Shown one piece after another: positions 1 through 64,000 of a DNA stretch of 64,000 nucleotides. A program made the position numbers and the translations under genes. The notes beneath the pieces are model-generated. The model saw nothing but the letters and a program-made list of their open reading frames with translations, had not been told where the DNA came from and did not search any database. The stretch is taken from positions 890-64,889 of the forward strand of contig CALEJW010000045.1 in the NCBI GenBank assembly GCA_937898635.1, given 5' to 3'. Every line of letters begins with the position of its first letter. Positions within the stretch are counted from its first letter, which is position 1. The stretch is from an uncultured Pseudomonadota bacterium (GTDB lineage Bacteria; Pseudomonadota; Gammaproteobacteria; Burkholderiales; Usitatibacteraceae).

Positions 1-110
1 ACACCTCGCGCCTGGCCGCGGCGGTGGGCTTCCGGCCCTCGACCCCGGTGGAGGAGGGGGTGCGGCGTTTCGTGGATTGGTACTGCGACTACTACAAGGT
101 GGCCCGATGA
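1..110 (+). CDS. 3' end of an NAD-dependent epimerase/dehydratase-family gene (5' part outside window)
   Basis: Frame 3 reads TSRLAAAVGFRPSTPVEEGVRRFVDWYCDYYKVAR* (stop 108-110). This tail resembles the C-termini of UDP-sugar 4-epimerases. Only 36 codons are visible. Confidence 0.45.
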   Translation, partial: TSRLAAAVGFRPSTPVEEGVRRFVDWYCDYYKVAR

Positions 111-325
111 AGGTGAGGAAGGGACAGGTCTCGCTCGCGTTCCGGCTCTGGGTGCTCGCCTCGGTGTTCGCCTGGCCCTTCCTGCACGACTGGGAGATCG
201 CCGCCTGGGCCGCCCTCGGCGCCGGCCTCGCGCTGTGGTGGCGAAGCCTCCCCGAGGACCCCCCGGAGCCGCCCCCGCGCCTGCCCTACCAGCACCTCTA
301 CGAGCGCCCCCGCGACCCCGAGTGA
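107..325 (+). CDS. small hypothetical membrane protein (72 aa)
   Basis: The ATG at 107 overlaps the upstream stop (ATGA). There are two hydrophobic segments (VSLAFRLWVLASVFAWPFL, IAAWAALGAGLALWW) and a Pro-rich tail. No family recognised. Confidence 0.35.
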   Translation: MKVRKGQVSLAFRLWVLASVFAWPFLHDWEIAAWAALGAGLALWWRSLPEDPPEPPPRLPYQHLYERPRDPE

Positions 326-367
326 GGCCGCCGGCCCCGGGACCGGGCCGGGCGCGCGAATTGAGCT

Positions 368-396
368 TTGTTTTTCCTCGGGTTTTCGCCTATAAT
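368..396 (+). promoter_or_regulatory. sigma70-like promoter of the rpsF operon
   Basis: TTGTTT (368-373), 17-nt spacer, consensus TATAAT (391-396), about 105 nt upstream of the rpsF ATG. Confidence 0.4.
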
Positions 397-501
397 CGCG
401 GGCTCCCCTTGGACAGCTCGGACCGCCTCGGGGGTGACACGAAACGACCCCTTGCCCCACCGCATGCGCATGCCGGGGGGCTTCACCCATAAGGAGATTC
501 C

Positions 502-945
502 ATGCGCCATTACGAGATTGTTTTCATCGTGCATCCCGACCAGAGCGAGCAGGTGCCCGCGATGATCGAGCGTTACCGGGCCACGATCGCGACCGGCAAC
601 GGCAAGGTGCACCGCATCGAGGACTGGGGGCGGCGCCAGCTCGCCTACCCGATCCAGAAGATCTTCAAGGCGCACTACGTGCTGATGAACATCGAGGTCG
701 GCAACGAGACGCTGGCCGAGCTCGAGCACGCGTTCAAGTTCAACGACGCGGTGCTGCGCCACCTCACCGTCCAGATGCGCGAGGCCGTCACGACGCCTTC
801 TCCCATGATGAAGGAGGAGAAGAGCCGCAACGTCACCGCCGGCGACGACAGGAAGGAAGAGCGCAAGGAAGAGCGCAAGGAAGAGCCCGCGAAGGCCGAG
901 CCCGCCAAGGCGGAAGCCGGACGGACCGAGCAGGCCCCCGCCTGA
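502..945 (+). CDS. rpsF: 30S ribosomal protein S6 with an extended charged C-terminal tail
   Basis: [25 protein letters not shown]...[14 protein letters not shown] is canonical S6. AAGGAG lies 8 nt upstream. rpsF-priB-rpsR-rplI synteny. Confidence 0.97.
853..915 (+). repeat. in-frame tandem repeats in the S6 tail: 3 x 12 nt (EERK) then 2 x 15 nt (PAKAE)
   Basis: aaggaagagcgc at 853, 865 and 877 (the third ends ccc). cccgcgaaggccgag / cccgccaaggcggaa at 886-915. Confidence 0.85.
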
Positions 946-956
946 GCGGCACCGGG

Positions 957-1253
957 GTGAAGCGAAACCAGTTCGTGCTCGACGCCGAGATCCTGGACGT
1001 GGGCCCGCTGCGGCGCACGCCCGCGGGGATCGAGAGCGTCGCCCTGAGGCTGAGGCACCTGTCCGACCAGGACGAGGCCGGATCCTCCCGGGCGGCCGAG
1101 CTCACGATCGACGCCTCCGCCTTCGGCGAGCTCGCCCCCCGGCTGGGGGCCCTCGCGAAGGGGCAGGAAGTCGCCGTGAAGGGTTTCCTCACCAAGCGCA
1201 GCCATTCGAGCGACATCCCCGTGCTCATCATCCACGAATTCAAGACGATCTAA
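957..1253 (+). CDS. priB: primosomal replication protein N (PriB)
   Basis: 98-aa OB-fold-sized ORF (GTG start) in the conserved slot between rpsF and rps[16 protein letters not shown]...[10 protein letters not shown] is PriB-like. Confidence 0.85.
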
Positions 1254-1266
1254 GACGAGGTATCCC

Positions 1267-1557
1267 ATGCCCAGACCTGGACCCCGCGGCCGCGGCCGCG
1301 ACGGAAAGAAGGACGGAAAGCGACCCAATCGCGGCGGCGGCCTGTTCCGCCGGCGCAAGTTCTGCCGCTTCACGGCCGAGAAGATCAAGGAAGTCGACTA
1401 CAAGGACATCGCGATCCTGAAGGACTTCATCAACGAGAACGGCAAGATCATCCCGGCGCGCATCACCGGGACGAAGGCCCGCTACCAGCGCCAGCTCGGC
1501 GTGGCGATCAAGCGCGCGCGCTTCCTCGCGCTGATCCACTACACCGACAAGCACTGA
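1267..1557 (+). CDS. rpsR: 30S ribosomal protein S18
   Basis: [59 protein letters not shown] is canonical S18. Confidence 0.97.
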
Positions 1558-1567
1558 GGAGACCGCC

Positions 1568-2017
1568 ATGCAAGTGATCCTGATGGAGAAGGTGGTGAAC
1601 CTCGGCGCCCTGGGCGACGTGGTGAAGGTGAAGGACGGCTACGCCCGCAACTTCCTCATTCCCCACGGCAAGGCCAGGCGCGCCACGGAGGCGAACCTCA
1701 AGGAGTTCGAGGGCCGCCGGGCGGAGCTCGAGAAGAAGGCGGCCGACCAGCTCGCCCTCGCGCAGGCGCGCGCGGCGAAGCTCGAGGGGCTCGCGGTCCA
1801 GGTCTCGCGCAAGGCGGGCGAGGACGGCCGGCTCTTCGGCTCCGTCACCAACGCGGACATCGCCGAGGCGCTCGAGGCGCAGGGCATCGAGGTGGCCAAG
1901 GGCGACATCCGCATGCCCGACGGGCCGCTCAAGCACGTGGGCGACTTCCCGCTCACCGTCCACCTGCACTCGGACGTATCGGCGGCCATCACCGTCTCGG
2001 TGCTGGGAGAGCAGTAG
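1568..2017 (+). CDS. rplI: 50S ribosomal protein L9
   Basis: [36 protein letters not shown] is the canonical L9 N-terminus. 149 aa. Confidence 0.97.
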
Positions 2018-2048
2018 GATCCCCGGGGCGCGAGCCCCGGCGCGCGAC

Positions 2049-2078
2049 GGGCCGCCCTCGGGCGGCCCGTTCGCTTTT
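2049..2078 (+). terminator. rho-independent terminator after rplI
   Basis: GGGCCGCCC (2049-2057) pairs with GGGCGGCCC (2060-2068), followed by GTTCGCTTTTCC. Confidence 0.6.
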
Positions 2079-2110
2079 CCGTGCGCCTTCCGGGCTGGCG
2101 GCGCGGAAAC

Positions 2111-2130
2111 TTACCCACACCTTGTCCACA
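2111..2130 (+). promoter_or_regulatory. two tandem DnaA-box-like 9-mers upstream of dnaB
   Basis: TTACCCACA (2111-2119) and TTGTCCACA (2122-2130). Each is one mismatch from TTATCCACA, in the same orientation, 25-45 nt upstream of the dnaB start candidates. Confidence 0.35.
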
Positions 2131-2154
2131 GTTCTGTCCGTTGAGCGTTGACTC

Positions 2155-3585
2155 GTGAAGGTGACACAATCCCCCATGGCTTCGGTTCCGTCCCAGGATC
2201 GCTTCCCCTCCGCCGCGCGCGCCGGCGGCGACTCGCAGGTCGAGTCGCTGAAGCTCCCGCCCCATTCCGTCGAGGCCGAGCAGAGCGTGCTCGGGGGTCT
2301 CCTCCTGTCCAACCAGTCCTGGGACCGCATCGGCGACACCCTGGGCGAGGGCGACTTCTACCGGGCGGACCACCGCATCCTCTGGCGCACGATCGTCAAG
2401 CTGATCGAGGACAACAAGCCGGCCGACGTCCTGACGGTCACCGAGGCCCTCAAGCAGAACGGCGAGTTGGAGGGCGTGGGCGGGCTCGCCTACCTCCAGG
2501 GGCTCGCGAGCGCCACGCCCTCGGCCGCGAACATCCGCCGCTACGCGGAGATCGTCCGCGAGCGCGCGATCATGCGCAAGCTGGCCGAGGTCGGCACCGC
2601 CATCGCGGAGAGCGCCTACACGCCCCAGGGCCGCGAGGCCCGCCAGCTCCTGGACGAGGCCGAGACGCGCATCCTCGAGATCGGCGAGTCGGGCGGGCGC
2701 ACGAGCCAGGGCCTGCGCAAGATGTCGAGCCTGCTCGGCGAGGTGATGGAGCGCATCGACGAGCTCTACAAGAACCCGTCGTCGGTGACGGGGCTCGCCA
2801 CGGGGTTCGTGGACCTGGACGAGATGACCTCGGGGCTGCACCCCGGGGAGCTCATCATCGTCGCCGGGCGCCCGTCGATGGGCAAGACCGCGCTCGCGCT
2901 CAACATCGCGGAGCACGTGGGCCTGGAGCTGAAGCTCCCCGTCCTCGTGTTCTCCATGGAGATGGGCGGGGCGCAGCTCGGGCTGCGCATGCTCGGCAGC
3001 GTCGGGCGCGTGGACGCGCAGCGCCTGCGCACGGGGCGCCTGGACACGGGCGACTGGGATCGCCTGGGCGGCGCGCTCGGGCGCCTGAACGAGGCGCCCA
3101 TCCTCATCGACGAGACCGCGGCGCTCAACCCGCTGGAGCTGCGCTCCCGGGCGCGGCGCCTGTGGCGGGAGTACGGCGGGCTGGGCCTCGTGGTCATCGA
3201 CTACCTGCAGCTCATGAGCGCGGCGGAATCCGGCGTGGAGAACCGCGCCACCGAGATCAGCGAGATCTCGCGCTCGCTCAAGGCCATGTCGAAGGAGCTC
3301 TCGGTGCCGGTGATCGCGCTCTCGCAGCTGAACCGCGGCCTGGAGCAGCGTCCCAACAAGAGGCCCGTGATGTCGGACCTTCGTGAATCGGGCGCGATCG
3401 AGCAGGACGCCGACCTCATCATCTTCATCTATCGCGACGAGGTCTACAACGACGATTCCCCGGACAAGGGCATCGCCGAGATCATCGTCGGCAAGCAGCG
3501 AAACGGCCCCATCGGCACCGTGAAGCTCACGTTCCTCGGCCGCCACACGCGCTTCGAGAACTACGCCGGCCCCACCGGCTACTAG
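2155..3585 (+). CDS. dnaB: replicative DNA helicase DnaB
   Basis: PPHSVEAEQSVLGGLL N-terminal motif. Walker A GRPSMGKTALALN. IDYLQLM, SQLNR and ESGAIEQDADL motifs. The start is ambiguous (GTG 2155 or ATG 2176). Normal length, so no intein. Confidence 0.96.
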   Translation: MKVTQSPMASVPSQDRFPSAARAGGDSQVESLKLPPHSVEAEQSVLGGLLLSNQSWDRIGDTLGEGDFYRADHRILWRTIVKLIEDNKPADVLTVTEALKQNGELEGVGGLAYLQGLASATPSAANIRRYAEIVRERAIMRKLAEVGTAIAESAYTPQGREARQLLDEAETRILEIGESGGRTSQGLRKMSSLLGEVMERIDELYKNPSSVTGLATGFVDLDEMTSGLHPGELIIVAGRPSMGKTALALNIAEHVGLELKLPVLVFSMEMGGAQLGLRMLGSVGRVDAQRLRTGRLDTGDWDRLGGALGRLNEAPILIDETAALNPLELRSRARRLWREYGGLGLVVIDYLQLMSAAESGVENRATEISEISRSLKAMSKELSVPVIALSQLNRGLEQRPNKRPVMSDLRESGAIEQDADLIIFIYRDEVYNDDSPDKGIAEIIVGKQRNGPIGTVKLTFLGRHTRFENYAGPTGY

Positions 3586-3615
3586 CCCGGCCCGCCCCGG
3601 CGATCGCAGGCCGCC

Positions 3616-4686
3616 TTGTCCCGCCCCCTCCGCGCAGACATCTCGCTCGCCGCGCTCGGCCGCAACTACGAGGCGGCCCGGCGCCAGGCGGGCGCCTCGC
3701 GCGTGCTGGCGGTGGTGAAGGCGAACGGCTACGGGCACGGCCTGGATCGCGTGGCGCGCGCGCTGCCGCGCGCCGACGGGTTCGCCACACTGGAGCTCGA
3801 CGGCGCCGTGCGCCTGCGCGAGTCCGGCTTCGCGGGCGAGATCCTCCTCCTGGAGGGCTTCTTCGACCCGGCGGAGCTCGAGGCGATCTGCGCCTCGCGC
3901 CTGGCGACGGTGGTCCACCACGAGGAGCAGCTGCGCGTGCTGGAGAAGGCGCGCCCGCCGGCGCCCGTCGATGCCTACCTCAAGGTGAACACCGGCATGA
4001 ACCGCCTGGGCTTCGCGCCGGGAGAGGCCCGGCGCGCGCTCGAGCGCCTGCAGGCCACGGGGGCGGCGCGCTCGATCACCCTCATGACGCACTTCGCCAC
4101 CGCCGACGGGCCCGAGGGCGTGCACGAGGCGATGAACCGCTTCGAGCGCGCGACGCGCGGGCTCGGGCTTCCCCGCAGCCTCGCCAACTCCGCGGCGATC
4201 TTCGCCCACCCGCGCTCGCACGCCGACACCGTGCGCGTGGGGATCGCCCTCTACGGCGCCTCGCCCTTCGCGGACCGCGACGCCGCGAGCCTCGGCCTCG
4301 CGCCGGCGATGACGCTGCGCTCGCGGCTGATCGCGGTGCAGGAGATCGGCCCCGGGGAGAGCGTGGGCTACGGCGCCACCTTCCACGCCCCGCGCGCCAT
4401 GCGCATCGGCGTGGTCGCCTGCGGCTACGCCGACGGCTACCCGCGCCACGCGCCCAACGGCACGCCGGTGCTGGTCGAGGGCGTGCGGGTCGCCACGGCC
4501 GGGCGGGTGTCCATGGACATGATCACGGTGGACCTCGCGCCGGTGCCGCAGGCGCGGGTGGGCTCGGAGGTGGTGCTGTGGGGCGAGGGCCTGCCGGTGG
4601 ACGAGGTGGCGCAGGCCGCGGGCACCGTGGGCTACGAGCTCTTGTGCGCGCTCGCCCCGCGCGTCCCGGTGGCGGAGCTCGCCTGA
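3616..4686 (+). CDS. alr: alanine racemase
   Basis: PLP-lysine motif VVKANGYGHG and the C-terminal VGYELLCAL motif. TTG start. 356 aa. Confidence 0.93.
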   Translation: MSRPLRADISLAALGRNYEAARRQAGASRVLAVVKANGYGHGLDRVARALPRADGFATLELDGAVRLRESGFAGEILLLEGFFDPAELEAICASRLATVVHHEEQLRVLEKARPPAPVDAYLKVNTGMNRLGFAPGEARRALERLQATGAARSITLMTHFATADGPEGVHEAMNRFERATRGLGLPRSLANSAAIFAHPRSHADTVRVGIALYGASPFADRDAASLGLAPAMTLRSRLIAVQEIGPGESVGYGATFHAPRAMRIGVVACGYADGYPRHAPNGTPVLVEGVRVATAGRVSMDMITVDLAPVPQARVGSEVVLWGEGLPVDEVAQAAGTVGYELLCALAPRVPVAELA

Positions 4687-6047
4687 TGGCCCGGGCGAAG
4701 AGCGTCTTCTCCTGCACCGAGTGCGGCGGCCAGGCGCCCAAGTGGCAGGGGCAGTGCCCGCACTGCGACGCCTGGAACACCCTGGTGGAGACCGCCGTCG
4801 AGGCGGGCAAGGCGCCGGGCGCCAATCGCTTCGCGAGCTTGGGCGGCACGGGGCAGGCGGTGTCGCTGGGCGAGGTCGAGGCGAAGGATTTCCCGAGGCT
4901 GCCGACGCTCATCGGGGAGTTCGACCGCGTGCTGGGCGGGGGCATCGTCGAGGGCGGCGTGGTCCTCATCGGCGGCGACCCCGGCATCGGCAAGTCGACG
5001 CTCCTGCTGCAGGCCGCGGCGCGGCTCGCGGAGCAGGTGACGGTCCTCTACGTGACCGGCGAGGAGAGCGCGCAGCAGGTGGCGCTGCGCGCGCGCCGCC
5101 TCGAGGTGAACGCGGCCAAGGTCCGGCTGCTGCCGGAGATCGAGCTGGAGAAGATCCAGGCGGCGATCGCCTCGCTCAAGCCGGGCGTCGCGGTGATCGA
5201 CTCCATCCAGACGCTCTATTCCGCGGCGCTCACCTCCGCCCCCGGCTCCGTCGCCCAGGTGCGCGAGTGCGCGGCGCAGTTGACGCGCGTGGCCAAGCAG
5301 TCCGGCACCGCGGTCGTCTTCGTGGGCCACGTCACCAAGGAGGGGGCGCTCGCGGGCCCGCGCGTCCTCGAGCACATGGTGGACACGGTCCTCTACTTCG
5401 AGGGCGACACGCACTCGAGCTTCCGGCTCGTGCGCGCCTTCAAGAACCGCTTCGGCGCGGTGAACGAGATGGGCGTCTTCGCGATGACGGAGAAGGGCCT
5501 TCGCGAGGTGACCAACCCCTCCGCGCTCTTCCTCTCGCGGCACCGCGCGGACGTGGCGGGCTCCTGCGTCATGGTCACGCAGGAGGGCACGCGGCCGCTG
5601 CTCGTGGAGCTGCAGGCGCTCGTGGACGAGGCGCACGGCGCGCAGCCGCGGCGCCTCACCGTGGGGCTGGAGCAGAACCGCCTGGCGATGCTGCTCGCGG
5701 TCCTGCACCGCCACGCCGGCATCGCCCTCTTCGACCAGGACGTCTTCGTGAACGCGGTGGGAGGGGTTCGCATCGCCGAGCCGGGCGCGGACCTCGCCGT
5801 GACGCTCGCGATCGTCTCGAGCCTTCGCAACCGCGCGCTGCCGGCCAAGCACGTGGTCTTCGGCGAGGTGGGGCTCGCCGGCGAGGTGCGCCCGGTGCAG
5901 CGCGGGCAGGAGCGCCTGCGCGAGGCGGCCAAGCTCGGCTTCACGCACGCCATCGTCCCGGCCGCCAACCGGCCGCGGCAGCCGATCGAGGGCCTGGAGG
6001 TGGTGGCCGTCGAGCGCCTCGCGGAGGCGGTGGACTACCGGCCGTAG
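4686..6047 (+). CDS. radA: DNA repair protein RadA/Sms
   Basis: The ATG at 4686 overlaps the alr stop (TGATG). Zinc ribbon CTECGGQAPKWQGQCPHCDAWNT, Walker A GGDPGIGKST, KNRFG motif and a Lon-like C-terminal domain. Confidence 0.95.
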   Translation: MARAKSVFSCTECGGQAPKWQGQCPHCDAWNTLVETAVEAGKAPGANRFASLGGTGQAVSLGEVEAKDFPRLPTLIGEFDRVLGGGIVEGGVVLIGGDPGIGKSTLLLQAAARLAEQVTVLYVTGEESAQQVALRARRLEVNAAKVRLLPEIELEKIQAAIASLKPGVAVIDSIQTLYSAALTSAPGSVAQVRECAAQLTRVAKQSGTAVVFVGHVTKEGALAGPRVLEHMVDTVLYFEGDTHSSFRLVRAFKNRFGAVNEMGVFAMTEKGLREVTNPSALFLSRHRADVAGSCVMVTQEGTRPLLVELQALVDEAHGAQPRRLTVGLEQNRLAMLLAVLHRHAGIALFDQDVFVNAVGGVRIAEPGADLAVTLAIVSSLRNRALPAKHVVFGEVGLAGEVRPVQRGQERLREAAKLGFTHAIVPAANRPRQPIEGLEVVAVERLAEAVDYRP

Positions 6048-6066
6048 GCGCCCGGGCGAGTCCCCG

Positions 6067-7398
6067 TTACTTGACCAGGAGGGCGACGAGCAGGCCGATG
6101 GCGGCGATCGAGAGGACCACGATCGCGACGATCGCGGGCGTGCTGGAGCCGCGGCTCTCGGGGAAGGCGGGCGCGGAATCCGCCGCCTCGGCCGGCGGGC
6201 TCGCGAAGCGCGGGATCGGCCGGAAGCGGGGCGTTTCCTCCTCGGGCTTCTCCGGCGGCGGCACGGCGGGCGCGAGCGGGCTGCCCGGCTCGATGCGCCC
6301 GCGGTAGGCGCGCATCTTCTGCGTGGCGGTGATGTACTCCTCGAACTCGCCGGTCTGGTTCGTCATCGACGCGAGGCGCAGCGTCGCGTCGAAGGAGTCG
6401 AAGGTCTTCGCGATCCCCAGGGGCTTGGTGGACTCGTCCTCGCGCACCGCGCTCCGGTCGAGCTTGCCCTCCGCGGGGAGCGGGATCGTGGTCGATTCCC
6501 CGTAGGGCGCCTCGCCCTGGGGCGGGGGCGGCGGCGGGGCCGAGCGCGCCTTGAGGGCCACGGACGGGCGCGCGGAGTCGATCTGGCGGCGCACCTCGCG
6601 CAGGTCGTCGGCGAACTCCTTCACCGTCTGGTAGCGGTCGTCCACCGCCTTCGCCATCGCCTTGGCGACGATGAGGTCGAGCATCGCGGGCACGTTGCGG
6701 GCGTGCGCCGAGGGCGGCGGCGGCGCGGTGTTCACGGTCGCGTACATGATGGCGTTCACGTTGTCGCCGTCGAAGGGCGCCATCCCGGTGAGGGCCTCGT
6801 AGAGCACGACGCCGAGCGAGAAGATGTCGGTGCGCGTGTCGAGGGACTTGCCGATCACCTGCTCCGGCGACATGTAGCGCGGGGAGCCGAGGATGAGCCC
6901 CGTCATCGTCTTCACCGCGGAGTTGGGCAGGCGCGCGATGCCGAAGTCGGTGATCTTCGCGATCCCGCCGCGCAGCACCATGATGTTCGAGGGCTTCACG
7001 TCGCGGTGCACGATGTCCTGCTGGTGCGCGAACCACAGGCCGTCGGCGACCTGGGCGATGATGTCCACCACCTGCTCCGTGGGCAGGAGCTTGCCCGAGG
7101 CGATGATGTCCTTGAGCTCCTGGCCCTCGAGGAACTCCATCGCCATGTAGGCGACCTGGTCGGTCTTGCCCACGTCGTAGATCGTGACGATGTTCGGGTG
7201 GTTCAGGCGCCCGGCGGCCTTGATCTCCTGCTGGAAGCGCGCCTCGTACTCCTCGAGCTCCTGGCGCGAGAGGTTCAGGTTGATGGTCTTGATGGCGACG
7301 GTGCGGTCGATGATCGGGTCCACGGCCTTGTACACCGTGCCCATCGCGCCCTGCCCGATCTCCGAGACGATCTTGTAGCGGCCCAGGATCGGCGTCAT
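6067..7398 (-). CDS. Hanks-type Ser/Thr protein kinase, C-terminally tail-anchored
   Basis: The ATG at 7398 overlaps the upstream stop (ATGA). GQGAMGTVYKA...VAIK, HRDVKPSNI, DFGIA and SPEQ motifs. A Pro-rich linker follows. The only TM segment (AIVAIVVLSIAAIGLLVALLVK) ends the protein. Confidence 0.9.
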   Translation of the reverse strand: MTPILGRYKIVSEIGQGAMGTVYKAVDPIIDRTVAIKTINLNLSRQELEEYEARFQQEIKAAGRLNHPNIVTIYDVGKTDQVAYMAMEFLEGQELKDIIASGKLLPTEQVVDIIAQVADGLWFAHQQDIVHRDVKPSNIMVLRGGIAKITDFGIARLPNSAVKTMTGLILGSPRYMSPEQVIGKSLDTRTDIFSLGVVLYEALTGMAPFDGDNVNAIMYATVNTAPPPPSAHARNVPAMLDLIVAKAMAKAVDDRYQTVKEFADDLREVRRQIDSARPSVALKARSAPPPPPPQGEAPYGESTTIPLPAEGKLDRSAVREDESTKPLGIAKTFDSFDATLRLASMTNQTGEFEEYITATQKMRAYRGRIEPGSPLAPAVPPPEKPEEETPRFRPIPRFASPPAEAADSAPAFPESRGSSTPAIVAIVVLSIAAIGLLVALLVK

Positions 7399-8204
7399 GG
7401 GGCTTTCTTCCCGGTCTTCTCGGCGAGCGCCTTCTTCGCCTGGGCCTTGGCGCCGGCGAAGGTCTTCGTCCACATCGGGTGGCCGGACTCGGCCGGGGTG
7501 AGGTCGAACGCGGGGTCGATCTCGTAGATCCTCAGGAACTCCGCGCGGCAGGCCGGATAGCGGCCCAGGAGGCACAGGCTGAAGGCGGCGTGCTTGAGCG
7601 CGCGCACCTGGTCCTTCGTCTCCTTCAGGCCCTCGCGGAACGCGGCGTCGAGCAGCGCGAGCGCCTCGTTGAACTCGCCCGCCTCGTACTTCACGAGCCC
7701 GTCGACCAGCATCTGCTCGGCCTTCGCGAGCGTGGCCCGGGGCTTGCCCTGGGCGGCCTCGCGCTCGGCGATGAGCGTCGCGCGGACGGTGCGGTACACG
7801 GGACCCCAGATGGGGTGGCCGTCCTCCGCGATCGAGAGGACGAAGGCCGGGTCGATCTCGAAGGCCCGGCGGAACTCCGCGGCGCAGAGCGTCTCGCGGC
7901 CCGCGAGGCAGTGGATGAAGGCGAGGTGCTTGCGCGCCGTGCCCTGGTCGGCCTTCTCGAGGAGCCCGTGTTCGAGCGAGGCCTGCAGGCTCTTCTGGGC
8001 GCCCTCGTAGTCCCCGGCGTCGTAGGCCTTGAGCCCCGCGAGGAGCTGGGCCCGCGCGCGCGCGCGGAGCGTCTCCTCCGTGATCCGCGTCTCGACGGGC
8101 TTGGGGGCGGGGGCCTCCCGCGGCAGGGGCGCGCAGCCGGCGATCGCGGCGGCGGCAATCGCGAGCGCGCCCGCAAGGCGCAAGGCGGGGGAGGGACGCA
8201 TCAC
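7395..8204 (-). CDS. TPR-like lipoprotein made of two homologous ~85-aa halves
   Basis: Signal peptide plus lipobox (AAIAGC, Cys24). Residues 53-137 and 165-249 align without gaps. The start (GTG 8204 or ATG 8201) overlaps the cyclase stop. Confidence 0.75.
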   Translation of the reverse strand: MMRPSPALRLAGALAIAAAAIAGCAPLPREAPAPKPVETRITEETLRARARAQLLAGLKAYDAGDYEGAQKSLQASLEHGLLEKADQGTARKHLAFIHCLAGRETLCAAEFRRAFEIDPAFVLSIAEDGHPIWGPVYRTVRATLIAEREAAQGKPRATLAKAEQMLVDGLVKYEAGEFNEALALLDAAFREGLKETKDQVRALKHAAFSLCLLGRYPACRAEFLRIYEIDPAFDLTPAESGHPMWTKTFAGAKAQAKKALAEKTGKKAP

Positions 8205-9511
8205 TGGAACCGGTGGCGGATGGTGAGCTCGTCGCGCGACTTGACCTCGATGTTCTCGACGTGCGCCGCGAACGTGGTGTTGCGGATCTCGATCCGGTAC
8301 TTGCCGGGCGCCAGCTTGAGCGACTTCACCGGCGGGCTCACGCCGCCGGGCTTGCCGTTGAGGTACACCTCGCCCCAGGGCTGGATCGCGAAGACCACGG
8401 TGGCGGGCGGCACCGCGGGAGCGGCGGGCGCCGAGGGCTTCGCCGGGTCGATCTTGGGCGGCTCGGCCTTCGCGTGCACCGCGGGCTTCGCGGCGTCGGG
8501 CTTCGCGGCGTCGGGCTTCGCGGGGTCGGCCTTGGCGGCGTCGGGTTTCGCGGCGTCGGGCTTTCCCGGCTCGGCATTCGCGGCATCGCCGGGCGCCCCG
8601 GGCTTGGCGGGCTCGCTAGCCCCCTCGAGGGCCTTCGTGTCGGGCGACTCCGGAGGAGGAGAGAGCTTCGCCGGCGCGCTGGCCGGCGAAATGGTGGGCG
8701 CCGCGGCGAGTTCCGGCACGGTGAGGCCCGGATCGGTCTTCTTCGTGGCGACCATGAAGCCCAGCACCGCGACCACGGCGGCGAGGATGCCGGCGACGAT
8801 CGTGAGCTTGCGCTTGTCCTGCACGAAGGACGGCACCGTGAGCGTGACCGTGGCGGTGCCGTGCGGGGAGGCCGCGGAGAGCGCGCGCTTCACGTTCGTG
8901 GTGGTGGTCGCGGCGCGGTCCTTCATGCTGTCGCGCGCCTTCTTCATCGCGCCCTCGTGGTGGCCGACCACGTAGATCTCGTGCTCGCGGACGTGCTTGT
9001 CGGTGCGCGATCCCTCGTAGGTGAAGAGCTTGGCGTACTCGCTCGCGAGGTTGGACACCACGTCGTAGTAGGAGCGCGAGACCACGATCTGCCCGGGCCG
9101 CGCGAAGCTCATGATCCGCTGCGCGACGTTGATCCCGTCGCCGATGATGTTGGGGTGCCCGTTGATGTCCTTCACCAGCTTCACGGGGCCGAGGTTGATG
9201 CCCATGCGCACCGCGTCCTCGCCGGACTGCTCGACCTGGGTCGCGGTCTGGTTCTCGCGCACCATGTCGTCGCGCAGGGAGAGCGTGGTGAAGAGCGCGT
9301 CCTCGGGGTCTCCGAGGAAGGAGAGCGCCGCGCCGTCGCCCGTGTCGAGGATGATCCGGTCGTTGACCGGGATGTCCTTGATCGCCTCGGAGAGGTTGTT
9401 CGTGAGGCTCGTCTTCAGGCGAATCTGCTCGGCCACCGGCTTCTTGGAATAGCCGACGAGGTCGATGAACACGACACTGCAGATGAATGTGCGGTTGGCC
9501 TGATCGAGCAT
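8201..9511 (-). CDS. membrane protein: N-terminal class III nucleotidyl-cyclase homology domain, one TM, Pro/Ala/Lys-rich linker, C-terminal PEGA-like domain
   Basis: VVFIDLVGYS, TGDGAALSF, RMGINLGPV and GDGINVAQRI are cyclase-domain motifs. TM segment LTIVAGILAAVVAVLGFMVAT. C-terminus PWGEVYLNGKPGG...GKYRIEIRN is PEGA-like. Confidence 0.8.
   Translation of the reverse strand: MLDQANRTFICSVVFIDLVGYSKKPVAEQIRLKTSLTNNLSEAIKDIPVNDRIILDTGDGAALSFLGDPEDALFTTLSLRDDMVRENQTATQVEQSGEDAVRMGINLGPVKLVKDINGHPNIIGDGINVAQRIMSFARPGQIVVSRSYYDVVSNLASEYAKLFTYEGSRTDKHVREHEIYVVGHHEGAMKKARDSMKDRAATTTTNVKRALSAASPHGTATVTLTVPSFVQDKRKLTIVAGILAAVVAVLGFMVATKKTDPGLTVPELAAAPTISPASAPAKLSPPPESPDTKALEGASEPAKPGAPGDAANAEPGKPDAAKPDAAKADPAKPDAAKPDAAKPAVHAKAEPPKIDPAKPSAPAAPAVPPATVVFAIQPWGEVYLNGKPGGVSPPVKSLKLAPGKYRIEIRNTTFAAHVENIEVKSRDELTIRHRFQ
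8483..8572 (-). repeat. six tandem 15-nt repeats encoding (PDAAK)n in the cyclase linker
   Basis: gggcttcgcggcgtc and close variants start at 8483, 8498, 8513, 8528, 8543 and 8558. The protein reads GKPDAAKPDAAKADPAKPDAAKPDAAKPA. Confidence 0.85.
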
Positions 9512-9635
9512 CGTGCGACCCTGAGCGGCGCGCGCCGGACCCCTTTGGGCAGTTATTGCTTTAAAAAAAGAGACTTACCGTGGGAACTTCGGGCAAGTCC
9601 TAGTTTAGCCCATTCCCGCCGGCGAAGTCTGTGGA

Positions 9636-10400
9636 TTACGTCACGATCGAGAGCGGCGCCCCCGGCAGCGCCCGTCCCTCGGGTCCGAGGAGGCGCAAAT
9701 AGGCCTTCGCGACGGCCTCCGGCGGCGCGAGCGCGGCCCGGTCCTCGCCGGGATGGCTCTGCGCGCGCTGGGGCGTGGCCATGGGCCCGGGGACCAGCAC
9801 GTGGAAGCGCGGCCTGCCGGCCTGCTCGCACTCGTCGGACCAGATCGCCGCGAGCGTGCCGAGCCCGGACTTCGACACCGCGAAGGCGCCCCAGTAGGCG
9901 GCGGGACGGAAGGCGTGGGTCTCGGCGGTGAAGGCGACGGCCCCGTCGGGGGCCTCGGCGAGGAGCGGCAGGCAGGCGCGCGTGAGGGCGAAGGGGGCGG
10001 CGAGGTTCACTCTCAGGTGGGCGAGCCAGGTCTCGAGATCCTGGTCGCGCAGGGGGGCGAGCGGCGTGAAGTGCGCGGCGCAGTGCACGAGCGCGTCCAG
10101 GCGCCCGAGGTCCCGGCGCAGCATCCCGGCGAGCGTGTCGAACTCGCGGTCGCCGGCGCTCGCGAGGTCCAGCGGGATGGCCGCCGGCTCGCGACCGCCC
10201 GCCTCGACGATGGCGTCGTAGGTTTCCGTGAGCGGCCCGGGCTTGCGCCCCAGGAGGGCCACGGTGGCGCCGTGGGCGGCGCAGGCGAGCGCCACGGCGC
10301 GCCCGAGGCCGCGGCCCGCCCCGGTGACCAGCACCACGCGGTCCCGGAGCAGGTCGGCGGGCGGCGCCCAGCGGGCGGAAAGGGTTGCGGCGTCGGTCAT
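9636..10400 (-). CDS. short-chain dehydrogenase/reductase (YciK-like)
   Basis: VVLVTGAGRGLGRAVA Rossmann motif and a YxxxK-type site (YWGAFAVSK). The ATG at 10400 overlaps the hpnE stop (ATGA). Confidence 0.8.
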   Translation of the reverse strand: MTDAATLSARWAPPADLLRDRVVLVTGAGRGLGRAVALACAAHGATVALLGRKPGPLTETYDAIVEAGGREPAAIPLDLASAGDREFDTLAGMLRRDLGRLDALVHCAAHFTPLAPLRDQDLETWLAHLRVNLAAPFALTRACLPLLAEAPDGAVAFTAETHAFRPAAYWGAFAVSKSGLGTLAAIWSDECEQAGRPRFHVLVPGPMATPQRAQSHPGEDRAALAPPEAVAKAYLRLLGPEGRALPGAPLSIVT

Positions 10401-11698
10401 GGCGGCGGTTTCCGGTCGAGGATCGTTCGGGCCGCGCGGGCGCCGCTCTGCACGGCGGCCTCCAGCGTGGCGGGGTAGGGGCCCTCCGTGTAGTCGCCGG
10501 CGAGGGCGAGGCCGGGCAGGCCGGTGGCGGCCGGGGGGCGGAAGGTCCCGGGCTCGCAGGCGAAGGTGGCGCGCCGCTCGGTGATGACCTTGGTCCAGCG
10601 CGGCGGCCCCGGAAGGCCCGCGACCCGCTCGACCTCCCGGTGCACCGCGGTCGCGAGCACGTCGTGATCGAGGACGGCCTCGGCCCGCGACGCCGAGATC
10701 ACGGCGGCGACGAGCCCGCGCGCCCCGCCCAGGGCTTCCCGGTCGAAGAGCCACTGGGCGTGGCCGCCGTCGACGCCGGTCATCGGGAAGGGCAGGCGCA
10801 CGCGGCCGTCGTACTGGAGGTAGACGGTGGTGATGGGCTCCTGGCCGATCGCGCCGATCCGCGCCGCGAGCGGGGCGAGCCCGGGCACCTCGGCGAGCAG
10901 CGAGGCGGCCTCGCGGGGCGCGGTGGCGCAGACGACGGCGTCGTAGCGCGCGCTTTCGCCGGCCGTGGAGACGCGCCAGGCCGGTCCCTCGGGCGCGAGC
11001 GCGAGGACCCGCACGCCCAGGACGATGGTCGCGCCGCGCTCCCCGAGCCACGCGATCGCGGGATCGGGGAGCAGGGCCGAGAGGTCGAAGGCCGGCAGCA
11101 GCAGGTCCGAGTCGGCGCGGCGGCGCGCGAGGGCGTCGCGAAGGACGCGGGCGAAGACGCGCGCGTCCGCCCGGGCCGCGGGCGTGTTGAGCGCGGCCAC
11201 GCAGAGCGGCTCCCACAGGAGGCGGCGCACGCGCCCGGGCTGGCCGCGACGCCCGAGGAAGTCCGCCACGGTCTCGCCCGGGAGCGCGGCGGCCTCGGCC
11301 CGGCGGATGGCGAAGGCGAGGCGCAGCGCGGCGAAGCGCTCGCCCGGCGAGAGCCCGCGGGCGAGCGCGAGCGCGGCCGCGAGGTTGAGCGGCGCCGGCA
11401 GGGCGGGCGCGGCGAAGGCGAGGACCCCGGGGTAATGAAGGGCGAGCGCCGTGCGGCGCAGCGCGTTCTGCGCGACGCCCACCTTGCGCATGAGGGCGAG
11501 CGTGTCCCGGTAGGCGCCGAGCAGGACGTGCTGGCCGTTGTCGAGCACGGTGTCGCGGTACTCGACGCGCCGCGCGCGGCCGCCGGGCGTGCGGTTGGCG
11601 TCGTGGAGCGTGACCGCGGCGCCCGCCTCCTGCAGCGCGACGGCCGCCGCGATGCCCGCGTAGCCCGCGCCGACCACCGCCACGCGCCGCGCGCTCAT
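10397..11698 (-). CDS. hpnE: FAD-dependent hydroxysqualene dehydroxylase (HpnE-type amine-oxidase fold)
   Basis: RVAVVGAGYAGIAAAVAL dinucleotide-binding motif. 433 aa. Sits directly after hpnC-hpnD. Its start overlaps the hpnD stop (ATGA). Confidence 0.8.
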   Translation of the reverse strand: MSARRVAVVGAGYAGIAAAVALQEAGAAVTLHDANRTPGGRARRVEYRDTVLDNGQHVLLGAYRDTLALMRKVGVAQNALRRTALALHYPGVLAFAAPALPAPLNLAAALALARGLSPGERFAALRLAFAIRRAEAAALPGETVADFLGRRGQPGRVRRLLWEPLCVAALNTPAARADARVFARVLRDALARRRADSDLLLPAFDLSALLPDPAIAWLGERGATIVLGVRVLALAPEGPAWRVSTAGESARYDAVVCATAPREAASLLAEVPGLAPLAARIGAIGQEPITTVYLQYDGRVRLPFPMTGVDGGHAQWLFDREALGGARGLVAAVISASRAEAVLDHDVLATAVHREVERVAGLPGPPRWTKVITERRATFACEPGTFRPPAATGLPGLALAGDYTEGPYPATLEAAVQSGARAARTILDRKPPP

Positions 11699-12528
11699 GC
11701 CCGCACCCAGGTCTTCCACGCGATCCAGAGCTTGCGCAGGGGCGTGAGGGAGACGCGCCCCTCGAGCACCGGGAAGCCGTCGCGGCGCATCTCCGCGAGG
11801 AGCGTGCGGTAGATCGCGGCCATGATGAGGCCGGCGCGCTGCTCGCGCCGGTCCTCCGGATGGAGCTTCGCGAAGGCTTCCTCGTAGAGCGCCTCGGCGC
11901 GGTCGGCCTGGGCCGCCATGAGCGCGCGGAAGGACTCCCCCGGGCGGCGCGCGAGGATGTCCTCGGCGCTCACGCCGTGGCGCGCGAGCTCGTCCAGGGG
12001 CAGGTAGATGCGTCCGCGCCTCGCGTCCTCGCCCACGTCGCGGATGATGTTGGTGAGCTGGAAGGCGAGGCCCAGGCTCTCCGCGTACTCGAGCGTCTGC
12101 GGGTGGCGGTAGCCGAAGATGGCCGCCGAGAGCTGGCCCACGACGCCGGCGACGCGGTGGCAGTACACGCGAAGCGCCGCGAAGTCCGCGTAGCGATGGT
12201 GCGTGAGGTCCATCTCCATGCCGTCGATGATCTCGTTCAGCCGCGCCTGGTCGAGGCCCATGGGCTCGACGAAGGGCGCGAGGGCGCGCGTGACGGGGTG
12301 CGTGGGCGTGCCGGCCACGAGCGCGGCCACCTCGGTGCGCCACCAGGCGAGCTTCGCGCGCGCGACCGAGACCTCGCTCGCCTCGTCGGCCACGTCGTCC
12401 ACCTCGCGGCAGAAGGCGTAGAACGCGGTGATGGCGCGGCGCTTGCGCGCGGGCAGGAAGAGGAAGCTGTAGTAGAAGCTCGAGCCGCTCGCCGCGGCGC
12501 GCTGCTGGCAGTACTCGTCGGGGCTCAT
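11695..12528 (-). CDS. hpnD: presqualene diphosphate synthase (HpnD)
   Basis: Squalene/phytoene synthase family: YAFCREVDDVADE and NIIRDVGEDARRGRIYLP Asp-rich motifs. The second of two paralogues in a row. Confidence 0.85.
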   Translation of the reverse strand: MSPDEYCQQRAAASGSSFYYSFLFLPARKRRAITAFYAFCREVDDVADEASEVSVARAKLAWWRTEVAALVAGTPTHPVTRALAPFVEPMGLDQARLNEIIDGMEMDLTHHRYADFAALRVYCHRVAGVVGQLSAAIFGYRHPQTLEYAESLGLAFQLTNIIRDVGEDARRGRIYLPLDELARHGVSAEDILARRPGESFRALMAAQADRAEALYEEAFAKLHPEDRREQRAGLIMAAIYRTLLAEMRRDGFPVLEGRVSLTPLRKLWIAWKTWVRA

Positions 12529-13364
12529 GGGGCGGCCGTGCGCACGGGGGCGGGCCTCCAGAAGGCCGCCTTCCAGAGGATGCGCGCCCAGTCGGGGCCC
12601 TTCAAGACCGGCCGGCGGCGGAACACGTCGCCTTCCACCGCCTCGACCTTGTCGAGGATCCTCAGCCCGCCCGCGGTGATGGCGCGGATCTCGAGCCCGA
12701 GCCGGCCGGGCAGGCGCGTGCCGAGCGGCGAGCCCGAGCGCAGCATGGCCCGCGCCCGCTGGCACTGGAAGCGCATGAGGTCCTGCCAGCGGCCGTCGGC
12801 GCGCCCCTCGGCGATCTGGCGCTCCTCGATGCCGAAGCGGCGCAGGTCCTCCTGCGGCAGGTACACGCGGCCCTTCGCCCAGTCCACGGCGACGTCCTGC
12901 CAGTGATTCGCGAGCTGCAGCCCCGAGCAGATGGCGTCGGAATCGCGCAGGTTCGCGGGGTCGTCCTTGCGGAAGAGCGCGAGCAGCAGCCGGCCCACCG
13001 GGTCCGCCGAGCGCCGGCAGTAGTCCATCAGCTCGTCGAAGCTCTCGTAGCGCTTCCTCGAAACGTCCTGGCGGAAGGCGTCGAGGAGGTCGTGGAAGAG
13101 CGCGAGCGGAAGGTCGTGGGCGACGATCGCGTCGTGCAGGCGCGAGAAGAGGGGGTCGGCGGGGCGCTCGCGCCGCCCGATCCGCTCGAGGGCCCGCGCG
13201 TGGCCGTCCAGGAGCGCCAGGCGCTCGGCGTCCGCGAGCTCGCCTTCGTCGGCGAAGTCGTCCGCGCTCCGGGCGAAGGCGTAGATGGCCTCCACCGGGG
13301 GCCGCAGGGCGGGCGGGAGAAGCCAGGAAGCGACCGGGAAATTCTCGTAGTGCTCGACTGGCAA
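12525..13364 (-). CDS. hpnC: hydroxysqualene synthase (HpnC)
   Basis: HYENFPVASWLLP N-terminus, YAFARSADDFADE and QDVAVDWAKGRVYLP. TTG start at 13364. Confidence 0.85.
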   Translation of the reverse strand: MPVEHYENFPVASWLLPPALRPPVEAIYAFARSADDFADEGELADAERLALLDGHARALERIGRRERPADPLFSRLHDAIVAHDLPLALFHDLLDAFRQDVSRKRYESFDELMDYCRRSADPVGRLLLALFRKDDPANLRDSDAICSGLQLANHWQDVAVDWAKGRVYLPQEDLRRFGIEERQIAEGRADGRWQDLMRFQCQRARAMLRSGSPLGTRLPGRLGLEIRAITAGGLRILDKVEAVEGDVFRRRPVLKGPDWARILWKAAFWRPAPVRTAAP

Positions 13365-13393
13365 GGGCGGGGGGAAACGCTTGAATTCTCGGG

Positions 13394-13399
13394 ATTATA
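13394..13399 (-). promoter_or_regulatory. -10 box for the hpnC operon
   Basis: Minus-strand TATAAT about 30 nt upstream of the hpnC TTG start. No good -35 seen. Confidence 0.35.
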
Positions 13400-13449
13400 T
13401 CGGTCCGGCGGGGCGCGAGGCGCCCGTCTCGGGGGGGCTGCGCTTCGGG

Positions 13450-13455
13450 TATAAT
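13450..13455 (+). promoter_or_regulatory. -10 box for tRNA-Leu
   Basis: Consensus TATAAT ending 11 nt before the first tRNA nucleotide. Confidence 0.45.
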
Positions 13456-13466
13456 TCGGCCTCACC

Positions 13467-13551
13467 GCGAAAGTGGCGGAATTGGTAGACGCACCGGATT
13501 TAGGTTCCGGCGCCGAAAGGCATGGGGGTTCGAGTCCCTTCTTTCGCACCA
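13467..13551 (+). tRNA. tRNA-Leu (anticodon TAG)
   Basis: Acceptor stem GCGAAAG/CTTTCGC. Anticodon arm CCGGA-TTTAGGT-TCCGG. Long variable arm. GGTTCGAGTCC T-arm. Encoded CCA. Confidence 0.93.
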
Positions 13552-13652
13552 GGTTCGCTCGGCCGAATGCATCCCCGGATCGGCCCGTTTCCCGGCCGTG
13601 ATGGCCGCCCCACGCGACGGTGACCCGGGAAAACCTCACAGGACATTCCAAG

Positions 13653-14963
13653 ATGCAGCAGGCAGTCGAAACGAAGGTGAGCCCGCTCGAGCGGCAGCTG
13701 AAGGTCGCGGTGCCGGTCGCGCAGCTCGAGGCCGAGATCGCCGAGCGGATCAGGAAGCTCGCGCGCACCGTGAAGATGCAGGGCTTCCGGCCCGGCAAGG
13801 TGCCCATCAAGATGGTGGAGCGCCACTACGGGTTCCAGGTCCGCCAGGAGGCGCTCTCCGAGAGCGTGCAGCGCTCCTTCGTCGAGGCCGTGCGCAGCCA
13901 GAACTACCGCGTGGCGGGCCTGCCCCGCTTCGAGCCCGTGCAGGGCGGGACGGACGCGACCGCCTTCGAGTTCCAGGCGGTCTTCGAGGTCTATCCCGAG
14001 ATCACCCTGGACGACCTCGCCGGGCGCAAGGTGACCCGGCCCGTGACCGAGGTGTCGGAAGCCGACGTGGACGCGACCATCCTCACGCTGCGCAAGCAGC
14101 GGGCGACCTACGAGCGCGTGGAAAGGGGCGCGGGCGAGGGCGACCTCGTGAACATCGACTTCGACGGCACGGTGGACGGGGAGCCCTTCGAGGGCGGCTC
14201 GGGGAAGAACTTCACCGTCGTCCTGGGCGAGGGGCGGATGCTGCCGGCCTTCGAGGCCGCGCTCGCCGGCCTCGCCGAGGGCGCGGAGAAGACCTTCCCG
14301 ATCGTCTTTCCCGAGGACTACGTCGAGAACCTCAAGGGCAGGACCGCGCAGTTCACGGTCAAGGTGAACCAGGTCGCGGCGCCGAAGCTCCCCGAGGTGG
14401 ACGCGCAATTCGCGAAGTCCCTGGGCGTGGAGGACGGCGACGTGGAGCGCATGCGCGCCGAGATCCGCCAGAACGTGGAGCGCGAGGTGAGGAAGCGCAT
14501 CCAGGCCCGCGTGAAGGAGCAGGTGATGGAGGGCCTCGTCGCCGCCGCCACCTTCGAGGTGCCGCGCACCCTCCTCGACACGGAGGCCGCGCGCATGAGG
14601 GAAGCGGCGCTCGCGGACCTGAAGCAGCGCGGAATAGCCGCGCAGGGCGTCGAGCTTCCCGCTTCCATCTTCTCCGAGCGCGCCCGCCACCGCGTCACGC
14701 TCGGGCTCCTCGTCGCGGACCTCGTGCGCAGGAACGAGCTCGGGGCCCGGGCCGACCAGGTCCGCAAGGTGATCGAGGAGCATGCCGAGAGCTTCGAGCA
14801 GCCCGCGGAGATGGTCCGCTGGTTCTACGGCCAGCCCGAGCGCATGGCCGAGGTGGAGGCGGTCGTGATGGAGGACAACGTCGTAGAATGGTCGCTGGGA
14901 CGCATGCAGGTCGAGGACCGGGTCACGGCCTTCGACGAACTCATGGGCACGAAGAAGCCCTGA
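13653..14963 (+). CDS. tig: trigger factor
   Basis: [21 protein letters not shown]...GFRPGKVP ribosome-binding motif, an FKBP-type middle domain, and tig-clpP-clpX-lon synteny. Confidence 0.95.
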
Positions 14964-14977
14964 CCGGGGAGAAGCGA

Positions 14978-15604
14978 TTGAGAGACGAATACCAGGGGCC
15001 CGTCGGCCTCGGCCTCATCCCGATGGTGATCGAGCAGTCGGGGCGGGGAGAGCGCGCCTACGACATCTACTCGCGCCTGCTCAAGGAGCGCGTGATCTTC
15101 CTGGTGGGCCCGATCAACGACTCCATGGCGAACCTGATCGTCGCGCAGCTGCTCTTCCTCGAGAGCGAGAACCCCGACAAGGACATCAACCTCTACATCA
15201 ACTCGCCCGGCGGCAGCGTCTCGTCGGGTCTCGCGATCTACGACACGATGCAGTTCATCAAGCCCGACGTGTCGACCCTCTGCACGGGACTCGCGGCCAG
15301 CATGGGCGCCTTCCTCCTCGCCGCCGGGGCCAAGGGCAAGCGCTTCGTGCTCCCGAACTCGCGCGTGATGATCCACCAGCCCTCGGGCGGCTTCTCGGGC
15401 CAGGCTTCCGACATCGAGATCCACGCGAAGGAAGTGCTCTTCCTCAAGCGGCGCCTGAACGAGATGATGGCCCTGCACACCGGCCAGCCCATCGAGGTCA
15501 TCGACCGCGACACGGACCGCGACAATTTCATGGGGGCCGAAGAAGCGGTAAAGTACGGGCTGATCGACAAGGTCCTCAAGAACCGCGCGCAGGTCGCGGC
15601 CTGA
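14978..15604 (+). CDS. clpP: ATP-dependent Clp protease proteolytic subunit
   Basis: [30 protein letters not shown], with catalytic-serine context [11 protein letters not shown] and MIHQP. The start is uncertain (TTG 14978 or ATG 15023). Confidence 0.93.
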
Positions 15605-15623
15605 GGACGGGCGGGGACTCGCG

Positions 15624-16892
15624 ATGACGGAAAAGGTCGGCGGAGAAAAGCTCCTCTATTGCTCCTTCTGCGGCAAGAGCCAGCACGAGGTGAGGAAGCT
15701 GATCGCCGGCCCCTCGGTGTTCATCTGCGACGAGTGCATCGACCTCTGCAACGACATCATCCGCGAGGAGGCCGCGCCCGACACGACGGCCAAGGCCGCG
15801 AAGAGCGACCTGCCCAGCCCGCACGAGATCTGCGACATCCTCGACCAGTACGTGATCGGCCAGGTGCAGGCGAAGAAGATCCTCTCGGTCGCCGTCTACA
15901 ACCACTACAAGCGGCTGAAGTCCGGCGGCAAGCAGGACGAGGTCGAGCTCGCCAAGTCGAACATCCTGCTCATCGGCCCCACGGGCTCCGGGAAGACCCT
16001 CCTCGCGCAGACGCTCGCGCGGCTGCTGAACGTCCCCTTCGTGATCGCCGACGCGACGACGCTCACCGAGGCCGGGTACGTGGGCGAGGACGTCGAGAAC
16101 ATCATCCAGAAGCTCCTGCAGAAGTGCGACTACGACGTCGAGAAGGCGCAGCGCGGCATCGTCTACATCGACGAGATCGACAAGATCTCGAGGAAGAGCG
16201 ACAACCCCTCGATCACCCGGGACGTGAGCGGGGAGGGCGTGCAGCAGGCGCTCCTCAAGCTGATCGAGGGCACCATCGCCTCCGTGCCGCCGCAGGGCGG
16301 GCGCAAGCACCCGAACCAGGAATTCGTCCAGGTCGACACCACGAACATCCTCTTCATCTGCGGCGGGGCCTTCAGCGGGCTCGAGAAGGTGATCCAGTAC
16401 CGCACCGACACCTCCGGCATGGGCTTCGGGGCGCAGGTGCGCTCCTCCTCCGACCGCAAGGAGATGAACCTTCTCCTGCACGGCGTGGAGCCCGAGGACC
16501 TCATCAAGTTCGGCCTCATCCCCGAGTTCGTCGGCCGCCTGCCGGTGGTCGCCGTCCTCGAGGAGCTCGACGCGGGGGCGCTCGTGAAGATCCTCACGGA
16601 GCCCAAGAACGCGCTCGTGAAGCAGTACCAGAAACTTCTCGGCATGGAGGGCGTCGAACTGGAGTACCGCGACAACGCCCTCACCGCGATCGCCAAGCGG
16701 GCGCTGGAGCGGCGCACGGGCGCGCGGGGGCTTCGCTCCATCATCGAGCACGCGCTCCTCGAGATCATGTTCGACCTGCCCTCGCTTTCCAACGTCCAGA
16801 AGGTCGTCGTCGACGAAGGCTGCATCACCGGCGACACCAAGCCGCTGCTCATCTACGCCGACCAGCCGAAGGTCGCGGGTGGGCAGTCGTAG
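15624..16892 (+). CDS. clpX: ATP-dependent Clp protease ATP-binding subunit ClpX
   Basis: Zinc-binding [27 protein letters not shown], Walker [12 protein letters not shown] and IVYIDEIDK. Confidence 0.97.
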
Positions 16893-16958
16893 CGCCGCGG
16901 CCGTTTTCCCCGGCTCCCGGCGCGGTTCCGCCCCCCGCCCGCCGCCCCGCGGACGGGC

Positions 16959-16987
16959 CTTGATCGCCGGCCCCGCGGCCCCCATCT
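16959..16987 (+). promoter_or_regulatory. sigma32 (RpoH)-type heat-shock promoter of lon
   Basis: CTTGATC (16959-16965), 14-nt spacer, CCCCATCT (16980-16987). This matches the CTTGAA-N13-15-CCCCATnT consensus, 30 nt upstream of the lon ATG. Confidence 0.55.
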
Positions 16988-17017
16988 ATTTCGCCTGAAC
17001 CTTCCCAGGAACCCGCC

Positions 17018-19432
<2,415 letters not shown>

Positions 19433-19464
19433 AACCCACCGGAACCATCGCCAGGGAGCAAGAC

Positions 19465-19737
19465 GTGAACAAATCGGACCTGATCGAGGCGATCGCCAAG
19501 AGCGCCGACATCTCCAAGGCCGCCGCCGGCCGCGCCCTCGAGGGGGCGCTCGCGGCGATCCGGGGATCGCTGCGCAAGGGAGGCTCCGTGAGCCTCGTGG
19601 GCTTCGGCACCTTCCACGTGGGGCGGCGCGCGCCCCGCTCGGGACGCAACCCGCGCACCGGGGCTCCCATTCGGATCAAGGCCGCCAAGGTGCCCAAGTT
19701 CCGCGCTGGAAAAGCGCTCCGCGATGCGCTAAACTGA
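19465..19737 (+). CDS. hupB: HU-family DNA-binding protein
   Basis: [10 protein letters not shown]...VSLVGFGTF...[32 protein letters not shown] start. 90 aa. Confidence 0.93.
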
Positions 19738-19747
19738 CGGGCTTCCC

Positions 19748-19823
19748 GGGTGCTTAGCTCAGTTGGTAGAGCGTCGCCCTTACAAGGCGAAAGTCGGGGG
19801 TTCGAGACCCTCAGCACCCACCA
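19748..19823 (+). tRNA. tRNA-Val (anticodon TAC)
   Basis: Acceptor stem GGGTGCT/AGCACCC. Anticodon loop CTTACAA. GGTTCGAGACC T-arm. Encoded CCA. Confidence 0.93.
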
Positions 19824-19880
19824 GCGCACGAGTGCCGCGCCCGCGGGGGCCCGACGCAGGAGCGCCGGCGGGGCCGGGAG

Positions 19881-19957
19881 CCAGTCTTAGGGAGTGGTAG
19901 TTCAGTTGGTTAGAATACCGGCCTGTCACGCCGGGGGTCGCGGGTTCGAGTCCCGTC
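19881..19957 (+). tRNA. tRNA-Asp (anticodon GTC)
   Basis: Acceptor stem GGAGTGG/CCACTCC. Anticodon loop CTGTCAC. GGTTCGAGTCC T-arm. Encoded CCA. Confidence 0.93.
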
Positions 19958-19965
19958 CACTCCGC

Positions 19966-19997
19966 CAGTCCACCAGGGCGAACCCGTGCGGGTTCGC
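19966..19997 (+). terminator. rho-independent terminator after the tRNA pair
   Basis: Perfect 10-bp stem GGGCGAACCC / GGGTTCGCCC with loop GTGC, followed by TTTTCGCTT. Confidence 0.75.
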
Positions 19998-20046
19998 CCT
20001 TTTCGCTTGACCGCCCGTTTTCCAGGGCCCCGAGGCCAAGGTCGCC

Positions 20047-21954
20047 ATGCTCGCCCAGATCCGATCGCTAGCGCAGTACAAGATCGTCAAGTTCCTCTTC
20101 GCGATCTTCCTCATCATTCCCTTCGGTCTCTTCGGCATCGACTACTACTTCCGCACGCCCCTGGGGGGAGACACGATCGCGACGGTGGGCGAGCTCCGCG
20201 TGAGCCAGGGCGACTTCGACCAGGCGTTGCGCACGCAGCAGGAGACGCTCCAGGCCCAGTTCGGGCGCAACTTCGACGCCTCGATCATGGAGAACCCGGA
20301 GCTTCGCCGCTCCGTACTCGAGCGCGTGGTGAACGAGCGGCTCATCGCCCTGGGCGCGGCGCGCGCCGGGGTGAAGATCGGCGACGCGACGCTCGCCGAT
20401 CGCATCGCGGGCGAGCCCGCCTTCCAGGACGACGGGAAGTTCTCCCGGGAGCGCTACGAGGCGATCGCGCGCTCCCAGGGCTTCAGCGTCGTGGGGCTCG
20501 ACGAGCGGATCCGCGAGGACATGCGGCTCGCCCGCTACCGCGACGCGATCGTGCAGACGGCCTTCGTGCCGCGCACGACGCTCGACGGCTTCATCCGGCT
20601 CTCGGAACAGAGCCGCGAAGTGAGCGTGGTCACCGTCGGCCCCGAGGGCTTCGCCGCGGAGGTGAAGCCCACCGAGGCGCAGCTCAAGGCCTACTACGAC
20701 GCCCACGCGCGCGACTACGCCGTGCCCGAGCAGGTCCGCGTGGAGTACGTGGAACTCTCCCTGGATGCCCTCGCGGCGAAAACGCCCGTCGATCCCGAGG
20801 ACGTGCGCAAGTTCTACGAGTCCAGCAAGTCGCGCTTCGTGCAGCGCGAGGAGCGCCGCGCGAGCCACATCCTGATCAGCGTGAAGCCCGACGCGGGCGA
20901 GGCGGAGCGCAAGGCCGCCGAGGCCAGGGCGAGCGCGCTCGCCGCGCAGCTGCGCAAGGCGCCGGCCGGATTCGCCGAGGCGGCGAAGAAGAACTCCCAG
21001 GACCCCGGTTCGGCGGTGCAGGGCGGCGACCTCGGCTTCTTCGCGCGCGGCGCGATGGTGAAGCCCTTCGAGGAAGCCGCGTTCGCGGCGAAGAAGGACG
21101 AGATCGTGGGCCCGGTGCTCTCCGACTTCGGCTACCACGTGATCCGGGTGACGGAGGTGAAGCCGGAGAAGGGCAAGAGCCTCGCGGAGGCCGCGCCCGA
21201 GATCGAGGCCGAGCTCAAGAAGGGCGCGGCGGCCCGCCGCTTCGCGGAGGTGGCCGAGGGGCTCACGAACATCGTCTACGAGCAGTCCACGAGCCTCAAG
21301 CCCGCCGCGGACACCTTCAAGCTCCCGCTCCAGCAGTCGGGCTGGTTCGGCCGGACCGGCGGCGCGCCCCCGCTGCTGGCCAACCCGAAGCTGATCGCGG
21401 AAATCTTTTCCGACAACACGATCAAGGCGAAGCGCAACACCGCCGCGATCGAGGTCGCCCCGAGCGTGCTCGTCGCCGCCCGCGTGCTCGAGCACAAGCC
21501 GGCCGACCAGCGCCCGTTCGAGTCGGTGCGCGCCCAGATCGAGCAGCGCTACAAGCGCGAGGAGGCCATGAAGCTCGCCACCGCCGACGGCGAGGCGAAG
21601 CTCAAGGCCGCCCGGGAGGGCAAGGACGGCGGCCTCAAGTGGCCCGCACCCCTCGCCGTGAGCCGCCAGAAGCCGGGCGGGCTCGCGCCGCAGGTCCTCG
21701 ACCGCGTCTTCCGCGCGGACGCGAAGAAGCTTCCCGCGGTCGTGGGCGTGGCCACGCCCCTGGGCTATTCGCTGGTGAAGATCACCAAGGTGATCGAGGT
21801 CGAGGCGATCGACGAGGACAAGCGGAAGGGCCTCGCCGAGCAGTTGCGCCAGACCGTGGCGATGAGCGAGCTCGAGTCCGTCCTGAAGGGCCTGAAGCAA
21901 CGGATCGGGGTCGAGGTGCGCACGGACGCCCTGCAGAAGAAGGCCGGCTCCTAG
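20047..21954 (+). CDS. ppiD: periplasmic chaperone / peptidyl-prolyl isomerase PpiD
   Basis: N-terminal membrane anchor ([17 protein letters not shown]), a parvulin domain ([21 protein letters not shown]...[10 protein letters not shown]) and position after hupB. Confidence 0.9.
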
Positions 21955-21969
21955 CGCGCGGCCCGGCGG

Positions 21970-22758
21970 CTACTCCTCCGCGAGGCCCGCCGTGGTGGTG
22001 CTGAACCCCGCGTCCACGTGGGTCACCTCGCCCGTGATGCCGCTCGAGAGGTCGGAGAGCAGGAAGGCCGCGACGTTGCCCACCTCGTCGGCGGTCACGT
22101 TGCGGCGCAGCGGCGCGTTCCTCTCGACGAAGCGGAAGATCTTGCCGAAGTCGCCGATGCCCGCGGCCGCGAGGGTCTTGATCGGGCCCGCCGAGATCGC
22201 GTTCACGCGGATCCCCTGGGGACCCAGTCCCGCCGCGAGGTAGCGCACGCAGGCCTCCAGGCTCGCCTTCGCGAGCCCCATCACGTTGTAGCGCGGGATC
22301 GAGCGCACGGAGCCGAGGTAGGTGAGGGTGACGATCGACCCGGCGCGGCCCTTCATGAGCGGGGCGCCAGCCTTGGCGAGCGCGGCGAGGCTGTAGCTCG
22401 AGATGTCGTGGGCGATGCGGAAGGCCTCGCGCGTGACGCTCTCGTGGAACTCGCCCTTGAGCGCCTCGCGGGGCGCGAACGCGATGGCGTGGACGATGCC
22501 GTCGAGCCCGTCCCAGTGCCGCGCGAGGCCCGCGAAGAGGGCCTCGATCTGTGCGTCGTCGGCCACGTCGCAGGCAAAGAGGGGCGGTGCGCCGAATTCC
22601 CCGGCGAGCTCGGCCACCCGCTCGCGGATGCCCTCGCCCTGGTAGGTGAAGGCGAGTTCCGCCCCCTCGCGGAAGAGCGCCTTCGCGACGCCGTAGGCGA
22701 TGGACCGGTTGGAGAGCATCCCGGTGACGAGAACGCGCTTTCCCTGCATGAACCCCAT
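21970..22758 (-). CDS. fabI: enoyl-ACP reductase (NADH), FabI
   Basis: [39 protein letters not shown] (Y-x6-K) and [15 protein letters not shown]. Confidence 0.95.
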
Positions 22759-22780
22759 TGCGGGCGTCCTTTCCCAGTAG

Positions 22781-22793
22781 AATTGCGGCAATT
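22781..22793. promoter_or_regulatory. 13-bp palindrome in the fabI / ABC-operon divergent intergenic region
   Basis: AATTGC-G-GCAATT is a perfect inverted repeat in an otherwise GC-rich spacer. No cognate regulator is identifiable. Confidence 0.3.
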
Positions 22794-22871
22794 TTCGGCG
22801 GCGAACGGGGTCGAATTCTATCGCATTCCCGGCCCGGCTCCCCGCCGCCGCCCCACGGAGGTCCGAATTCC

Positions 22872-24689
22872 ATGAAGCCCGCGAGCCTCGTCGCCCCGTT
22901 CCTCGCCGCCCTGGCCATCGCCGCGCCCGCCGCCGCGGAGCAGACCGCCAGGGTCTTCCGCTACGCGTTCGAGGTGGCCGAGACGGGCTTCGACCCGGCC
23001 GAGATCTCGGACCTCTACTCCTCGAACGTGATCGCGAACATCTTCGACCCGCCGCTCGCCTACGACTACCTGGCGAGGCCGATCAAGCTCGTCCCGAACA
23101 CGCTCGTCGCGATGCCCGAGGTGACCGAGAACGGGACGCTCTACACGATGCGCGTGAAGCCCGGCATCTACTTCGCCGACGATCCGGCCTTCAAGGGCGC
23201 GAAGCGCGAGCTCACGGCCCAGGACTACGTGTACTCGATCAAGCGCCTCTTCGACCCGAAGAAGCGCTCGCCCAACCTGTACCTCCTCGAGGGCCAGATC
23301 GTGGGCATGGACGAGGTGCTCGCCGACGCGCGCCGCAACAACCGCATGGACTACGCCGCCGTGGCCGAGGGCCTGCGCGCGCTCGACCGCTACACCTTCC
23401 AGATCCGCCTCAAGCAGCCCAACTACAACTTCCTCTACTACCTCGCCTACTGCAACCTCACCTGCGCGGTGGCCCGCGAGGTCGCCGAGGAATACGGCGA
23501 GCGCACCGCCGAGCACCCGGTGGGCACGGGGCCCTTCCGGCTCGCGTTCTGGAAGCGCTCCTCGAAGATGGTGTTCGAGGCCAACCCGAACTTCCGCGAG
23601 GAGCGCTACGACGGCGAGCCCGCGCCCGGCGACGAGTCCGCGCGGGCGATCCTCGCGAAGCTCAAGGGCAAGCGCCTGCCGATGGTCGACCGCGTGGAGG
23701 TGTACGTGATCGAGGAGCCCCAGCCGCGCTGGCTCGCGTTCCTCAACAACGAGCTCGACTTCATCGAGCGCCTGCCCAACGAGTTCGCGAACGTCGCCAC
23801 GCCCAACAACGAGCTTTCCGCGAACCTGCGCCGGCGCGGCATCCGGATGGAGCGAACGCCCGGCATCGAGCTCACCTACTCCTACTTCGGCATGAAGGAT
23901 CCCGTGGTCGGCGGCTACGAGCCGGAAAAGGTGGCGCTGCGCCGCGCGATCGTGCTGGGCCAGGACGTGGGCGCCGAGATCCGCATCGCCCGCAAGAACC
24001 AGGCGATCCCCGCGCAGAGCCCCATCGGCCCGGGGGCGCTCGGCTACGACCCGGACTTCCGCTCGACCGCGACCGAGTACAACCCCGCCAAGTCCAAGGC
24101 GCTGCTGGACATGTACGGCTACCTCGACTGCGACGGCGACGGCTGGCGCGACCTGCCGCGCAAGGCCCCCGCGGAGCCGTGCCGGCCCTTCACGCTGGAG
24201 TACGCCTCCGCGCCCGGCGCCCAGCAGAAGCCGCTCGACGAGAACTGGAAGAAGAACATGGATGCGATCGGCATCAACATGGGCTTCAAGAAGGCCAAGT
24301 GGCCGGACCTCCTCAAGGAATCGAAGGCGGGGCGCCTGCAGATGTGGGGCGTGGGCTGGAGCGCCGCCGTCCCCGACGCCGACTCCTTCTTCGTGCTGCT
24401 CTACGGGCCCAACGCGGGGCAGGCGAACCACTCGCGCTTCGACCTGCCGGAGTTCAACCGCCTCTACGAGCAGGCCCGGCGCCTGCCCCACGGGCCGGAG
24501 CGCGACGCGCTCTACCGCGAGATGAACCGGCTTTTCCTCGTGTACTCGCCGTGGCGGCTGGGCGTGCACCGCATCTACACGGACCTTTCCCAGCCCTGGA
24601 CCGTGGGCTTCAAGCGCCACCCGGTGATGCGCGGCTTCTGGAAGTTCATCGACATCGACCCGGCCGTGCTCACCACGGCGAGCCGGTAG
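22872..24689 (+). CDS. ABC transporter substrate-binding protein, family 5 (YejA/DppA-like), paralogue 1
   Basis: Signal peptide, then [23 protein letters not shown]...[12 protein letters not shown]. About 605 aa. Confidence 0.9.
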
Positions 24690-24694
24690 TCCCC

Positions 24695-26491
24695 GTGCCG
24701 AAGTCCTCGGCCCGGGCCCGGCTTGCCGCCGTCCTGGCGACGGCCGTCCTCGCCGCGTCCGCCGCGGCCGCGCCCCTGAAGGTACTGCGCGTTCCCTTCG
24801 TGATCGCGGAGACCAACTTCGATCCGGCCTTCGTCTCCGACACCTACTCGACCACGGTGCTCGACGAGATCTTCGAGCCGCCCCTCACCTACGACATGCT
24901 CGCGCGGCCCTACAAGCTCAAGCCCCAGACGGCCGAGGCGATGCCCGAGGTGACCGAGGCAGGCCGCGTGTACACGGTGAGGCTCAAGCGGGGAATCCAC
25001 TTCGCCGACGACCCGGCCTTCGGGGGCGCGCGGCGCGAGCTCACGGCGAAGGACTACGAGTTCGCGATCAAGCGCCTGATCGACCCGGCCATCCGCTCGC
25101 CCAATGCCTGGCTGGTGGAGGGACGGATCGAGGGCATCGACGAGGCGGCCGCCGCGGCGAAGAAAGCGGGGCGGCTCGACTACGACCTGCCGATCCGCGG
25201 CGTGGAGACGCCGGACCGGTACACGCTTCGCATCCGGCTCGCCAAGCCCGACTACAACTTCGTCTACATCCTCGCCATGGCCACGCTCGGCGCGCAGGCG
25301 AGGGAGGTGGTCGAGCGCTACGGCGCGGACATCGGCGCGCACCCCGTGGGCACCGGGCCCTACCTGCTCAAGGAGTGGAAGCGCTCCTCGAAGATCGTGC
25401 TCGAGAGAAACCCCGGCTTCCGGGAGGTGTACTACGAGGCCGAGCCGCCGCCCGATGATCCGGTGTCCCAGCGCCTCTATCGCGAGATGAAGGGCAAGCG
25501 CATCCCCCAGATCGACCGCGTGGAGATCGCCGTGATCGAGGAGTCGCAGCCGCGCTGGCTCGCCTTTCTCAACGGAGAACTCGACTGGGTGAACCTCCCC
25601 TACGAGTTCAAGAGCATGGCGCTGCCCGGGGACCGGCCCGCGCCCTGGCTCGCGAAGAAGGGCGTGAAGTACATCCCCGGCATCGACATCGACGTGACCT
25701 ACATGTACTGGAACATGAAGGACCCGGTGTGGGGGGGCTACACGCCGGAGAAGGTCGCGCTGCGCCGCGCCATGGGCCTCGCCTACGACATGGACGCGGA
25801 GATCTTCCTCGTGCGCAACGGCACCGCGATCGAGGCGCAGTCGCCCCTGCCGCCGGGCGTCCTCGGGTACGACCCGCAGTTCCACCTGGGGCCGTCCTAC
25901 GACCCGGCGCGCGCGAAAGCGCTGCTCGACATGTTCGACTACCTCGACCGCGATGGCGACGGCTGGCGCGAGCAACCCGACGGCAAGCCCCTCGTCTTCA
26001 CCTACGCGACGGGCCCCACCCAGCTCGAGCGGCTCTTCACGCAGCTCTGGAAGAAGAACATCGAGGCGATCGGCATCCGCGTCGAGGTGATGGTCGAGAA
26101 GTGGCCCGACCTGCGCAAGAAGTCCAAGCTCGGCAAGCTCTCCAACTGGCACCTCGCGTGGAGCTACGACTACCCGGACGCGGAGAACGGCCTGCAGCTC
26201 CTCTACGGGCCCAACTGCGGCTCGTCCAACGACGGCTGCTTCCAGCTCGAGGCCTACGACCGGCTCTACGAGAAGGCCGCGGCCCTGCCGCCGGGGCCCG
26301 AGCGCACGGCGATCTACGGCGAGATGGTCCGCCTGGTCGCGGTCTACGCGCCCTGGAAGTCCTTCGTCCACCGCAAGCGCGACCAGATGATCCAGCCCTG
26401 GGTGCTCGGCTGGCGCAAGCACAATTTCATCCACGACGCCTACCGCTACGCCGACATCGACCTCGAGGTCCGGGCGAGGTACCTGAAATGA
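24695..26491 (+). CDS. ABC transporter substrate-binding protein, family 5, paralogue 2
   Basis: GTG start 5 nt after paralogue 1. Signal peptide. VLRVPFVIAETNFDPAFVSDTYS...EPPLTYDMLARP is collinear with paralogue 1. Confidence 0.88.
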   Translation: MPKSSARARLAAVLATAVLAASAAAAPLKVLRVPFVIAETNFDPAFVSDTYSTTVLDEIFEPPLTYDMLARPYKLKPQTAEAMPEVTEAGRVYTVRLKRGIHFADDPAFGGARRELTAKDYEFAIKRLIDPAIRSPNAWLVEGRIEGIDEAAAAAKKAGRLDYDLPIRGVETPDRYTLRIRLAKPDYNFVYILAMATLGAQAREVVERYGADIGAHPVGTGPYLLKEWKRSSKIVLERNPGFREVYYEAEPPPDDPVSQRLYREMKGKRIPQIDRVEIAVIEESQPRWLAFLNGELDWVNLPYEFKSMALPGDRPAPWLAKKGVKYIPGIDIDVTYMYWNMKDPVWGGYTPEKVALRRAMGLAYDMDAEIFLVRNGTAIEAQSPLPPGVLGYDPQFHLGPSYDPARAKALLDMFDYLDRDGDGWREQPDGKPLVFTYATGPTQLERLFTQLWKKNIEAIGIRVEVMVEKWPDLRKKSKLGKLSNWHLAWSYDYPDAENGLQLLYGPNCGSSNDGCFQLEAYDRLYEKAAALPPGPERTAIYGEMVRLVAVYAPWKSFVHRKRDQMIQPWVLGWRKHNFIHDAYRYADIDLEVRARYLK

Positions 26492-26537
26492 GCGCCCGGA
26501 CCGGGGCGGCGGCGGCCATACCCCCTGGCGACAACGC

Positions 26538-26543
26538 TATAAT
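26538..26543 (+). promoter_or_regulatory. possible internal -10 box ahead of paralogue 3
   Basis: Consensus TATAAT in the 82-nt gap, 30 nt before the TTG start. No convincing -35. Confidence 0.3.
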
Positions 26544-26573
26544 TCGCGATTTGCCCGATTCCGGAGCGCCTGC

Positions 26574-28385
26574 TTGAAGCGACCCCTCGCCCGCCTCGCC
26601 GCCATCCTCGCCTGCGCGCTCGTCGCCGCCGGCCCGGCCGGCGCGGCGGTGGAGCGCAAGGTCCTTCGCATGGCCTTCCGCACCGCCGAGACGGGCTTCG
26701 ATCCGCAGCGCATCTTCGACCGCTACTCGGTGGGGATCTGCGAGAACCTCTTCGAGCCGCTGCTCACCTACGACTACCTCGCCCGGCCGGTGAGGCTCGT
26801 GCCGCTCACGGCCGAGGCGATCCCCGTTCCGGAGGAGGGCGGCACGCGCTACACCTTCCGCATCCGCCCCGGCATCCTCTTCGCGGACGACCCGGCGTTC
26901 AAGGGGCGCAAGCGCGAGCTGGTCGCGCGCGACATCGAGTACTCGATCAAGCGCTTCCGCGACCCGAAGTACGCGAGCCCCTACGAGTGGCTCTTCGAGA
27001 ACAAGATCGTCGGGCTGGACGCCCTCGCGGAGTCGGCGAAGAAGAACGGCGGGCGCCTCGACTACGACGCGAAGGTCCCGGGCCTGGAGGTCCGCGACGA
27101 CTACACCATCAGCTTCAAGCTGACGGAGCCCGACTTCAACTTCCTCTACGTGCTCGCGATGCCCAACGTGGTCCCCGTGGCGCGGGAGGTGATCGAGGCC
27201 TACGGCGACGACACCATGGCGCACCCCGTCGGCACCGGGCCTTTCATCCTGAAGGACTGGGTGCGCCGCTCGAAGATCGTGCTCGAGCGCAACCCCAACC
27301 ACCGCGGCTACGAGCTCGACACGAGCCACGCGGACCCCGCCGACGAATGGGACCGGCGCGCGATCGACGCCCTGCGCGGCAAGCGCCTGCCGCTGCTCGA
27401 CCGCGTGGAGGTCTACCCCATCGAGGAGGAGCAGCCGCGCTTCCTCGCCTTCATCAACCGCGAGCACGACCTCCTGGACGAGACGCCCTTCGAGTTCATC
27501 GACCAGGTGCTGCCCAACGGCCGGCTCGCCCCGAACCTCGCGAGGCTCGGCGTGATGGTGTTCCGGGAGGAGCAGCCCGAGATCACCTACGACGTCTTCA
27601 ACATCGACGACCCCGTGGTGGGCGGCTACACCCCGGAGCGGGTCGCCCTGCGCCGCGCGATGGTCCTCGCCCACGACCGCGACCAGGAGATCGGGATCGT
27701 GAGGAAGGGCCAGGCGCTCCCCGCCCAGAGCCCGGTGCCGCCGGGGATCGTCGGCTTCGACAGCGCCTTCCGCGCGACCCAGCAGGACGTCGACCCGGCG
27801 CGCGCCAAGGCGCTGCTCGACATGTTCGGCTACACGGACCGCAACGGCGACGGCTGGCGGGAGCGCCCCGACGGCCGGCCGCTCGCGATCGACTACAAGT
27901 ACAACGCCGGCAACCAGTCGAACCGCCAGCTCGCCGAGCTGTGGTCCAAGTCGATGGCCGCGATCGGCATCCGGATCGAGGCGCAGGCGGTGCAGTTCGC
28001 CGACCTCCTGAACGACAAGCGGGTGGGCAAGTTCCAGATGGCGGGCTCGGCGTGGATCGCGGACTACCCGGACGCGCAGAACTTCCTGCAGCTGCTCTAC
28101 GGGCCCAACACCGGCCAGTCGAACGAGGCCCGCTTCAGGCTGGCGGAGTTCGACCGGCTCTACCGGCGCTCCCAGGCCGTGCCCGACAGCCCCGAGCGCA
28201 ACGCCATCTACCGGGAGATGAACCGCCTCATCCTCGCCTACGCGCCCTGGCGCCTGGGCGTGCACCGGATCTTCAACCACCTGCAATACCCCTGGGTGAA
28301 GGGCTACAAGAAGCACCCGATCCTCTACACGAACTTCAAGTACCTCGACCTGGACGTCGCCGCCCGCGCGGCGGCGGCCCGGTAG
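26574..28385 (+). CDS. ABC transporter substrate-binding protein, family 5, paralogue 3
   Basis: TTG start. Signal peptide. VLRMAFRTAETGFDPQRIFDRYS...EPLLTYDYLARP. 603 aa. Confidence 0.88.
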   Translation: MKRPLARLAAILACALVAAGPAGAAVERKVLRMAFRTAETGFDPQRIFDRYSVGICENLFEPLLTYDYLARPVRLVPLTAEAIPVPEEGGTRYTFRIRPGILFADDPAFKGRKRELVARDIEYSIKRFRDPKYASPYEWLFENKIVGLDALAESAKKNGGRLDYDAKVPGLEVRDDYTISFKLTEPDFNFLYVLAMPNVVPVAREVIEAYGDDTMAHPVGTGPFILKDWVRRSKIVLERNPNHRGYELDTSHADPADEWDRRAIDALRGKRLPLLDRVEVYPIEEEQPRFLAFINREHDLLDETPFEFIDQVLPNGRLAPNLARLGVMVFREEQPEITYDVFNIDDPVVGGYTPERVALRRAMVLAHDRDQEIGIVRKGQALPAQSPVPPGIVGFDSAFRATQQDVDPARAKALLDMFGYTDRNGDGWRERPDGRPLAIDYKYNAGNQSNRQLAELWSKSMAAIGIRIEAQAVQFADLLNDKRVGKFQMAGSAWIADYPDAQNFLQLLYGPNTGQSNEARFRLAEFDRLYRRSQAVPDSPERNAIYREMNRLILAYAPWRLGVHRIFNHLQYPWVKGYKKHPILYTNFKYLDLDVAARAAAAR

Positions 28386-28443
28386 CCTCCCCGGAGCCGC
28401 GCGGCGCGGCCGACCGGACCACGAAGCTGGAAGGAGAAGAAGC

Positions 28444-29382
28444 GTGACCGCCTACGTAATCCGACGAATGTGGCAGATGATCCCGACGCTCGCTGGCGTG
28501 ATCCTGCTCATCTTCTTCCTGTTCAACTGGGTGGGGGGCGACCCCGCGCAGGTTCTCGCCGGGAAGATCTCCAACCCCGAGCAGATCGCGAACATCCGGA
28601 AGCAATTGGGCGTCGACCAGCCCTACTGGTACCAGCTCTGGGTGTTCGTGCAGCAGGTCTTCACCTTCGACTTCGGGCGCAGCTGGTCCACCAACGAGGA
28701 GGTCTCGCGCATCCTCCTCACGCGGGTCGGGCCCACGCTCACCATCATGGTGCCGGTGCTCCTGATCGAGACCACGCTCGCGGTGGTCTTCGCGATCATG
28801 GTGGCCTATGTGCGCGGCAGCCTCACCGACCGCACGATCATGGTGATCTGCACCACCGCCATGTCCATCAGCTTTCTCGTCTACATCATCTTCGGGCAGT
28901 GGCTCTTCGGCTTCATCCTCGGCTGGTTCCCCGTGCAGGGCTGGAGCGAGAGCTACTGGCGCAACCTCACCAACTACGCGCCGCTGCCCATCATGCTGGC
29001 GATCTTCGTGGGCCTCGCCCCGCAGCTGCGGCTCTACCGCTCGTTCTTCCTCGAGGAGATCAACCAGGACTACGTGCGCACCGCGCGCGCCAAGGGCCTG
29101 CCGGAGAAGAAGGTGATGATGAAGCACGTGCTGAGGAACGCCCTCATCCCCATCCTCACGAACGTCGGCATCTACCTGCCCAGCGTCTTCGTCGGCTCCT
29201 TCCTCCTCGAGGTCTTCTTCTCGATCCCGGGGCTGGGGCGCGAGATCGTGACGGCGGTGAACCGCAGCGACTTCCCGGTGATCAAGGCGGTGACGGTCTA
29301 CCTCGCCGTGCTCACCATGTTCGTGAACCTGCTGGTCGACGTGATGTACAAGCTCGTCGACCCGCGCGTGTCCTTCAAGTGA
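28444..29382 (+). CDS. ABC transporter permease (DppB/YejB-like)
   Basis: VTAYVIRRMWQMIPTLAGVILLIFFLF N-terminus. EAA-loop region DYVRTARAKGLPEKKVMMKHVLRNALIP. Confidence 0.92.
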   Translation: MTAYVIRRMWQMIPTLAGVILLIFFLFNWVGGDPAQVLAGKISNPEQIANIRKQLGVDQPYWYQLWVFVQQVFTFDFGRSWSTNEEVSRILLTRVGPTLTIMVPVLLIETTLAVVFAIMVAYVRGSLTDRTIMVICTTAMSISFLVYIIFGQWLFGFILGWFPVQGWSESYWRNLTNYAPLPIMLAIFVGLAPQLRLYRSFFLEEINQDYVRTARAKGLPEKKVMMKHVLRNALIPILTNVGIYLPSVFVGSFLLEVFFSIPGLGREIVTAVNRSDFPVIKAVTVYLAVLTMFVNLLVDVMYKLVDPRVSFK

Positions 29383-29389
29383 GGCCCGC

Positions 29390-30442
29390 ATGAGCGCCGT
29401 TCTCCCCCGCAACGCCCCGCCCGTGATGCAGGAATCCCCGGGCCTGTGGATCCTCGCGTGGCGCCGCCTGCTGAACGACCGCGTGGGCGTCATCTGCCTC
29501 GCGGTGGTCGCCGCCTACCTCGCGATGATGCTCGCCTCCTTCACGGGGCTCGTCGCCGGCGACTGGAACAAGGAAAAGGGCGTCTCCTACGCCAACCCCG
29601 CCTTCCTCGCCGGGGCGGAGAACCTCGAGGCGAGGGAGGTCACCAACAAGGACGCGAGCACGCGGGCCAAGCCCGTCGATCTCTCGGACATCGACCCGCT
29701 CGCGCCGCGCTACAAGGAGTGGGAGGAGCGCGCGGCGAAGATCGCGGTGACCGAGACCCGCCGGTCCGAGACGCTCCCCTTCGGCGGCGACAAGTGGGGA
29801 CGCGACGTGCTGGCCAAGGCGGTCAAGGGCTCCGAGGTGTCGATCTTCGTGGGCCTCACCGCCGCGCTCTTCGCGACCCTCATCGGCACCGTGCTCGGCG
29901 CGATGGCGGGCTACTGGGGCGGGCGGGTGAACGACTTCCTGGAGTGGTTCTACAACATCTTCACCTCGATCCCCTACATCCTCCTCATCCTCGCCTTCGC
30001 GGCGGTGTTCAAGCGCGGCCTGGACACGATCATCGTGATCCTCGCCCTCACGGGCTGGACGGGCATCTACCGCCTGGTGCGCGCGGAGTACATCAAGCAC
30101 TGCGGCCGCGAGTACGTGAAGGCGGCGCAGGCGATCGGCGCCTCGCACCTGTCGCGCATGTTCATCCACATCCTGCCCAACGCGAGCCACGTGATCCTGG
30201 TGCAGCTCTCCCAGCACGTGGTGAGCTTCATCAAGGCGGAGGTGATCCTCTCCTTCCTGGGCCTGGGCGTGCCGGTGGACATGGTGTCCTGGGGAACGAT
30301 GCTCGCCGAGGCGCAGAACGAGCTCGTGATCGGCAAGTGGTGGCAGCTCTTCGCCGCGGGCGCGAGCATGGCGATCCTGGTGACCGCCTTCTCGATGCTC
30401 ACCGACAGCCTGCGCGACGCGCTGGATCCGAAGCTCAAGTGA
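29390..30442 (+). CDS. ABC transporter permease (DppC/YejE-like) with a long periplasmic N-terminal loop
   Basis: GGDKWGRDVLAKAV and EYVKAAQAIGASHLSRMFIHILPN motifs. 350 aa. Confidence 0.92.
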   Translation: MSAVLPRNAPPVMQESPGLWILAWRRLLNDRVGVICLAVVAAYLAMMLASFTGLVAGDWNKEKGVSYANPAFLAGAENLEAREVTNKDASTRAKPVDLSDIDPLAPRYKEWEERAAKIAVTETRRSETLPFGGDKWGRDVLAKAVKGSEVSIFVGLTAALFATLIGTVLGAMAGYWGGRVNDFLEWFYNIFTSIPYILLILAFAAVFKRGLDTIIVILALTGWTGIYRLVRAEYIKHCGREYVKAAQAIGASHLSRMFIHILPNASHVILVQLSQHVVSFIKAEVILSFLGLGVPVDMVSWGTMLAEAQNELVIGKWWQLFAAGASMAILVTAFSMLTDSLRDALDPKLK

Positions 30443-30459
30443 ACCCGGGGACGACGAGC

Positions 30460-32160
30460 ATGGCGAACGAACAGAATCTCCTGCGGGTCCAGGACCTGCG
30501 GGTCAGCTTCCGCATCGACCGGCACACGACCTTCGAGGCGGTGAAGGGGATCTCCTTCGACATCCCCACGCACCGGATCGTGGCCCTCGTGGGCGAGTCG
30601 GGCAGCGGCAAGTCCGTCTCCGCGATGTCGATCCTGGGCCTGCTCCCGGAGAACGCGATCGTGCCCGCCGGGAGCCGGATCCTCTACGGCGGCGCCGACC
30701 TCCTCAAGGCCCCGGAGGAGCGCCTGCAGGACATCCGCGGCAAGGACATCTCGGTGATCTTCCAGGAGCCGATGACCTCGCTCAACCCCGTGTTCCCGGT
30801 GGGCGAGCAGATCGGCGAGGTGCTGCGGCTGCACATGGGGCTCTCCCCGAAGGCGGCCGCCGCGCGCGCGGTCGAGCTCCTCGGCGAGGTCGGCATCCCG
30901 GAGCCGCAGCTTCGCGCGAGGAGTTTTCCCCACGAGCTCTCGGGCGGGCAGCAGCAGCGGGTCATGATCGCGATGGCGATCGCCTGCGAGCCCAAGCTCC
31001 TCATCGCCGACGAGCCCACCACCGCGCTCGACGTGACCATCCAGAAGCAGATCCTCGAGCTCATGGCGAGGCTGCAGGAGAAGCACCACATGTCGGTGCT
31101 CTTCATCACCCACGACCTGGGCGTCGTGGGCGAGATCGCCGACCACGTGGTGGTGATGCAGGAGGGCGCGGTCCAGGAGCAGGGACCGGTGCGCGACATC
31201 TTCGAGCGCCCGCAGCACCCCTACACCAAGGCGCTCCTCGCCTGCCGGCCGCGCCTGGACCGCCGGCCGATGCGCCTTCCCGTGATCGACGACTTCCTGA
31301 AGGAGGGCGGGCTCGCGAACTACGACGAGCGCCCGCGCGGCGTGAAGGAGGGCGACGCGGTGATCCTGGAAGCCAGGAGCCTCAACAAGACCTTCTTCCT
31401 GAAGGAGGGGTTCTTCGGCAAGAAGGCGGTGCCGGCGGTGAAGGACGTGAACTTCCGCCTCGCCCGCGGCAAGACGCTGGGGCTGGTGGGGGAATCGGGC
31501 TCGGGCAAGACCACGGTCGGGCTCACCCTCATGCGCCTTCACGACGCCACGAGCGGCGAGGTGCTCTTCGAGGGCAAGAACCTCCTCGCGCTCTCGGACC
31601 GGGAGATGATGGCCTACCGCCGGCGCATCCAGATCATCTTCCAGAACCCGTACGCCTCCCTCAACCCGCGCTTCACGATCGGCAACATCCTCACCGAGCC
31701 CATGAAGATCCACGGGATCGGCGCCAGCCAGAAGGAGCGCGTGGACCTCGCCTTCGAGATGCTCTCGAAGGTCGGGCTGCACCCGTCCTCGTTCTACAAG
31801 TACCCGCACGAGTTCTCGGGCGGGCAGCGCCAGCGCATCGCCATCGCCCGCTGCCTCACGATGAAGCCGGACGTCCTCATCTGCGACGAGTCGGTCTCCG
31901 CGCTCGACGTGTCGGTGCAGGCGCAGGTGCTGAACCTCCTCCAGGACCTCCAGGACGAGTTCAACCTCTCCTACATCTTCATCTCCCACGACCTCGCCGT
32001 GGTGAAGTACATCTCCGACGAGATCATGGTGATGAACCAGGGCGAGATCGTGGAGATCGCGAACGCCGACGAGATCTACCTGAACCCCCGGCAGGAATAC
32101 ACGAGGAAGCTCCTCGCCTCGATCCCGCGCGGCTGGAGCGCCTCCCGGGCCGCGGCCTGA
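30460..32160 (+). CDS. fused double ATP-binding-cassette protein (YejF/GsiA-like)
   Basis: Two Walker A motifs (GESGSGKSV, GESGSGKTT) and two signatures (LSGGQQQR, FSGGQRQR). 566 aa. Confidence 0.95.
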   Translation: MANEQNLLRVQDLRVSFRIDRHTTFEAVKGISFDIPTHRIVALVGESGSGKSVSAMSILGLLPENAIVPAGSRILYGGADLLKAPEERLQDIRGKDISVIFQEPMTSLNPVFPVGEQIGEVLRLHMGLSPKAAAARAVELLGEVGIPEPQLRARSFPHELSGGQQQRVMIAMAIACEPKLLIADEPTTALDVTIQKQILELMARLQEKHHMSVLFITHDLGVVGEIADHVVVMQEGAVQEQGPVRDIFERPQHPYTKALLACRPRLDRRPMRLPVIDDFLKEGGLANYDERPRGVKEGDAVILEARSLNKTFFLKEGFFGKKAVPAVKDVNFRLARGKTLGLVGESGSGKTTVGLTLMRLHDATSGEVLFEGKNLLALSDREMMAYRRRIQIIFQNPYASLNPRFTIGNILTEPMKIHGIGASQKERVDLAFEMLSKVGLHPSSFYKYPHEFSGGQRQRIAIARCLTMKPDVLICDESVSALDVSVQAQVLNLLQDLQDEFNLSYIFISHDLAVVKYISDEIMVMNQGEIVEIANADEIYLNPRQEYTRKLLASIPRGWSASRAAA

Positions 32161-32180
32161 GCCGGACTCGGGAGCCCGCG

Positions 32181-34154
32181 ATGAGCGTCCTGGGGAGGAT
32201 CGCCGGACTGCCCCTCGCCCTCGCGCTGGCGGCGGCCCAGGCCGCCCCGCCCGAGCGCCCCCTCATCGGCACCTACGACGCGGCCACGGTGACGCGCCTG
32301 TGCGACGAGGGAATCGCGCGGGCGAAGGACGCCCTCGCGGCGATGGAGGCGAGGAAGGGCGGGGCCGGCTTCTTCGACGAGTGGAACCGGCTGCAGATCC
32401 GGATCGAGGACGTGGTGAATCCCATCTACCTGATGGGCAGCGTCCACCCCGACAAGACGGTGCGCGACGCGGCCGACCCCTGCCTCACGCGCTACACCAC
32501 GCTTTCGACGGAGATCTTCCAGAGCGAGAAGCTCTTCGCGCGCGTGAAGGCCGCGCGGACGGCCAACGCGAGGCAGGCGAAGCTGCAGAAGGACCTCGTC
32601 GAGGGCTTCGAGGACTCGGGCGTGGCGCTCCCGCCGGACAAGCGAGCGCGCGCGAAGGAGATCTTCGACCGGCTGGAGCTGCTGCGCCAGGAATACGACC
32701 AGCGCATCCGCGACGACCCGACGAAGGTGACGGTGACGCCCGCGGAGATGGAGGGCATGCCCGAGGCGTACGTGAAGGCGCAGAAGAAGGACGGCGAGGG
32801 CAACTTCGTGCTCGGCCTGGACTATCCCGCCTACGCGCCCTTCCTGGCGGGGGCGAGGAGCGAGGCGGCGCGCAAGCGCTACTACACGGCCAAGCTGCGC
32901 GAGGGTGGCGAGGAGAACCTCGCGCGCCTGGACGAGATCTTCCGGCTGAGGAAGGAGCTCGCGGGGCTCTATGGACTGCCGAGCTTCGCGCACTACTCGC
33001 TTCGCCGGAAGATGGCCGGCACGCCCGGCGCGGTGGAGAAGTTCCTCGCCGAGGTGAAGTCCGCGGTCCGGAGCGTGGAGGCGCGCGAGCTGGACGAACT
33101 GCGCGCCGCGAAGGCCGCGGAGGAGGGCAAGGACGCCGCCGCGACGTCCTTCGGCCGCTGGGACCTCTTCTACTGGCAGGAGCGCGTGCGCAAGGCGCGC
33201 TTCGCGGTCGACCAGGAGGAGATGCGCCGGTACTTCCCGACGGGAAAGGCGGTCGCGTTCACGCTGCTCCTGTCCGAGACGCTCTACGGGGTGAAGTTCA
33301 CCGAGCGCAAGGTGCCGGTGTGGCATCCCGAGGTGCGCTACTTCGACGTGACCGACGCGGCGTCGGGCGCCTTCCTCTCGGGTTTCTACCTGGATCTCTT
33401 TCCCCGCGAGGGCAAGTACAACCACGCCGCGGCATTTCCGGTGCGCGGCGCGAGCCTCGCCGCGAAGCGCACCCCGGTGTCGGTGCTCGTGACGAACTTC
33501 AACCGCACCGGCCTCGACCCGGAGGAGATGGAGACGCTCCTGCACGAGTTCGGCCACGTGCTGCACGGCGTGCTGTCGAGGACGGACTACGTCACCCACG
33601 CGGGCACGAGCACGCCCGGCGACTTCGTCGAGGCCCCCTCGCAGATGTTCGAGGAGTGGGTCCGGCGGGAGCAGCCGCTCGCGCTCATGGCGAAGGTCTG
33701 CCCCGGGTGCCCGCGCCTGGGCAAGGAGGACATCGAGCGCCTCGCGGCCGCGCGCCGCTTCGGCAAGGGCATCCTCTACGCCCGGCAATGGCTCTACGCG
33801 GCCTTCGACATGGCGCTCTCGACCGGGCCGCAGCCCGCGATGGCGGCGTGGAAGCGCCTGGAAGCCGGGACGCCGCTCGGCTTCGTGGAAGGGACGTACT
33901 TCCCGGCGTCCTTCAGCCACATCGCGTCGAACTACGCCGCGGGCTACTACGGCTACATGTGGTCGCAGGCGATCGCGCTCGACATGCTCTCGGCCTTCTC
34001 GAAGGACATGCTCGACGCGAAGGTCGGCCGGCGCTACCGCGAGGCGATCCTCTCCCAGGGCGGGCAGCGCGAGCCGGCCGACATGGTGAGGAAATTCCTC
34101 GGCCGCGAGCCTTCGAGCGACGCCTTCTTCGCGGAGATCACGGGGCGGCGCTAG
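32181..34154 (+). CDS. secreted M3-family zinc metallopeptidase (oligopeptidase/dipeptidyl carboxypeptidase type)
   Basis: Signal peptide (LPLALALAAAQAAPP), zinc site HEFGHVLH, downstream EAPSQMFE. 657 aa. Confidence 0.88.
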   Translation: MSVLGRIAGLPLALALAAAQAAPPERPLIGTYDAATVTRLCDEGIARAKDALAAMEARKGGAGFFDEWNRLQIRIEDVVNPIYLMGSVHPDKTVRDAADPCLTRYTTLSTEIFQSEKLFARVKAARTANARQAKLQKDLVEGFEDSGVALPPDKRARAKEIFDRLELLRQEYDQRIRDDPTKVTVTPAEMEGMPEAYVKAQKKDGEGNFVLGLDYPAYAPFLAGARSEAARKRYYTAKLREGGEENLARLDEIFRLRKELAGLYGLPSFAHYSLRRKMAGTPGAVEKFLAEVKSAVRSVEARELDELRAAKAAEEGKDAAATSFGRWDLFYWQERVRKARFAVDQEEMRRYFPTGKAVAFTLLLSETLYGVKFTERKVPVWHPEVRYFDVTDAASGAFLSGFYLDLFPREGKYNHAAAFPVRGASLAAKRTPVSVLVTNFNRTGLDPEEMETLLHEFGHVLHGVLSRTDYVTHAGTSTPGDFVEAPSQMFEEWVRREQPLALMAKVCPGCPRLGKEDIERLAAARRFGKGILYARQWLYAAFDMALSTGPQPAMAAWKRLEAGTPLGFVEGTYFPASFSHIASNYAAGYYGYMWSQAIALDMLSAFSKDMLDAKVGRRYREAILSQGGQREPADMVRKFLGREPSSDAFFAEITGRR

Positions 34155-34205
34155 CGCGCGCGATTCACCTGCGGCGCGCGCGGGCTTTCGGGCGCCCGTT
34201 GGCCG

Positions 34206-34211
34206 TATAAT
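34206..34211 (+). promoter_or_regulatory. -10 box for sodB
   Basis: Consensus TATAAT 38 nt upstream of the ATG. GGAGA ribosome-binding site at 34239-34243. Confidence 0.4.
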
Positions 34212-34249
34212 TTCCCTTCCCCCGAATACCTTCCCACCGGAGACCTCCC

Positions 34250-34843
34250 ATGTTCACGCTCATGGCGCTTCCCTACGCCGACAACGCGCTCGCACCCGTC
34301 ATCTCCGCCAACACGCTCGGCTTCCACCACGGCAAGCACCACAAGACCTACGTGGACAACCTGAACAACCTGGTGAAGGGGACGGAGCTCGAGGGCAAGT
34401 CGCTCGAGGACGTGGTGATGGCGACCGCGGGCAAGGCGGACAAGGCGCCGCTCTTCAACAATTCCGCGCAGATCTGGAACCACGACTTCTACTGGAAGAG
34501 CCTCAAGCCGGGCGGCGGCGGCACGCCCACGGGCAGGATCGCCGACAAGCTGAACGAGTCCTTCGGCAGCTTCGAGGAGTTCAGGAAGCAGATGTCGGCG
34601 ACCACGATCTCGCAGTTCGGCAGCGGCTGGGGCTGGCTCGTGGCCGACGGCGCCGGCAAGCTCAAGGTGGTGAAGACGGGCAACGCGGAAGTGCCGATGT
34701 CCCAGGGCCTGAAGCCCCTGCTCACCATCGACGTGTGGGAGCACGCCTACTACCTCGACCACCAGAACCGTCGCGCCGACTACGTGAACGCGGTGATCGA
34801 CAAGCTCCTCGACTGGGAATTCGCGGCCGCGAACCTCGGCTAG
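34250..34843 (+). CDS. sodB: Fe-type superoxide dismutase
   Basis: [13 protein letters not shown]...[23 protein letters not shown] and [10 protein letters not shown]. Collinear with E. coli SodB as I recall it. Confidence 0.93.
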
Positions 34844-34882
34844 CGCCCTGCGGCGACCGGGGACGCTGCCCGTTCCCCGCGC

Positions 34883-36169
34883 CTACTGCAGGCGAAGGCG
34901 CAGGCCCGGCTGGATGATCGCGCGGGCCGAGAGGTTGTTCAGCTGCAGCAGGTCCGGGACGTCGCGGCCGAATTGCCGCGCGATGCCGTAGACGGTGTCG
35001 CCCGACTTCACCGTGTAATAGCCGCCGGGGGACGCGACGGGTTTCGCGCCGTCCGGGCCGCGGCCGGGCACGAGGATCGGCTGGGAGGCGGTGAGGCGGC
35101 CCTTGCGGTTCACGTGCAGGTTGTTCGCGTGGCGCAGCGCCGCGCCGGAAAGCCCGTGCCGGCGCGCGATCGCGTCCACGCTCTCGCCCCTGCGCCCCTG
35201 GATCGTCTTCCAGGTGACCAGCGGGCGGTCCCAGTTCTCCAGGTTCTCGCGGAAGAGCTCCGCCTTGTCCAGCGGCAGGACGAGCGTGCCGGCCTGCGCC
35301 ATCGCCACGGGCTTGTTGTGGGACGGGTTGAGGGCGATGAACTCGTCCTCCGGCATGCCCGCGAGGCTCGCGGCGAGCTTCACGTCGATCCTCGCGGGCG
35401 CCTCGACCGTCGTGAAGTAGGGCTGGTCCGGGATCGACTCGAGCTCGACCCCGTACAGGCCCGGCGCGAGCACGATGTTCTTCACCGCCACGAGCTTCGG
35501 CACGTAGTTCGTCGTCTCCGGGGGGAGCTTGAGGTCGAGGTAGCCGGTGGGCAGCCCGCGCCGCTGGTTGGCGGCGATCGCGCGCCCGACGCAGCCCTCG
35601 CCGCAGTTGTAGGCCGCGAGCGCGAGTTCCCAGTTCCCGAACATGTCGTGCAGCTTCTGCAGGTAGTTGAGCGCGGCGTCCGTCGCGGCCACGATGTCGC
35701 GGCGGTTGTCCTTGAACCAGTCCTGCGCGAGGCCGTAGTTGCGCCCCGTGGAGGGGATGAACTGCCACAGGCCCGAGGCCTTCGAGCGCGAGTAGGCGTG
35801 GGGGTTGAAGGCGCTCTCGACCACCGGCAGCAGGGCGATCTCCGTGGGCATGCCGCGCTTCTCGACCTCCTCGACGATGTAGTGCAGGTAGCGGCTGCCG
35901 CGGTCGACGAAGCGCCGGATGTAGTCGGGACGGTTCGCGTACCAGGTCTCGTGCTCCAGGACGAGCGGGGAGTCGAGCGGCTCGAGGAGGAAGCCCTTGC
36001 GCACGCGTTGCCAGAGATCGGGGTCCGGCATCGGCACCGCGGGCTCCTCGAAGGCGTCCGGGATCGCGACGGCCGCAGCCGCGCGCAAGGCGGGCGGGGA
36101 GGCGAGGGCGCCGAGCGAGGCCATCGCGGCACCGGCCGCCAGGATCTTCAGAACCCGCTTCGAAATCAT
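34883..36169 (-). CDS. mltD: membrane-bound lytic murein transglycosylase D-like protein with LysM repeats
   Basis: Signal peptide. SLT catalytic region LPVVESAFNPHAYSRSKASGLWQFIPSTG. C-terminal LysM modules (YTVKSGDTVYGIARQFG...). Confidence 0.88.
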   Translation of the reverse strand: MISKRVLKILAAGAAMASLGALASPPALRAAAAVAIPDAFEEPAVPMPDPDLWQRVRKGFLLEPLDSPLVLEHETWYANRPDYIRRFVDRGSRYLHYIVEEVEKRGMPTEIALLPVVESAFNPHAYSRSKASGLWQFIPSTGRNYGLAQDWFKDNRRDIVAATDAALNYLQKLHDMFGNWELALAAYNCGEGCVGRAIAANQRRGLPTGYLDLKLPPETTNYVPKLVAVKNIVLAPGLYGVELESIPDQPYFTTVEAPARIDVKLAASLAGMPEDEFIALNPSHNKPVAMAQAGTLVLPLDKAELFRENLENWDRPLVTWKTIQGRRGESVDAIARRHGLSGAALRHANNLHVNRKGRLTASQPILVPGRGPDGAKPVASPGGYYTVKSGDTVYGIARQFGRDVPDLLQLNNLSARAIIQPGLRLRLQ

Positions 36170-36226
36170 CGTGTTAATTATTGTTTTCTATGGATATTTT
36201 GATGCTACGCCCGAGTGGCCCGGGCG

Positions 36227-36760
36227 TCAATCGTCCCCTCGTGACCGCTCGCCCCCGCCGGGCAGCCGGCCCGGGCCTTCGCGGCCCGCCAGCGCCGAGA
36301 ACTCGGGCCGCGTCATCCGCACGAGCTGCCACTCCGGCAGGAGCCTTCCGCCGAGGGACTCGTAGAAACGGATCGACGGCTCGTTCCAGTCGAGGACGCG
36401 CCATTCGAAGCGGCCGCAGTCGCGCTCGACCGCGAGTGCGGCGAGGTGGCGAAGCAGCGACTTGCCCACGCCCAGCCCGCGATGCGCGGGTTCGACGAAG
36501 AGGTCCTCGAGGTAGATGCCCGGGCGGCAGAGGAAGGTCGAGAAGGTCGTGAAGAAGAGCGCGAATCCGATGGCCCGGCCGCCGCGCTCGGCCATGACCG
36601 CCTCGCAGGCCGGCCGCGAGCCGAAGAGGGCCGCGTGGAGCGCTTCCGGCGTCGGCGCGGCCTGGTGCGCGAGCTTCTCGTAGTCGGCCAGCGCGAGGAT
36701 GAGGCGGTTCAGGTCCCCGCAGTCCGCGGGCGCGGCGGGGCGAAGGCTGAAGTCCGCCAT
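36227..36760 (-). CDS. GNAT-family N-acetyltransferase
   Basis: ATG at 36760. Acetyl-CoA motif VEPAHRGLGVGKSLLRHL. 177 aa. Confidence 0.8.
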   Translation of the reverse strand: MADFSLRPAAPADCGDLNRLILALADYEKLAHQAAPTPEALHAALFGSRPACEAVMAERGGRAIGFALFFTTFSTFLCRPGIYLEDLFVEPAHRGLGVGKSLLRHLAALAVERDCGRFEWRVLDWNEPSIRFYESLGGRLLPEWQLVRMTRPEFSALAGREGPGRLPGGGERSRGDD

Positions 36761-36765
36761 GCCGG

Positions 36766-37533
36766 CTAGCGGAAGCCGTTCTTCCATTCGCGCACCGCGG
36801 CGAAGACTTCGACGGGGGTGGCGAGCGGGCGGCCCGCGCGGGCCGAGGCCGAGGCGATGACCTCGGGCCGGTCCCAGCGCAGGAAGGGATTGGTGTCGAG
36901 CTCCTCGGCGATGGTCGAGGGCACGGTCGGGCGGCCCCTCGCCCGGGCGGCCGCGTCGCGCGCCTGCCTCGCGGCGAGCCTCGCGTTGCCCGGCTCGACG
37001 GCGAGCGCGAAGCGCAGGTTCGCGAGCGTGTACTCGTGGGCGCAATAGACGCGCGTGCCGCCGGGAAGCCGCGCGAGCTTCGCGAGGGAATCCTGCATCT
37101 GCGCGGGCGTGCCCTCGAAGAGCCGGCCGCAGCCCCCGGCGAAAAGGGTGTCGCCGCAGAAGACGAAGCCCTCGCCCGCGTAGGCGATGTGTCCGGCCGT
37201 GTGGCCCGGCACCTCCATCACCTCGAGCGCGAGGTCCAGGCCGGGAACGGCGATGCGCTCGCCGCCGCGAAGCCGCCTCGTGAGCCCGGCGATCGACTCG
37301 CCCGCGGGACCGAACGCCTCGCATCGCCAGCGCGCCTTGAGCGCCTCGAGGCCGCCGACGTGGTCGCCATGGTGGTGCGTGGCGAGGATGGCGGTGAGCG
37401 TGAGGGCGTTTCGCTCGAGGAAGTCCTGCACGGGCGCGGCGTCTCCCGGGTCCACGACCGCGGCGTGCCGGCCGTCGTGGACGACCCAGAGATAGTTGTC
37501 CTCGAAGGCCGGAACGGGGTCGATCTGCACCAT
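36766..37533 (-). CDS. gloB: hydroxyacylglutathione hydrolase (glyoxalase II)
   Basis: FEDNYLWVV and [10 protein letters not shown] metallo-beta-lactamase motifs, CAHEYT, and the C-terminal NPFLR motif. Confidence 0.92.
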
Positions 37534-37559
37534 GGACGCGAGTCTATTAGAATTGGCCC

Positions 37560-38312
37560 ATGCCGACCAACACGCTCGCGGACTGGTTCGCCACGCCGCT
37601 CGGGAGCTACCTCCTCGCGAAGGAGCAGGCCTACCTGGACGACGTGACGCCCGACATCTTCGGCTTCCACGCGCTGCAGCTCGGGCTGCCGCAGTTCGAC
37701 CTCCTGCGCGAGAACCGCATCACGCACCGCATGCGCCTCGACGCGGGCGCGGGGGCGGACGTGCGCGCGAGGTGCCACGAGCTGCCGCTCGCCACGCAGT
37801 CCATCGACCTCGCGCTGCTGCCGCACGTGCTCGAGTTCGCCCAGGAGCCGCACGCGGTCCTGCGCGAGATCGACCGCGTGATGATGCCCGAGGGGCGGAT
37901 CGTCATCCTCGGCTTCAATCCCTGGAGCCTCTGGGGCCTGCGCAGCGTCATGGGCCCGGCCCGGCACGAGACGCCGTGGAACGGCAAGTTCGTCTCGTTG
38001 CTGCGCGTGAAGGACTGGCTCGCGCTCCTGGGCTTCGAGGTGTCGGCCGGGCGGCTCGTCTGCTACGTGCCGCCGGTCAAGCGCGAGAAGTGGCTGCGGC
38101 GCCTCGCCTTCATGGAGCCGGCGGGCGACCGCTGGTGGGCGGTGGGCGGCGCGGTCTACATGCTGCAGGCGATCAAGCGCGTGCACGGCGTGCGCCTGCT
38201 CACGCCCGCCTGGCAGGAGGCGGCGGCCCGCGAGAAGCGCGTCGCGCTGGCGGCCAAGCGCGAGGGCAATGCCGCCTCGTCCCGGGCCGGCTCCCTGCGC
38301 GTGGTCAAGTGA
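37560..38312 (+). CDS. class I SAM-dependent methyltransferase-like protein
   Basis: 250-aa ORF in the conserved gloB / methyltransferase / rnhA / dnaQ arrangement. [12 protein letters not shown]...[21 protein letters not shown]. Confidence 0.7.
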
Positions 38313-38779
38313 GCGTCCCGGCGCGCGAATCCGCCGCGGGAGCGGTCGAGATCTACACGGACGGCGCGTGCAAGGGCAATCCGGGCCCCGGGGGCTGGGG
38401 GGCGCTCCTCACTTTCGACGGCAAGGAGCGGGAACTCTTTGGCGGCGAGGCCGCGACCACGAACAACCGCATGGAGCTCACCGCCGTGATCGAGGCGCTC
38501 GCGGCCCTCAAGCGGCCGAGCCGCGTGGTGGTGCACACCGACTCGCAGTACGTCCAGAAGGGGATCACGGAATGGATCCGCGGCTGGAAGGCGAAGGGAT
38601 GGCGGACCGCCGCGAAGGCGCCGGTGAAGAACGTGGACCTGTGGAAGCGCCTCGACGAGCTGGCGGCCCTTCACCACGTGCAGTGGCGCTGGGTCCGGGG
38701 GCACTCGGGCCACGACGGCAACGAGCGCGCCGACGCCCTCGCCAACCGGGGCGTGGGCCTGGAGGGGCGGGCCGGGTGA
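38309..38779 (+). CDS. rnhA: ribonuclease HI
   Basis: [37 protein letters not shown] and [15 protein letters not shown]. The GTG start overlaps the upstream stop (GTGA). Confidence 0.93.
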
Positions 38780-38828
38780 GGGCGGCCGGCGCCGGGGCTC
38801 GCGCGGCCCCCGGGCGGGGAGCCCGGCG

Positions 38829-39539
38829 GTGAGGCGCATCTTCCTCGACACGGAGACGACGGGCCTCGACCCCGCCGAGGGCCACCGCGTGATCGAGATC
38901 GCCTGCGTGGAGGTGTTCGACCGGCGGCCCACGGGGCGCAATTTCCACCGCTACCTCAATCCCGAGCGCGAGATCGACCAGGGCGCGATCAACATCCACG
39001 GCCTCACCCCGGACTTCCTCGCCGACAAGCCGCGCTTCGCCGACGTCGCCGACGAGTTCGTCGAGTTCGTCGAGGGCGCCGAGCTCCTCATCCACAACGC
39101 GGCCTTCGACACGGGCTTCCTCGACGCCGAGTTCGCGCGCGTGGAGCGCCCCGCGATCGCGACCCTGTGCGCGGTGACGGACACCCTCGCGCTCGCCCGC
39201 GAGATGCACCCGGGCAAGCGCAATTCCCTCGACGCGCTCTGCGAGCGCTACCGCGTGGACAACTCGCGGCGCTCGCTTCACGGCGCGCTCCTCGACGCGC
39301 AGCTCCTGCTCGACGTCTGGCTCGCCATGACGCGCGGCCAGGACGCCCTCGACATCTCCCTCGTCGCGCCGCCCGCGGCGGCTTCGGCGGGCGGCCCGGC
39401 GGCGCGGCCCGCGCGGCTCGCGGTCCTGCGCGCGAGCCAGGCGGAGGTCGCGGCGCACGCGGCGATGTGCGAGCGGATCGACCAGGAAAGCAAGGGCCGC
39501 TGCCTGTGGAAGCAGGCCGCGCTCCCGGGGCTCGACTGA
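38829..39539 (+). CDS. dnaQ: DNA polymerase III epsilon subunit (3'-5' exonuclease)
   Basis: Exo I FLDTETTGL, Exo II HNAAFDTGFL and Exo III HGALLDAQLL. GTG start. Confidence 0.92.
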   Translation: MRRIFLDTETTGLDPAEGHRVIEIACVEVFDRRPTGRNFHRYLNPEREIDQGAINIHGLTPDFLADKPRFADVADEFVEFVEGAELLIHNAAFDTGFLDAEFARVERPAIATLCAVTDTLALAREMHPGKRNSLDALCERYRVDNSRRSLHGALLDAQLLLDVWLAMTRGQDALDISLVAPPAAASAGGPAARPARLAVLRASQAEVAAHAAMCERIDQESKGRCLWKQAALPGLD

Positions 39540-39540
39540 G

Positions 39541-41247
39541 ATGGCCGGGCCGGCGCCCGAACGCAGGGACGAGCTGGGCCGGCTGGCCGCGCGCCTGGTC
39601 GCGCTGGGCGCGATTCCCATCGCCGTCTTCTGCGGAGCCTTCGCGCTGGCGCGCGCGGCGCTCGGCACGGGACAGGAGGCCCAGGCCTGGACCTGGGTGC
39701 TCTCCCTCGCCGCCGCGGTGGGCTCGGTGTTCGTCCTCGCCCGCCGCACGGCGCGCGCGCTGGACGGGGACGTGGGGGTGATCCGCGAGGCGGTCCGGCA
39801 GACGGCCGCCGGCGTGCGCGGGGCGGAACTCCCGGACCTCGACGCGCCGCTCGAGGGACTCAAGCGCGAGGTGCTCGCGCTCGCGACGGACTTCCACGCG
39901 AGGGAGCGCCGCCTCCAGGAGCGCCTCGACACCTCCCGCCAGCAGGTGTTCTTCCTCACGGCCAACGACCCCCTCACCGGGCTCGCCAACCGCAAGACCC
40001 TGGAGGAGCGCCTGGAGAGCGCGCTCGCCTCCGCCCGCAGCCTCGGCGCCGCCCACGCGCTCGTCTACGTGGACATCGACTTCCTGCAGCGCATCAACGA
40101 CGCCTTCGGGCACCTCGCGGGCGACGAGCTGCTGCGCCGCCTCGTGCCGGTGCTCGCCGGCTGCCTGAGACCGGAGGATCTCCTCGCGCGCATCGGCGGG
40201 GACGAGTTCGCGGTGCTGATCGAGAACTGCAGCGCCGACCACGCCCTGCAGACCGGGCTTCGCCTGCGCGACGCCGTCCAGGCCTGGCAGTTCGAGTGGA
40301 GCGAGCACGCCTTCCAGGTGGGCGTGAGCGTGGGCGTGGTGGCCATCACGCGCCTCTCGCCGAGCCTTTCGGCGATCTTCAACGAGGCCGACAGCGCCTG
40401 CTTCGCCGCGAAGGAGCAGGGCCGCAACCGGGTCGTGGCCTTCCACGAGGCGCAGGCCTCGCAGTACATGCGCCAGACGAGCCGCGGGTGGCTCAAGCGG
40501 ATCAACGACGCCATCTCCGCGGGCGCGTTCACGCTGCTCTACCAGCCCATCGTCCCGATCGCCGCCGCCGCCGAGCCGGACGCGCTCCCTCGCGTCGAGG
40601 CGCTGCTGCGCATGAGCGAGACGGGCGGGGAGCTGATCCTGCCGATGTCCTTCATTCCCGTGGCCGAGCGCTACGACCTCATGCGCACCATCGACCGCTG
40701 GGTGATCGACCGCGCCTTCGCCGACTTCCGGCGCCTGGCGAAGGATCGCGGCACGGCGCGCCCGGCGGAGTTCTCCGTGAACCTCTCCGGGCACACGCTC
40801 TCCAGCCCGGAGTTCGGCGACTACGTGCGCGAGTGCTTCACCAGGCACGGCGTCCCGCCGGAGTGCGTGTGCTTCGAGATCACCGAGACCGCGGCGATCG
40901 CCAACGTCGAGCGCGCGCGCGCGGCGATCGAGGCCCTGCGCGGCCACGGCGTGCGCTTCTGGCTCGACGACTTCGGCAGCGGGCTTTCCTCGTTCAACTA
41001 CCTCAAGCACTTCCCCGTCGACGGGCTGAAGATCGACGGCCTCTTCGTGAAGGGCGTGGCGAGGAACTACCTCGACTACGCGCTGGTCGAGGCCATCCAG
41101 AAGATCGCGATCACCATGGGGCTCGCGACGGTGGCCGAGTGCGTGGAGAGCGAGGAGATCGCGAGGAAGCTCTTCGCCATCGGCGTGCCCTGGGGGCAGG
41201 GCTTCCACCTCGGGCACCCGAAGCCGATCGAGTCCGTCTTTCCGTGA
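39541..41247 (+). CDS. membrane-associated GGDEF-EAL protein (diguanylate cyclase/phosphodiesterase)
   Basis: Two N-terminal hydrophobic segments and a HAMP-like linker. Intact RIGGDEF and EALLR, plus DDFGSG and EGVE-type (ECVES) motifs. Confidence 0.9.
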   Translation: MAGPAPERRDELGRLAARLVALGAIPIAVFCGAFALARAALGTGQEAQAWTWVLSLAAAVGSVFVLARRTARALDGDVGVIREAVRQTAAGVRGAELPDLDAPLEGLKREVLALATDFHARERRLQERLDTSRQQVFFLTANDPLTGLANRKTLEERLESALASARSLGAAHALVYVDIDFLQRINDAFGHLAGDELLRRLVPVLAGCLRPEDLLARIGGDEFAVLIENCSADHALQTGLRLRDAVQAWQFEWSEHAFQVGVSVGVVAITRLSPSLSAIFNEADSACFAAKEQGRNRVVAFHEAQASQYMRQTSRGWLKRINDAISAGAFTLLYQPIVPIAAAAEPDALPRVEALLRMSETGGELILPMSFIPVAERYDLMRTIDRWVIDRAFADFRRLAKDRGTARPAEFSVNLSGHTLSSPEFGDYVRECFTRHGVPPECVCFEITETAAIANVERARAAIEALRGHGVRFWLDDFGSGLSSFNYLKHFPVDGLKIDGLFVKGVARNYLDYALVEAIQKIAITMGLATVAECVESEEIARKLFAIGVPWGQGFHLGHPKPIESVFP

Positions 41248-41267
41248 CGCGGGCCGGTCCGCCGGGC

Positions 41268-41273
41268 TATAAT
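41268..41273 (+). promoter_or_regulatory. -10 box for the cytochrome c pair
   Basis: Consensus TATAAT with GTGACG 17 nt upstream, 80 nt before the ATG. Confidence 0.4.
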
Positions 41274-41354
41274 CCGCGCCGAACCGGCGACAGCGCCCCG
41301 GCGTCACCCGCGCGGCCGGTCGAACCCTCAGAGACCGTGAACCGACGAGACCCC

Positions 41355-41696
41355 ATGTCCCGAACCTCCCCCTTTGTCCTCGCGCTCGCCCTGGCGCTCG
41401 CCGGAACCGCCCACGCGGCCGGCGATGCCGCCGCCGGCAGGCAGAAGAATTTCCAGTGCATGGGATGCCACGGCATTCCCGGGTGGAAGACCGCCTTCCC
41501 GGAGGTCTACCACGTGCCGAAGCTGGGCGGGCAGCACGCCGCCTACCTCGTCGCCGCGCTCAAGCAGTACCGCAGCGGCGAGCGCGACCACGCGACGATG
41601 CGCTCCATCGCGGCGACCCTGTCCGACAAGGACATGGAGGATCTCGCGGCCTACTACGCGCAAGCCGCCGGCGTCGCGGCCGTGGCCGGAAAGTGA
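41355..41696 (+). CDS. monohaem class I cytochrome c (c4 half-domain type)
   Basis: Signal peptide, CMGCH haem site, LGGQHAAYLVAALKQYRSGERDHATM...DMEDLAAYYA. Confidence 0.88.
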   Translation: MSRTSPFVLALALALAGTAHAAGDAAAGRQKNFQCMGCHGIPGWKTAFPEVYHVPKLGGQHAAYLVAALKQYRSGERDHATMRSIAATLSDKDMEDLAAYYAQAAGVAAVAGK

Positions 41697-41704
41697 GGCG
41701 CGCC

Positions 41705-42028
41705 GTGAACCGCACAGCCCTCGTCGTCCTCGCTTCCTTCGTCCTCGCCGGTGCCGCCCACGCGGCCAAGGGCGACGCCCAGGCGGGCAAGGGGAAGGCC
41801 GCCGCCTGCGTCGCCTGCCACGGCGAATCCGGCGTGAGCGCCGCCCCGGAATTCCCCAAGATCGCCGGGCAGCACGCCGACTATCTCGCCACGGCGCTGC
41901 GGCACTACAAGGCCGGCAAGCGCAAGAACCCCATCATGGCGGGCCAGGTCGCGAACCTCTCGGAGAAGGACATGCTCGACCTCGCGGCCTACTACGCGTC
42001 GCAGCCGGGACTCGCCATCCGCTACTGA
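41705..42028 (+). CDS. monohaem class I cytochrome c (c4 half-domain type), paralogue
   Basis: GTG start, own signal peptide, CVACH, IAGQHADYLATALRHYKAGKRKNPIM...DMLDLAAYYA. Confidence 0.88.
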   Translation: MNRTALVVLASFVLAGAAHAAKGDAQAGKGKAAACVACHGESGVSAAPEFPKIAGQHADYLATALRHYKAGKRKNPIMAGQVANLSEKDMLDLAAYYASQPGLAIRY

Positions 42029-42051
42029 CGCCGTCTTCCTCGCCGCTCCCC

Positions 42052-42078
42052 GCAAGCCCGGCCCCGCGCCGGGCTTGC
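42052..42078. terminator. bidirectional hairpin between convergent genes
   Basis: Perfect 11-bp stem GCAAGCCCGGC / GCCGGGCTTGC with loop CCCGC. No strong T-tract. Confidence 0.45.
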
Positions 42079-42094
42079 CGCTTGCGGCGAACGA

Positions 42095-42532
42095 TCAGGC
42101 GCGCAGGCGCCGCTCGAGGCAGTCCAGGTAGTCCGCGTTCGCGAGGCCGGTGCCCTCGCGCTGGGCGCGCCAGAGGGCCTCGGCCAGGCACTCCATCGCC
42201 GCGTGCCGCGCGTCGTGCTCCGAGCCCAGGCGCGAGGCGAGCGCGCGCAGGGCCTCGCGGATGCCCGGCGGCTGGTCGATCGAGTGCTGCTCCTCGAGCG
42301 CGAGGTGCAGCGCGAGGTGCAGGAAGGGGTTGGACTCGCCGCCTTCGGGCTTCCAGTCGCGCTCGCCGAAGCGCTCCGGGTCGGCGAGGGTGGCGTGGTA
42401 CTCGGGGTGCTCCAGGACGATCGCGAGCGCCATCGACTCGAGCGCCGTGAGGGCCTCGCCCGCCTGCGAGCGGGCCCACAGCGAGAAGAAGAACCCGCGC
42501 ACCTCGTCCCGCGTGGGATGGAAGAGGCTCAT
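42095..42532 (-). CDS. DUF1841-like conserved hypothetical protein
   Basis: 145-aa ORF. Its ATG overlaps the nth stop (ATGA). NPFLHLALHLALEEQ is typical of the family as I recall it. Confidence 0.55.
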   Translation of the reverse strand: MSLFHPTRDEVRGFFFSLWARSQAGEALTALESMALAIVLEHPEYHATLADPERFGERDWKPEGGESNPFLHLALHLALEEQHSIDQPPGIREALRALASRLGSEHDARHAAMECLAEALWRAQREGTGLANADYLDCLERRLRA

Positions 42533-43203
42533 TTCGGCAGGCGGGCCTTGCGCGCGGCCGGCGGCGCGGCGAGCTTCGCCTTGTCGCGGAATCCGCAGGG
42601 CCCGTACACCGGGCAGGCGCCGCATTTCGGCGTCCGCGCGACGCAGACGTAGCGGCCCAGCAGGATCAGCCAGTGGTGGGCGTGGAGGCGGTAGGGCGAA
42701 GGGACGACCGCGAGGAGCTTCTTCTCCACCGCGAGCGGGTCCTTGCCCGGCGCGAGCCCGGTCCGGTTGGAGACGCGGAAGATGTGCGTGTCCACCGCGA
42801 TCGCGGGTTCCCCGAAGGCGACGTTCAGCACCACGTTCGCGGTCTTGCGCCCCACGCCCGGCAGGCTCTCGAGGGCCTCGCGCGTGCGCGGCACCTCGCC
42901 ACCGTGCTCCGCCAGCAGGAGGCGCGTGAGGCCGATCACGTTCTTCGCCTTCGTGCGGTACAGGCCGATGGTCCGGATGCGCTCGCGCAGCCCGTCCTCG
43001 CCCAGCGCGAGCATCGCGGCGGGCGTGCCGGCGACGGCGAAGAGCCCGCGCGTGGCGAGGTTCACGCCGCGGTCCGTGGCCTGCGCGGACAGGACCACGG
43101 CGACGAGGAGCTGGTAGGGCGTGGCGTACTCGAGCTCGCTGCGCGGCTCGGGATTCGCGTCGCGGAGCAGGCGGAAGAACTCGGCGCGCGCGGCGGGCTT
43201 CAC
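42529..43203 (-). CDS. nth: endonuclease III
   Basis: [12 protein letters not shown], Hh[17 protein letters not shown] and the C-terminal 4Fe-4S cluster [17 protein letters not shown]. Confidence 0.95.
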
Positions 43204-43736
43204 GGCTCGCGCCCCCCGGCCGGCGCCGGCTCGTAGGCCGCCATCGTCGCGGCGCGCTCCGAGGCTTCCCGGGCGAGCCGGAAGGCGCGGAACTCATGGC
43301 GCTCGCGCGAGCGTCCCGGCTCGGGCAGCGCCGCCACCGGCACGAGCGAGATGCAGTCCACGGGGCAGGGGGGAATGCAGAGCTCGCAGCCCGTGCACCA
43401 GGAGGCGATCACGGTGTGCATGAGCTTCGGGGCGCCCACGATCGCGTCCACGGGGCAGGCGGGGATGCACTTCACGCAGCCGATGCAGAGCGCCTCGTCG
43501 ATGAGGGCCGCCTGCGGCGGCCGGGCCGGGCCGCGCGCCGGGTCGAGCGGCTTCGCCGCGCGGTCGAGGAGGGACGCGAGCCTCGCCACACCCGCGTCGC
43601 CCCCCGGCGGGCACTGGTCGATGTCGGCCTCGCCGCGCGCGATCGCCTCGGCATAGGGCCGGCACCCGGGGTAGCCGCACAGCGTGCACTGCGTCTGCGG
43701 GAGCAGCGCGTCGATGTCCGCGACGAGGCGGCTCAC
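43200..43736 (-). CDS. RnfB/RsxB-like ferredoxin (soluble, no Rnf partners nearby)
   Basis: [30 protein letters not shown], plus two CxxCxxCxxxCP motifs ([24 protein letters not shown]). The GTG start overlaps the ald stop. Confidence 0.8.
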
Positions 43737-44845
43737 GCGAGGTCCCCGTCGTCGAGGGCGGCCCAGGCCCTCCCGGCCTCGGCGGCGATCCCGGGATGCG
43801 TGAAGCGTCCCCGCCACACGAGGACGCCGGCGCGAAGCCCCGCGTCCTCGCGGATCGCGCGCGCGATGCCCTTTCCGGCGAGCGCGCGGACGTAGGGGAG
43901 CACGGCGGCGGACAGGGCCGAGGCGCCCGCGCGGGCCACGGCGGCGGGCATGTTGGCCACGCAGTAGTGCAGCACGCCTTCGGCGACGAAGACGGGATCG
44001 GCGTGGGTGGTCGGGCGCGAGGTCTCGGCCACGCCGCCCGCGTCGATCGCGACGTCCACGATCACGGCGCCGCGCTTCATCCGGGAGACGAGCGCGCGGG
44101 AGAGGAGCTTCGGCGTCGGCTCGCCCGGCACGAAGACCGCGCCCACGACGAGGTCGGCCGCGAGGGCGTGGCGCTCGATCGCCTCCGCGGAGGCGAGGCC
44201 CGTCTCCACGGACGCCGGCAGGCGCGCGGCGAGCGCGTCCCGGGTCGCCGCGGAGCGCGTGAGGATCGCGACCTTCGCGCCCATGGCCGCGGCAAGCGCG
44301 GCCGCGTTCTCGCCCGCATGGCCGCCGCCCAGCACCAGCACGCGCGCCGGCTCCGCGCCCGGGCACCCCGCGAGGAGCGTCCCGTTGCCGCCCGCGGGCA
44401 AAGTGAGGAGCTGCGCGCCCACCTGCACGGCGAGCCTTCCGGCGATAACCGACATGGGCGCGAGGAGCGGGAAGCCGCCCGCGGCGTCGCGCACCATCTC
44501 GAAGGCGATCGCGGTGACGCCCCGGTCGGCGATCTCGCGCGCGAGCCGCGGTTCTCCCACGAGATGCTGGAAGGCGAAGAGCGTCGAGCCCGCGGCGAGG
44601 CTCGTCCACTCGCCGGGCTGGATCTCCTTCACCTTGACGACGAGATCGGACCGCCAGGCCTCGCCGGCGTCGACGATCCCGGCGCCCGCGGCCCGGTAGG
44701 CTGCGTCGTCCGCGCCGATGCCCAGGCCCGCGCCGGCGGCCACGCGCACTTCATGTCCGTCGCGCGCCAGCGCGGCGGCGGCGGCGGGATCGAGCGCGAC
44801 CCGCCGCTCGCCATCCTTCGACTCCCGGGGAATGCCGATTCGCAT
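43733..44845 (-). CDS. ald: alanine dehydrogenase family protein
   Basis: [44 protein letters not shown] and DVAIDAGG...[11 protein letters not shown]. Confidence 0.82.
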
Positions 44846-44869
44846 CGGGGGACGCGGCGCCGCGCGACG

Positions 44870-45883
44870 CTAGCCCCGGAGGGCGCGCCGCGCGTCGGCG
44901 ATGAGCGCCGGGCCGCGGTAGATGAACCCCGTGTAGAGCTGCACGAGGCTCGCCCCGGCATCGATCTTGGCCTTCGCGTCTCGCCCGTCGAGGATGCCGC
45001 CGACGCCGATCAGCGGGATCTTCCCCGCGAGAGCGCGCGCGAGCTTGCGCAGCACCTCGGTGGACAGCGCGAAGAGCGGGCGCCCCGAGAGGCCGCCCGC
45101 CTCGCCGGCGTGGCGGTGGCCCTCGACGCCCCCGCGGCCTGTCGTGGTGTTGGTCGCGATCAGCGCGTCGACGCGATGCGCGAGCGCGAGGGAGGCGATC
45201 GACTCGATCTGCGCGTCGTCGAGGTCCGGAGCGACCTTCAGGGCCAGGGGCTTCACGCCGCCGTGACGGGCGGCCAGCGCGTCGCGCCGCGCCACCAGGG
45301 CCGCGAGGAGCTCGCCGAGACGCTCGGCGGACTGCAGGTCGCGCAGGTTCCGGGTGTTGGGCGAGGAGATGTTCACCGCGACGTAGCTCGCCCGCGCGTA
45401 CACGGCCTCCAGGCAGGCCAGGTAGTCGTCCGCGGCGCGCTCCAGGGGCGTGTCGGCGTTCTTGCCGATGTTGATGCCGAGCACCCCGCGGAAGGAGGAC
45501 TTTTCCACGTTGCGCAGCAACTGCTCCACGCCGACGTTGTTGAAGCCCATCCGGTTGATGATCGCTTCGTCGTCGATGAGCCGGAACAGGCGCGGCTTCG
45601 GGTTTCCCGGCTGCGGCCTCGGCGTCACCGTGCCGACCTCGAGGTGGCCGAAGCCCAGGGCCGCGAGCGCGTCGAGGTAGCGCGCGTCCTTGTCCATGCC
45701 GGCCGCGAGGCCCACGGGATTGGGGAAGCGGATGCCCATCACCGTGCGCTCCTCGCCCCGGTCGGCGCCCGCGCCCAGGAGCGCGACGGCGGGGCCCAGC
45801 GCGCACATCGCCTTCAGCGCGAGCTCGTGCGCGGTCTCGGGGTCGAGCTGGAAGAGGGCGCTGCGGGCGAGCCGGTAGAGCAT
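44870..45883 (-). CDS. pyrD: dihydroorotate dehydrogenase (quinone)
   Basis: NPVGLAAGMDKD, GFGHLEVGTVTPRPQPGNPKPRLFRL, NISSPNT and IGVGGI. Confidence 0.93.
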   Translation of the reverse strand: MLYRLARSALFQLDPETAHELALKAMCALGPAVALLGAGADRGEERTVMGIRFPNPVGLAAGMDKDARYLDALAALGFGHLEVGTVTPRPQPGNPKPRLFRLIDDEAIINRMGFNNVGVEQLLRNVEKSSFRGVLGINIGKNADTPLERAADDYLACLEAVYARASYVAVNISSPNTRNLRDLQSAERLGELLAALVARRDALAARHGGVKPLALKVAPDLDDAQIESIASLALAHRVDALIATNTTTGRGGVEGHRHAGEAGGLSGRPLFALSTEVLRKLARALAGKIPLIGVGGILDGRDAKAKIDAGASLVQLYTGFIYRGPALIADARRALRG

Positions 45884-45911
45884 CAGGCGATCGCGGCGGC
45901 GCGCGGACGGG

Positions 45912-46634
45912 TCATCGCAGGCGCTTCCATTCCCCGCGGGAGAGCCCCTCGATGGGCCGGAACTCGCTCTTGTAGGCCATCTTGCGGCTCTGCGCGATCC
46001 AGTAGCCGAGGTAGACGTAGGCGAGGCCGCGCCGCCGGGCCTCCTCGACCTGCCAGAGGACGTTCCAGGTCCCGAAGCTCGCCTTCTCCACCAGCGGGTC
46101 GAAGAAGGTGTACACCGACGAAAGCCCATCGGCCAGCTCGTCGACGATGGAGACCATGCGCAGGCGCCCGGCCTCGCGGAACTCGATGAGGGAGGTGGCG
46201 ACGTTCGACTGCAGCAGGAAGTGCGCGTACTGCTCGCGGCTGTCGTGGTCCATGCCGCCGCCGCGGTGGCGCTCGCCCTGGTAGAGGCGGTAGAGGGCGT
46301 AGTGCTCGGCGCTGAACTTGAGCTCGCCCTGGCGGGCCTCGAGCCCGGCGTGGCGCTTCCACGCGCGGCGTTGCGAGCGGCTGGGGGAGAACTCCGCGGC
46401 GACCACGCGCACGGGCACGCAGGCCTGGCAGTGGTCGCAGTAGGGACGGTAGGTGAAGGCGCCGGAGCGGCGGAACCCGGCGGAGACCAGGGAGCCGTAG
46501 GTGTCGGTGTCGATGAGGTAGCTGGGCGTGGCGACCTGCGAGCGCGCGAGCCGTCCCGGCAGGTAGCTGCAGGGATAGGGCGCCGTCGCGTAGAACTGCA
46601 GGTTGGCTAGGGGGAGGTCGTTGAGTCTCGCCAT
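45912..46634 (-). CDS. bpt: arginyl-tRNA/leucyl-tRNA-protein transferase Bpt (Asp/Glu N-end rule)
   Basis: [15 protein letters not shown]...FRRSG...[16 protein letters not shown] and SSVYTFFDP...GTWNVLW...YVYLGYWI. Confidence 0.88.
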
Positions 46635-47332
46635 GCTTCCTCGGTGGCCGGCCATCGGCATCCGCTCGGCGGGTATTGTATCGACTCGGCGAGCAGGCCG
46701 GCGAACTCGCGCCGCGGGATGGCCCGCGCGCCCAGCGAGGCGAGGTGCGCGGTGGCCTGCTGGCAGTCGATCACGCGCACCCCGAGCGCCTTCGCGCGCC
46801 CGACGAGCTTCACCAGCGCGACCTTGGAGGCGTCCGTCTCGCGCGAGAACATCGACTCGCCGAAGAAGACGCGGCCGAGGAGGATCCCGTACAGGCCGCC
46901 GGCGAGCTCCCCGTCCTTCCAGGACTCCACGCTATGGGCGAAACCCAGCTCGTGCAGCCGGATGTAGGCCGAGCGCATCGCCGGCCCGATCCAGGTGCCG
47001 GCCTGCCCGTCGCGCGGCGAGGCGCAGCCTTCGATCACCTGCGGGAACGCCGTGTCGTAGCGCGTCTCGAAGACTCCCCGGTCCACCGTGCGGCGAAGCG
47101 AGCGCGATACCTTGAGTTCCCCGGGGAAGAGGACCATGCGCGGGTGCGGCGACCACCAGAGGATGGGCTCGCCCTCGGAGAACCACGGGAAGATGCCCTG
47201 CGCGTAGGCCTCGACCAGGCGCCCGGGCGAGAGGTCCGCTCCCGCGCAGAGGAGCCCGTTGGGCGTGCGCAGCGCCTTCGAGACCGGCGGGAAGGGATCG
47301 CTCGGGCGAAGGAAGGGGATCACGGCCCGCAC
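46607..47332 (-). CDS. aat: leucyl/phenylalanyl-tRNA-protein transferase
   Basis: [45 protein letters not shown] and [21 protein letters not shown] starts at 47332 or 47323. The 3' end overlaps bpt by 28 nt. Confidence 0.88.
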
Positions 47333-47350
47333 TCTAGCAGGCCGGCGTGC

Positions 47351-48334
47351 CTAGCTCGCGACGGGCATCCCTTCCGCGTCGAACAGGCCGTCGAAGAGCC
47401 GGGAGCTCAGGTAGCGCTCGCCCGAGTCGGGCAGGATCGCGACGATCGTCTTGCCCTGGTTCACCGCTTCCCGGGCGAGCCGGACCGCGACCGCCACGGC
47501 CGCGCCGCAGGAGATGCCCGAGAGGATGCCCTCCTCGCGGGCGAGGCGGCGCGCGTAGTCGATCGCTTCCTCGTCCGTCACCTGCGCGATGTCGTCCACC
47601 AGGGCCATGTCGAGCACCTCGGGCACGAAGCCCGCGCCGATGCCCTGGATGCGGTGCGGGCCCGGCTTCACCGGCTGGCCCGCCCGCGCCTGGGTGAGCA
47701 CCGGGCTCGCGGCGGGTTCCACCGCGACCGAGCGGATCATGCGGCCCTTCGTGTTCTTGAAGAAGCGCGAGACGCCGGTGATCGTGCCGCCGGTGCCCAC
47801 GCCCGAGACGAGGATGTCCACCTTGCCGTCGGTGTCCTGCCAGATCTCGGGGCCCGTGGTGGATTCGTGGATCGCGGGATTGGCCGGGTTCTTGAACTGC
47901 TGCAGCAGCACGAACTTCCCCGGGTCGGAGGCGGCGATCTCCTCGGCCTTCGCGATGGCGCCGGGCATCCCGCGGGCGCCTTCCGTGAGGACGAGCTTCG
48001 CGCCGTAGGCGGCGAGGAGCTTGCGCCGCTCGATCGACATCGTGTCGGGCATGGTGAGCGTGAGCGGGATGCCCCTCGCGGCCGCCACGAAGGCGAGCGC
48101 GATGCCGGTGTTGCCGCTCGTGGGCTCGACGATCTCCTTGCCGGGGCCCAGCAGGCCGCGCTGGAGCGCGTCCCGGACGAGGGCCGCGCCGATGCGGCAT
48201 TTCACGGAGTAGGCCGGGTTGCGGCCCTCGATCTTCGCGAGCACGGTGGCCGGCGCGTCGCCGGTGATGCGGTTCAGGCGGACGAGCGGCGTGCGGCCGA
48301 TGGAGAGCGAATTGTCCCCGTACCAGAATTTCAT
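47351..48334 (-). CDS. cysK: cysteine synthase A (O-acetylserine sulfhydrylase)
   Basis: Collinear with E. coli CysK as I recall it: [44 protein letters not shown] and [11 protein letters not shown]. Confidence 0.93.
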
Positions 48335-48353
48335 GGCGAGACCTCGGATGGCG

Positions 48354-48818
48354 TCAACCCTGTGACCAGGGAAGCCCGGCGTGCCGCCAACCCCCCAGTG
48401 TGCCGCGCCGGCCGTCCCGGTCCCGATCACCCTCGAAGCCCTCGAGGATGTTGAAGACGCGGGTGAACCCGGCCCTGGCCGCGGCGGTGGCAGCGTGGTG
48501 CGAGCGTACACCGCTTCGGCACAGGAGGAGGAGCGGTTCGTCGCGACGGAACCGCGCCGCGAGCCGGTCGGCGAAGGCGGGGTCCGGAACGGCGGCGCCG
48601 TAGCCCTGCCACTCGACGAGCGGCGCACCGTCGACCCGGCCCACGAATTCCCATTCGGGGCGCGTGCGCACGTCGACGATCGTCGCGGCCCCCTCCACGA
48701 CGAGCTGGAAGGCTTCCGCGGGCGTCACGGCGCCGGCGTATTCCAGGCCCGCGGACTTTCCCCGCGCCTCGGCGAGGTCGAAGAGGCTCCGCCTATCCAC
48801 GGGCAGGCTCGCCGGCAT
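48354..48818 (-). CDS. rhodanese-domain sulfurtransferase
   Basis: [12 protein letters not shown]... and active-site loop [10 protein letters not shown]. 154 aa. Confidence 0.78.
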
Positions 48819-49329
48819 GCGCCTCGCGTCCGCGAAGGCCCGGGCCGCGACCGTCCGCGCTCCACTGGTAGGCCTCGGTGAAGTCGGCGAAGGCGGAGAG
48901 CGCGGCACGGGGGTCCGCGCCCTCCCGGAGCACGAACGCGTCGAAGCCGCAGCGGGCGAGGTGGAAGAGCTGGTCGCGAAGCACCTCGCCCACGGCGCGA
49001 AGCTCGCCCGCGTAGCCGTGCCGCCGGCGCAGCAGCCAGGCGCTCGAGTAGCCCCGGCCATCCGCGATCCTCGGGAAATGGATGCAGACGAGCGCGAGCC
49101 GCGCGAGGTCCGGAGCGATGCGGGCCGGGTCGTCCCCGGGCTCCAGGCGCACGCCGAGGGGCGTGGCGCGGGCGAGGAGTTCCTCGCGGCGCGGTTCCCA
49201 GACTGCCAGGGGCACGGCGAGGGGGCCCGCGGGAAGGGGCACGGTTTCGGGGCTCTCGCCCTCGCGGGGGTCCAGCATTTCCCAGGTGTCGTCGCGCACC
49301 TGGCCGTCGCGGATTACCTGCCTAGGCAT
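48793..49329 (-). CDS. DUF934-family protein (sulfite-reductase-associated)
   Basis: IHFPRIADGRGYSSAWLLRRRHGYAGELRAVGEVLRDQL matches the DUF934 core. It overlaps cysI by 8 nt and the rhodanese start by 26 nt. Confidence 0.75.
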   Translation of the reverse strand: MPRQVIRDGQVRDDTWEMLDPREGESPETVPLPAGPLAVPLAVWEPRREELLARATPLGVRLEPGDDPARIAPDLARLALVCIHFPRIADGRGYSSAWLLRRRHGYAGELRAVGEVLRDQLFHLARCGFDAFVLREGADPRAALSAFADFTEAYQWSADGRGPGLRGREAHAGEPARG

Positions 49330-50995
49330 GGACGGCCTCGCGCGCCTCGCCGTAGACGCCGGCCCGGAAGGGCGAGAGCCCGATCCGGTGGACGGTGTCC
49401 ACGAAGCGCTCGTCCTCGTGCCGGTGCGCGAGATAGGTCCCGACCAGGCGGGAGATCACCTCGGGCATCTCGGCGGCGCGGAAGGAGGGCCCGATCACCT
49501 GGCCGAGCCTCGCGCCCAGGCCCTGCTCGCCGCCGAGGGACACCTGGTACCACTCGGCCCCGTTCTTGTCGACGCCGAGGATGCCGATGTGGCCGATGTG
49601 GTGGTGGCCGCAGGAGTTCATGCACCCGGAGATGTTCAGGTCGAGCTCGCCGATGTCGTGCAGGTAGTCGAGGTCGTCGAAGCGGCGCTGGATCGCCTCG
49701 GCCACCGGCAGGCTCTTCGCGTTCGCGAGCGAGCAGAAGTCCCCGCCCGGGCAGCAGACGACGTCGGTGAGGAGCCCGATGTTCGGGGTGGCCAGGCCCG
49801 CGGCCCGCGCGCGCCGCCACAGGTCCAGGAGGTCGCGCTCGCGCACGTCGGCGAGGATGAGGTTCTGCTCGTGGGAGACGCGCAGCTCGCCGAAGCTGAA
49901 GCGCTCGGCGAGATCCGCGACGGTCTCCATCTGCGCCGCCGTGAGGTCGCCCGGCGGCACGCCCGTCCTCTTGAGCGAGAGCGTCACCGCGCGGTAGCCG
50001 GGCCGGCGATGGGCGTGCACGTTGCGCCCGGCCCAGCGCGCGAACGCGGGGTCGCCCGCGAGCTGGAAGGCGAGCGCCTGGTCCTCGTCCGAGGGCGGCT
50101 CGTAGGCCGGCGGCGCGAAGTGCGAGCTCACGCGGGCGAGCTCGGCGTCGGTCAGCGTGGACTCGTTGCCGCGCAGGTGGCCCCACTCCGCCTCCACCTG
50201 CGCCCGGAAGGCCTCCACGCCGAGCGCCTTCACGAGGATCTTGATGCGCGCCTTGTAGAGGTTGTCGCGGCGGCCGTGGCGGTTGTACACGCGCAGGATC
50301 GCCTCGAGGTAGGTGAGCATGTCGCGCCAGGGCAGGAACTCGCGCACGACGTGGCCGACGACGGGCGTGCGTCCCATCCCGCCGCCCACGATCACGCGCA
50401 GCCCCAGCTCGCCCGCGCCGTTCCTCGCCGCGTGCAGGCCGATGTCGTGCAGGAGCGTCGCCGCCCGGTCGCTGGCGGCGCCGCTCAGCGCGATCTTGAA
50501 CTTGCGCGGCAGCCCGGCGAATTCCGGGTGCAGCGTCGACCACTGGCGCAGGATCTCCGCGAGGGCGCGCGGATCGACCGCCTCGTCGGGGGCGACGCCC
50601 GCGAAGTGGTCCGTGGTGATGTTGCGGATGCAGTTGCCGCTCGTCTGGATCGCGTGCATCCCGACTTCGGCGAGCTCGGCGAGGATCGCGGGCACCGCGG
50701 CGAGGGCCGGCCAGTTGAACTGCAGGTTCTGGCGCGTCGTGAAGTGCCCGTAGCCGCGGTCGTGCTCGCGCGCGATGCGGGCGAGGCGGCGAAGCTGCGC
50801 GGCCGAGAGGATCCCGTAGGGTATCGCCACCCGGAGCATGGGGGCGTGGCGCTGGATGTAGAGGCCGTTCTGCAGGCGCAGCGGGCGGAAATCGTCCTCC
50901 GACAGGTCCCCGTCGAGGTAGCGCCGCGTCTGGTCGCGGAACTGGGCGACGCGTTGCGCGACGAGGGCGGTGTCGACGGCGTCGTAGCGGTACAT
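49322..50995 (-). CDS. cysI: sulfite reductase hemoprotein (NirA/CysI type, sirohaem-4Fe-4S)
   Basis: RLQNGLYIQR, TTRQNLQFNW and cluster cysteines CCPGGDFCSLA...GCMNSCGHHHIG. 557 aa. Confidence 0.88.
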   Translation of the reverse strand: MYRYDAVDTALVAQRVAQFRDQTRRYLDGDLSEDDFRPLRLQNGLYIQRHAPMLRVAIPYGILSAAQLRRLARIAREHDRGYGHFTTRQNLQFNWPALAAVPAILAELAEVGMHAIQTSGNCIRNITTDHFAGVAPDEAVDPRALAEILRQWSTLHPEFAGLPRKFKIALSGAASDRAATLLHDIGLHAARNGAGELGLRVIVGGGMGRTPVVGHVVREFLPWRDMLTYLEAILRVYNRHGRRDNLYKARIKILVKALGVEAFRAQVEAEWGHLRGNESTLTDAELARVSSHFAPPAYEPPSDEDQALAFQLAGDPAFARWAGRNVHAHRRPGYRAVTLSLKRTGVPPGDLTAAQMETVADLAERFSFGELRVSHEQNLILADVRERDLLDLWRRARAAGLATPNIGLLTDVVCCPGGDFCSLANAKSLPVAEAIQRRFDDLDYLHDIGELDLNISGCMNSCGHHHIGHIGILGVDKNGAEWYQVSLGGEQGLGARLGQVIGPSFRAAEMPEVISRLVGTYLAHRHEDERFVDTVHRIGLSPFRAGVYGEAREAVHA

Positions 50996-51049
50996 GGCGG
51001 TGGGCGCGAACGGGGAAGGGGATCGAGGCGCCCATCGTGGCGGAAAGTC

Positions 51050-51083
51050 ATATCCATGAAAAATATTGAGTTACTATATCCAT
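51050..51083. promoter_or_regulatory. direct repeat ATATCCAT x2 in the AT-rich cysI/cysB divergent control region
   Basis: ATATCCAT at 51050-51057 and 51076-51083 (26-nt phasing). They lie in the only strongly AT-rich stretch of the 111-nt spacer, so they are candidate LysR/CysB half-sites. Confidence 0.35.
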
Positions 51084-51106
51084 ACAAGCAAAGCTTATAA
51101 GAGTCC

Positions 51107-52048
51107 ATGAACCTCCAGCAGCTGCGCTACGTGCGGGAAGTCGCGCGCCGCGGCCTCAACGTGAGCGAGGCCGCGAAGGCGCTGCACACCTCCCAGCCGG
51201 GCGTGTCGCAGCAGGTGCAGGCCTTCGAGCAGGAGCTCGGCGTGGCGGTTTTCGTGCGCACCGGCCGGCGCCTCTCGGCCGTGACCGAGGCGGGCCGCGA
51301 GGTGCTCGACATCGTCGAGCGCGTGCTCGCCGAGCTCGCGAACCTGGGGCGCGTCGGCGAGGAATTCGCGGCCGCCGGGCGCGGCTCGCTCGCGGTTGCC
51401 GTCACCCACACCCAGGCGCGCTACGCCCTGCCGCCCGTGGTGAGCGTCTTCATGAAGCGCTTTCCGAAGGTCCGCCTGAAGCTCCTGCAGGGCAACCCTC
51501 ACCAGCTGGCGCGCTGGGTGCTGGACGGGGAGGCCGACGTCGCCATCGCCACCGAGGCCCTCGACCGCTACGAGGCGCTGGTCACCGTGCCCGGCTACCA
51601 GTGGCATCACGGCGTGGTGGTGCCGTCCCGGCACCCGCTCGCGCGCGCGAAGGCGATCACGCTGGAGGCGATCGCGAAGTTCCCCATCGTCACCTACGAC
51701 GCCACCTTCGCCGGGCGCTCGGCGATCGACGCGGCCTTCGCCCGGCGCGGCCTCGCGCCCGACATCGTGCTCACCGCGCTCGACTCGGACGTGATCAAGT
51801 CCTACGTGAGCCTGGGCCTCGGGGTGGGGCTCGTCTCGTCGGTGGCGTTCGACCGCGCGAAGGACAAGGGGCTCGTCCTGCGTGCCGCGGACCACCTGTT
51901 CCCGGTGCAGACCACGCGGCTCGCCTTCCGCAAGGGCGCCTGGCTGCGCGGCTACACGCAGGAGTTCATCCGGCTCTTCGTGCCCCACCTCTCGCGGGAG
52001 GCCCTCGAAGGGCTCGCCGCGGGGCGCGGCGAGGACTTCTCGATCTAG
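51107..52048 (+). CDS. cysB: LysR-family regulator, CysB/Cbl type
   Basis: MNLQQLRYVREVARRGLNVSEAAKALHTSQPGVSQQVQAFEQELG is the CysB-type HTH. Divergent from cysI. Confidence 0.85.
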   Translation: MNLQQLRYVREVARRGLNVSEAAKALHTSQPGVSQQVQAFEQELGVAVFVRTGRRLSAVTEAGREVLDIVERVLAELANLGRVGEEFAAAGRGSLAVAVTHTQARYALPPVVSVFMKRFPKVRLKLLQGNPHQLARWVLDGEADVAIATEALDRYEALVTVPGYQWHHGVVVPSRHPLARAKAITLEAIAKFPIVTYDATFAGRSAIDAAFARRGLAPDIVLTALDSDVIKSYVSLGLGVGLVSSVAFDRAKDKGLVLRAADHLFPVQTTRLAFRKGAWLRGYTQEFIRLFVPHLSREALEGLAAGRGEDFSI

Positions 52049-52067
52049 GCGGGGAAGGCGCGCGCGC

Positions 52068-52769
52068 TCAGCAGCGCGCCCACTGCGAGCTGTAGGCGGC
52101 GAGCTCGCGCACCACCGCGCGGCCATCAACGGCGGACTTCGCGCGGTCGCCCATCTCGAGCTGCAGGCGGAACCCGAACTTCTCGAAGAAGGTCTCGAAC
52201 ATCTCGCCGCCGAAGGTGCCGACGGCCGAGAGCTCGTCCTTCCCGGGGTCGTGCTCCAGGAGGATCGTCGCGAGCGGCTGCGGGGCGGGTCCCGCGACCA
52301 CGCGCGCCCCGGCGGCCGGGTCGTAGACGCTGCGGTCGGAGCAGCAGGTGATCACCTTGCCGGGACCCGCCACGGGACTCGGCCCGTCGCGGTAGCCGAT
52401 GAAGCTCACCTGCCGCGTGGGGTAGGTGAGCTTGTGCGCGCAGATGGCGGAGTACGAGACCACCGACTTTCCCGGCCCCACGCCGCCTTCCCACCGGTAG
52501 GTGCCGCCGTTTTCGGTGCGCAGGGCGATGCCGCCTGCGGCCGGTCTCTCCAGGCGCAGCAGGAAGCAGGGGGTCGCCGCGAAGGGGTAATCGAAGACGT
52601 AGTTCACGCCCACGCGCAGCGCCTGCGCGCGGATCGGCTGGCCACGCTCGTCGACGAGGAGCGCCCGGCCGTACAGGCGCGCCTTGAGGGCGGCGGCGTC
52701 GGCCGCCGTGGGCAGGGTCGTCGAGGCCGCCGAGGCGGCGCAGAGCTTCACGAAATCGCGGCGTTCCAT
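52068..52769 (-). CDS. Tat-exported Rieske-fold-like protein with non-canonical cluster motifs
   Basis: Twin-arginine signal MERRDFVKLCAASAAS. Box I-like ICAHK. Box II-like ITCCSDRSVYDP, where canonical Rieske proteins have CPCHGSxYD. Confidence 0.55.
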   Translation of the reverse strand: MERRDFVKLCAASAASTTLPTAADAAALKARLYGRALLVDERGQPIRAQALRVGVNYVFDYPFAATPCFLLRLERPAAGGIALRTENGGTYRWEGGVGPGKSVVSYSAICAHKLTYPTRQVSFIGYRDGPSPVAGPGKVITCCSDRSVYDPAAGARVVAGPAPQPLATILLEHDPGKDELSAVGTFGGEMFETFFEKFGFRLQLEMGDRAKSAVDGRAVVRELAAYSSQWARC

Positions 52770-52851
52770 GGGCGCGAAGATAGCAGACTCGCGGCGACCG
52801 CTGGCCTCCGGGGCCCCGCCCGCGATCGACGGGCGGTTCGGGCGGCGGCCA

Positions 52852-55800
52852 CTACGCGCCGTTCGCGACCGGCTTCACGCGGAACCACGCGGCATACAGG
52901 GCGGGCAGGAAGGCCAGCGTGAGCGCCGTGGCCACCACGAGGCCGCCCATGATCGCCACCGCCATCGGCCCGTAGAACTCGCTGCGCGTGAGCGGGATCA
53001 TCGCGAGCACGGCCGCGGCCGCGGTGAGCACGATGGGCCGGAAGCGGCGCACCGTCGCGTCCACGATGGCGTTCCACGGCTCGCTCCCTTCGCGGATGTC
53101 GTGCTCGATCTGGTCGACGAGGATCACGGAGTTCCGCATGATCATCCCGGCGAGCGCGATGGTGCCGAGCATCGCCACGAAGCCGAAGGGAACGCGGAAG
53201 GCGAGGAGCGCCGCGGTCACGCCGATCAACCCGAGCGGCGCGGTGAGCACGACGAGCGCCAGCCGCGAGAAGCTCTGCAGCTGGACCATGAGCGCGGTGA
53301 GCATGGCGAGCACCATCACCGGCGCGACGACGGCGATCGACTTCTGCCCCCTCGCGGAATCCTCGATGGCGCCCCCGGTCTCGATCCGGTAGCCGAAGGG
53401 CAGCTTCGCCCGGAGGGCCGCGAGCTTCGCCTCCACCTGCGTGCTCACCACCGGCGCCTGGATGCCGTCCTGGATGTCCGAGCGCACGGTGACGAGGGGC
53501 AGGCGGTCGCGGCGCCAGTAGAGCCCCTGCTCGAAGCCGGCGGTGAGCTCGGCCACCTGGGCGAGCGGCACGGTGCGCCCGCCGCCGACGGGAACCGCCA
53601 GGTCCTTCAGCAGGCCCACGAGCTGCCGCTCGCGCTCCGCGCCGCGCACCACCACGTCCACCTGCTTGTCCTTCTCCCGCCAGGTGGTCACCGCCTGGCC
53701 CGAGATGACCGTGCCCACGTACTGGGCGAGTTCCTGCGTGGACACGCCGAGCAGCCGCGCGCGCGACTGGTCCACGGTGAGGCGGATCACGCGGCTCGCC
53801 TCGTCCCAGTCGAAGTTCACGTCCCGGGTCCAGGGGTTGGCGCGCATCACGGCCGCCACCTCGTCGGCGATGGCGCGGATCCTCGCCTTGTCCTCGCCCG
53901 TGACGCGGAACTGGACCGGGAAGCCCACGGGCGGGCCGTTCTCGAGGCGGTTCACGCGGCCGCGCAGTTCCGGGAAGTCCGACTCGAAGAGCTCGAGGAG
54001 CCGCCCTCGCACGACCTCGCGCGAGGCGTTGCTCCTCGTGTTCACGATGAACTGGGCGAAGTTCGCGCTCGCGAGCTGCTGGTCGAAGGGCAGGTAGAAG
54101 CGCGGGCTGCCGCTGCCGACGTAGCTCACGAAGTTCTCGATGTTCTCGCGCAGCACGGGCTCGGTCGCGAGGATGCGCTCGAGCCTGCGCACCTGGGCCT
54201 CGGTCGCCCTCACGCTGCTGCCCTCCGCGAGGCGCAGGTCCACGATGAGCTCCGGCCGGCTCGCGGCCGGGAAGAACTGCTGCTGCACGAAGCGGAAGCC
54301 GAAGAGCGAGAGCGCGAAGACGGCGAGCGTGGCGCCGATCACCGTCCAGCGGCGCTCGACGCAGGCCTCGACCGCGCGGCGCAGGCGCCGGTAGAAGGGG
54401 CTCTCGTAGACCGCCGCCTCGTCGGCCGCGCCGCCATGGCGCCGCAGGTCGGGCAGGAGCCGGTAGCCCAGGTAGGGCACGAACACGACGGAGACGACCC
54501 AGGACACCCCGAGCGCGATCGTCACCACCGCGAAGATCGAGAAGGTGTACTCGCCCGTCGCGGAGCGTGCGAGGCCGATGGGCAGGAAGCCGGCGGCCGT
54601 CACGAGGGTCCCCGTGAGCATCGGCATGGCGGTGGAGGTGTAGGCGAAGCTCGCGGCGCGCACGCGCTCCCATCCCTGCTCCATCTTCACGACCATCATC
54701 TCCACCGCGATGATGGCGTCGTCCACGAGCAGGCCCAGCGCGATGATGAGCGCCCCCAGGGAGATCTTGTGCAGGTCGATGCCCGCCTGGTACATGAAGC
54801 CGAAGGTGACCGCGAGCGTGAGCGGGATCGAGAGCGCCACGATGAGCCCGGTGCGCAGCCCCAGGGACAGGAAGCACACCGCGAGGACGATGGCGACCGC
54901 CTCGGCGAGGGCGCGCGTGAACTCGCGCACGGAGCGCTTCACCGTCGCGGGCTGGTCGTTCACGCGGTCGAACTCGAGGCCGACCGGCAGCTGCGCGCGG
55001 ATGCGCTCGAGCTCGCCGTCGAGGGCGCGGCCCAGCGCGATGATGTCGCCGCGCGGGACCATGGAGACGGCGATGCCCAGGGCGTCCCGGCCCAGGAAGC
55101 GCATGCGCGGCTGCGGCGGGTCGGCGAAGCCGCGCGTCACCGTCGCGAAGTCCCCGACGCGGAAGAGGCGGCCGTTGGCGCGCAGCGGGACCGCCTTCAC
55201 GCTCTCCACGGAGTCGAGGGCGCCGCTCACGCGGATGTGGATGCGCTCCGCCGCGGTCTCGAAGCTGCCGGCGGAGGCGACCGCGTTCTGCTGCGCGAGC
55301 GCGGCGAAGACGGCGCGGGGCTCCAGGCCGGAGGTGGCGAGCTTCGCGTTCGCGATCTCCACGCGGATGATCTCTTCCTGCACGCCCAGGAGCTCCACCT
55401 TCGCGACGTCCTTCACCTGGAGCAGCTCGCCGCGGATCCGCTCGGCCGTCTCCTTGAGCTCGGCGTAGGTGAAGCCGTCGCCGGTGAGGGCGTAGATGTT
55501 GCCGAAGGTGTCCCCGAACTCGTCGTTGAAGAAGGGGCCCTGGATCCCCGAGGGGAGCTGGAAGCGGATGTCGCCCACCTTCTTGCGGACCTGGTACCAG
55601 GCGTCCTTGATCTCGTCGGGACGCGAGGAGTCCTTCACGAAGACGAAGACCACCGACTCGCCGGGGCGCGAATAGCTGCGCAGGTGGTCCAGGTGCGGCG
55701 TCTCCTGGAGCTTCTTCTCGATCCGGTCGGTGAGCTGGCGCTCCACCTCGTCGGCCGCGGCCCCCGGCCAGTTCGTGCGCACCACCATCACCCGGAACGT

Positions 55801-55932
55801 GAAGGAGGGATCCTCGGCCTGGCCCAGGCGCAGGTAGGAGCCCACGCCGATGGCCGCGAGGACCAGCATCGCGTAGAGCACCAGCGTCTGGTGCGAAAGG
55901 GCCCACTCGGAGAGGTTGAAGCGCCGGACCAT
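52852..55932 (-). CDS. RND efflux transporter inner-membrane subunit (AcrB family)
   Basis: 1026 aa. N-terminus FNLSEWALSHQTLVLYAMLVLAAIG. 12-TM, two-large-loop layout. ALGLLVDDAIIAVE motif. Confidence 0.93.
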   Translation of the reverse strand: MVRRFNLSEWALSHQTLVLYAMLVLAAIGVGSYLRLGQAEDPSFTFRVMVVRTNWPGAAADEVERQLTDRIEKKLQETPHLDHLRSYSRPGESVVFVFVKDSSRPDEIKDAWYQVRKKVGDIRFQLPSGIQGPFFNDEFGDTFGNIYALTGDGFTYAELKETAERIRGELLQVKDVAKVELLGVQEEIIRVEIANAKLATSGLEPRAVFAALAQQNAVASAGSFETAAERIHIRVSGALDSVESVKAVPLRANGRLFRVGDFATVTRGFADPPQPRMRFLGRDALGIAVSMVPRGDIIALGRALDGELERIRAQLPVGLEFDRVNDQPATVKRSVREFTRALAEAVAIVLAVCFLSLGLRTGLIVALSIPLTLAVTFGFMYQAGIDLHKISLGALIIALGLLVDDAIIAVEMMVVKMEQGWERVRAASFAYTSTAMPMLTGTLVTAAGFLPIGLARSATGEYTFSIFAVVTIALGVSWVVSVVFVPYLGYRLLPDLRRHGGAADEAAVYESPFYRRLRRAVEACVERRWTVIGATLAVFALSLFGFRFVQQQFFPAASRPELIVDLRLAEGSSVRATEAQVRRLERILATEPVLRENIENFVSYVGSGSPRFYLPFDQQLASANFAQFIVNTRSNASREVVRGRLLELFESDFPELRGRVNRLENGPPVGFPVQFRVTGEDKARIRAIADEVAAVMRANPWTRDVNFDWDEASRVIRLTVDQSRARLLGVSTQELAQYVGTVISGQAVTTWREKDKQVDVVVRGAERERQLVGLLKDLAVPVGGGRTVPLAQVAELTAGFEQGLYWRRDRLPLVTVRSDIQDGIQAPVVSTQVEAKLAALRAKLPFGYRIETGGAIEDSARGQKSIAVVAPVMVLAMLTALMVQLQSFSRLALVVLTAPLGLIGVTAALLAFRVPFGFVAMLGTIALAGMIMRNSVILVDQIEHDIREGSEPWNAIVDATVRRFRPIVLTAAAAVLAMIPLTRSEFYGPMAVAIMGGLVVATALTLAFLPALYAAWFRVKPVANGA

Positions 55933-55942
55933 GGGCGGCGCT

Positions 55943-57022
55943 TCAGCGCGCGGAGGGCGCGTCGGCGAGGCGCACCGGCTGGTCCTCGCGCAGCTTGTGC
56001 ACGCCGGCGGTGACGACGGTTTCGCCGGCGGCGAGGCCGCCGAGGATCGTCGCGCCATCCTCGCGGTACTCGCCGAGCTCGACCTTGCGCCGCTTCACCC
56101 GGGAGGTCTTCGGGTCGACGACCCAGACGGCGGCGCCGTCCGGCGCGCGCAGGAGCGCGGTGAGCGGAACCACCACGAGTGTTGCGTCGTCGGACGCGCG
56201 CAGCGCCACGGAAGCGCTCATGCCCACGCGGGCGCCGGGTGGCGTCTTCGCCGCCGAGACGCGCACCTTGAAGGTCCGCGTCACCGGGTCGGCGCCCCCG
56301 GCGATCTCGCGCACGCGGCCGGGGAAGAGCCGGCCGGGGTCGGCCCAGAGGAAGATTGCCACCTCCTGCCCCGGGCGCAGGCGCGCGACCTGGCTCTCCG
56401 GCGCGTCGATCACGACTTCCATCTCCCCGTCGCGCGCGAGGCGCAGGACCGGCTGGCCCGCGGCCACGACCTGGCCGGGTTCGGCGGAAACGGAGACGAC
56501 CACGCCGTCCGCATCGGCGACGAGCGTGGTGTAGGCCTCCTGGTTCGCGGAGATCGCGGCCTGGGACCGGGCCTGCTCGACGCGCGCGCGCGACGCGGAG
56601 AAGGCAGCCTCGCGCGCGTCGTGCGCGGACTGGCTGATGAAACGCCTCGCGAGGAGGTCCGTCGCGCGCTCGTACTCCGCCTGCGCGAGGGCGTGCTCGG
56701 CCTGCGCCGTGGCGAGTTGCGCGCGGGCGGCGTCGGCCGCGAGGGCGGCGTCGCGCGGGTCGAGTCGCGCGAGCGCCTGCCCGCGGGTCACCCGGTTGCC
56801 GGCGTCGGCGAGGCGCGCGGCGATCTTGCCGCCGATCCGGAAGGCGAGGTCCGTTTCCACGCGCGCGCGCAGTTCGCCGGAGTAGACCTCGCGCGTGGAA
56901 GCTGCGCCCGGCGCGACGACGGTCGCGAGGACGGGCCGGACGGGCTCGGCGGTGTCCCGCGGCCCGGAGCACGCGGCGAGCGCGAGGCCCGCGAGGAGGG
57001 CGCCCGGGAGTCGCCGGTTCAT
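55943..57022 (-). CDS. RND efflux periplasmic adaptor (membrane fusion protein)
   Basis: Lipobox LALAACS, coiled-coil region (LAADAARAQLATAQAEHALAQAEYERA) and beta-barrel/MP domains. Its ATG overlaps the TetR stop (ATGA). Confidence 0.9.
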   Translation of the reverse strand: MNRRLPGALLAGLALAACSGPRDTAEPVRPVLATVVAPGAASTREVYSGELRARVETDLAFRIGGKIAARLADAGNRVTRGQALARLDPRDAALAADAARAQLATAQAEHALAQAEYERATDLLARRFISQSAHDAREAAFSASRARVEQARSQAAISANQEAYTTLVADADGVVVSVSAEPGQVVAAGQPVLRLARDGEMEVVIDAPESQVARLRPGQEVAIFLWADPGRLFPGRVREIAGGADPVTRTFKVRVSAAKTPPGARVGMSASVALRASDDATLVVVPLTALLRAPDGAAVWVVDPKTSRVKRRKVELGEYREDGATILGGLAAGETVVTAGVHKLREDQPVRLADAPSAR

Positions 57023-57699
57023 CGCGGCCTCGCTTTCGCGGCCCGATCGCCCGGGCCGGCCGGGAAGCCGGCCCAGAGCGCGCGCAGGGCGCGCTCGATC
57101 TCGCGCTCGTAGTCGCGCCGGAAGAGGGCGAGCTCCGCGCGCTCCATCGCGCTCGCGAAGCGTTCGATGGGGTGCAGGAGCTGCCAGAGGCCGACGATGA
57201 GGCCGTAGCTGTGCTGCAGCAGGGTGACGCCCTCGCCGCGGCGCAGGCCGGGGAAGTGGCGCTCCAGGCCGGCGCCGGCGGTCGCGAGCGCCGCGGCGAC
57301 GCGGACCTTGAACGCCACGGCGGCCTCGGTGGGCACGTCCCGGTCCATGAAGCCGAAGCAGCGGCTGGACAGCGCGAGGTATCCGGGCGCGCGCACGAGC
57401 TTGTCGCGGGTGACGGTCCACACGGCGTCGAAGTCCACGCGGGCCTTGCCCTCGAGGGAGCGCATGAGCGCGCCGAAGAAGTGCTGCAGTTGCCGCTCGT
57501 GCAGCGCGAGCAGCATCTCCTCCTTGCTCGGAAAGTAGAGGTAGACGGTGCCCTTGGCGACGCCGGCGGCGGCCGCGACCTCGGCGACGCTCGCCATGCG
57601 GTCCGGGTGGGCGAGGAACAGGGCGTGGGCGGCGTCGAGCAGGGCGTGGTGGCGCTCGGCCTTGTCCTCGGCCGCGATGGCGCGATGCCTGGATGTCAT
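57019..57699 (-). CDS. TetR-family transcriptional repressor
   Basis: HTH MASVAEVAAAAGVAKGTVYLYFPSKEEM. GAGGG ribosome-binding site 6 nt before ATG 57699. First gene of the efflux operon. Confidence 0.9.
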   Translation of the reverse strand: MTSRHRAIAAEDKAERHHALLDAAHALFLAHPDRMASVAEVAAAAGVAKGTVYLYFPSKEEMLLALHERQLQHFFGALMRSLEGKARVDFDAVWTVTRDKLVRAPGYLALSSRCFGFMDRDVPTEAAVAFKVRVAAALATAGAGLERHFPGLRRGEGVTLLQHSYGLIVGLWQLLHPIERFASAMERAELALFRRDYEREIERALRALWAGFPAGPGDRAAKARPR

Positions 57700-57702
57700 A
57701 AA

Positions 57703-57747
57703 TGACCCTCGGTCAGGTGCTCCGGACGGTAAATGACCGCGGGTCAT
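57703..57747. promoter_or_regulatory. two TetR-type operator palindromes
   Basis: TGACC-CTC-GGTCA (57703-57715) and ATGACC-GCG-GGTCAT (57733-57747). They share the half-site (A)TGACC. Confidence 0.6.
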
Positions 57748-57754
57748 GTGTCAA
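57726..57754 (-). promoter_or_regulatory. promoter of the tetR-adaptor-RND operon
   Basis: Minus strand: consensus TTGACA (57754-57749), 17-nt spacer, TACCGT (57731-57726). The spacer holds 15 of its 17 nt as the second palindrome. Confidence 0.5.
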
Positions 57755-57877
57755 GCCCGGGACGGAATGGCGGTAAGATCGCCTCCGTCGCCGGCGCGTG
57801 CGTCGCACGGACGGCGACATCCGACAAGCCGCACGGCACGTATCCGACGGCACGAATCCAACCTGGGGGCACGAACC

Positions 57878-58609
57878 ATGAGTCGATCGGGAGAAGCGGA
57901 CGATCCGCGGCGCAGGCTGCTGGTCCAGGCGCTGGCGGCGGGCTTTTTCGGCGGGGGGCTCGCGGGGCGCGAGGCGCTCGCGCAACTGCTGGGAAGCGCT
58001 CCCTCGAAGCTGCCGCCCGGCCGGTCGATCTACCGCCTTTCCGGCGACGTGCAGGTGGACGGCCGTCCCGCCACGCTCGAGACCAAGGTCGGCGGACGCT
58101 CGACCCTCGAGACGGGCCGCAACAGCGAGATCGTCTACGCCGTGGGCCAGAGCGCGTTCATCCTGCGCGGGGAAAGCCGCGTGGTCCTGGAGACCGCGCA
58201 GTCCGATTCGCTCATCCTCTCGGGACTGCGGCTCCTGTCGGGCAAGATCCTCTCGGTCTTCGCCGCGCGCCGGCCCATGCAGCTCAAGGCCGCCACGGCC
58301 ACCATCGGCATCCGCGGGACGGGGGTGTACATGGAGGCCGATCCGGAGCAGACCTACTTCTGCACCTGCTACGGCGTGGCCGAGATCGCCTCGACGACCG
58401 ACCCGGAAAGCCAGGAAACGGTGGCGGCGCAGCACCACGACCGCCCGCTCTACATCGTGAAGGGCGCGCCCGCGGGCAGGAACATCCGCGAGGCGCCATT
58501 CATCAATCACACGGACCAGGAACTGATGCTGATCGAGGCGCTCGTGGGGCGCACGCCTCCCTTCGTCTTCCCCAAGAGCGACTACACGGGTCCGCGCCGG
58601 AACTACTGA
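57878..58609 (+). CDS. Tat-signal periplasmic protein with a FecR-like beta-rich domain
   Basis: DPRRRLLVQALAAGFFGGG is a twin-arginine signal. GDVQVDGRPATLETKVGGRSTLETGRNSEIVYAVGQSAFILRGESRVVLE resembles the FecR sensor fold. FCTCYG motif. Confidence 0.5.
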   Translation: MSRSGEADDPRRRLLVQALAAGFFGGGLAGREALAQLLGSAPSKLPPGRSIYRLSGDVQVDGRPATLETKVGGRSTLETGRNSEIVYAVGQSAFILRGESRVVLETAQSDSLILSGLRLLSGKILSVFAARRPMQLKAATATIGIRGTGVYMEADPEQTYFCTCYGVAEIASTTDPESQETVAAQHHDRPLYIVKGAPAGRNIREAPFINHTDQELMLIEALVGRTPPFVFPKSDYTGPRRNY

Positions 58610-58640
58610 GCGCGCGACGCTCCCGCGGCGCCCGCCCGGC

Positions 58641-60578
58641 TCACAGGGGGGCGCCGGCGAGGATCCAGTTCAGGAAGAGGTCGTATCCCGCGCGCGCCGG
58701 GTCCCCCGGCGCCGCGCTGGCGTCGAAGCCCGCGAGCTTGCCGCCGCTGTGGTGATTGCCCGAGGGCTTGCGCAGGAGCGGGCTCGCGGCGATGTCCGTG
58801 AAGTTGACCCGCCCGCGCACTTCCGCGTGGAACCAGGCGTCGTCGGTGGCGTCGCCCGCGATGGCGTCGCCGTTGCGGTCCGTGTTCGTGTAGAAGACCG
58901 GCGGGCGCGGCAAGGTCCCGGTCGGGCTGTGGCAGGTGGCGCAGATTCCCTGCAGCGTCGCCTTCACGTCGGCGAAGCGCACCGCGGAAGGTGCCGGGCT
59001 CAGGGCGGAATCCACCACGATCTTCAGCTGTGCCGGCGCGCTCTGCGCGGCGCCGTTCGTCGCGACGAGCTGCAGCACCCAGGTGCCGTTGGCCGGCGCA
59101 TTGAGCGTGGGATTCGCGGTGTTCGCGTCGGCGAGCGTGGCGCCCGCGGGACCGGAGACGATCGTCCAGGCATAGCCCGTCGCGTAGAGGCTCCCCGCGG
59201 CGCTCAGCGCGATCGCGCCCGGCCGCGCGACGCGGTCCGGGCCGGGATCGGCGACGGGACGCGTCCCCGGCATGGGCACGGCGCCGCCGGCGTCACGCAC
59301 CGTGTAACCCTCGCCCTCGAGGAAGGTGGCCAATGCCGCCGGCCCCGGCGAGCGCCAGAACGCGTCGAAGACGATCTTCGCGAGCGGCATGTTGCCGCGG
59401 TCCAGGACGTGGACCTTGGCGCGGTCGGCGAACTGGCGGAATTTCTCCCAGGTCGCGAAGTCGAGGTCCGACTGCGCGCCCGTGCCGCGCATGAGGTGGC
59501 AGGTGCGGCACGCGGGCGCGACGACCTCGTGGTAGAGCGTCGTCTGTCCCGCCGCCTGCCAGGAGGCCGGCACGAAGGTGTCGGAGAAGGTGGGCGAGGG
59601 CATCCCGTCGCCGCCGTAGAACGACTTGAGCATCGCCGCGGCGCTTCCCTGCCACTCCTGCGCGGCGGCGGGGCGCCGGCAGGCGTCCTCGGGGAGCGCG
59701 GACGGGGCCGGCAGGGGATAGGAGCACAGGATCATCTTGTTGATGGTCTTGATGGCCGCTTCCTGGTCGGCGCGGGTGAATCCCGGCATGGCGGAAAAAT
59801 CGAAGGCATCGACCTCGAAGGGATGCAGGCGCGCCTCGACGTCGCCGCGTGCCTGCGACACGGAGTTCTGGACGAGGTTGAAGCGGGGCTTCCCGGTCGC
59901 GTCGGGAGGCGTCAGCGCGTCCGCGCGCCCGCCGTGGCAGCTGATGCAGGGGCCGGGCATCGCCTTGGGACCCCGGCCATCGAGGTCCACGGCGAGCTCG
60001 CGCTCGCCCGTCTGCGCGTTGAAGTTGAAGAACTTCGCGAAGCTCGTCCCGCCCGCCGGCCCGGGGCTGAACTCGATGCCGTTCACGCCGATGAGGTGGC
60101 GAGAGTCGCGAACCACCGCGGCGTCGAGGTTGAGCGAGGTGTAGGTGTAGCCCGCGGCCGCCTCGACCAGGTAGTTCTCCACGAAGAAGGCGAGCGTTCC
60201 GTCGGCGTTCTGCCGCGCCGTCATCCGGCGCCCGTAGCCCAGGTCGCGCCGGTCGCCGAAGACCACGCTCACCTGCGTGCCGGCGCCCGTGTCGAATCCG
60301 TTGGCCGCCTTCCACTTCGCGAGCGTGTCCTTCGCGTTCGTGGGATCGATCGCGGCGTAGTAGGCCAGTGCGTAGGCGGTCGTGTCGGTCTGCAGCGTGC
60401 CGTCGGCCTGCTTCTGCGGGTTGGGGAAGAGCAGGAAGCTGTCGGGCCCGGAGGCGAGGGCGGGGGGCGCGGGGTTGGCCGGGCGGATGTCGCCCGGGCT
60501 TCCGCCCCCGCCGCAGGAGGCGAGGACGAGCGCCCCGGCGATGGCGCAGCCGAGGGCGGCGGGAAGGCTGGGTCTCAT
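58641..60578 (-). CDS. lipoprotein with three CxxCH haem-c motifs, an Ig/PKD-like domain and a planctomycete-cytochrome-C-like C-terminus
   Basis: Lipobox VLASC (Cys22). CISCH (59934-59948), CRTCH (59496-59510), CATCH (58929-58943). The C-terminus ...LLRKPSGNHHSGGKL...LFLNWILAGAP resembles PSCyt-type domains. Confidence 0.75.
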   Translation of the reverse strand: MRPSLPAALGCAIAGALVLASCGGGGSPGDIRPANPAPPALASGPDSFLLFPNPQKQADGTLQTDTTAYALAYYAAIDPTNAKDTLAKWKAANGFDTGAGTQVSVVFGDRRDLGYGRRMTARQNADGTLAFFVENYLVEAAAGYTYTSLNLDAAVVRDSRHLIGVNGIEFSPGPAGGTSFAKFFNFNAQTGERELAVDLDGRGPKAMPGPCISCHGGRADALTPPDATGKPRFNLVQNSVSQARGDVEARLHPFEVDAFDFSAMPGFTRADQEAAIKTINKMILCSYPLPAPSALPEDACRRPAAAQEWQGSAAAMLKSFYGGDGMPSPTFSDTFVPASWQAAGQTTLYHEVVAPACRTCHLMRGTGAQSDLDFATWEKFRQFADRAKVHVLDRGNMPLAKIVFDAFWRSPGPAALATFLEGEGYTVRDAGGAVPMPGTRPVADPGPDRVARPGAIALSAAGSLYATGYAWTIVSGPAGATLADANTANPTLNAPANGTWVLQLVATNGAAQSAPAQLKIVVDSALSPAPSAVRFADVKATLQGICATCHSPTGTLPRPPVFYTNTDRNGDAIAGDATDDAWFHAEVRGRVNFTDIAASPLLRKPSGNHHSGGKLAGFDASAAPGDPARAGYDLFLNWILAGAPL

Positions 60579-60589
60579 GCTCGGGTCCC

Positions 60590-63500
60590 CTAGAATCGCA
60601 TCAGGTACAGGATGGAGTACTGGTTCACGATGTAGCTGGAGATGCCCGAATTCTCCGGGCGCCAGAGCGGCGTGGTCTGGACCCGCCGCACCGAGAAGTC
60701 GATCGAGTCGCGCGGTCCCAGGGGCCGGTTGTAGCCGAGCGTGCCCAGGAGCATGCGGGCCTCGGCCCGGTAGGCGAAGTACTCGCCGCGGTCGAACGCG
60801 TCGTCGCGGACGAGGACCTCGGCGCTGTTCAGGTTCTCGAGGGAGCCCAGTCCCGAGGAGAACGTGTCGCCGCGCCGGTACTCGCCCGCGAGGTAGGCCG
60901 TGCCCGCCGCGCCCAGCGAGTAGTCGATGTTGAACTTCGCCGCCCAGTCGCGTCCCTCGAACACCGCGCTCTCGGCCCGGCGCCAGTTGGCCGCGACCTC
61001 GCCGAAGACGTCGATGCGGTCGGTGAGGGAGCGGCGCGCGTTGGCGCCGAAGGAATAGCGGCTGCCGCTGCGCAGGCGCGACTCGTAGCCGTCGATCCAG
61101 GCGCGCGCGAAGAGCGCGTAGGTGACGGAATCGAAGTCGCCCGAGGCCCGGTACTGCAGCTCTCCCTGGAGGCCGCCGGAGGTCCGGCCGAGGCCCGTGT
61201 GGTCGTGGAACTTGTCCACGCTGAAGAATCCCGTCGCGACCGCCCGCGAGTGCTCTCCCAGCGGGAAGGTGCGGCTCGCGTTGAGGCCGAGGCTGTAGAC
61301 CTGGTCGGAGAGCTTCTCGGCCGCGAGGCGACCGCGGCCCACGTTGTCGTCGAAGGTGTAGCCGATGTCCACGCCGACCGGTTCCGACAGCAGCTTCCAC
61401 GACCAGGCGTCCGGCCACGCGGGCAGGCGCCCGTCGAGGTCCTGCGAGAGGAGGAAGCGCACCGACTGGACCGTTCCCGGGCCGGAGAAGCGCTCGCCCT
61501 GGTAGTCGATGCCCAGGCGCAGGCCGCGCCGCCACAGGAAGTCGCTGCCGATCCCGAAGAGGAGCGAATTGCGGCTCGAGCCCGCCGGCGTCACCGAGTA
61601 GACGAGCCCGCCCGCCTGGTCCGCGTAGCTCAGGTTCGCGGCCCTGCCGCCGTCGAGCTCGCGCCGGAACTCGAGCCGCAGCCGCGGTGCGACCCAGCCG
61701 TAGTCGGTCTCGTGCCGGGTCTCCACCCGCAGGCCCGCCGCGGCCTGGGTGCTGCGCAGCGTCTGCTCGTGGAAGGTGAGGGCGTTCAGGCCCGCGCCGG
61801 ACTCGGTGGAGGCATCGAGGCGGTCCGAGGAGAAATCGACGCGGCCGTACGGGGAGATGAGGATGCCCTCGCGGCGCAGCTCGTAGCCCGCGGCGACGGA
61901 GCCGAAGACCTGCCGGCCCTTGCGCGTGCCGGTGGCGAACTCGTCCAGGGATTCGACGTAGCGGTCGGAATCGAGGTCGAGGGAGCCGAACCCGAGCACG
62001 GCGTCGACGAAGGTCGACGGCGTCGGCTGGTAGCTCCCGTAGCCCGCCACGAACGTGCCGCGGGCCTTGCTCCGCGAGCCGTCGCTGCCGATGTCGGTGC
62101 GGTCGCGGCCGTAGCCCAGGCCCATCCCGAGCACCAGCCGGTCGGAGAAGCGCCGGTCGGCGCCGAGGCTCAGGCCGTCGGTGCTGAAGCGGATGTCCGC
62201 GCCTTCATCGCCGGCGCCTCGCTTGCCGAAGTGGGCGAGCCCGCCCAGCCAGACGTTGGTGCCGGGGCGCAGCCCCCCGGATCCCCCGCCGTTCGTGCCG
62301 GCCGAAAGGTCGATCGTGTTCGACGTCGCCGCGCTCACGAGCGAGCCTGCGAGGATCGATTGCAGGAACCCCGCCGGCGCCGCGGGCCTCGGGCCGGCGC
62401 CGCCGGCCGTGAGGGAGACCGGCAGGAATCCGGACTTCGCCAGCGCATTGCCGAACGCGAACGGGTCGGCGGCCGCGTCCCGCTCGCGGGCCGTGGACGG
62501 TGCGGCCCTCGGCGCGGCGGCGGCCTTCGGCGCGCCGGCAGCCTCGGGCTCGGCCGGGGCCGGCGGCCCGGCATGCAGGGATTCCAGGCGGCGCTGGAAG
62601 TTGGCGATCTGCGCGCGCGAGAAACGGCGCGCCGTGCGCGCCTGCGCGTCGACGAGGCCGACGACGTTGCGGTCCTGCGCCGGGTCGGGCCGGCCGACCA
62701 CGTTCACGGTGACGAGTCCGGGCTCGGAGGTGCCCACGTTGCCGAATGCGTTGTAGGTGAACGAGTCGGCGCCGAAGAAGTCGCGGCGCGGCGTGTAGGT
62801 GACCTTCGTGCCGTTCACGCTGACCGTGCCGTGGGCCGGCGCCTTCGGGATCGAGACGCCGGTGACCCCGGAGCCGGTGATGAACGGCCGCAGGTCCATC
62901 GTCGCCGGCGTGTTGAGCGCCACCGTGAGGGTGGCCGCGGCCGCCGAGGGCTTCAGGGACGCCACGGTGAGGTTCACCGTGCCCGTCATGGAGGTGCCGC
63001 CGGCACTGGTCGCGGTGAAGGTGAAGCTGTCGGCGCCCGAGAACCCGGTGGCCGGCGTGTAGGTGACCTCGCGCGACCCGGGCGGCGGGGTGGATACGAG
63101 CCCGTTCGCCGGCAGCGTGACGATCGTCACCTGCGTGAAGGTTCCCGAGATGGGCAGCGTGATCGGCGTGGCCGTCTCGAAGGGCACGTTCACCTGGAGG
63201 TCGGCCGCGCCGGGCGCGGGAGGATTCACGGTGATCGTGACCAGCCCCGGGACGGAGGTGCCGCCCGGACCGGACGCCGTGACCTGGAAGCTGTCGGGGC
63301 CGAAGTAGCCCGCGCGCGGCGTGTAGGAAAGGCTGGTTGGCGTGACCGCTAGCGTCCCGTTCGCCGGGGGCGAGCTGATGGCGAAGCTGGTGACGAAGCC
63401 GGAGATGAGGCGGGCGAGGTCGATCGGCGTGGTGGTCTCGTACGGGACCACGACGGCGATCGGGTTCGCGACCGGGGCATCGGTGTAGTTGAGCGTGACC

Positions 63501-64000
63501 GTCGCCGGCGCGGAATTGCCCCCCAGGCCCGTCGCCTGGTAGGTGAAGGTGTAGCGGCCCGTCGCGCCGGGCGAGGGCGTGTAGGTCGCGATGAACCCGG
63601 CGATGGAGACGCTTCCCGCGGCGGGCGGAGAGACCACGGACACGCTCGAGAAGACGCCGCTCACCGCGAGCGACAGGTCGATCGGCGTGGTGGCGGTGGA
63701 CGAGACGAGCACGTTGATCGGCCCCGCCGTGGGCGGCGGCGGCGCCGACACGGTGACGGTCACGGTCGCCGAGCCCGAGGTGCCGCCCGCGTTGGTCGCG
63801 GTGTAGGTGAAGCTCGCCGGGCCGACGTAGCCGGCCGTGGGCGTGAAGGACACCGTGGTCGGGCCCGTGGCGACCACGGCGCCGTTGACCGGGCCGGAGG
63901 GCGTGACGGCCAGGACGGTCGCGCCCGGAGGGCCGATCAGGGCGGCGAGGTCTATGGTCGTGGAAACGACCGGCGCGCCGCTGTTGAACGGCACGGTGAC
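60590..64000 (-). CDS. autotransporter-type outer-membrane protein (5' end outside window): tandem Ig-like passenger repeats, linker, canonical autotransporter barrel, extra C-terminal barrel-like module
   Basis: Passenger repeats (see repeat feature). Linker RFSRAQIANFQRRLESL. Autotransporter beta-domain VWLGGLAHFG...STDGLSLGADRRF...GIDYQGERF (61436-62260). A further 281 aa follow (60593-61435), ending YSILYLMRF*. Confidence 0.8.
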   Translation of the reverse strand, partial: VTVPFNSGAPVVSTTIDLAALIGPPGATVLAVTPSGPVNGAVVATGPTTVSFTPTAGYVGPASFTYTATNAGGTSGSATVTVTVSAPPPPTAGPINVLVSSTATTPIDLSLAVSGVFSSVSVVSPPAAGSVSIAGFIATYTPSPGATGRYTFTYQATGLGGNSAPATVTLNYTDAPVANPIAVVVPYETTTPIDLARLISGFVTSFAISSPPANGTLAVTPTSLSYTPRAGYFGPDSFQVTASGPGGTSVPGLVTITVNPPAPGAADLQVNVPFETATPITLPISGTFTQVTIVTLPANGLVSTPPPGSREVTYTPATGFSGADSFTFTATSAGGTSMTGTVNLTVASLKPSAAAATLTVALNTPATMDLRPFITGSGVTGVSIPKAPAHGTVSVNGTKVTYTPRRDFFGADSFTYNAFGNVGTSEPGLVTVNVVGRPDPAQDRNVVGLVDAQARTARRFSRAQIANFQRRLESLHAGPPAPAEPEAAGAPKAAAAPRAAPSTARERDAAADPFAFGNALAKSGFLPVSLTAGGAGPRPAAPAGFLQSILAGSLVSAATSNTIDLSAGTNGGGSGGLRPGTNVWLGGLAHFGKRGAGDEGADIRFSTDGLSLGADRRFSDRLVLGMGLGYGRDRTDIGSDGSRSKARGTFVAGYGSYQPTPSTFVDAVLGFGSLDLDSDRYVESLDEFATGTRKGRQVFGSVAAGYELRREGILISPYGRVDFSSDRLDASTESGAGLNALTFHEQTLRSTQAAAGLRVETRHETDYGWVAPRLRLEFRRELDGGRAANLSYADQAGGLVYSVTPAGSSRNSLLFGIGSDFLWRRGLRLGIDYQGERFSGPGTVQSVRFLLSQDLDGRLPAWPDAWSWKLLSEPVGVDIGYTFDDNVGRGRLAAEKLSDQVYSLGLNASRTFPLGEHSRAVATGFFSVDKFHDHTGLGRTSGGLQGELQYRASGDFDSVTYALFARAWIDGYESRLRSGSRYSFGANARRSLTDRIDVFGEVAANWRRAESAVFEGRDWAAKFNIDYSLGAAGTAYLAGEYRRGDTFSSGLGSLENLNSAEVLVRDDAFDRGEYFAYRAEARMLLGTLGYNRPLGPRDSIDFSVRRVQTTPLWRPENSGISSYIVNQYSILYLMRF
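62696..64000 (-). repeat. five or more tandem ~87-aa (~260-nt) Ig-like passenger repeats
   Basis: Each unit reads roughly xxVxVxxxTxTPIDLxxxxSGxxTSxxIxSxPxxGTxxVxGTxVTYTPxxGFxGxDSFTYxAxxxGGTSxPxTVTxxV. Boundaries are near residues 84, 172, 259, 348 and 433 of the visible ORF. Confidence 0.85.

Follow-up and report, generated by a model that had tools for sequence, protein, structure and literature searches.

Three minus-strand genes in the window (the whole 64,000-nucleotide stretch of DNA analyzed here) form, as far as their sequences indicate, one operon and a conserved, unstudied signaling unit of Betaproteobacteria, for which a mechanism can be inferred. We consider it probable that their products, A, B, and C, work as a trans-envelope signaling complex, a derived split form of a betaproteobacterial receptor-kinase/lipoprotein module whose cousin linked to a type VI secretion system (T6SS) is PpkA-TssW. 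The features of the unit are the following:

9512-9638, minus strand: intergenic region upstream of A, likely the promoter region of the operon; the sole non-coding gap of the unit
8201-9511, minus strand: gene A, 436 aa, a bitopic membrane protein linking a cyclase-homology domain, via one TM helix and a spacer, to a PEGA domain (ORF, Pfam, AF2)
8957-9511, minus strand: cyclase-homology domain (CHD) of A, class III, cytoplasmic, residues 1-185 (phmmer against the PDB, Foldseek, residue counts)
8741-8806, minus strand: single TM helix of A, about residues 236-257 (hydropathy maximum 2.73; AF2 helix 233-255)
8417-8740, minus strand: Pro/Ala/Lys-rich periplasmic spacer of A, disordered, residues 258-365 (pLDDT about 45-55)
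8204-8416, minus strand: periplasmic PEGA domain of A, residues 366-436 (Pfam, AF2)
8199-8204, minus strand: A/B junction GTGATG, overlap of the stop of A with the start of B (sequence)
7395-8201/8204, minus strand: gene B, 268-269 aa, a lipoprotein with two TssQ-family domains (ORF, NCBIfam NF038027, AF2)
7779-8063, minus strand: TssQ domain 1 of B, residues 47-141; two Cys are invariant, and the motif is GHPIWGPVY (95.6 bits, alignments)
7440-7727, minus strand: TssQ domain 2 of B, residues 159-254, with the diverged motif GHPMWTKTF (89.1 bits)
7395-7398, minus strand: B/C junction ATGA, where B's TGA overlaps C's ATG (sequence)
6067-7398, minus strand: gene C, 443 aa, a tail-anchored Hanks-type Ser/Thr kinase (ORF, Pfam Pkinase)
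6589-7377, minus strand: kinase catalytic domain of C, residues 8-270; every catalytic motif is there, as is a TxT activation loop (Pfam, sequence)
6370-6402, minus strand: FDSFDATLRLA motif in the cytoplasmic tail of C, residues 333-343, a proposed docking or regulatory site
6073-6138, minus strand: C-terminal membrane anchor of C, about residues 421-442 (hydropathy 3.15)

The ORF calls and the sequence showed the overlapping stop and start codons that an earlier, sequence-only reading of this DNA had described, GTGATG and ATGA. At the first junction, the TGA of A shares 1 nt with the ATG of B, or 4 nt with the alternative GTG start. Across 39 related loci of the same type (called split-type below), the median gap was -4 nt between A and B and 7.5 nt between B and C; gaps of 30 nt or less were present in 34/39 and 36/38 cases, respectively, and the A-B overlap of -4 was kept in 20 of the 39. 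Because such tiny gaps recur in these relatives, the overlap of the three genes exceeds chance. A promoter and terminator scan of positions 5800-10000 found neither a sigma-70 consensus nor a terminator.

Protein A is 68-87% identical to its orthologues across the genus. The Pfam check gave scores above the cut-offs for all the domains that had been read in A and C: Guanylate_cyc (PF00211) scored 22.6 bits against a GA of 21.9 and PEGA (PF08308) 21.7 bits against a gathering score of 20.8, both barely above, and Pkinase (PF00069) reached 187.5 bits on C. The CHD aligned with PDB entry 3mr7 in phmmer (5e-7), was modeled by AF2 with a pLDDT of about 90, and matched CyaB, Rv1900c, and Ma1120 in Foldseek (TM 0.74-0.84; E 2e-10). 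The PEGA domain was modeled as a seven-strand beta-sandwich with pLDDT >90, and the motif PWGE...GVSPP...PGK..IE.RN is conserved in A orthologues. Pfam, AF2, and hydropathy thus agree with the earlier placement of the CHD and PEGA on opposite sides of one TM helix. The spacer varies among orthologues; at 8482-8588 it contains a 15-nt tandem repeat, present in about 7 copies, that codes for (KPDAA)n (TRF). The Thr-rich juxtamembrane stretch AATTTTN of A was considered as a phospho-acceptor site and rejected, since it is unconserved among orthologues.

The CHD has the metal-binding Asp17/Asp59 and the transition-state Asn128/Arg132, which, like the glycine-rich loops, are shared by 41-43 of the 43 orthologues, across families. 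The positions of the canonical Lys/Asp for base recognition are occupied by Leu55 (43/43) and Asn121 (42/43), and the base-specifying pair of adenylyl (Lys/Asp) or guanylyl (Glu/Cys) cyclases is absent. With Leu and Asn in these places, the CHD may not cyclize ATP or GTP, or it may be a pure scaffold.

The product of the middle gene matched the NCBIfam family NF038027, "TssQ family T6SS-associated lipoprotein", with 180.4 bits against a curated cut-off of 65. It has the lipobox IAGC, with Cys23 and an Ala at +2, and a lipobox was found in 65 B homologues. It consists of two homologous halves, and its AF2 model (pLDDT 89) is all-helical, with TPR-like matches, which upheld the description of B as a periplasmic lipoprotein with a duplicated TPR. 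The duplication of the TssQ domain is limited to one sub-clade of the split-type loci. By the +2 rule of E. coli, and by analogy with TssW, B probably sits in the outer membrane. Two other literature uses of "TssQ", for a Bacteroidota TM protein and in Proteus gene names, are unrelated, and neither explains NF038027.

C has a complete Hanks catalytic domain, as had been read from the sequence: GxGxxG, VAIK, the alphaC Glu, HRD, DFG, and SPE (APE-like) are all present and are conserved across 39 split-type C orthologues. The only TM helix lies in the last ~22 residues and the chain ends 1-2 residues past it, leaving no ectodomain; all 39 split-type orthologues stop 0-6 residues past the helix. 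The tail motif, in the form FDSxxATxRLA, occurred in 37 of 39 split kinases and in none of 22 true fused kinases.

A neighborhood survey bore out the co-occurrence of the three families: synteny of the trio extends over more than 40 species from several families, and the unit is kept across its genus as well as in other families within the order. The invariant core is the PEGA/lipoprotein pair in the periplasm; PEGA and TssQ were constant in 80 species loci, and PEGA directly precedes TssQ in nearly all of them. This core occurs in two layouts. The fused layout (about 22 loci) has a kinase-TM-PEGA protein and TssQ, usually with FHA and PP2C. The split layout is the A-B-C type of the window, and no FHA or PP2C gene adjoined any of about 45 such loci. 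In a kinase tree built by a quick method and rooted by midpoint or by a distant outgroup, the split kinases formed one clade (SH-aLRT 100) nested among the fused kinases, and the T6SS-linked kinases were the distant outgroup. Sampling of 401 genomes from the order showed the NF038027 family in 146; a class-wide even sample had 2 of 400 genomes above the cut-off, so the family is concentrated in one order. Relatives of protein A in metagenomes comprised at least 7,674 clusters at 90% identity. Full-text searches on PEGA with a kinase (and a cyclase) turned up no account of the module.

Fusions support the view that the parts of the module belong together: kinase-TM-PEGA stands beside TssQ in the fused layout, and a TssQ-like + PEGA fusion protein is encoded in a Delftia T6SS locus. 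The source genome also encodes a kinase-cyclase fusion (contig C183) and a TssQ-less paralogue of the module, in which a CHD-TM-PEGA protein whose CHD has lost its catalytic residues is paired with a tail-anchored kinase.

The trio lies between radA and SDR/hpn. In one congener (G019), SDR abuts radA and the trio is missing, which indicates that it is dispensable. Both layouts were found at this one chromosomal site, and as other families carry the fused FHA/PP2C form at SDR/hpn-radA, the empty site of the congener more likely reflects a loss. The earlier reading was correct about the position, but its word "insert" does not suit a site that is occupied by the fused form elsewhere; the module is an old resident of it. 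A functional link to the neighboring hopanoid genes was rejected because many split-type loci sit elsewhere in the genome. Two ORF clusters (X879 and X729) turned out to be antisense shadow ORFs of the radA and squalene-synthase genes.

From gene order, domains, conservation, fusions, and phylogeny we infer the contacts, enzyme activities, and signal of the following scheme. B would be a TPR-like outer-membrane lipoprotein, duplicated in tandem. A would span the inner membrane, and its PEGA domain, carried on a spacer of about 110 residues, would reach and bind B; its cytoplasmic CHD would stand where the ancestral fused protein had its kinase domain. C would be the detached kinase, held in the inner membrane by its C-terminal anchor and recruited to A through the FDSxxATxRLA tail motif. 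A change in the state of the envelope would alter the B-PEGA contact and with it the CHD dimer, which would gate the kinase and would most likely make a cyclic nucleotide from the atypical Leu/Asn base pocket. Phosphorylation and/or a cyclic nucleotide would be the likely output, to be read in trans. The FHA, PP2C, cNMP-binding, and Hcp matches of the source genome are all on other contigs, and 20 of them are cNMP-binding domains, three on kinases; the cNMP-binding, FHA, and PP2C proteins are possible readers. The statement that the window has no FHA, PP2C, cNMP-binding, or T6SS gene agrees with these locations, with the qualification that the family of B is named T6SS-associated.

The same complex could work with a CHD that is a pseudo-enzyme, either a dimerizing or docking scaffold or a kinase substrate, and Ser/Thr phosphorylation would then be the sole output. 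We regard this as a possibility, though a doubtful one. The replacement of the substrate Lys and Asp in all or nearly all of the 43 orthologues, the marginal Guanylate_cyc score, and the clearly degenerate CHD of the paralogous pair are in its favor, as is the fact that the CHD took the place of a kinase domain, a dimerizing module. However, retention of the metal Asp pair, the Asn, the Arg, and the glycine-rich loops is not required of a scaffold, and the paralogue has lost them. Rv1900c, a structural neighbor, is reportedly active with a non-canonical residue pair, which also counts against a pseudo-enzyme. The more specific proposal that the CHD, with its invariant Leu/Asn pocket and intact catalytic core, would use an NTP other than a purine one or produce a non-canonical cyclic nucleotide, under the control of the TssQ-PEGA tether and the kinase docked by FDSxxATxRLA, is speculative, and we think it unlikely to hold in full.

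Going by the family name of B, the trio could be what is left of a T6SS, or one of its accessory regulators, a reading made attractive by the 180-bit match, by one Hcp-like gene (contig C224), and by at least seven genomes of the order in which a family member lies within 20 kb of tssC, beside PEGA kinases, Fha, and PP2C. Nevertheless, the sheath protein TssC/VipB was absent from the 99.5%-complete source genome, from 24 genomes of its family, and from five other module-bearing genomes of the order. TssC was present in just 24/146 TssQ-positive genomes of the order versus 62/255 TssQ-negative ones. The locus is also without Fha and PppA, and the T6SS-linked kinases are far away in the tree, so that we judge this reading very improbable. 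Hardly any credence is left for C as an anti-phage defense kinase of the PD-T4-6 type with its neighbors as sensors. The PADLOC PD-T4-6 models match C with up to 344 bits, but the matches span the generic Hanks domain, dozens of these models score equally, and the NCBIfam defense-kinase models remain far under their cut-offs. Neither A nor B has a real match to a defense family: the one weak PD-T4-6 match of A (21.1 bits) lies in the low-complexity spacer, and B gives no match; the site is a stable chromosomal one amid housekeeping genes, conserved across families, and no variable island.

Hanks kinases are abundant in environmental Proteobacteria and their inputs are almost unknown; in PEGA with TssQ/TssW, the module would provide a defined and widespread input device. 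The split form can be seen as a natural experiment in which a cyclase-like domain took the place of the kinase domain and the kinase joined again as a subunit with a tail anchor, and it offers a direct route to study the coupling of Ser/Thr phosphorylation and cyclic nucleotides across the envelope. If the non-canonical nucleotide were real, this would be a route, so far undescribed, that connects the envelope with a second messenger and that replaced the FHA/PP2C phospho-relay of the ancestor.

The sequence-only reading could not match the trio to a named system, and this has to be revised. In Acidovorax citrulli, TssW, located in the outer membrane, binds the ectodomain of PpkA and acts in T6SS positioning (Pei et al., mBio 2025, PMC12607579), and Delftia is among the genera that this paper lists. 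The T6SS-linked lipoproteins have no conserved stretch for an alignment-based locus search, and a single-protein search was used. In Delftia, the NF038027 member lies between ppkA and fha, with hcp and tssJ as flanking genes; on this synteny, the family of B is the TssW family. Judged by sequence, the trio is a rearranged, secretion-independent relative of the PpkA-TssW T6SS kinase switch, and the TssW-PpkA pair is part of a far larger family, most of which is T6SS-independent.

The trio and the TssW-PpkA-Fha system (Paracidovorax citrulli) both encode a TssQ/TssW-family outer-membrane partner beside a membrane Hanks kinase. TssW binds the periplasmic domain of the kinase, and the counterpart of this domain in Delftia is PEGA. 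In the trio, by contrast, a separate protein carries the PEGA ectodomain together with the CHD, the kinase has no ectodomain, and the lipoprotein is duplicated; the locus lacks Fha (FHA + T6SS_FHA_C), PppA (PP2C), and any T6SS gene, and the genome lacks the sheath gene. The fused betaproteobacterial module of, for example, Sulfuricella, Thiobacillus, and Derxia gummosa DSM 723 (FHA/PP2C <> kinase-TM-PEGA + TssQ) has the PEGA/TssQ pair, shares the SDR/hpn-radA site with the trio in several families, and has the kinases nearest to the split ones. It differs in having kinase and PEGA in one polypeptide, flanking FHA and PP2C, no CHD, and no FDSxxATxRLA.

In the H1-T6SS of Pseudomonas aeruginosa (TagQRST-PpkA-PppA-Fha1), a lipoprotein of the outer membrane provides the input, across the periplasm, for a Hanks kinase in the inner membrane, and the PpkA proteins of A. 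citrulli and P. aeruginosa are distant homologues with 26% identity (PMC12607579). This logic, from lipoprotein to Hanks kinase, resembles that of the trio. The ectodomain of P. aeruginosa PpkA is of the von Willebrand A type rather than PEGA, and no counterpart of TagR, a periplasmic activator, or of the ABC-type pair TagS/TagT was seen among the immediate neighbors of the trio. With the non-canonical class III cyclases (Mycobacterium tuberculosis Rv1900c, PDB 1ybt), the CHD of A shares the fold (TM 0.84), the metal Asp pair, and the Asn/Arg. It differs from them in its Leu/Asn pair for base recognition, in a distinct conserved C-terminal segment, GSRTDKHVREHEIY, and in being tethered to the membrane with a PEGA ectodomain.

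The three minus-strand genes, designated A, B and C, encode a cyclase-domain/PEGA protein, a TssQ-family lipoprotein and a tail-anchored Hanks kinase, and are placed as follows:

8201-9511, minus strand, gene A, ORF of 436 aa
7395-8201, minus strand, gene B, ORF of 268 aa counted from its ATG, with an alternative GTG 3 nt upstream
6067-7398, minus strand, gene C, ORF of 443 aa
8204-8199, minus strand, A/B junction GTGATG, A's TGA overlapping B's start
7398-7395, minus strand, B/C junction ATGA, B's TGA overlapping C's ATG
8482-8588, 15-nt tandem repeat in A's periplasmic spacer, about 7 copies, encoding (KPDAA)n

Inspection of both junctions matched exactly the overlapping stop/start codons described in the sequence-only reading. 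Intergenic gaps were also minimal at other loci where A, B and C are separate genes (split layout), with medians of -4 nt for A-B and 7.5 nt for B-C.

The domains assigned to A, a class III cyclase-homology domain (CHD), one TM helix and PEGA, were confirmed by Pfam matches above GA (Guanylate_cyc, 22.6 bits, GA 21.9; PEGA, 21.7 bits, GA 20.8) and by an AF2 model built from 34 orthologues. The Pfam scores are weak, and they are nonetheless credible because the modelled structure supports both domains. In the model, the CHD (pLDDT about 90) superposed on CyaB, Rv1900c and Ma1120 with TM values of 0.74-0.84; the other parts were a TM helix (233-255), a disordered spacer (256-365) and a seven-strand PEGA sandwich (pLDDT >90). 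The length and sequence of the spacer differed freely among orthologues, and the CHD was the best-conserved portion of A (43 orthologues). Its metal Asp residues were retained (D17 in 41/43 and D59 in 42/43), as were the transition-state residues (Asn128 in 42/43 and Arg132 in 43/43). At the base-recognition positions, the canonical Lys was Leu in all 43 orthologues and the canonical Asp was Asn in 42. Relatives of A fall into at least 7,674 related 90% clusters; public annotation of A is "adenylate/guanylate cyclase domain-containing protein" or "hypothetical".

B is a duplicated lipoprotein, as had been proposed. It has an IAGC lipobox (Cys23, Ala at +2) and two mutually homologous halves, each matching NF038027, the NCBIfam "TssQ family T6SS-associated lipoprotein" (95.6 and 89.1 bits; 180 bits for the whole protein, cut-off 65). 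The domain has two cysteines that are invariant and, at its C-terminus, the motif GHPxWGPV[FY]. Its tandem duplication was limited to one sub-clade of split loci, the window included, and the duplicated lipoprotein is also carried by two family genomes that are each complete in one contig. The Pfam search found the expected domains in A and C (Pkinase, 187.5 bits) and only sub-threshold TPR matches in B. The AF2 model of B (pLDDT 89) consisted of two four-helix bundles with capping helices, and its top Foldseek matches were TPR proteins (E about 2e-4). B is publicly annotated as "TssQ family..." or "PilF"; the published "TssQ" names in Bacteroidota and Proteus are unrelated to NF038027. The complete Hanks domain and purely C-terminal TM helix claimed for C were both found: every Hanks motif is present, and the protein ends 1-2 residues past its sole hydrophobic helix.

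In a motif scan of species genomes, relatives of the lipoprotein numbered at least 594, and the best 80 loci, those closest to the window's lipoprotein, were analyzed. PEGA lay directly before TssQ in nearly all 80 (exceptions were L104, L112 and loci truncated at a contig edge). The three families do co-occur: about 45 loci carried the split trio (CHD-TM-PEGA / TssQ / tail-anchored kinase) and about 22 were complete cases of a fused layout (kinase-TM-PEGA / TssQ), proportions that are not population estimates. Synteny and gene fusions excluded chance adjacency of the trio. All 39 full-length split kinases ended 0-6 residues beyond the TM helix, and a cytoplasmic FDSxxATxRLA motif (residues 333-343 of C) occurred in 37 of these 39 and in none of 22 true fused kinases. 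No FHA or PP2C gene was found beside the trio in the about 45 split loci. In Pfam searches of representatives, nearly all fused loci had divergent PP2C and FHA genes upstream, and many carried another FHA gene downstream, alone or together with PP2C. Derxia gummosa DSM 723 is among the carriers of the fused form. Four fused loci (L087, L107, L118 and L124) had the kinase-PEGA/TssQ pair between minus-strand FHA and PP2C genes on both sides, a mirror duplication of reader and eraser genes. Typical betaproteobacterial split modules also appeared in MAGs labelled Enterobacteriaceae, Streptomycetaceae and Clostridia (L077, L102, L121), which are probably mis-binned or mislabelled contigs.

The trio had been regarded as an insert between radA and hpn. 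Its position was correct, but in Sulfuricellaceae-type genomes the fused form lies between SDR/hpn and radA/alr, the same site that holds the split trio in Usitatibacteraceae. In a kinase-domain ML tree (quick search, midpoint root), 30 of 30 split-type kinases formed one clade (SH-aLRT 100) nested within a fused grade, and the T6SS-linked kinases were a distant outgroup. The simplest history would be that a fused FHA/PP2C module was rearranged once: its kinase domain separated and came to be encoded downstream, equipped with a membrane anchor of its own, the CHD occupied the vacated place on the TM-PEGA protein, and FHA and PP2C were lost from the locus. Since many split loci sit elsewhere in the genome, the trio would then have been relocated as one unit. 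The congener G019 (98% complete) lacked the trio at this site, where SDR abuts radA, and had no A homologue genome-wide:

G019 contig C83 (locus L152), 5808-7865, empty site, the ends of SDR and convergent radA about 40 nt apart

Because outgroups occupy the same site, this absence most likely represents a loss of the trio.

FHA, PP2C and cNMP-binding genes were indeed absent near the trio, as first noted; the matches in the window's genome, including all FHA and PP2C genes, were on other contigs. The kinase/cNMP network of this 3.3-Mb genome is unusually dense, with 11 kinase matches, 9 CHD genes and 20 cNMP-binding matches, including:

contig C167, about 9019-11081, minus strand, paralogous pair: a 294-aa CHD-TM-PEGA protein and, immediately downstream, a tail-anchored Hanks kinase
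contig C183, 11236-13224, plus strand, kinase-CHD-TM fusion: 662-aa ORF with Hanks kinase, class III cyclase domain and C-terminal TM helix
contig C138, 21796-22956, Hanks kinase ORF with cNMP-binding domain
contig C69, 64191-65354, Hanks kinase ORF with cNMP-binding domain
contig C44, 37478-38617, Hanks kinase ORF with cNMP-binding domain

Apart from A, the two proteins of the C167 pair are the sole carriers of PEGA domains in the genome. No TssQ lipoprotein was found at this pair, its CHD is degenerate (metal and transition-state residues lost), and its kinase has the motif variant FDCxxGLxRLA. About 1 kb away, a 144-aa ORF contains a cNMP-binding domain (C167:7766-8014). The cyclase domain of the C183 fusion is canonical (FTDLKGST, KTIGDG, VNTASR).

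The lack of sheath genes contradicts the T6SS role that the family name of B suggests for the trio: TssC/VipB had no match in the window's genome (3.34 Mb, 99.5% complete), and TssC was absent from all 24 family genomes and from five further genomes of the order that carry the module. On contig C224 (19919-20290, minus strand) of the window's genome lies an orphan Hcp-family gene (116 bits). Among 401 genomes of the order, 146 had the lipoprotein family, 86 had TssC and 24 had both, so that TssC occurred in 16% of TssQ-positive genomes versus 24% (62/255) of TssQ-negative ones. The family is seldom beside TssC, and the "T6SS-associated" label therefore fits a minority of it. Another proposal, that C is an anti-phage defence kinase of the PD-T4-6 type, has its sole support in PADLOC matches, which are generic, and is at odds with the conserved housekeeping context.

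A link to T6SS kinases does exist at other loci. In Acidovorax citrulli, TssW, a protein of the outer membrane, binds the kinase PpkA at its periplasmic domain and sets the position of the T6SS (Pei et al., mBio 2025, PMC12607579); tssW sits between ppkA and fha, with hcp and tssJ flanking, and Delftia acidovorans is listed among the tssW carriers (PMC12607579). In the 401-genome sample, at least 7 genomes had an NF038027 match within 20 kb of tssC, including Delftia tsuruhatensis NBRC 16741. In that genome the genes run in the order hcp, kinase-TM-PEGA, a 262-aa protein, an NF038027 lipoprotein (118.7 bits), Fha (FHA + T6SS_FHA_C) and PP2C, followed by likely tssJ, tssK, tssM and tssB, assigned by ORF size and N-terminus, and then tssC, the only one of these tss genes searched by family. 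The exported 262-aa protein (L139, 3779-4564) combines PEGA (35.6 bits) with a TssQ-like domain that scores below the cut-off (52.7 bits), and by these matches is a natural fusion of both periplasmic parts. In another T6SS-linked locus (L135; G468:C1, 11531-14837), a single TssQ lipoprotein gene is preceded by a tandem pair of kinase-TM-PEGA genes.

We propose that B would be placed in the outer membrane, because it has no Asp at +2 and because of the behaviour of TssW. The PEGA domain of A, on its long Pro/Ala/Lys spacer, would reach B; in favour of this contact are the constant side-by-side placement of the two, the TssQ-PEGA fusion in Delftia and the interaction published for TssW and the PpkA ectodomain. 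Inside the cell, the CHD and the tail-anchored kinase may work jointly, as suggested by the fused ancestor, the C183 kinase-CHD fusion and the motif seen only with a CHD-protein partner. The main rival explanation for the CHD is that it is a pure scaffold. Within our model we lean slightly towards a catalytically competent domain with an atypical base pocket, because strong purifying selection acts on its catalytic residues and the C167 paralogue shows how a decayed CHD looks. By analogy, the signal could be an outer-membrane or periplasmic state.

The sequence-only reading could not match the trio to a named system. This stands for the trio itself, of which full-text literature searches found no description; it does not stand for its relationships. 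TssW, judged from the Delftia locus, is almost certainly a member of NF038027, because the Delftia NF038027 gene holds a tssW-like place in the T6SS cluster, and the trio is a variant of the PpkA/TssW-type kinase-lipoprotein module.

Follow-up and report, generated by a model that had tools for sequence, protein, structure and literature searches.

In the window (the whole stretch of DNA analysed, 64,000 nucleotides), one reading frame is predicted to encode an outer-membrane protein with two barrels, in which a type Va autotransporter is fused in frame, via a linker of about 20–30 residues, to an independent 12-stranded barrel (barrel 2). Judged mainly from structure models, the probability of this reading is about 0.8. 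The frame runs through Ig-like passenger repeats, the autotransporter barrel (barrel 1) and 281 further residues, remaining the same throughout (Table 1). No stop codon was found upstream in this frame before the window end at position 64,000, so the N-terminus is truncated by the window and the 5' end of the gene lies off-window. All peptides quoted in the first-pass annotation of this DNA were found in the translation, and its coordinates were right within a few residues: it had placed an autotransporter beta-domain of about 275 aa at 61,436–62,260 and 281 aa of the same uninterrupted ORF at 60,593–61,435, where the model gives barrel 1 at aa 578–852, the linker at aa 853–872 and barrel 2 at aa 873–1133. 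The continuity of the ORF agrees with the translation and with codon statistics, whereby GC3 in the coding frame was 0.96 in barrel 1 and barrel 2 alike, against 0.50–0.69 in the other two frames.

Table 1. Features of the two-barrel gene and its neighbouring genes in the window (aa positions refer to the listed ORF).
Feature	Coordinates	Strand	Basis and remarks
Two-barrel autotransporter ORF	60590..63994	-	1134 aa listed; TAG stop 60592-60590
Passenger, in-window part, tandem Ig-like repeats (aa 1-~440)	62675..64000	-	Pfam, NCBIfam; gene runs past window end
Pro/Ala-rich spacer, then predicted pore-spanning alpha-helix	62321..62674	-	AF2, TIGR01414
Barrel 1, canonical type Va 12-stranded beta-domain (aa ~578-852)	61439..62263	-	PF03797, AF2, Foldseek
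Inter-barrel linker, predicted periplasmic (aa ~853-872)	61379..61438	-	AF2 (low pLDDT), alignment
Barrel 2, predicted 12-stranded outer-membrane barrel, uncurated family (aa ~873-1134)	60593..61378	-	AF2, Foldseek
Lipoprotein gene, 645 aa, lipobox LASC, three CxxCH, PKD-like domain	58641..60578	-	Sequence, Pfam; predicted outer-membrane
FecR-domain protein, 243 aa, convergent	57878..58609	+	Weak PF04773, E 6e-4

Domain order and predicted structure

The visible part of the passenger matched the Pfam families Big_9 (five matches, E 1e-40) and Cadherin_5 (four matches) and the NCBIfam tandem-95 repeat. A full-length orthologue (locus L007) comprises 1670 aa with a signal peptide, and clear signal peptides were present in many full-length homologues. 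The helix predicted to span the pore precedes barrel 1 at aa ~545–558 (nt 62,321–62,362), corresponding to residues 7–20 of the 596-aa AF2 query, where the pLDDT was low. The autotransporter barrel domain model TIGR01414 matched aa 440–837 with 49.4 bits (cut-off 16).

For barrel 1, the identification made in the first pass was confirmed by PF03797, which matched aa 581–832 over the whole of its model (1–255 of 255, E 6e-46, 157.7 bits at a cut-off of 26). In the two-domain AF2 model, barrel 1 has 12 strands preceded by the helix. Searched with Foldseek, one half of this model superposed on NalP, EspP, BrkA, EstA and AaaA, with TM of ~0.7–0.8 when normalised to the stand-alone barrel domains of NalP, BrkA and EspP and an rmsd of 3–4 Å for most; 22-strand barrels gave a TM of ~0.2 and an rmsd of ~17 Å. 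The full PF03797 domain, the predicted 12-strand barrel after a pore helix and the N-terminal passenger are thus common to this protein and to the type Va autotransporters NalP, EspP, BrkA and EstA. By definition, type Va autotransporters have their translocator barrel at the C-terminus, models of their assembly begin with the C-terminal beta-signal engaging BamA, and their usual passenger is a beta-helix. In contrast, the last strand of barrel 1 ('TVQSVRFLLSQD') is internal to the chain, the linker and a second complete barrel come after it, and Ig-like (Big_9/cadherin-like) repeats make up the passenger. The same position of barrel 1 ahead of another barrel was found in at least 151 homologues (E ≤ 1e-30, 43–77% identity), which cover both barrels by about 100%.

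Barrel 2, modelled alone from an alignment of 56 sequences, formed a closed barrel of 12 long antiparallel strands (pLDDT 92.4, pTM 0.85), and its sequence ends in the beta-signal NQYSILYLMRF. Foldseek retrieved outer-membrane barrels only, of a generic 12–14-strand type, the best being a COG4313 channel with TM of ~0.6. Both results support the earlier suggestion that the extra region is a beta-barrel. It had also been placed in no recognisable family; indeed, when profile HMMs were run on the two parts separately, PF03797 was found on the first part and nothing on the second, and barrel 2 had no Pfam, NCBIfam or PDB-sequence match above threshold. Searches against PDB sequences gave nothing usable for barrel 2 (as a single sequence or as a profile), for the passenger with barrel 1, for the lipoprotein or for the FecR-like protein. 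DUF2490 (PF10677) was considered as the family of barrel 2 and rejected, the matches of P0167 and P0170 falling in barrel 1; the seven DUF2490 matches in alignment A1 equal the number of its members that include autotransporter sequence. The barrel 2 module alone had 171 homologues, and a profile search extended the family to 1,148 representative clusters (50% identity), in which the module is always located at the extreme C-terminus. Among the 150 top-ranking representative clusters, about one in three has a length of 283–398 aa. Family members are present in Gallionellaceae and Sideroxydans.

Reality of the fusion and closure of the barrels

The linker opens with a conserved motif, (S/K)(D/E)LDG(K/R)G, beyond which ~15–20 residues are variable, and has a pLDDT of 52–74 between the two strand sets; in the alignment of fused homologues, no signal peptide was found in it. 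AlphaFold modelling of the C-terminal ~600 aa, a check that the first pass had proposed for the last 560 aa, gave 12 + 12 strands in two barrels with a low-confidence linker of ~20 aa between them (pLDDT 85.5, pTM 0.68, a pTM that leaves the position of one barrel relative to the other uncertain). The genomic survey, comprising 85 loci from Betaproteobacteria metagenome-assembled genomes, addressed whether homologues encode the modules in one ORF or in two genes, and both arrangements occur: barrel 2 was fused in 58 loci and stand-alone in 20, the latter having plausible signal peptides of their own and no autotransporter barrel within ±8 kb.

An important question is whether the fusion might be an assembly or sequencing artefact, with two genes that are in reality adjacent being joined by the loss of a stop codon or by a frameshift. 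Such an explanation could draw on the occurrence of stand-alone barrel 2 genes in other lineages and on P0001, the nearest protein in the database at 81% identity, which is called as a separate gene of 313 aa. However, the contig of P0001 (L001) is full of split genes, and the N-terminus of P0001 keeps the end of barrel 1 ('GTSQAIRFLLSQDLDG'), so P0001 is a frameshifted copy of the fusion and was rejected as proof of two genes. Moreover, the junction is in frame with the LDGKG motif kept in all 56 aligned fused homologues, the close relatives L006–L013 (72–87% identity) are without exception in frame across it, and read-through extends to the 58 fused loci overall. A two-gene origin is further contradicted by a linker that has a conserved motif and lacks a signal peptide, and by GC3, which is uniform over the junction. 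The missed stop or frameshift, raised as a caveat in the first pass, is thus excluded by the conserved read-through and the codon statistics, and an artefact retains hardly any probability.

The two halves might also merge into one large barrel of ~24 strands; engineered tandem barrels are able to do this, and Solan et al. (PMC8346858) name it as a caveat that applies to tandem barrels in general. A merged barrel is difficult to reconcile with barrel 2 being closed when modelled alone (pLDDT 92), with its existence as a separate protein with its own signal peptide in 20 loci, with the fit of half of the model to 12-strand autotransporter barrels as opposed to 22-strand ones, and with the variable low-confidence linker of ~20 aa that parts the strand sets; we consider it very unlikely. 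The barrels are predicted to close separately, and the first-pass view of one polypeptide with two barrels is in agreement with AF2, Foldseek and the read-through in homologues.

Genomic setting of barrel 2

Whether fusion or fission took place, and how many times, is read from a neighbour-joining tree calculated without support values, in which fused and stand-alone forms of barrel 2 interleave. Most likely, as far as the sequences indicate, an autotransporter gene became fused to the barrel 2 gene of a conserved cassette, whereby the whole autotransporter would have taken the place of the barrel 2 signal peptide. As judged from gene order, this cassette consists of barrel 2 first, an optional lipoprotein with three CxxCH motifs, and then the FecR-domain protein.

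The lipoprotein gene begins 11 bp past the autotransporter stop, and its product matched the K319L-like PKD domain (E 5.5e-7) with additional weak Cytochrom_C/CBB3 matches; it is 64% identical to the product of the gene that follows the stand-alone barrel 2 in L002. Of 46 homologues, 45 have exactly three CxxCH motifs and 40 have a lipobox. Among the 62 classified loci (fused or stand-alone) with enough downstream sequence, 45 contain the gene, namely 37 of the 49 fused ones and 8 of the 13 stand-alone ones; roughly a quarter to a third of loci lack it, among them one whole fused clade. The FecR-domain protein, whose homologues carry the database name 'FecR domain-containing protein', has a twin-arginine-like N-terminus (DPRRRLLVQALAAG) and a CxCYG motif conserved in 68 of 70 cases. 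It is 57–63% identical to the corresponding neighbours of barrel 2 in L002 (stand-alone) and L004 (fused), and its gene adjoins barrel 2 in 73–74 of ~82 loci. Both genes accompany barrel 2 in its fused as well as its stand-alone form.

No other neighbour of barrel 2 was broadly conserved across the loci surveyed. A CHASE2 cyclase (L002), a trypsin/PDZ protein (L004) and TetR/RND genes (window) were rejected as cassette members, being common to close relatives only, and a gene of 388 aa located upstream of the L004 fusion was rejected as a lipoprotein substitute since it shows no similarity. Promoter and terminator scanning around the cassette gave no more sites than chance.

The gene order with a lipoprotein directly downstream, together with the size of the barrel, recalls the Slam translocons, and the first-pass annotation had, from size, mentioned the Slam/DUF560 type. 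According to this alternative, barrel 2 would be a Slam-like (type XI secretion) translocon taking the downstream lipoprotein to the cell surface, and the fused autotransporter would be a second surface-display device. PF04575 (SlipAM) is the only Pfam family touching barrel 2, with matches in 6 of 56 members in a consistent register, and the lipoprotein gene follows barrel 2 after 11 to ~100 bp in the 45 of 62 classified loci, resembling the Slam–cargo gene pairing that has been used for finding Slam substrates (PMC5449769). However, the barrel 2 of the window had no match to PF04575 at E ≤ 1, and all scores, including those of the family consensus (E 0.005, 16.9 bits) and of the best member (P0203, 18.3 bits), stayed under the gathering cut-off of 22 bits. 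Such weak matches are expected, since outer-membrane barrels are all alike at the level of hairpins. The Slam barrel has 14 strands (PMC8406197) as opposed to the 12 predicted here, and the stand-alone forms, in which strand 1 is preceded only by a signal peptide and a Pro/Gly-rich segment no longer than ~60 residues, lack the periplasmic TPR domain of ~140 aa; in fused members the autotransporter occupies the TPR position. Known Slam cargo has a C-terminal 8-stranded barrel (10.1101/2024.09.26.615229), whereas the lipoprotein may end in a cytochrome-like segment, its C-terminus giving weak cytochrome c matches. Moreover, the most constant neighbour is the nearly universal FecR-domain gene and not the lipoprotein gene with its frequent absences. 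Membership in the Slam family is thus unsupported, and the translocon role seems unlikely.

Precedents, possible function and significance

Outer-membrane chains with several barrels were predicted computationally in 2021 by Solan et al. (PMC8346858), whose study reports 186 MB-families with linkers of 22 ± 13 residues, among them the 12-12 combinations PLA1-PLA1 and YjbH/GfcD, the combination of different barrels in PagP-LptD and an unnamed 12-12 'MB-family 012'. The main text of that study names neither an autotransporter-containing family nor the barrel combination found here. With the proteins described in it, the present one has in common two full barrels per chain, a linker length within the range and a lineage-specific fusion, in one phylum only, of barrels also found singly; it differs from those families in its partners, which are an autotransporter translocator and a barrel of an uncurated family. 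Our literature search gave nothing specific on autotransporters that carry a second barrel or whose passenger is a cytochrome. In a Pelobacter genome paper, autotransporters and cytochromes are mentioned only separately.

From the topology and the general biology of autotransporters and BAM, the two-barrel chain would be exported by Sec, after which BAM would insert both barrels. With even strand numbers, both ends of each barrel should be periplasmic, and hence also the linker, which would stay in the periplasm. Barrel 1 would then translocate the passenger using a last strand that is internal rather than C-terminal, and barrel 2 might retain its ancestral role alongside the lipoprotein and the periplasmic FecR-domain protein. 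As a result, a long surface-exposed Ig-like array would be tethered one to one to this outer-membrane complex.

Several motifs hint at redox chemistry. In orthologues from lipoprotein-containing loci, the mature N-terminus of the passenger carries Cx(2-4)CH with a downstream Met, and PF13442 recurs sub-threshold on the passenger heads of orthologues; the head of the window protein itself is not visible, its N-terminus being off-window. No haem-domain Pfam match reached threshold on the lipoprotein or on the passenger heads. Given the three haem-binding motifs of the lipoprotein, the Tat-like signal and the Cys/His motifs of the FecR-domain protein and the Cx(2-4)CH head of orthologues, the cassette might be an outer-membrane redox or metal-handling module, a possible but doubtful assignment. 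The passage of a covalently haem-loaded domain through the autotransporter pathway would be mechanistically awkward, which counts against a redox role.

A more specific and rather unlikely proposal is that Betaproteobacteria, among them the iron-oxidising Gallionellaceae and Sideroxydans, possess a cytochrome-linked surface system that has so far escaped notice, with the two-barrel protein as its core in the outer membrane. The passenger of this protein would carry a mono-haem cytochrome c domain as its head, held out on a long stalk of Ig-like repeats, and barrel 2, covalently joined to the autotransporter, would dock the tri-haem lipoprotein and the Tat-exported FecR-domain protein, the whole acting as a trans-outer-membrane device for redox reactions or electron transfer. 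Porin–cytochrome conduits of the Cyc2 and MtrCAB/MtoAB types belong to iron-oxidising and iron-reducing bacteria. An N-terminal CxxCH and outer-membrane barrel(s) in one chain (in orthologues), as well as an accompanying lipoprotein with several CxxCH motifs, are common to the present system and to the Cyc2 fused cytochrome-porins and MtrCAB/MtoAB. The present system differs from those conduits in that its haem motif and its barrels are separated by over 1,000 residues of Ig-like repeats, and its haem domains are putative, deduced from motifs and sub-threshold matches; a relationship at the sequence level was not detected either. Moreover, barrels of 12 strands are too narrow for housing a cytochrome.

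Overall, if an autotransporter is indeed fused to an independent second barrel, a large natural family with hundreds of sequence clusters would break the textbook rule by which an autotransporter protein ends with its barrel. Such a family would offer a natural experiment on how BAM handles tandem barrels and on whether passenger secretion needs a free C-terminus; were the cytochrome-linked proposal true, the protein would in addition serve as a natural test case for the assembly by BAM of an autotransporter with an internal beta-signal. A sizeable uncurated family of predicted 12-stranded barrels with a conserved set of partners would be added to the catalogue, and the multi-barrel prediction of 2021 would gain a well-populated example, in which the coexistence of fused and separate states might make it possible to ask which advantage the cell draws from fusion. 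Should the hints of cytochromes prove right, this family may belong to an as yet unexplored redox system in the outer membrane of Betaproteobacteria that abound in soil and freshwater.

Two predicted barrels in one reading frame

The 5′ end of the autotransporter gene lies beyond the window: upstream of the first listed codon the frame stays open up to position 64000. Because the DNA is about 72% G+C, spurious long ORFs occur in every frame, and the real frame was recognized by its GC3 of 0.96, the same for the passenger, the autotransporter beta-domain (barrel 1) and the C-terminal region (barrel 2), against 0.50–0.69 in the other two frames. Residues 1–440 hold Ig-like repeats (five Big_9 and four Cadherin_5 matches in Pfam), and PF03797, the autotransporter beta-domain, covers residues 581–832 over its whole model (1–255 of 255; E 6e-46; 157.7 bits against a cut-off of 26). 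The NCBIfam matches, TIGR01414 and a tandem-95 repeat, agree with Pfam. The final 281 residues (60593–61435) matched no Pfam or NCBIfam family at E ≤ 1 and no PDB sequence in single-sequence or profile searches. The first-pass annotation had read an autotransporter barrel running on, in the same ORF, into 281 residues of no recognizable family, and both points hold.

An AlphaFold2 model of barrel 2 alone, built from a 56-sequence alignment (mean pLDDT 92.4, pTM 0.85), has 12 long antiparallel strands; one side shows short turns (4–8 residues), the other carries two longer loops, of about 14 and about 22 residues, and the chain ends in ...NQYSILYLMRF. Its only Foldseek matches in the PDB were outer-membrane barrels: the EstA autotransporter barrel ranked first by E-value and the 12-stranded COG4313 channel by TM (about 0.6), followed by NanC/KdgM, OmpG and CymA, none of them specific. 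The extra residues are thereby predicted to form a barrel, in keeping with the strand-like pattern and OMP beta-signal remarked on earlier.

A second model, of the final 596 residues with an alignment of its own (pLDDT 85.5, pTM 0.68), leaves the relative placement of the barrels uncertain and consists, in chain order, of a helix and a first set of 12 strands, then a linker of some 20 residues and a second set of 12, with low confidence for both helix and linker. Its best structural matches were 12-stranded autotransporter barrels, with target-normalized TM of 0.81–0.82 for NalP and BrkA and 0.69–0.81 for EspP; EstA and AaaA were also top-ranked, at only about 0.4 when normalized to their full-length chains. 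Most of these superpositions had an rmsd of 3–4 Å over about 290 columns, compared with a TM of about 0.2 and an rmsd of about 17 Å for 22-stranded TonB-dependent receptors. Since the best matches are 12-stranded and the 22-stranded receptors fit poorly, the chain is predicted to form two separate 12-stranded barrels rather than one, as the proposal of two barrels in one polypeptide had it. Type Va autotransporters are defined by a translocator at the C-terminus, a feature that the protein as a whole lacks, although by sequence and predicted fold barrel 1 itself is a bona fide type Va translocator.

Features of the autotransporter region in the window
Feature	Position	Strand	Residues	Remarks
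Autotransporter ORF	60590..63994	-	1134 aa listed	
Barrel 1 strands			578-852	AlphaFold model; query residues 40-314
(S/K)(D/E)LDG(K/R)G motif	61418-61438	-	853-859	in essentially all fused homologues
Lipoprotein, predicted outer-membrane	58641-60578	-	645 aa	lipobox LASC, Gly at +2; 11 bp past autotransporter stop
FecR-domain protein	57878-58609	+	243 aa	convergent; N-terminus twin-arginine-like (DPRRRLLVQALAAG)
TetR regulator	57022-57747	-		adjoins cassette
HlyD-type membrane-fusion protein	55946-57421 (ORF)	-		adjoins cassette
AcrB-type RND pump	52855-56058	-		adjoins cassette

Fused and stand-alone forms of the second barrel

A query with both barrels retrieved at least 151 proteins at E ≤ 1e-30; for nearly all of them query coverage is 98–100%, at 43–77% identity. 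These are typically 800–990 aa long with Big_9/Cadherin_5 passengers and have no more specific source annotation than “autotransporter domain-containing protein.” A missed stop or frameshift at the junction had been considered; the frame is continuous in all 56 aligned fused homologues, and the uniform GC3 agrees. In that alignment barrel 1 closes with the strand QAIRFWL; the conserved (S/K)(D/E)LDG(K/R)G comes next, ahead of 15–20 or so variable residues and the first strand of barrel 2 (VRVEAGYTxDDN), and the linker of the fused homologues contains no signal peptide. The conserved motif may form a turn, or it may serve for docking or for processing. The two-barrel autotransporter is thus real and conserved, and its architecture, the basis of which is prediction and comparative genomics only, is well supported.

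A profile search against 1.84 billion representatives gave 1,148 clusters at E ≤ 1e-3 (303 at E ≤ 1e-30), with barrel 2 at the extreme C-terminus in every match among those listed. About two-thirds of the best 150 of the 1,148 clusters were 630–2,457 aa long and about one-third 283–398 aa, and many barrel 2 homologues have about 310 aa and their own signal peptide. P0001 (313 aa), the nearest protein in the databases, was rejected as a separate gene: as its N-terminus keeps the end of barrel 1 and its contig is full of split genes, it is a frameshifted fusion. Frameshifts fragment the fused gene in some assemblies (loci L001, ERZ25039554 contig_43498, the contig of P0001; L026; L030), the L001 contig having MoeA and the RND pump split too, and so generate database “proteins” such as P0001 that resemble a stand-alone barrel 2 but start inside barrel 1.

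The survey comprised 85 loci, a few of them duplicates (80 from species-representative genomes and five fetched earlier). Barrel 2 followed an autotransporter barrel in the same frame in 58 (fused) and was stand-alone in 20, with a plausible signal peptide and no autotransporter barrel within ±8 kb; five loci were ambiguous (frameshift or contig end) and two partial. Whether homologues encode one ORF or two had been asked at the outset, and both arrangements occur. The nearest carriers are Usitatibacteraceae (87% identity), others being Casimicrobiaceae, Gallionellaceae, Sideroxydans, Rhodoferax and Nitrotoga, and all 80 fetched loci carried Betaproteobacteria-type labels or came from evidently mislabelled bins. 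Among the latter, the Betaproteobacteria-type gene at L026, L032, L039, L045, L048 and L076 comes from MAGs labelled “uncultured Enterobacteriaceae,” “Streptomycetaceae,” “Streptomyces sp.,” “Lysobacter sp.” or “Bordetella parapertussis,” which look like taxonomic misassignments of whole bins.

Because the stand-alone gene sits in the same gene cassette with no autotransporter nearby and the fused junction has no signal peptide, the simplest history is an in-frame fusion that placed a whole autotransporter before barrel 2. In a neighbor-joining tree of barrel 2, stand-alone forms are mixed with fused ones at several points, which suggests repeated fusion or fission, only tentatively since the tree has no support values.

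The conserved gene neighborhood

Only two genes recur broadly beside barrel 2 in the surveyed loci, encoding a FecR-domain protein and a lipoprotein. The FecR-domain gene, usually convergent, accompanies barrel 2 in about 74 of about 82 loci. Its protein family counts at least 3,806 homologues; CxCYG is present in 68 of 70 copies, and HHxRP is conserved too. The window's copy has neither the anti-sigma nor the transmembrane part of true FecR, is 57–63% identical to the neighbors of a stand-alone (L002) and a fused (L004) barrel 2, and in the nearest relative reaches 93% identity, against 87% for barrel 2. Among loci with sufficient downstream sequence, the lipoprotein gene lies between barrel 2 and the FecR-like gene in 37 of the 49 that are fused and 8 of the 13 that are stand-alone, and its product in the window is 64% identical to that of L002. 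Exactly three CxxCH motifs occur in 45 of 46 lipoproteins and a lipobox in 40, together with a PKD-like domain and weak cytochrome c matches, with no significant family assignment. Its start so close behind the autotransporter stop suggests co-transcription or translational coupling. The TetR/RND efflux genes (52855–57747, minus strand) were rejected as part of the cassette, their synteny being limited to close relatives. The stand-alone barrel is a member of an uncurated family and of this three-gene cassette.

Possible function of the second barrel

The only curated family touching barrel 2 is Slam (PF04575), always below threshold, albeit in consistent register (16.9 bits for the consensus and 18.3 for the homologue P0203, cut-off 22); a DUF2490 signal was discarded as it falls on barrel 1. 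Slam proteins combine a 14-stranded PF04575 barrel with a periplasmic TPR domain of about 140 aa (PMC8406197), and their cargo has a C-terminal 8-stranded barrel (10.1101/2024.09.26.615229). Because barrel 2 stays below the PF04575 threshold, has 12 predicted strands and no TPR domain, and because the lipoprotein is dispensable in about one-quarter to one-third of loci, we do not file barrel 2 as a Slam. The first-pass annotation had compared it by size with the Slam/DUF560 type, a likeness that does not extend to membership, and a Slam-like mechanism is improbable.

In fused loci the passenger type covaries with the presence of the lipoprotein. With it, the fused proteins have 1,300–2,300 aa (L076, 838 aa, is the single shorter exception), and most of those with an intact start carry Cx(2-4)CH at the mature N-terminus directly after the signal peptide, after which come a conserved (R)xNAAN stretch and, some 35–45 residues later, a Met. 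Such heads occur in L007 (3831–8843), L009, L011, L015, L018, L019, L021, L024, L032, L038, L040, L049–L051, L055, L057, L059–L061, L072 and L073; that of L007, the closest complete orthologue (87–88% identity), reads FDTSCGGCHTAGSGEP, the window's own N-terminus lying beyond 64000. The class-I cytochrome c model PF13442 matched five of seven heads tested in Pfam below threshold, four spanning most of the model, and no putative heme domain of passenger or lipoprotein reached a curated threshold. The passenger may carry a mono-heme head, and a heme-loaded domain would be an awkward autotransporter cargo. Fused proteins without the lipoprotein form a separate clade of 810–1,045 aa with short passengers and, after the signal peptide, AECGGxxQCI(A/G)V...AHHG with a conserved cysteine pair (L004, L023, L027–L029, L031, L033, L039, L042, L045, L047, L054, L071, L075; also P0130–P0234). 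Barrel 2 and the cassette may have a redox or metal-related role, as hinted by the passenger head, the lipoprotein with its three CxxCH motifs and the Tat-like N-terminus of the FecR-domain protein.

Literature searches returned no description of an autotransporter with a second barrel or with a cytochrome head. Multi-barrel outer-membrane chains were predicted computationally in 2021, and the two-barrel autotransporter, apparently created by fusion with a stand-alone barrel of an uncurated family, fits that class: 34 architectures and 186 families, among them the 12-12 types PLA1-PLA1 and YjbH/GfcD and fusions of unlike barrels such as PagP-LptD, with linkers of 22 ± 13 residues (PMC8346858). 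The main text of that study names no autotransporter-containing family, and the unnamed 12-12 “MB-family 012” that it mentions could be where the present family is already listed.

From the topology and established autotransporter and BAM biology, we infer that the chain would be exported by Sec (signal peptides are seen in orthologues) and both barrels inserted by BAM. [quoted passage not shown] Barrel 1 would export the Ig-like passenger with the use of a last strand internal to the chain, while barrel 2 would keep its role, whatever it is, with the FecR-domain protein and the lipoprotein. As a result of the fusion, the surface array would be tethered one to one to the barrel 2 complex, in line with the suggestion by Solan et al. 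that neighboring barrels whose functions complement each other can become joined (PMC8346858).
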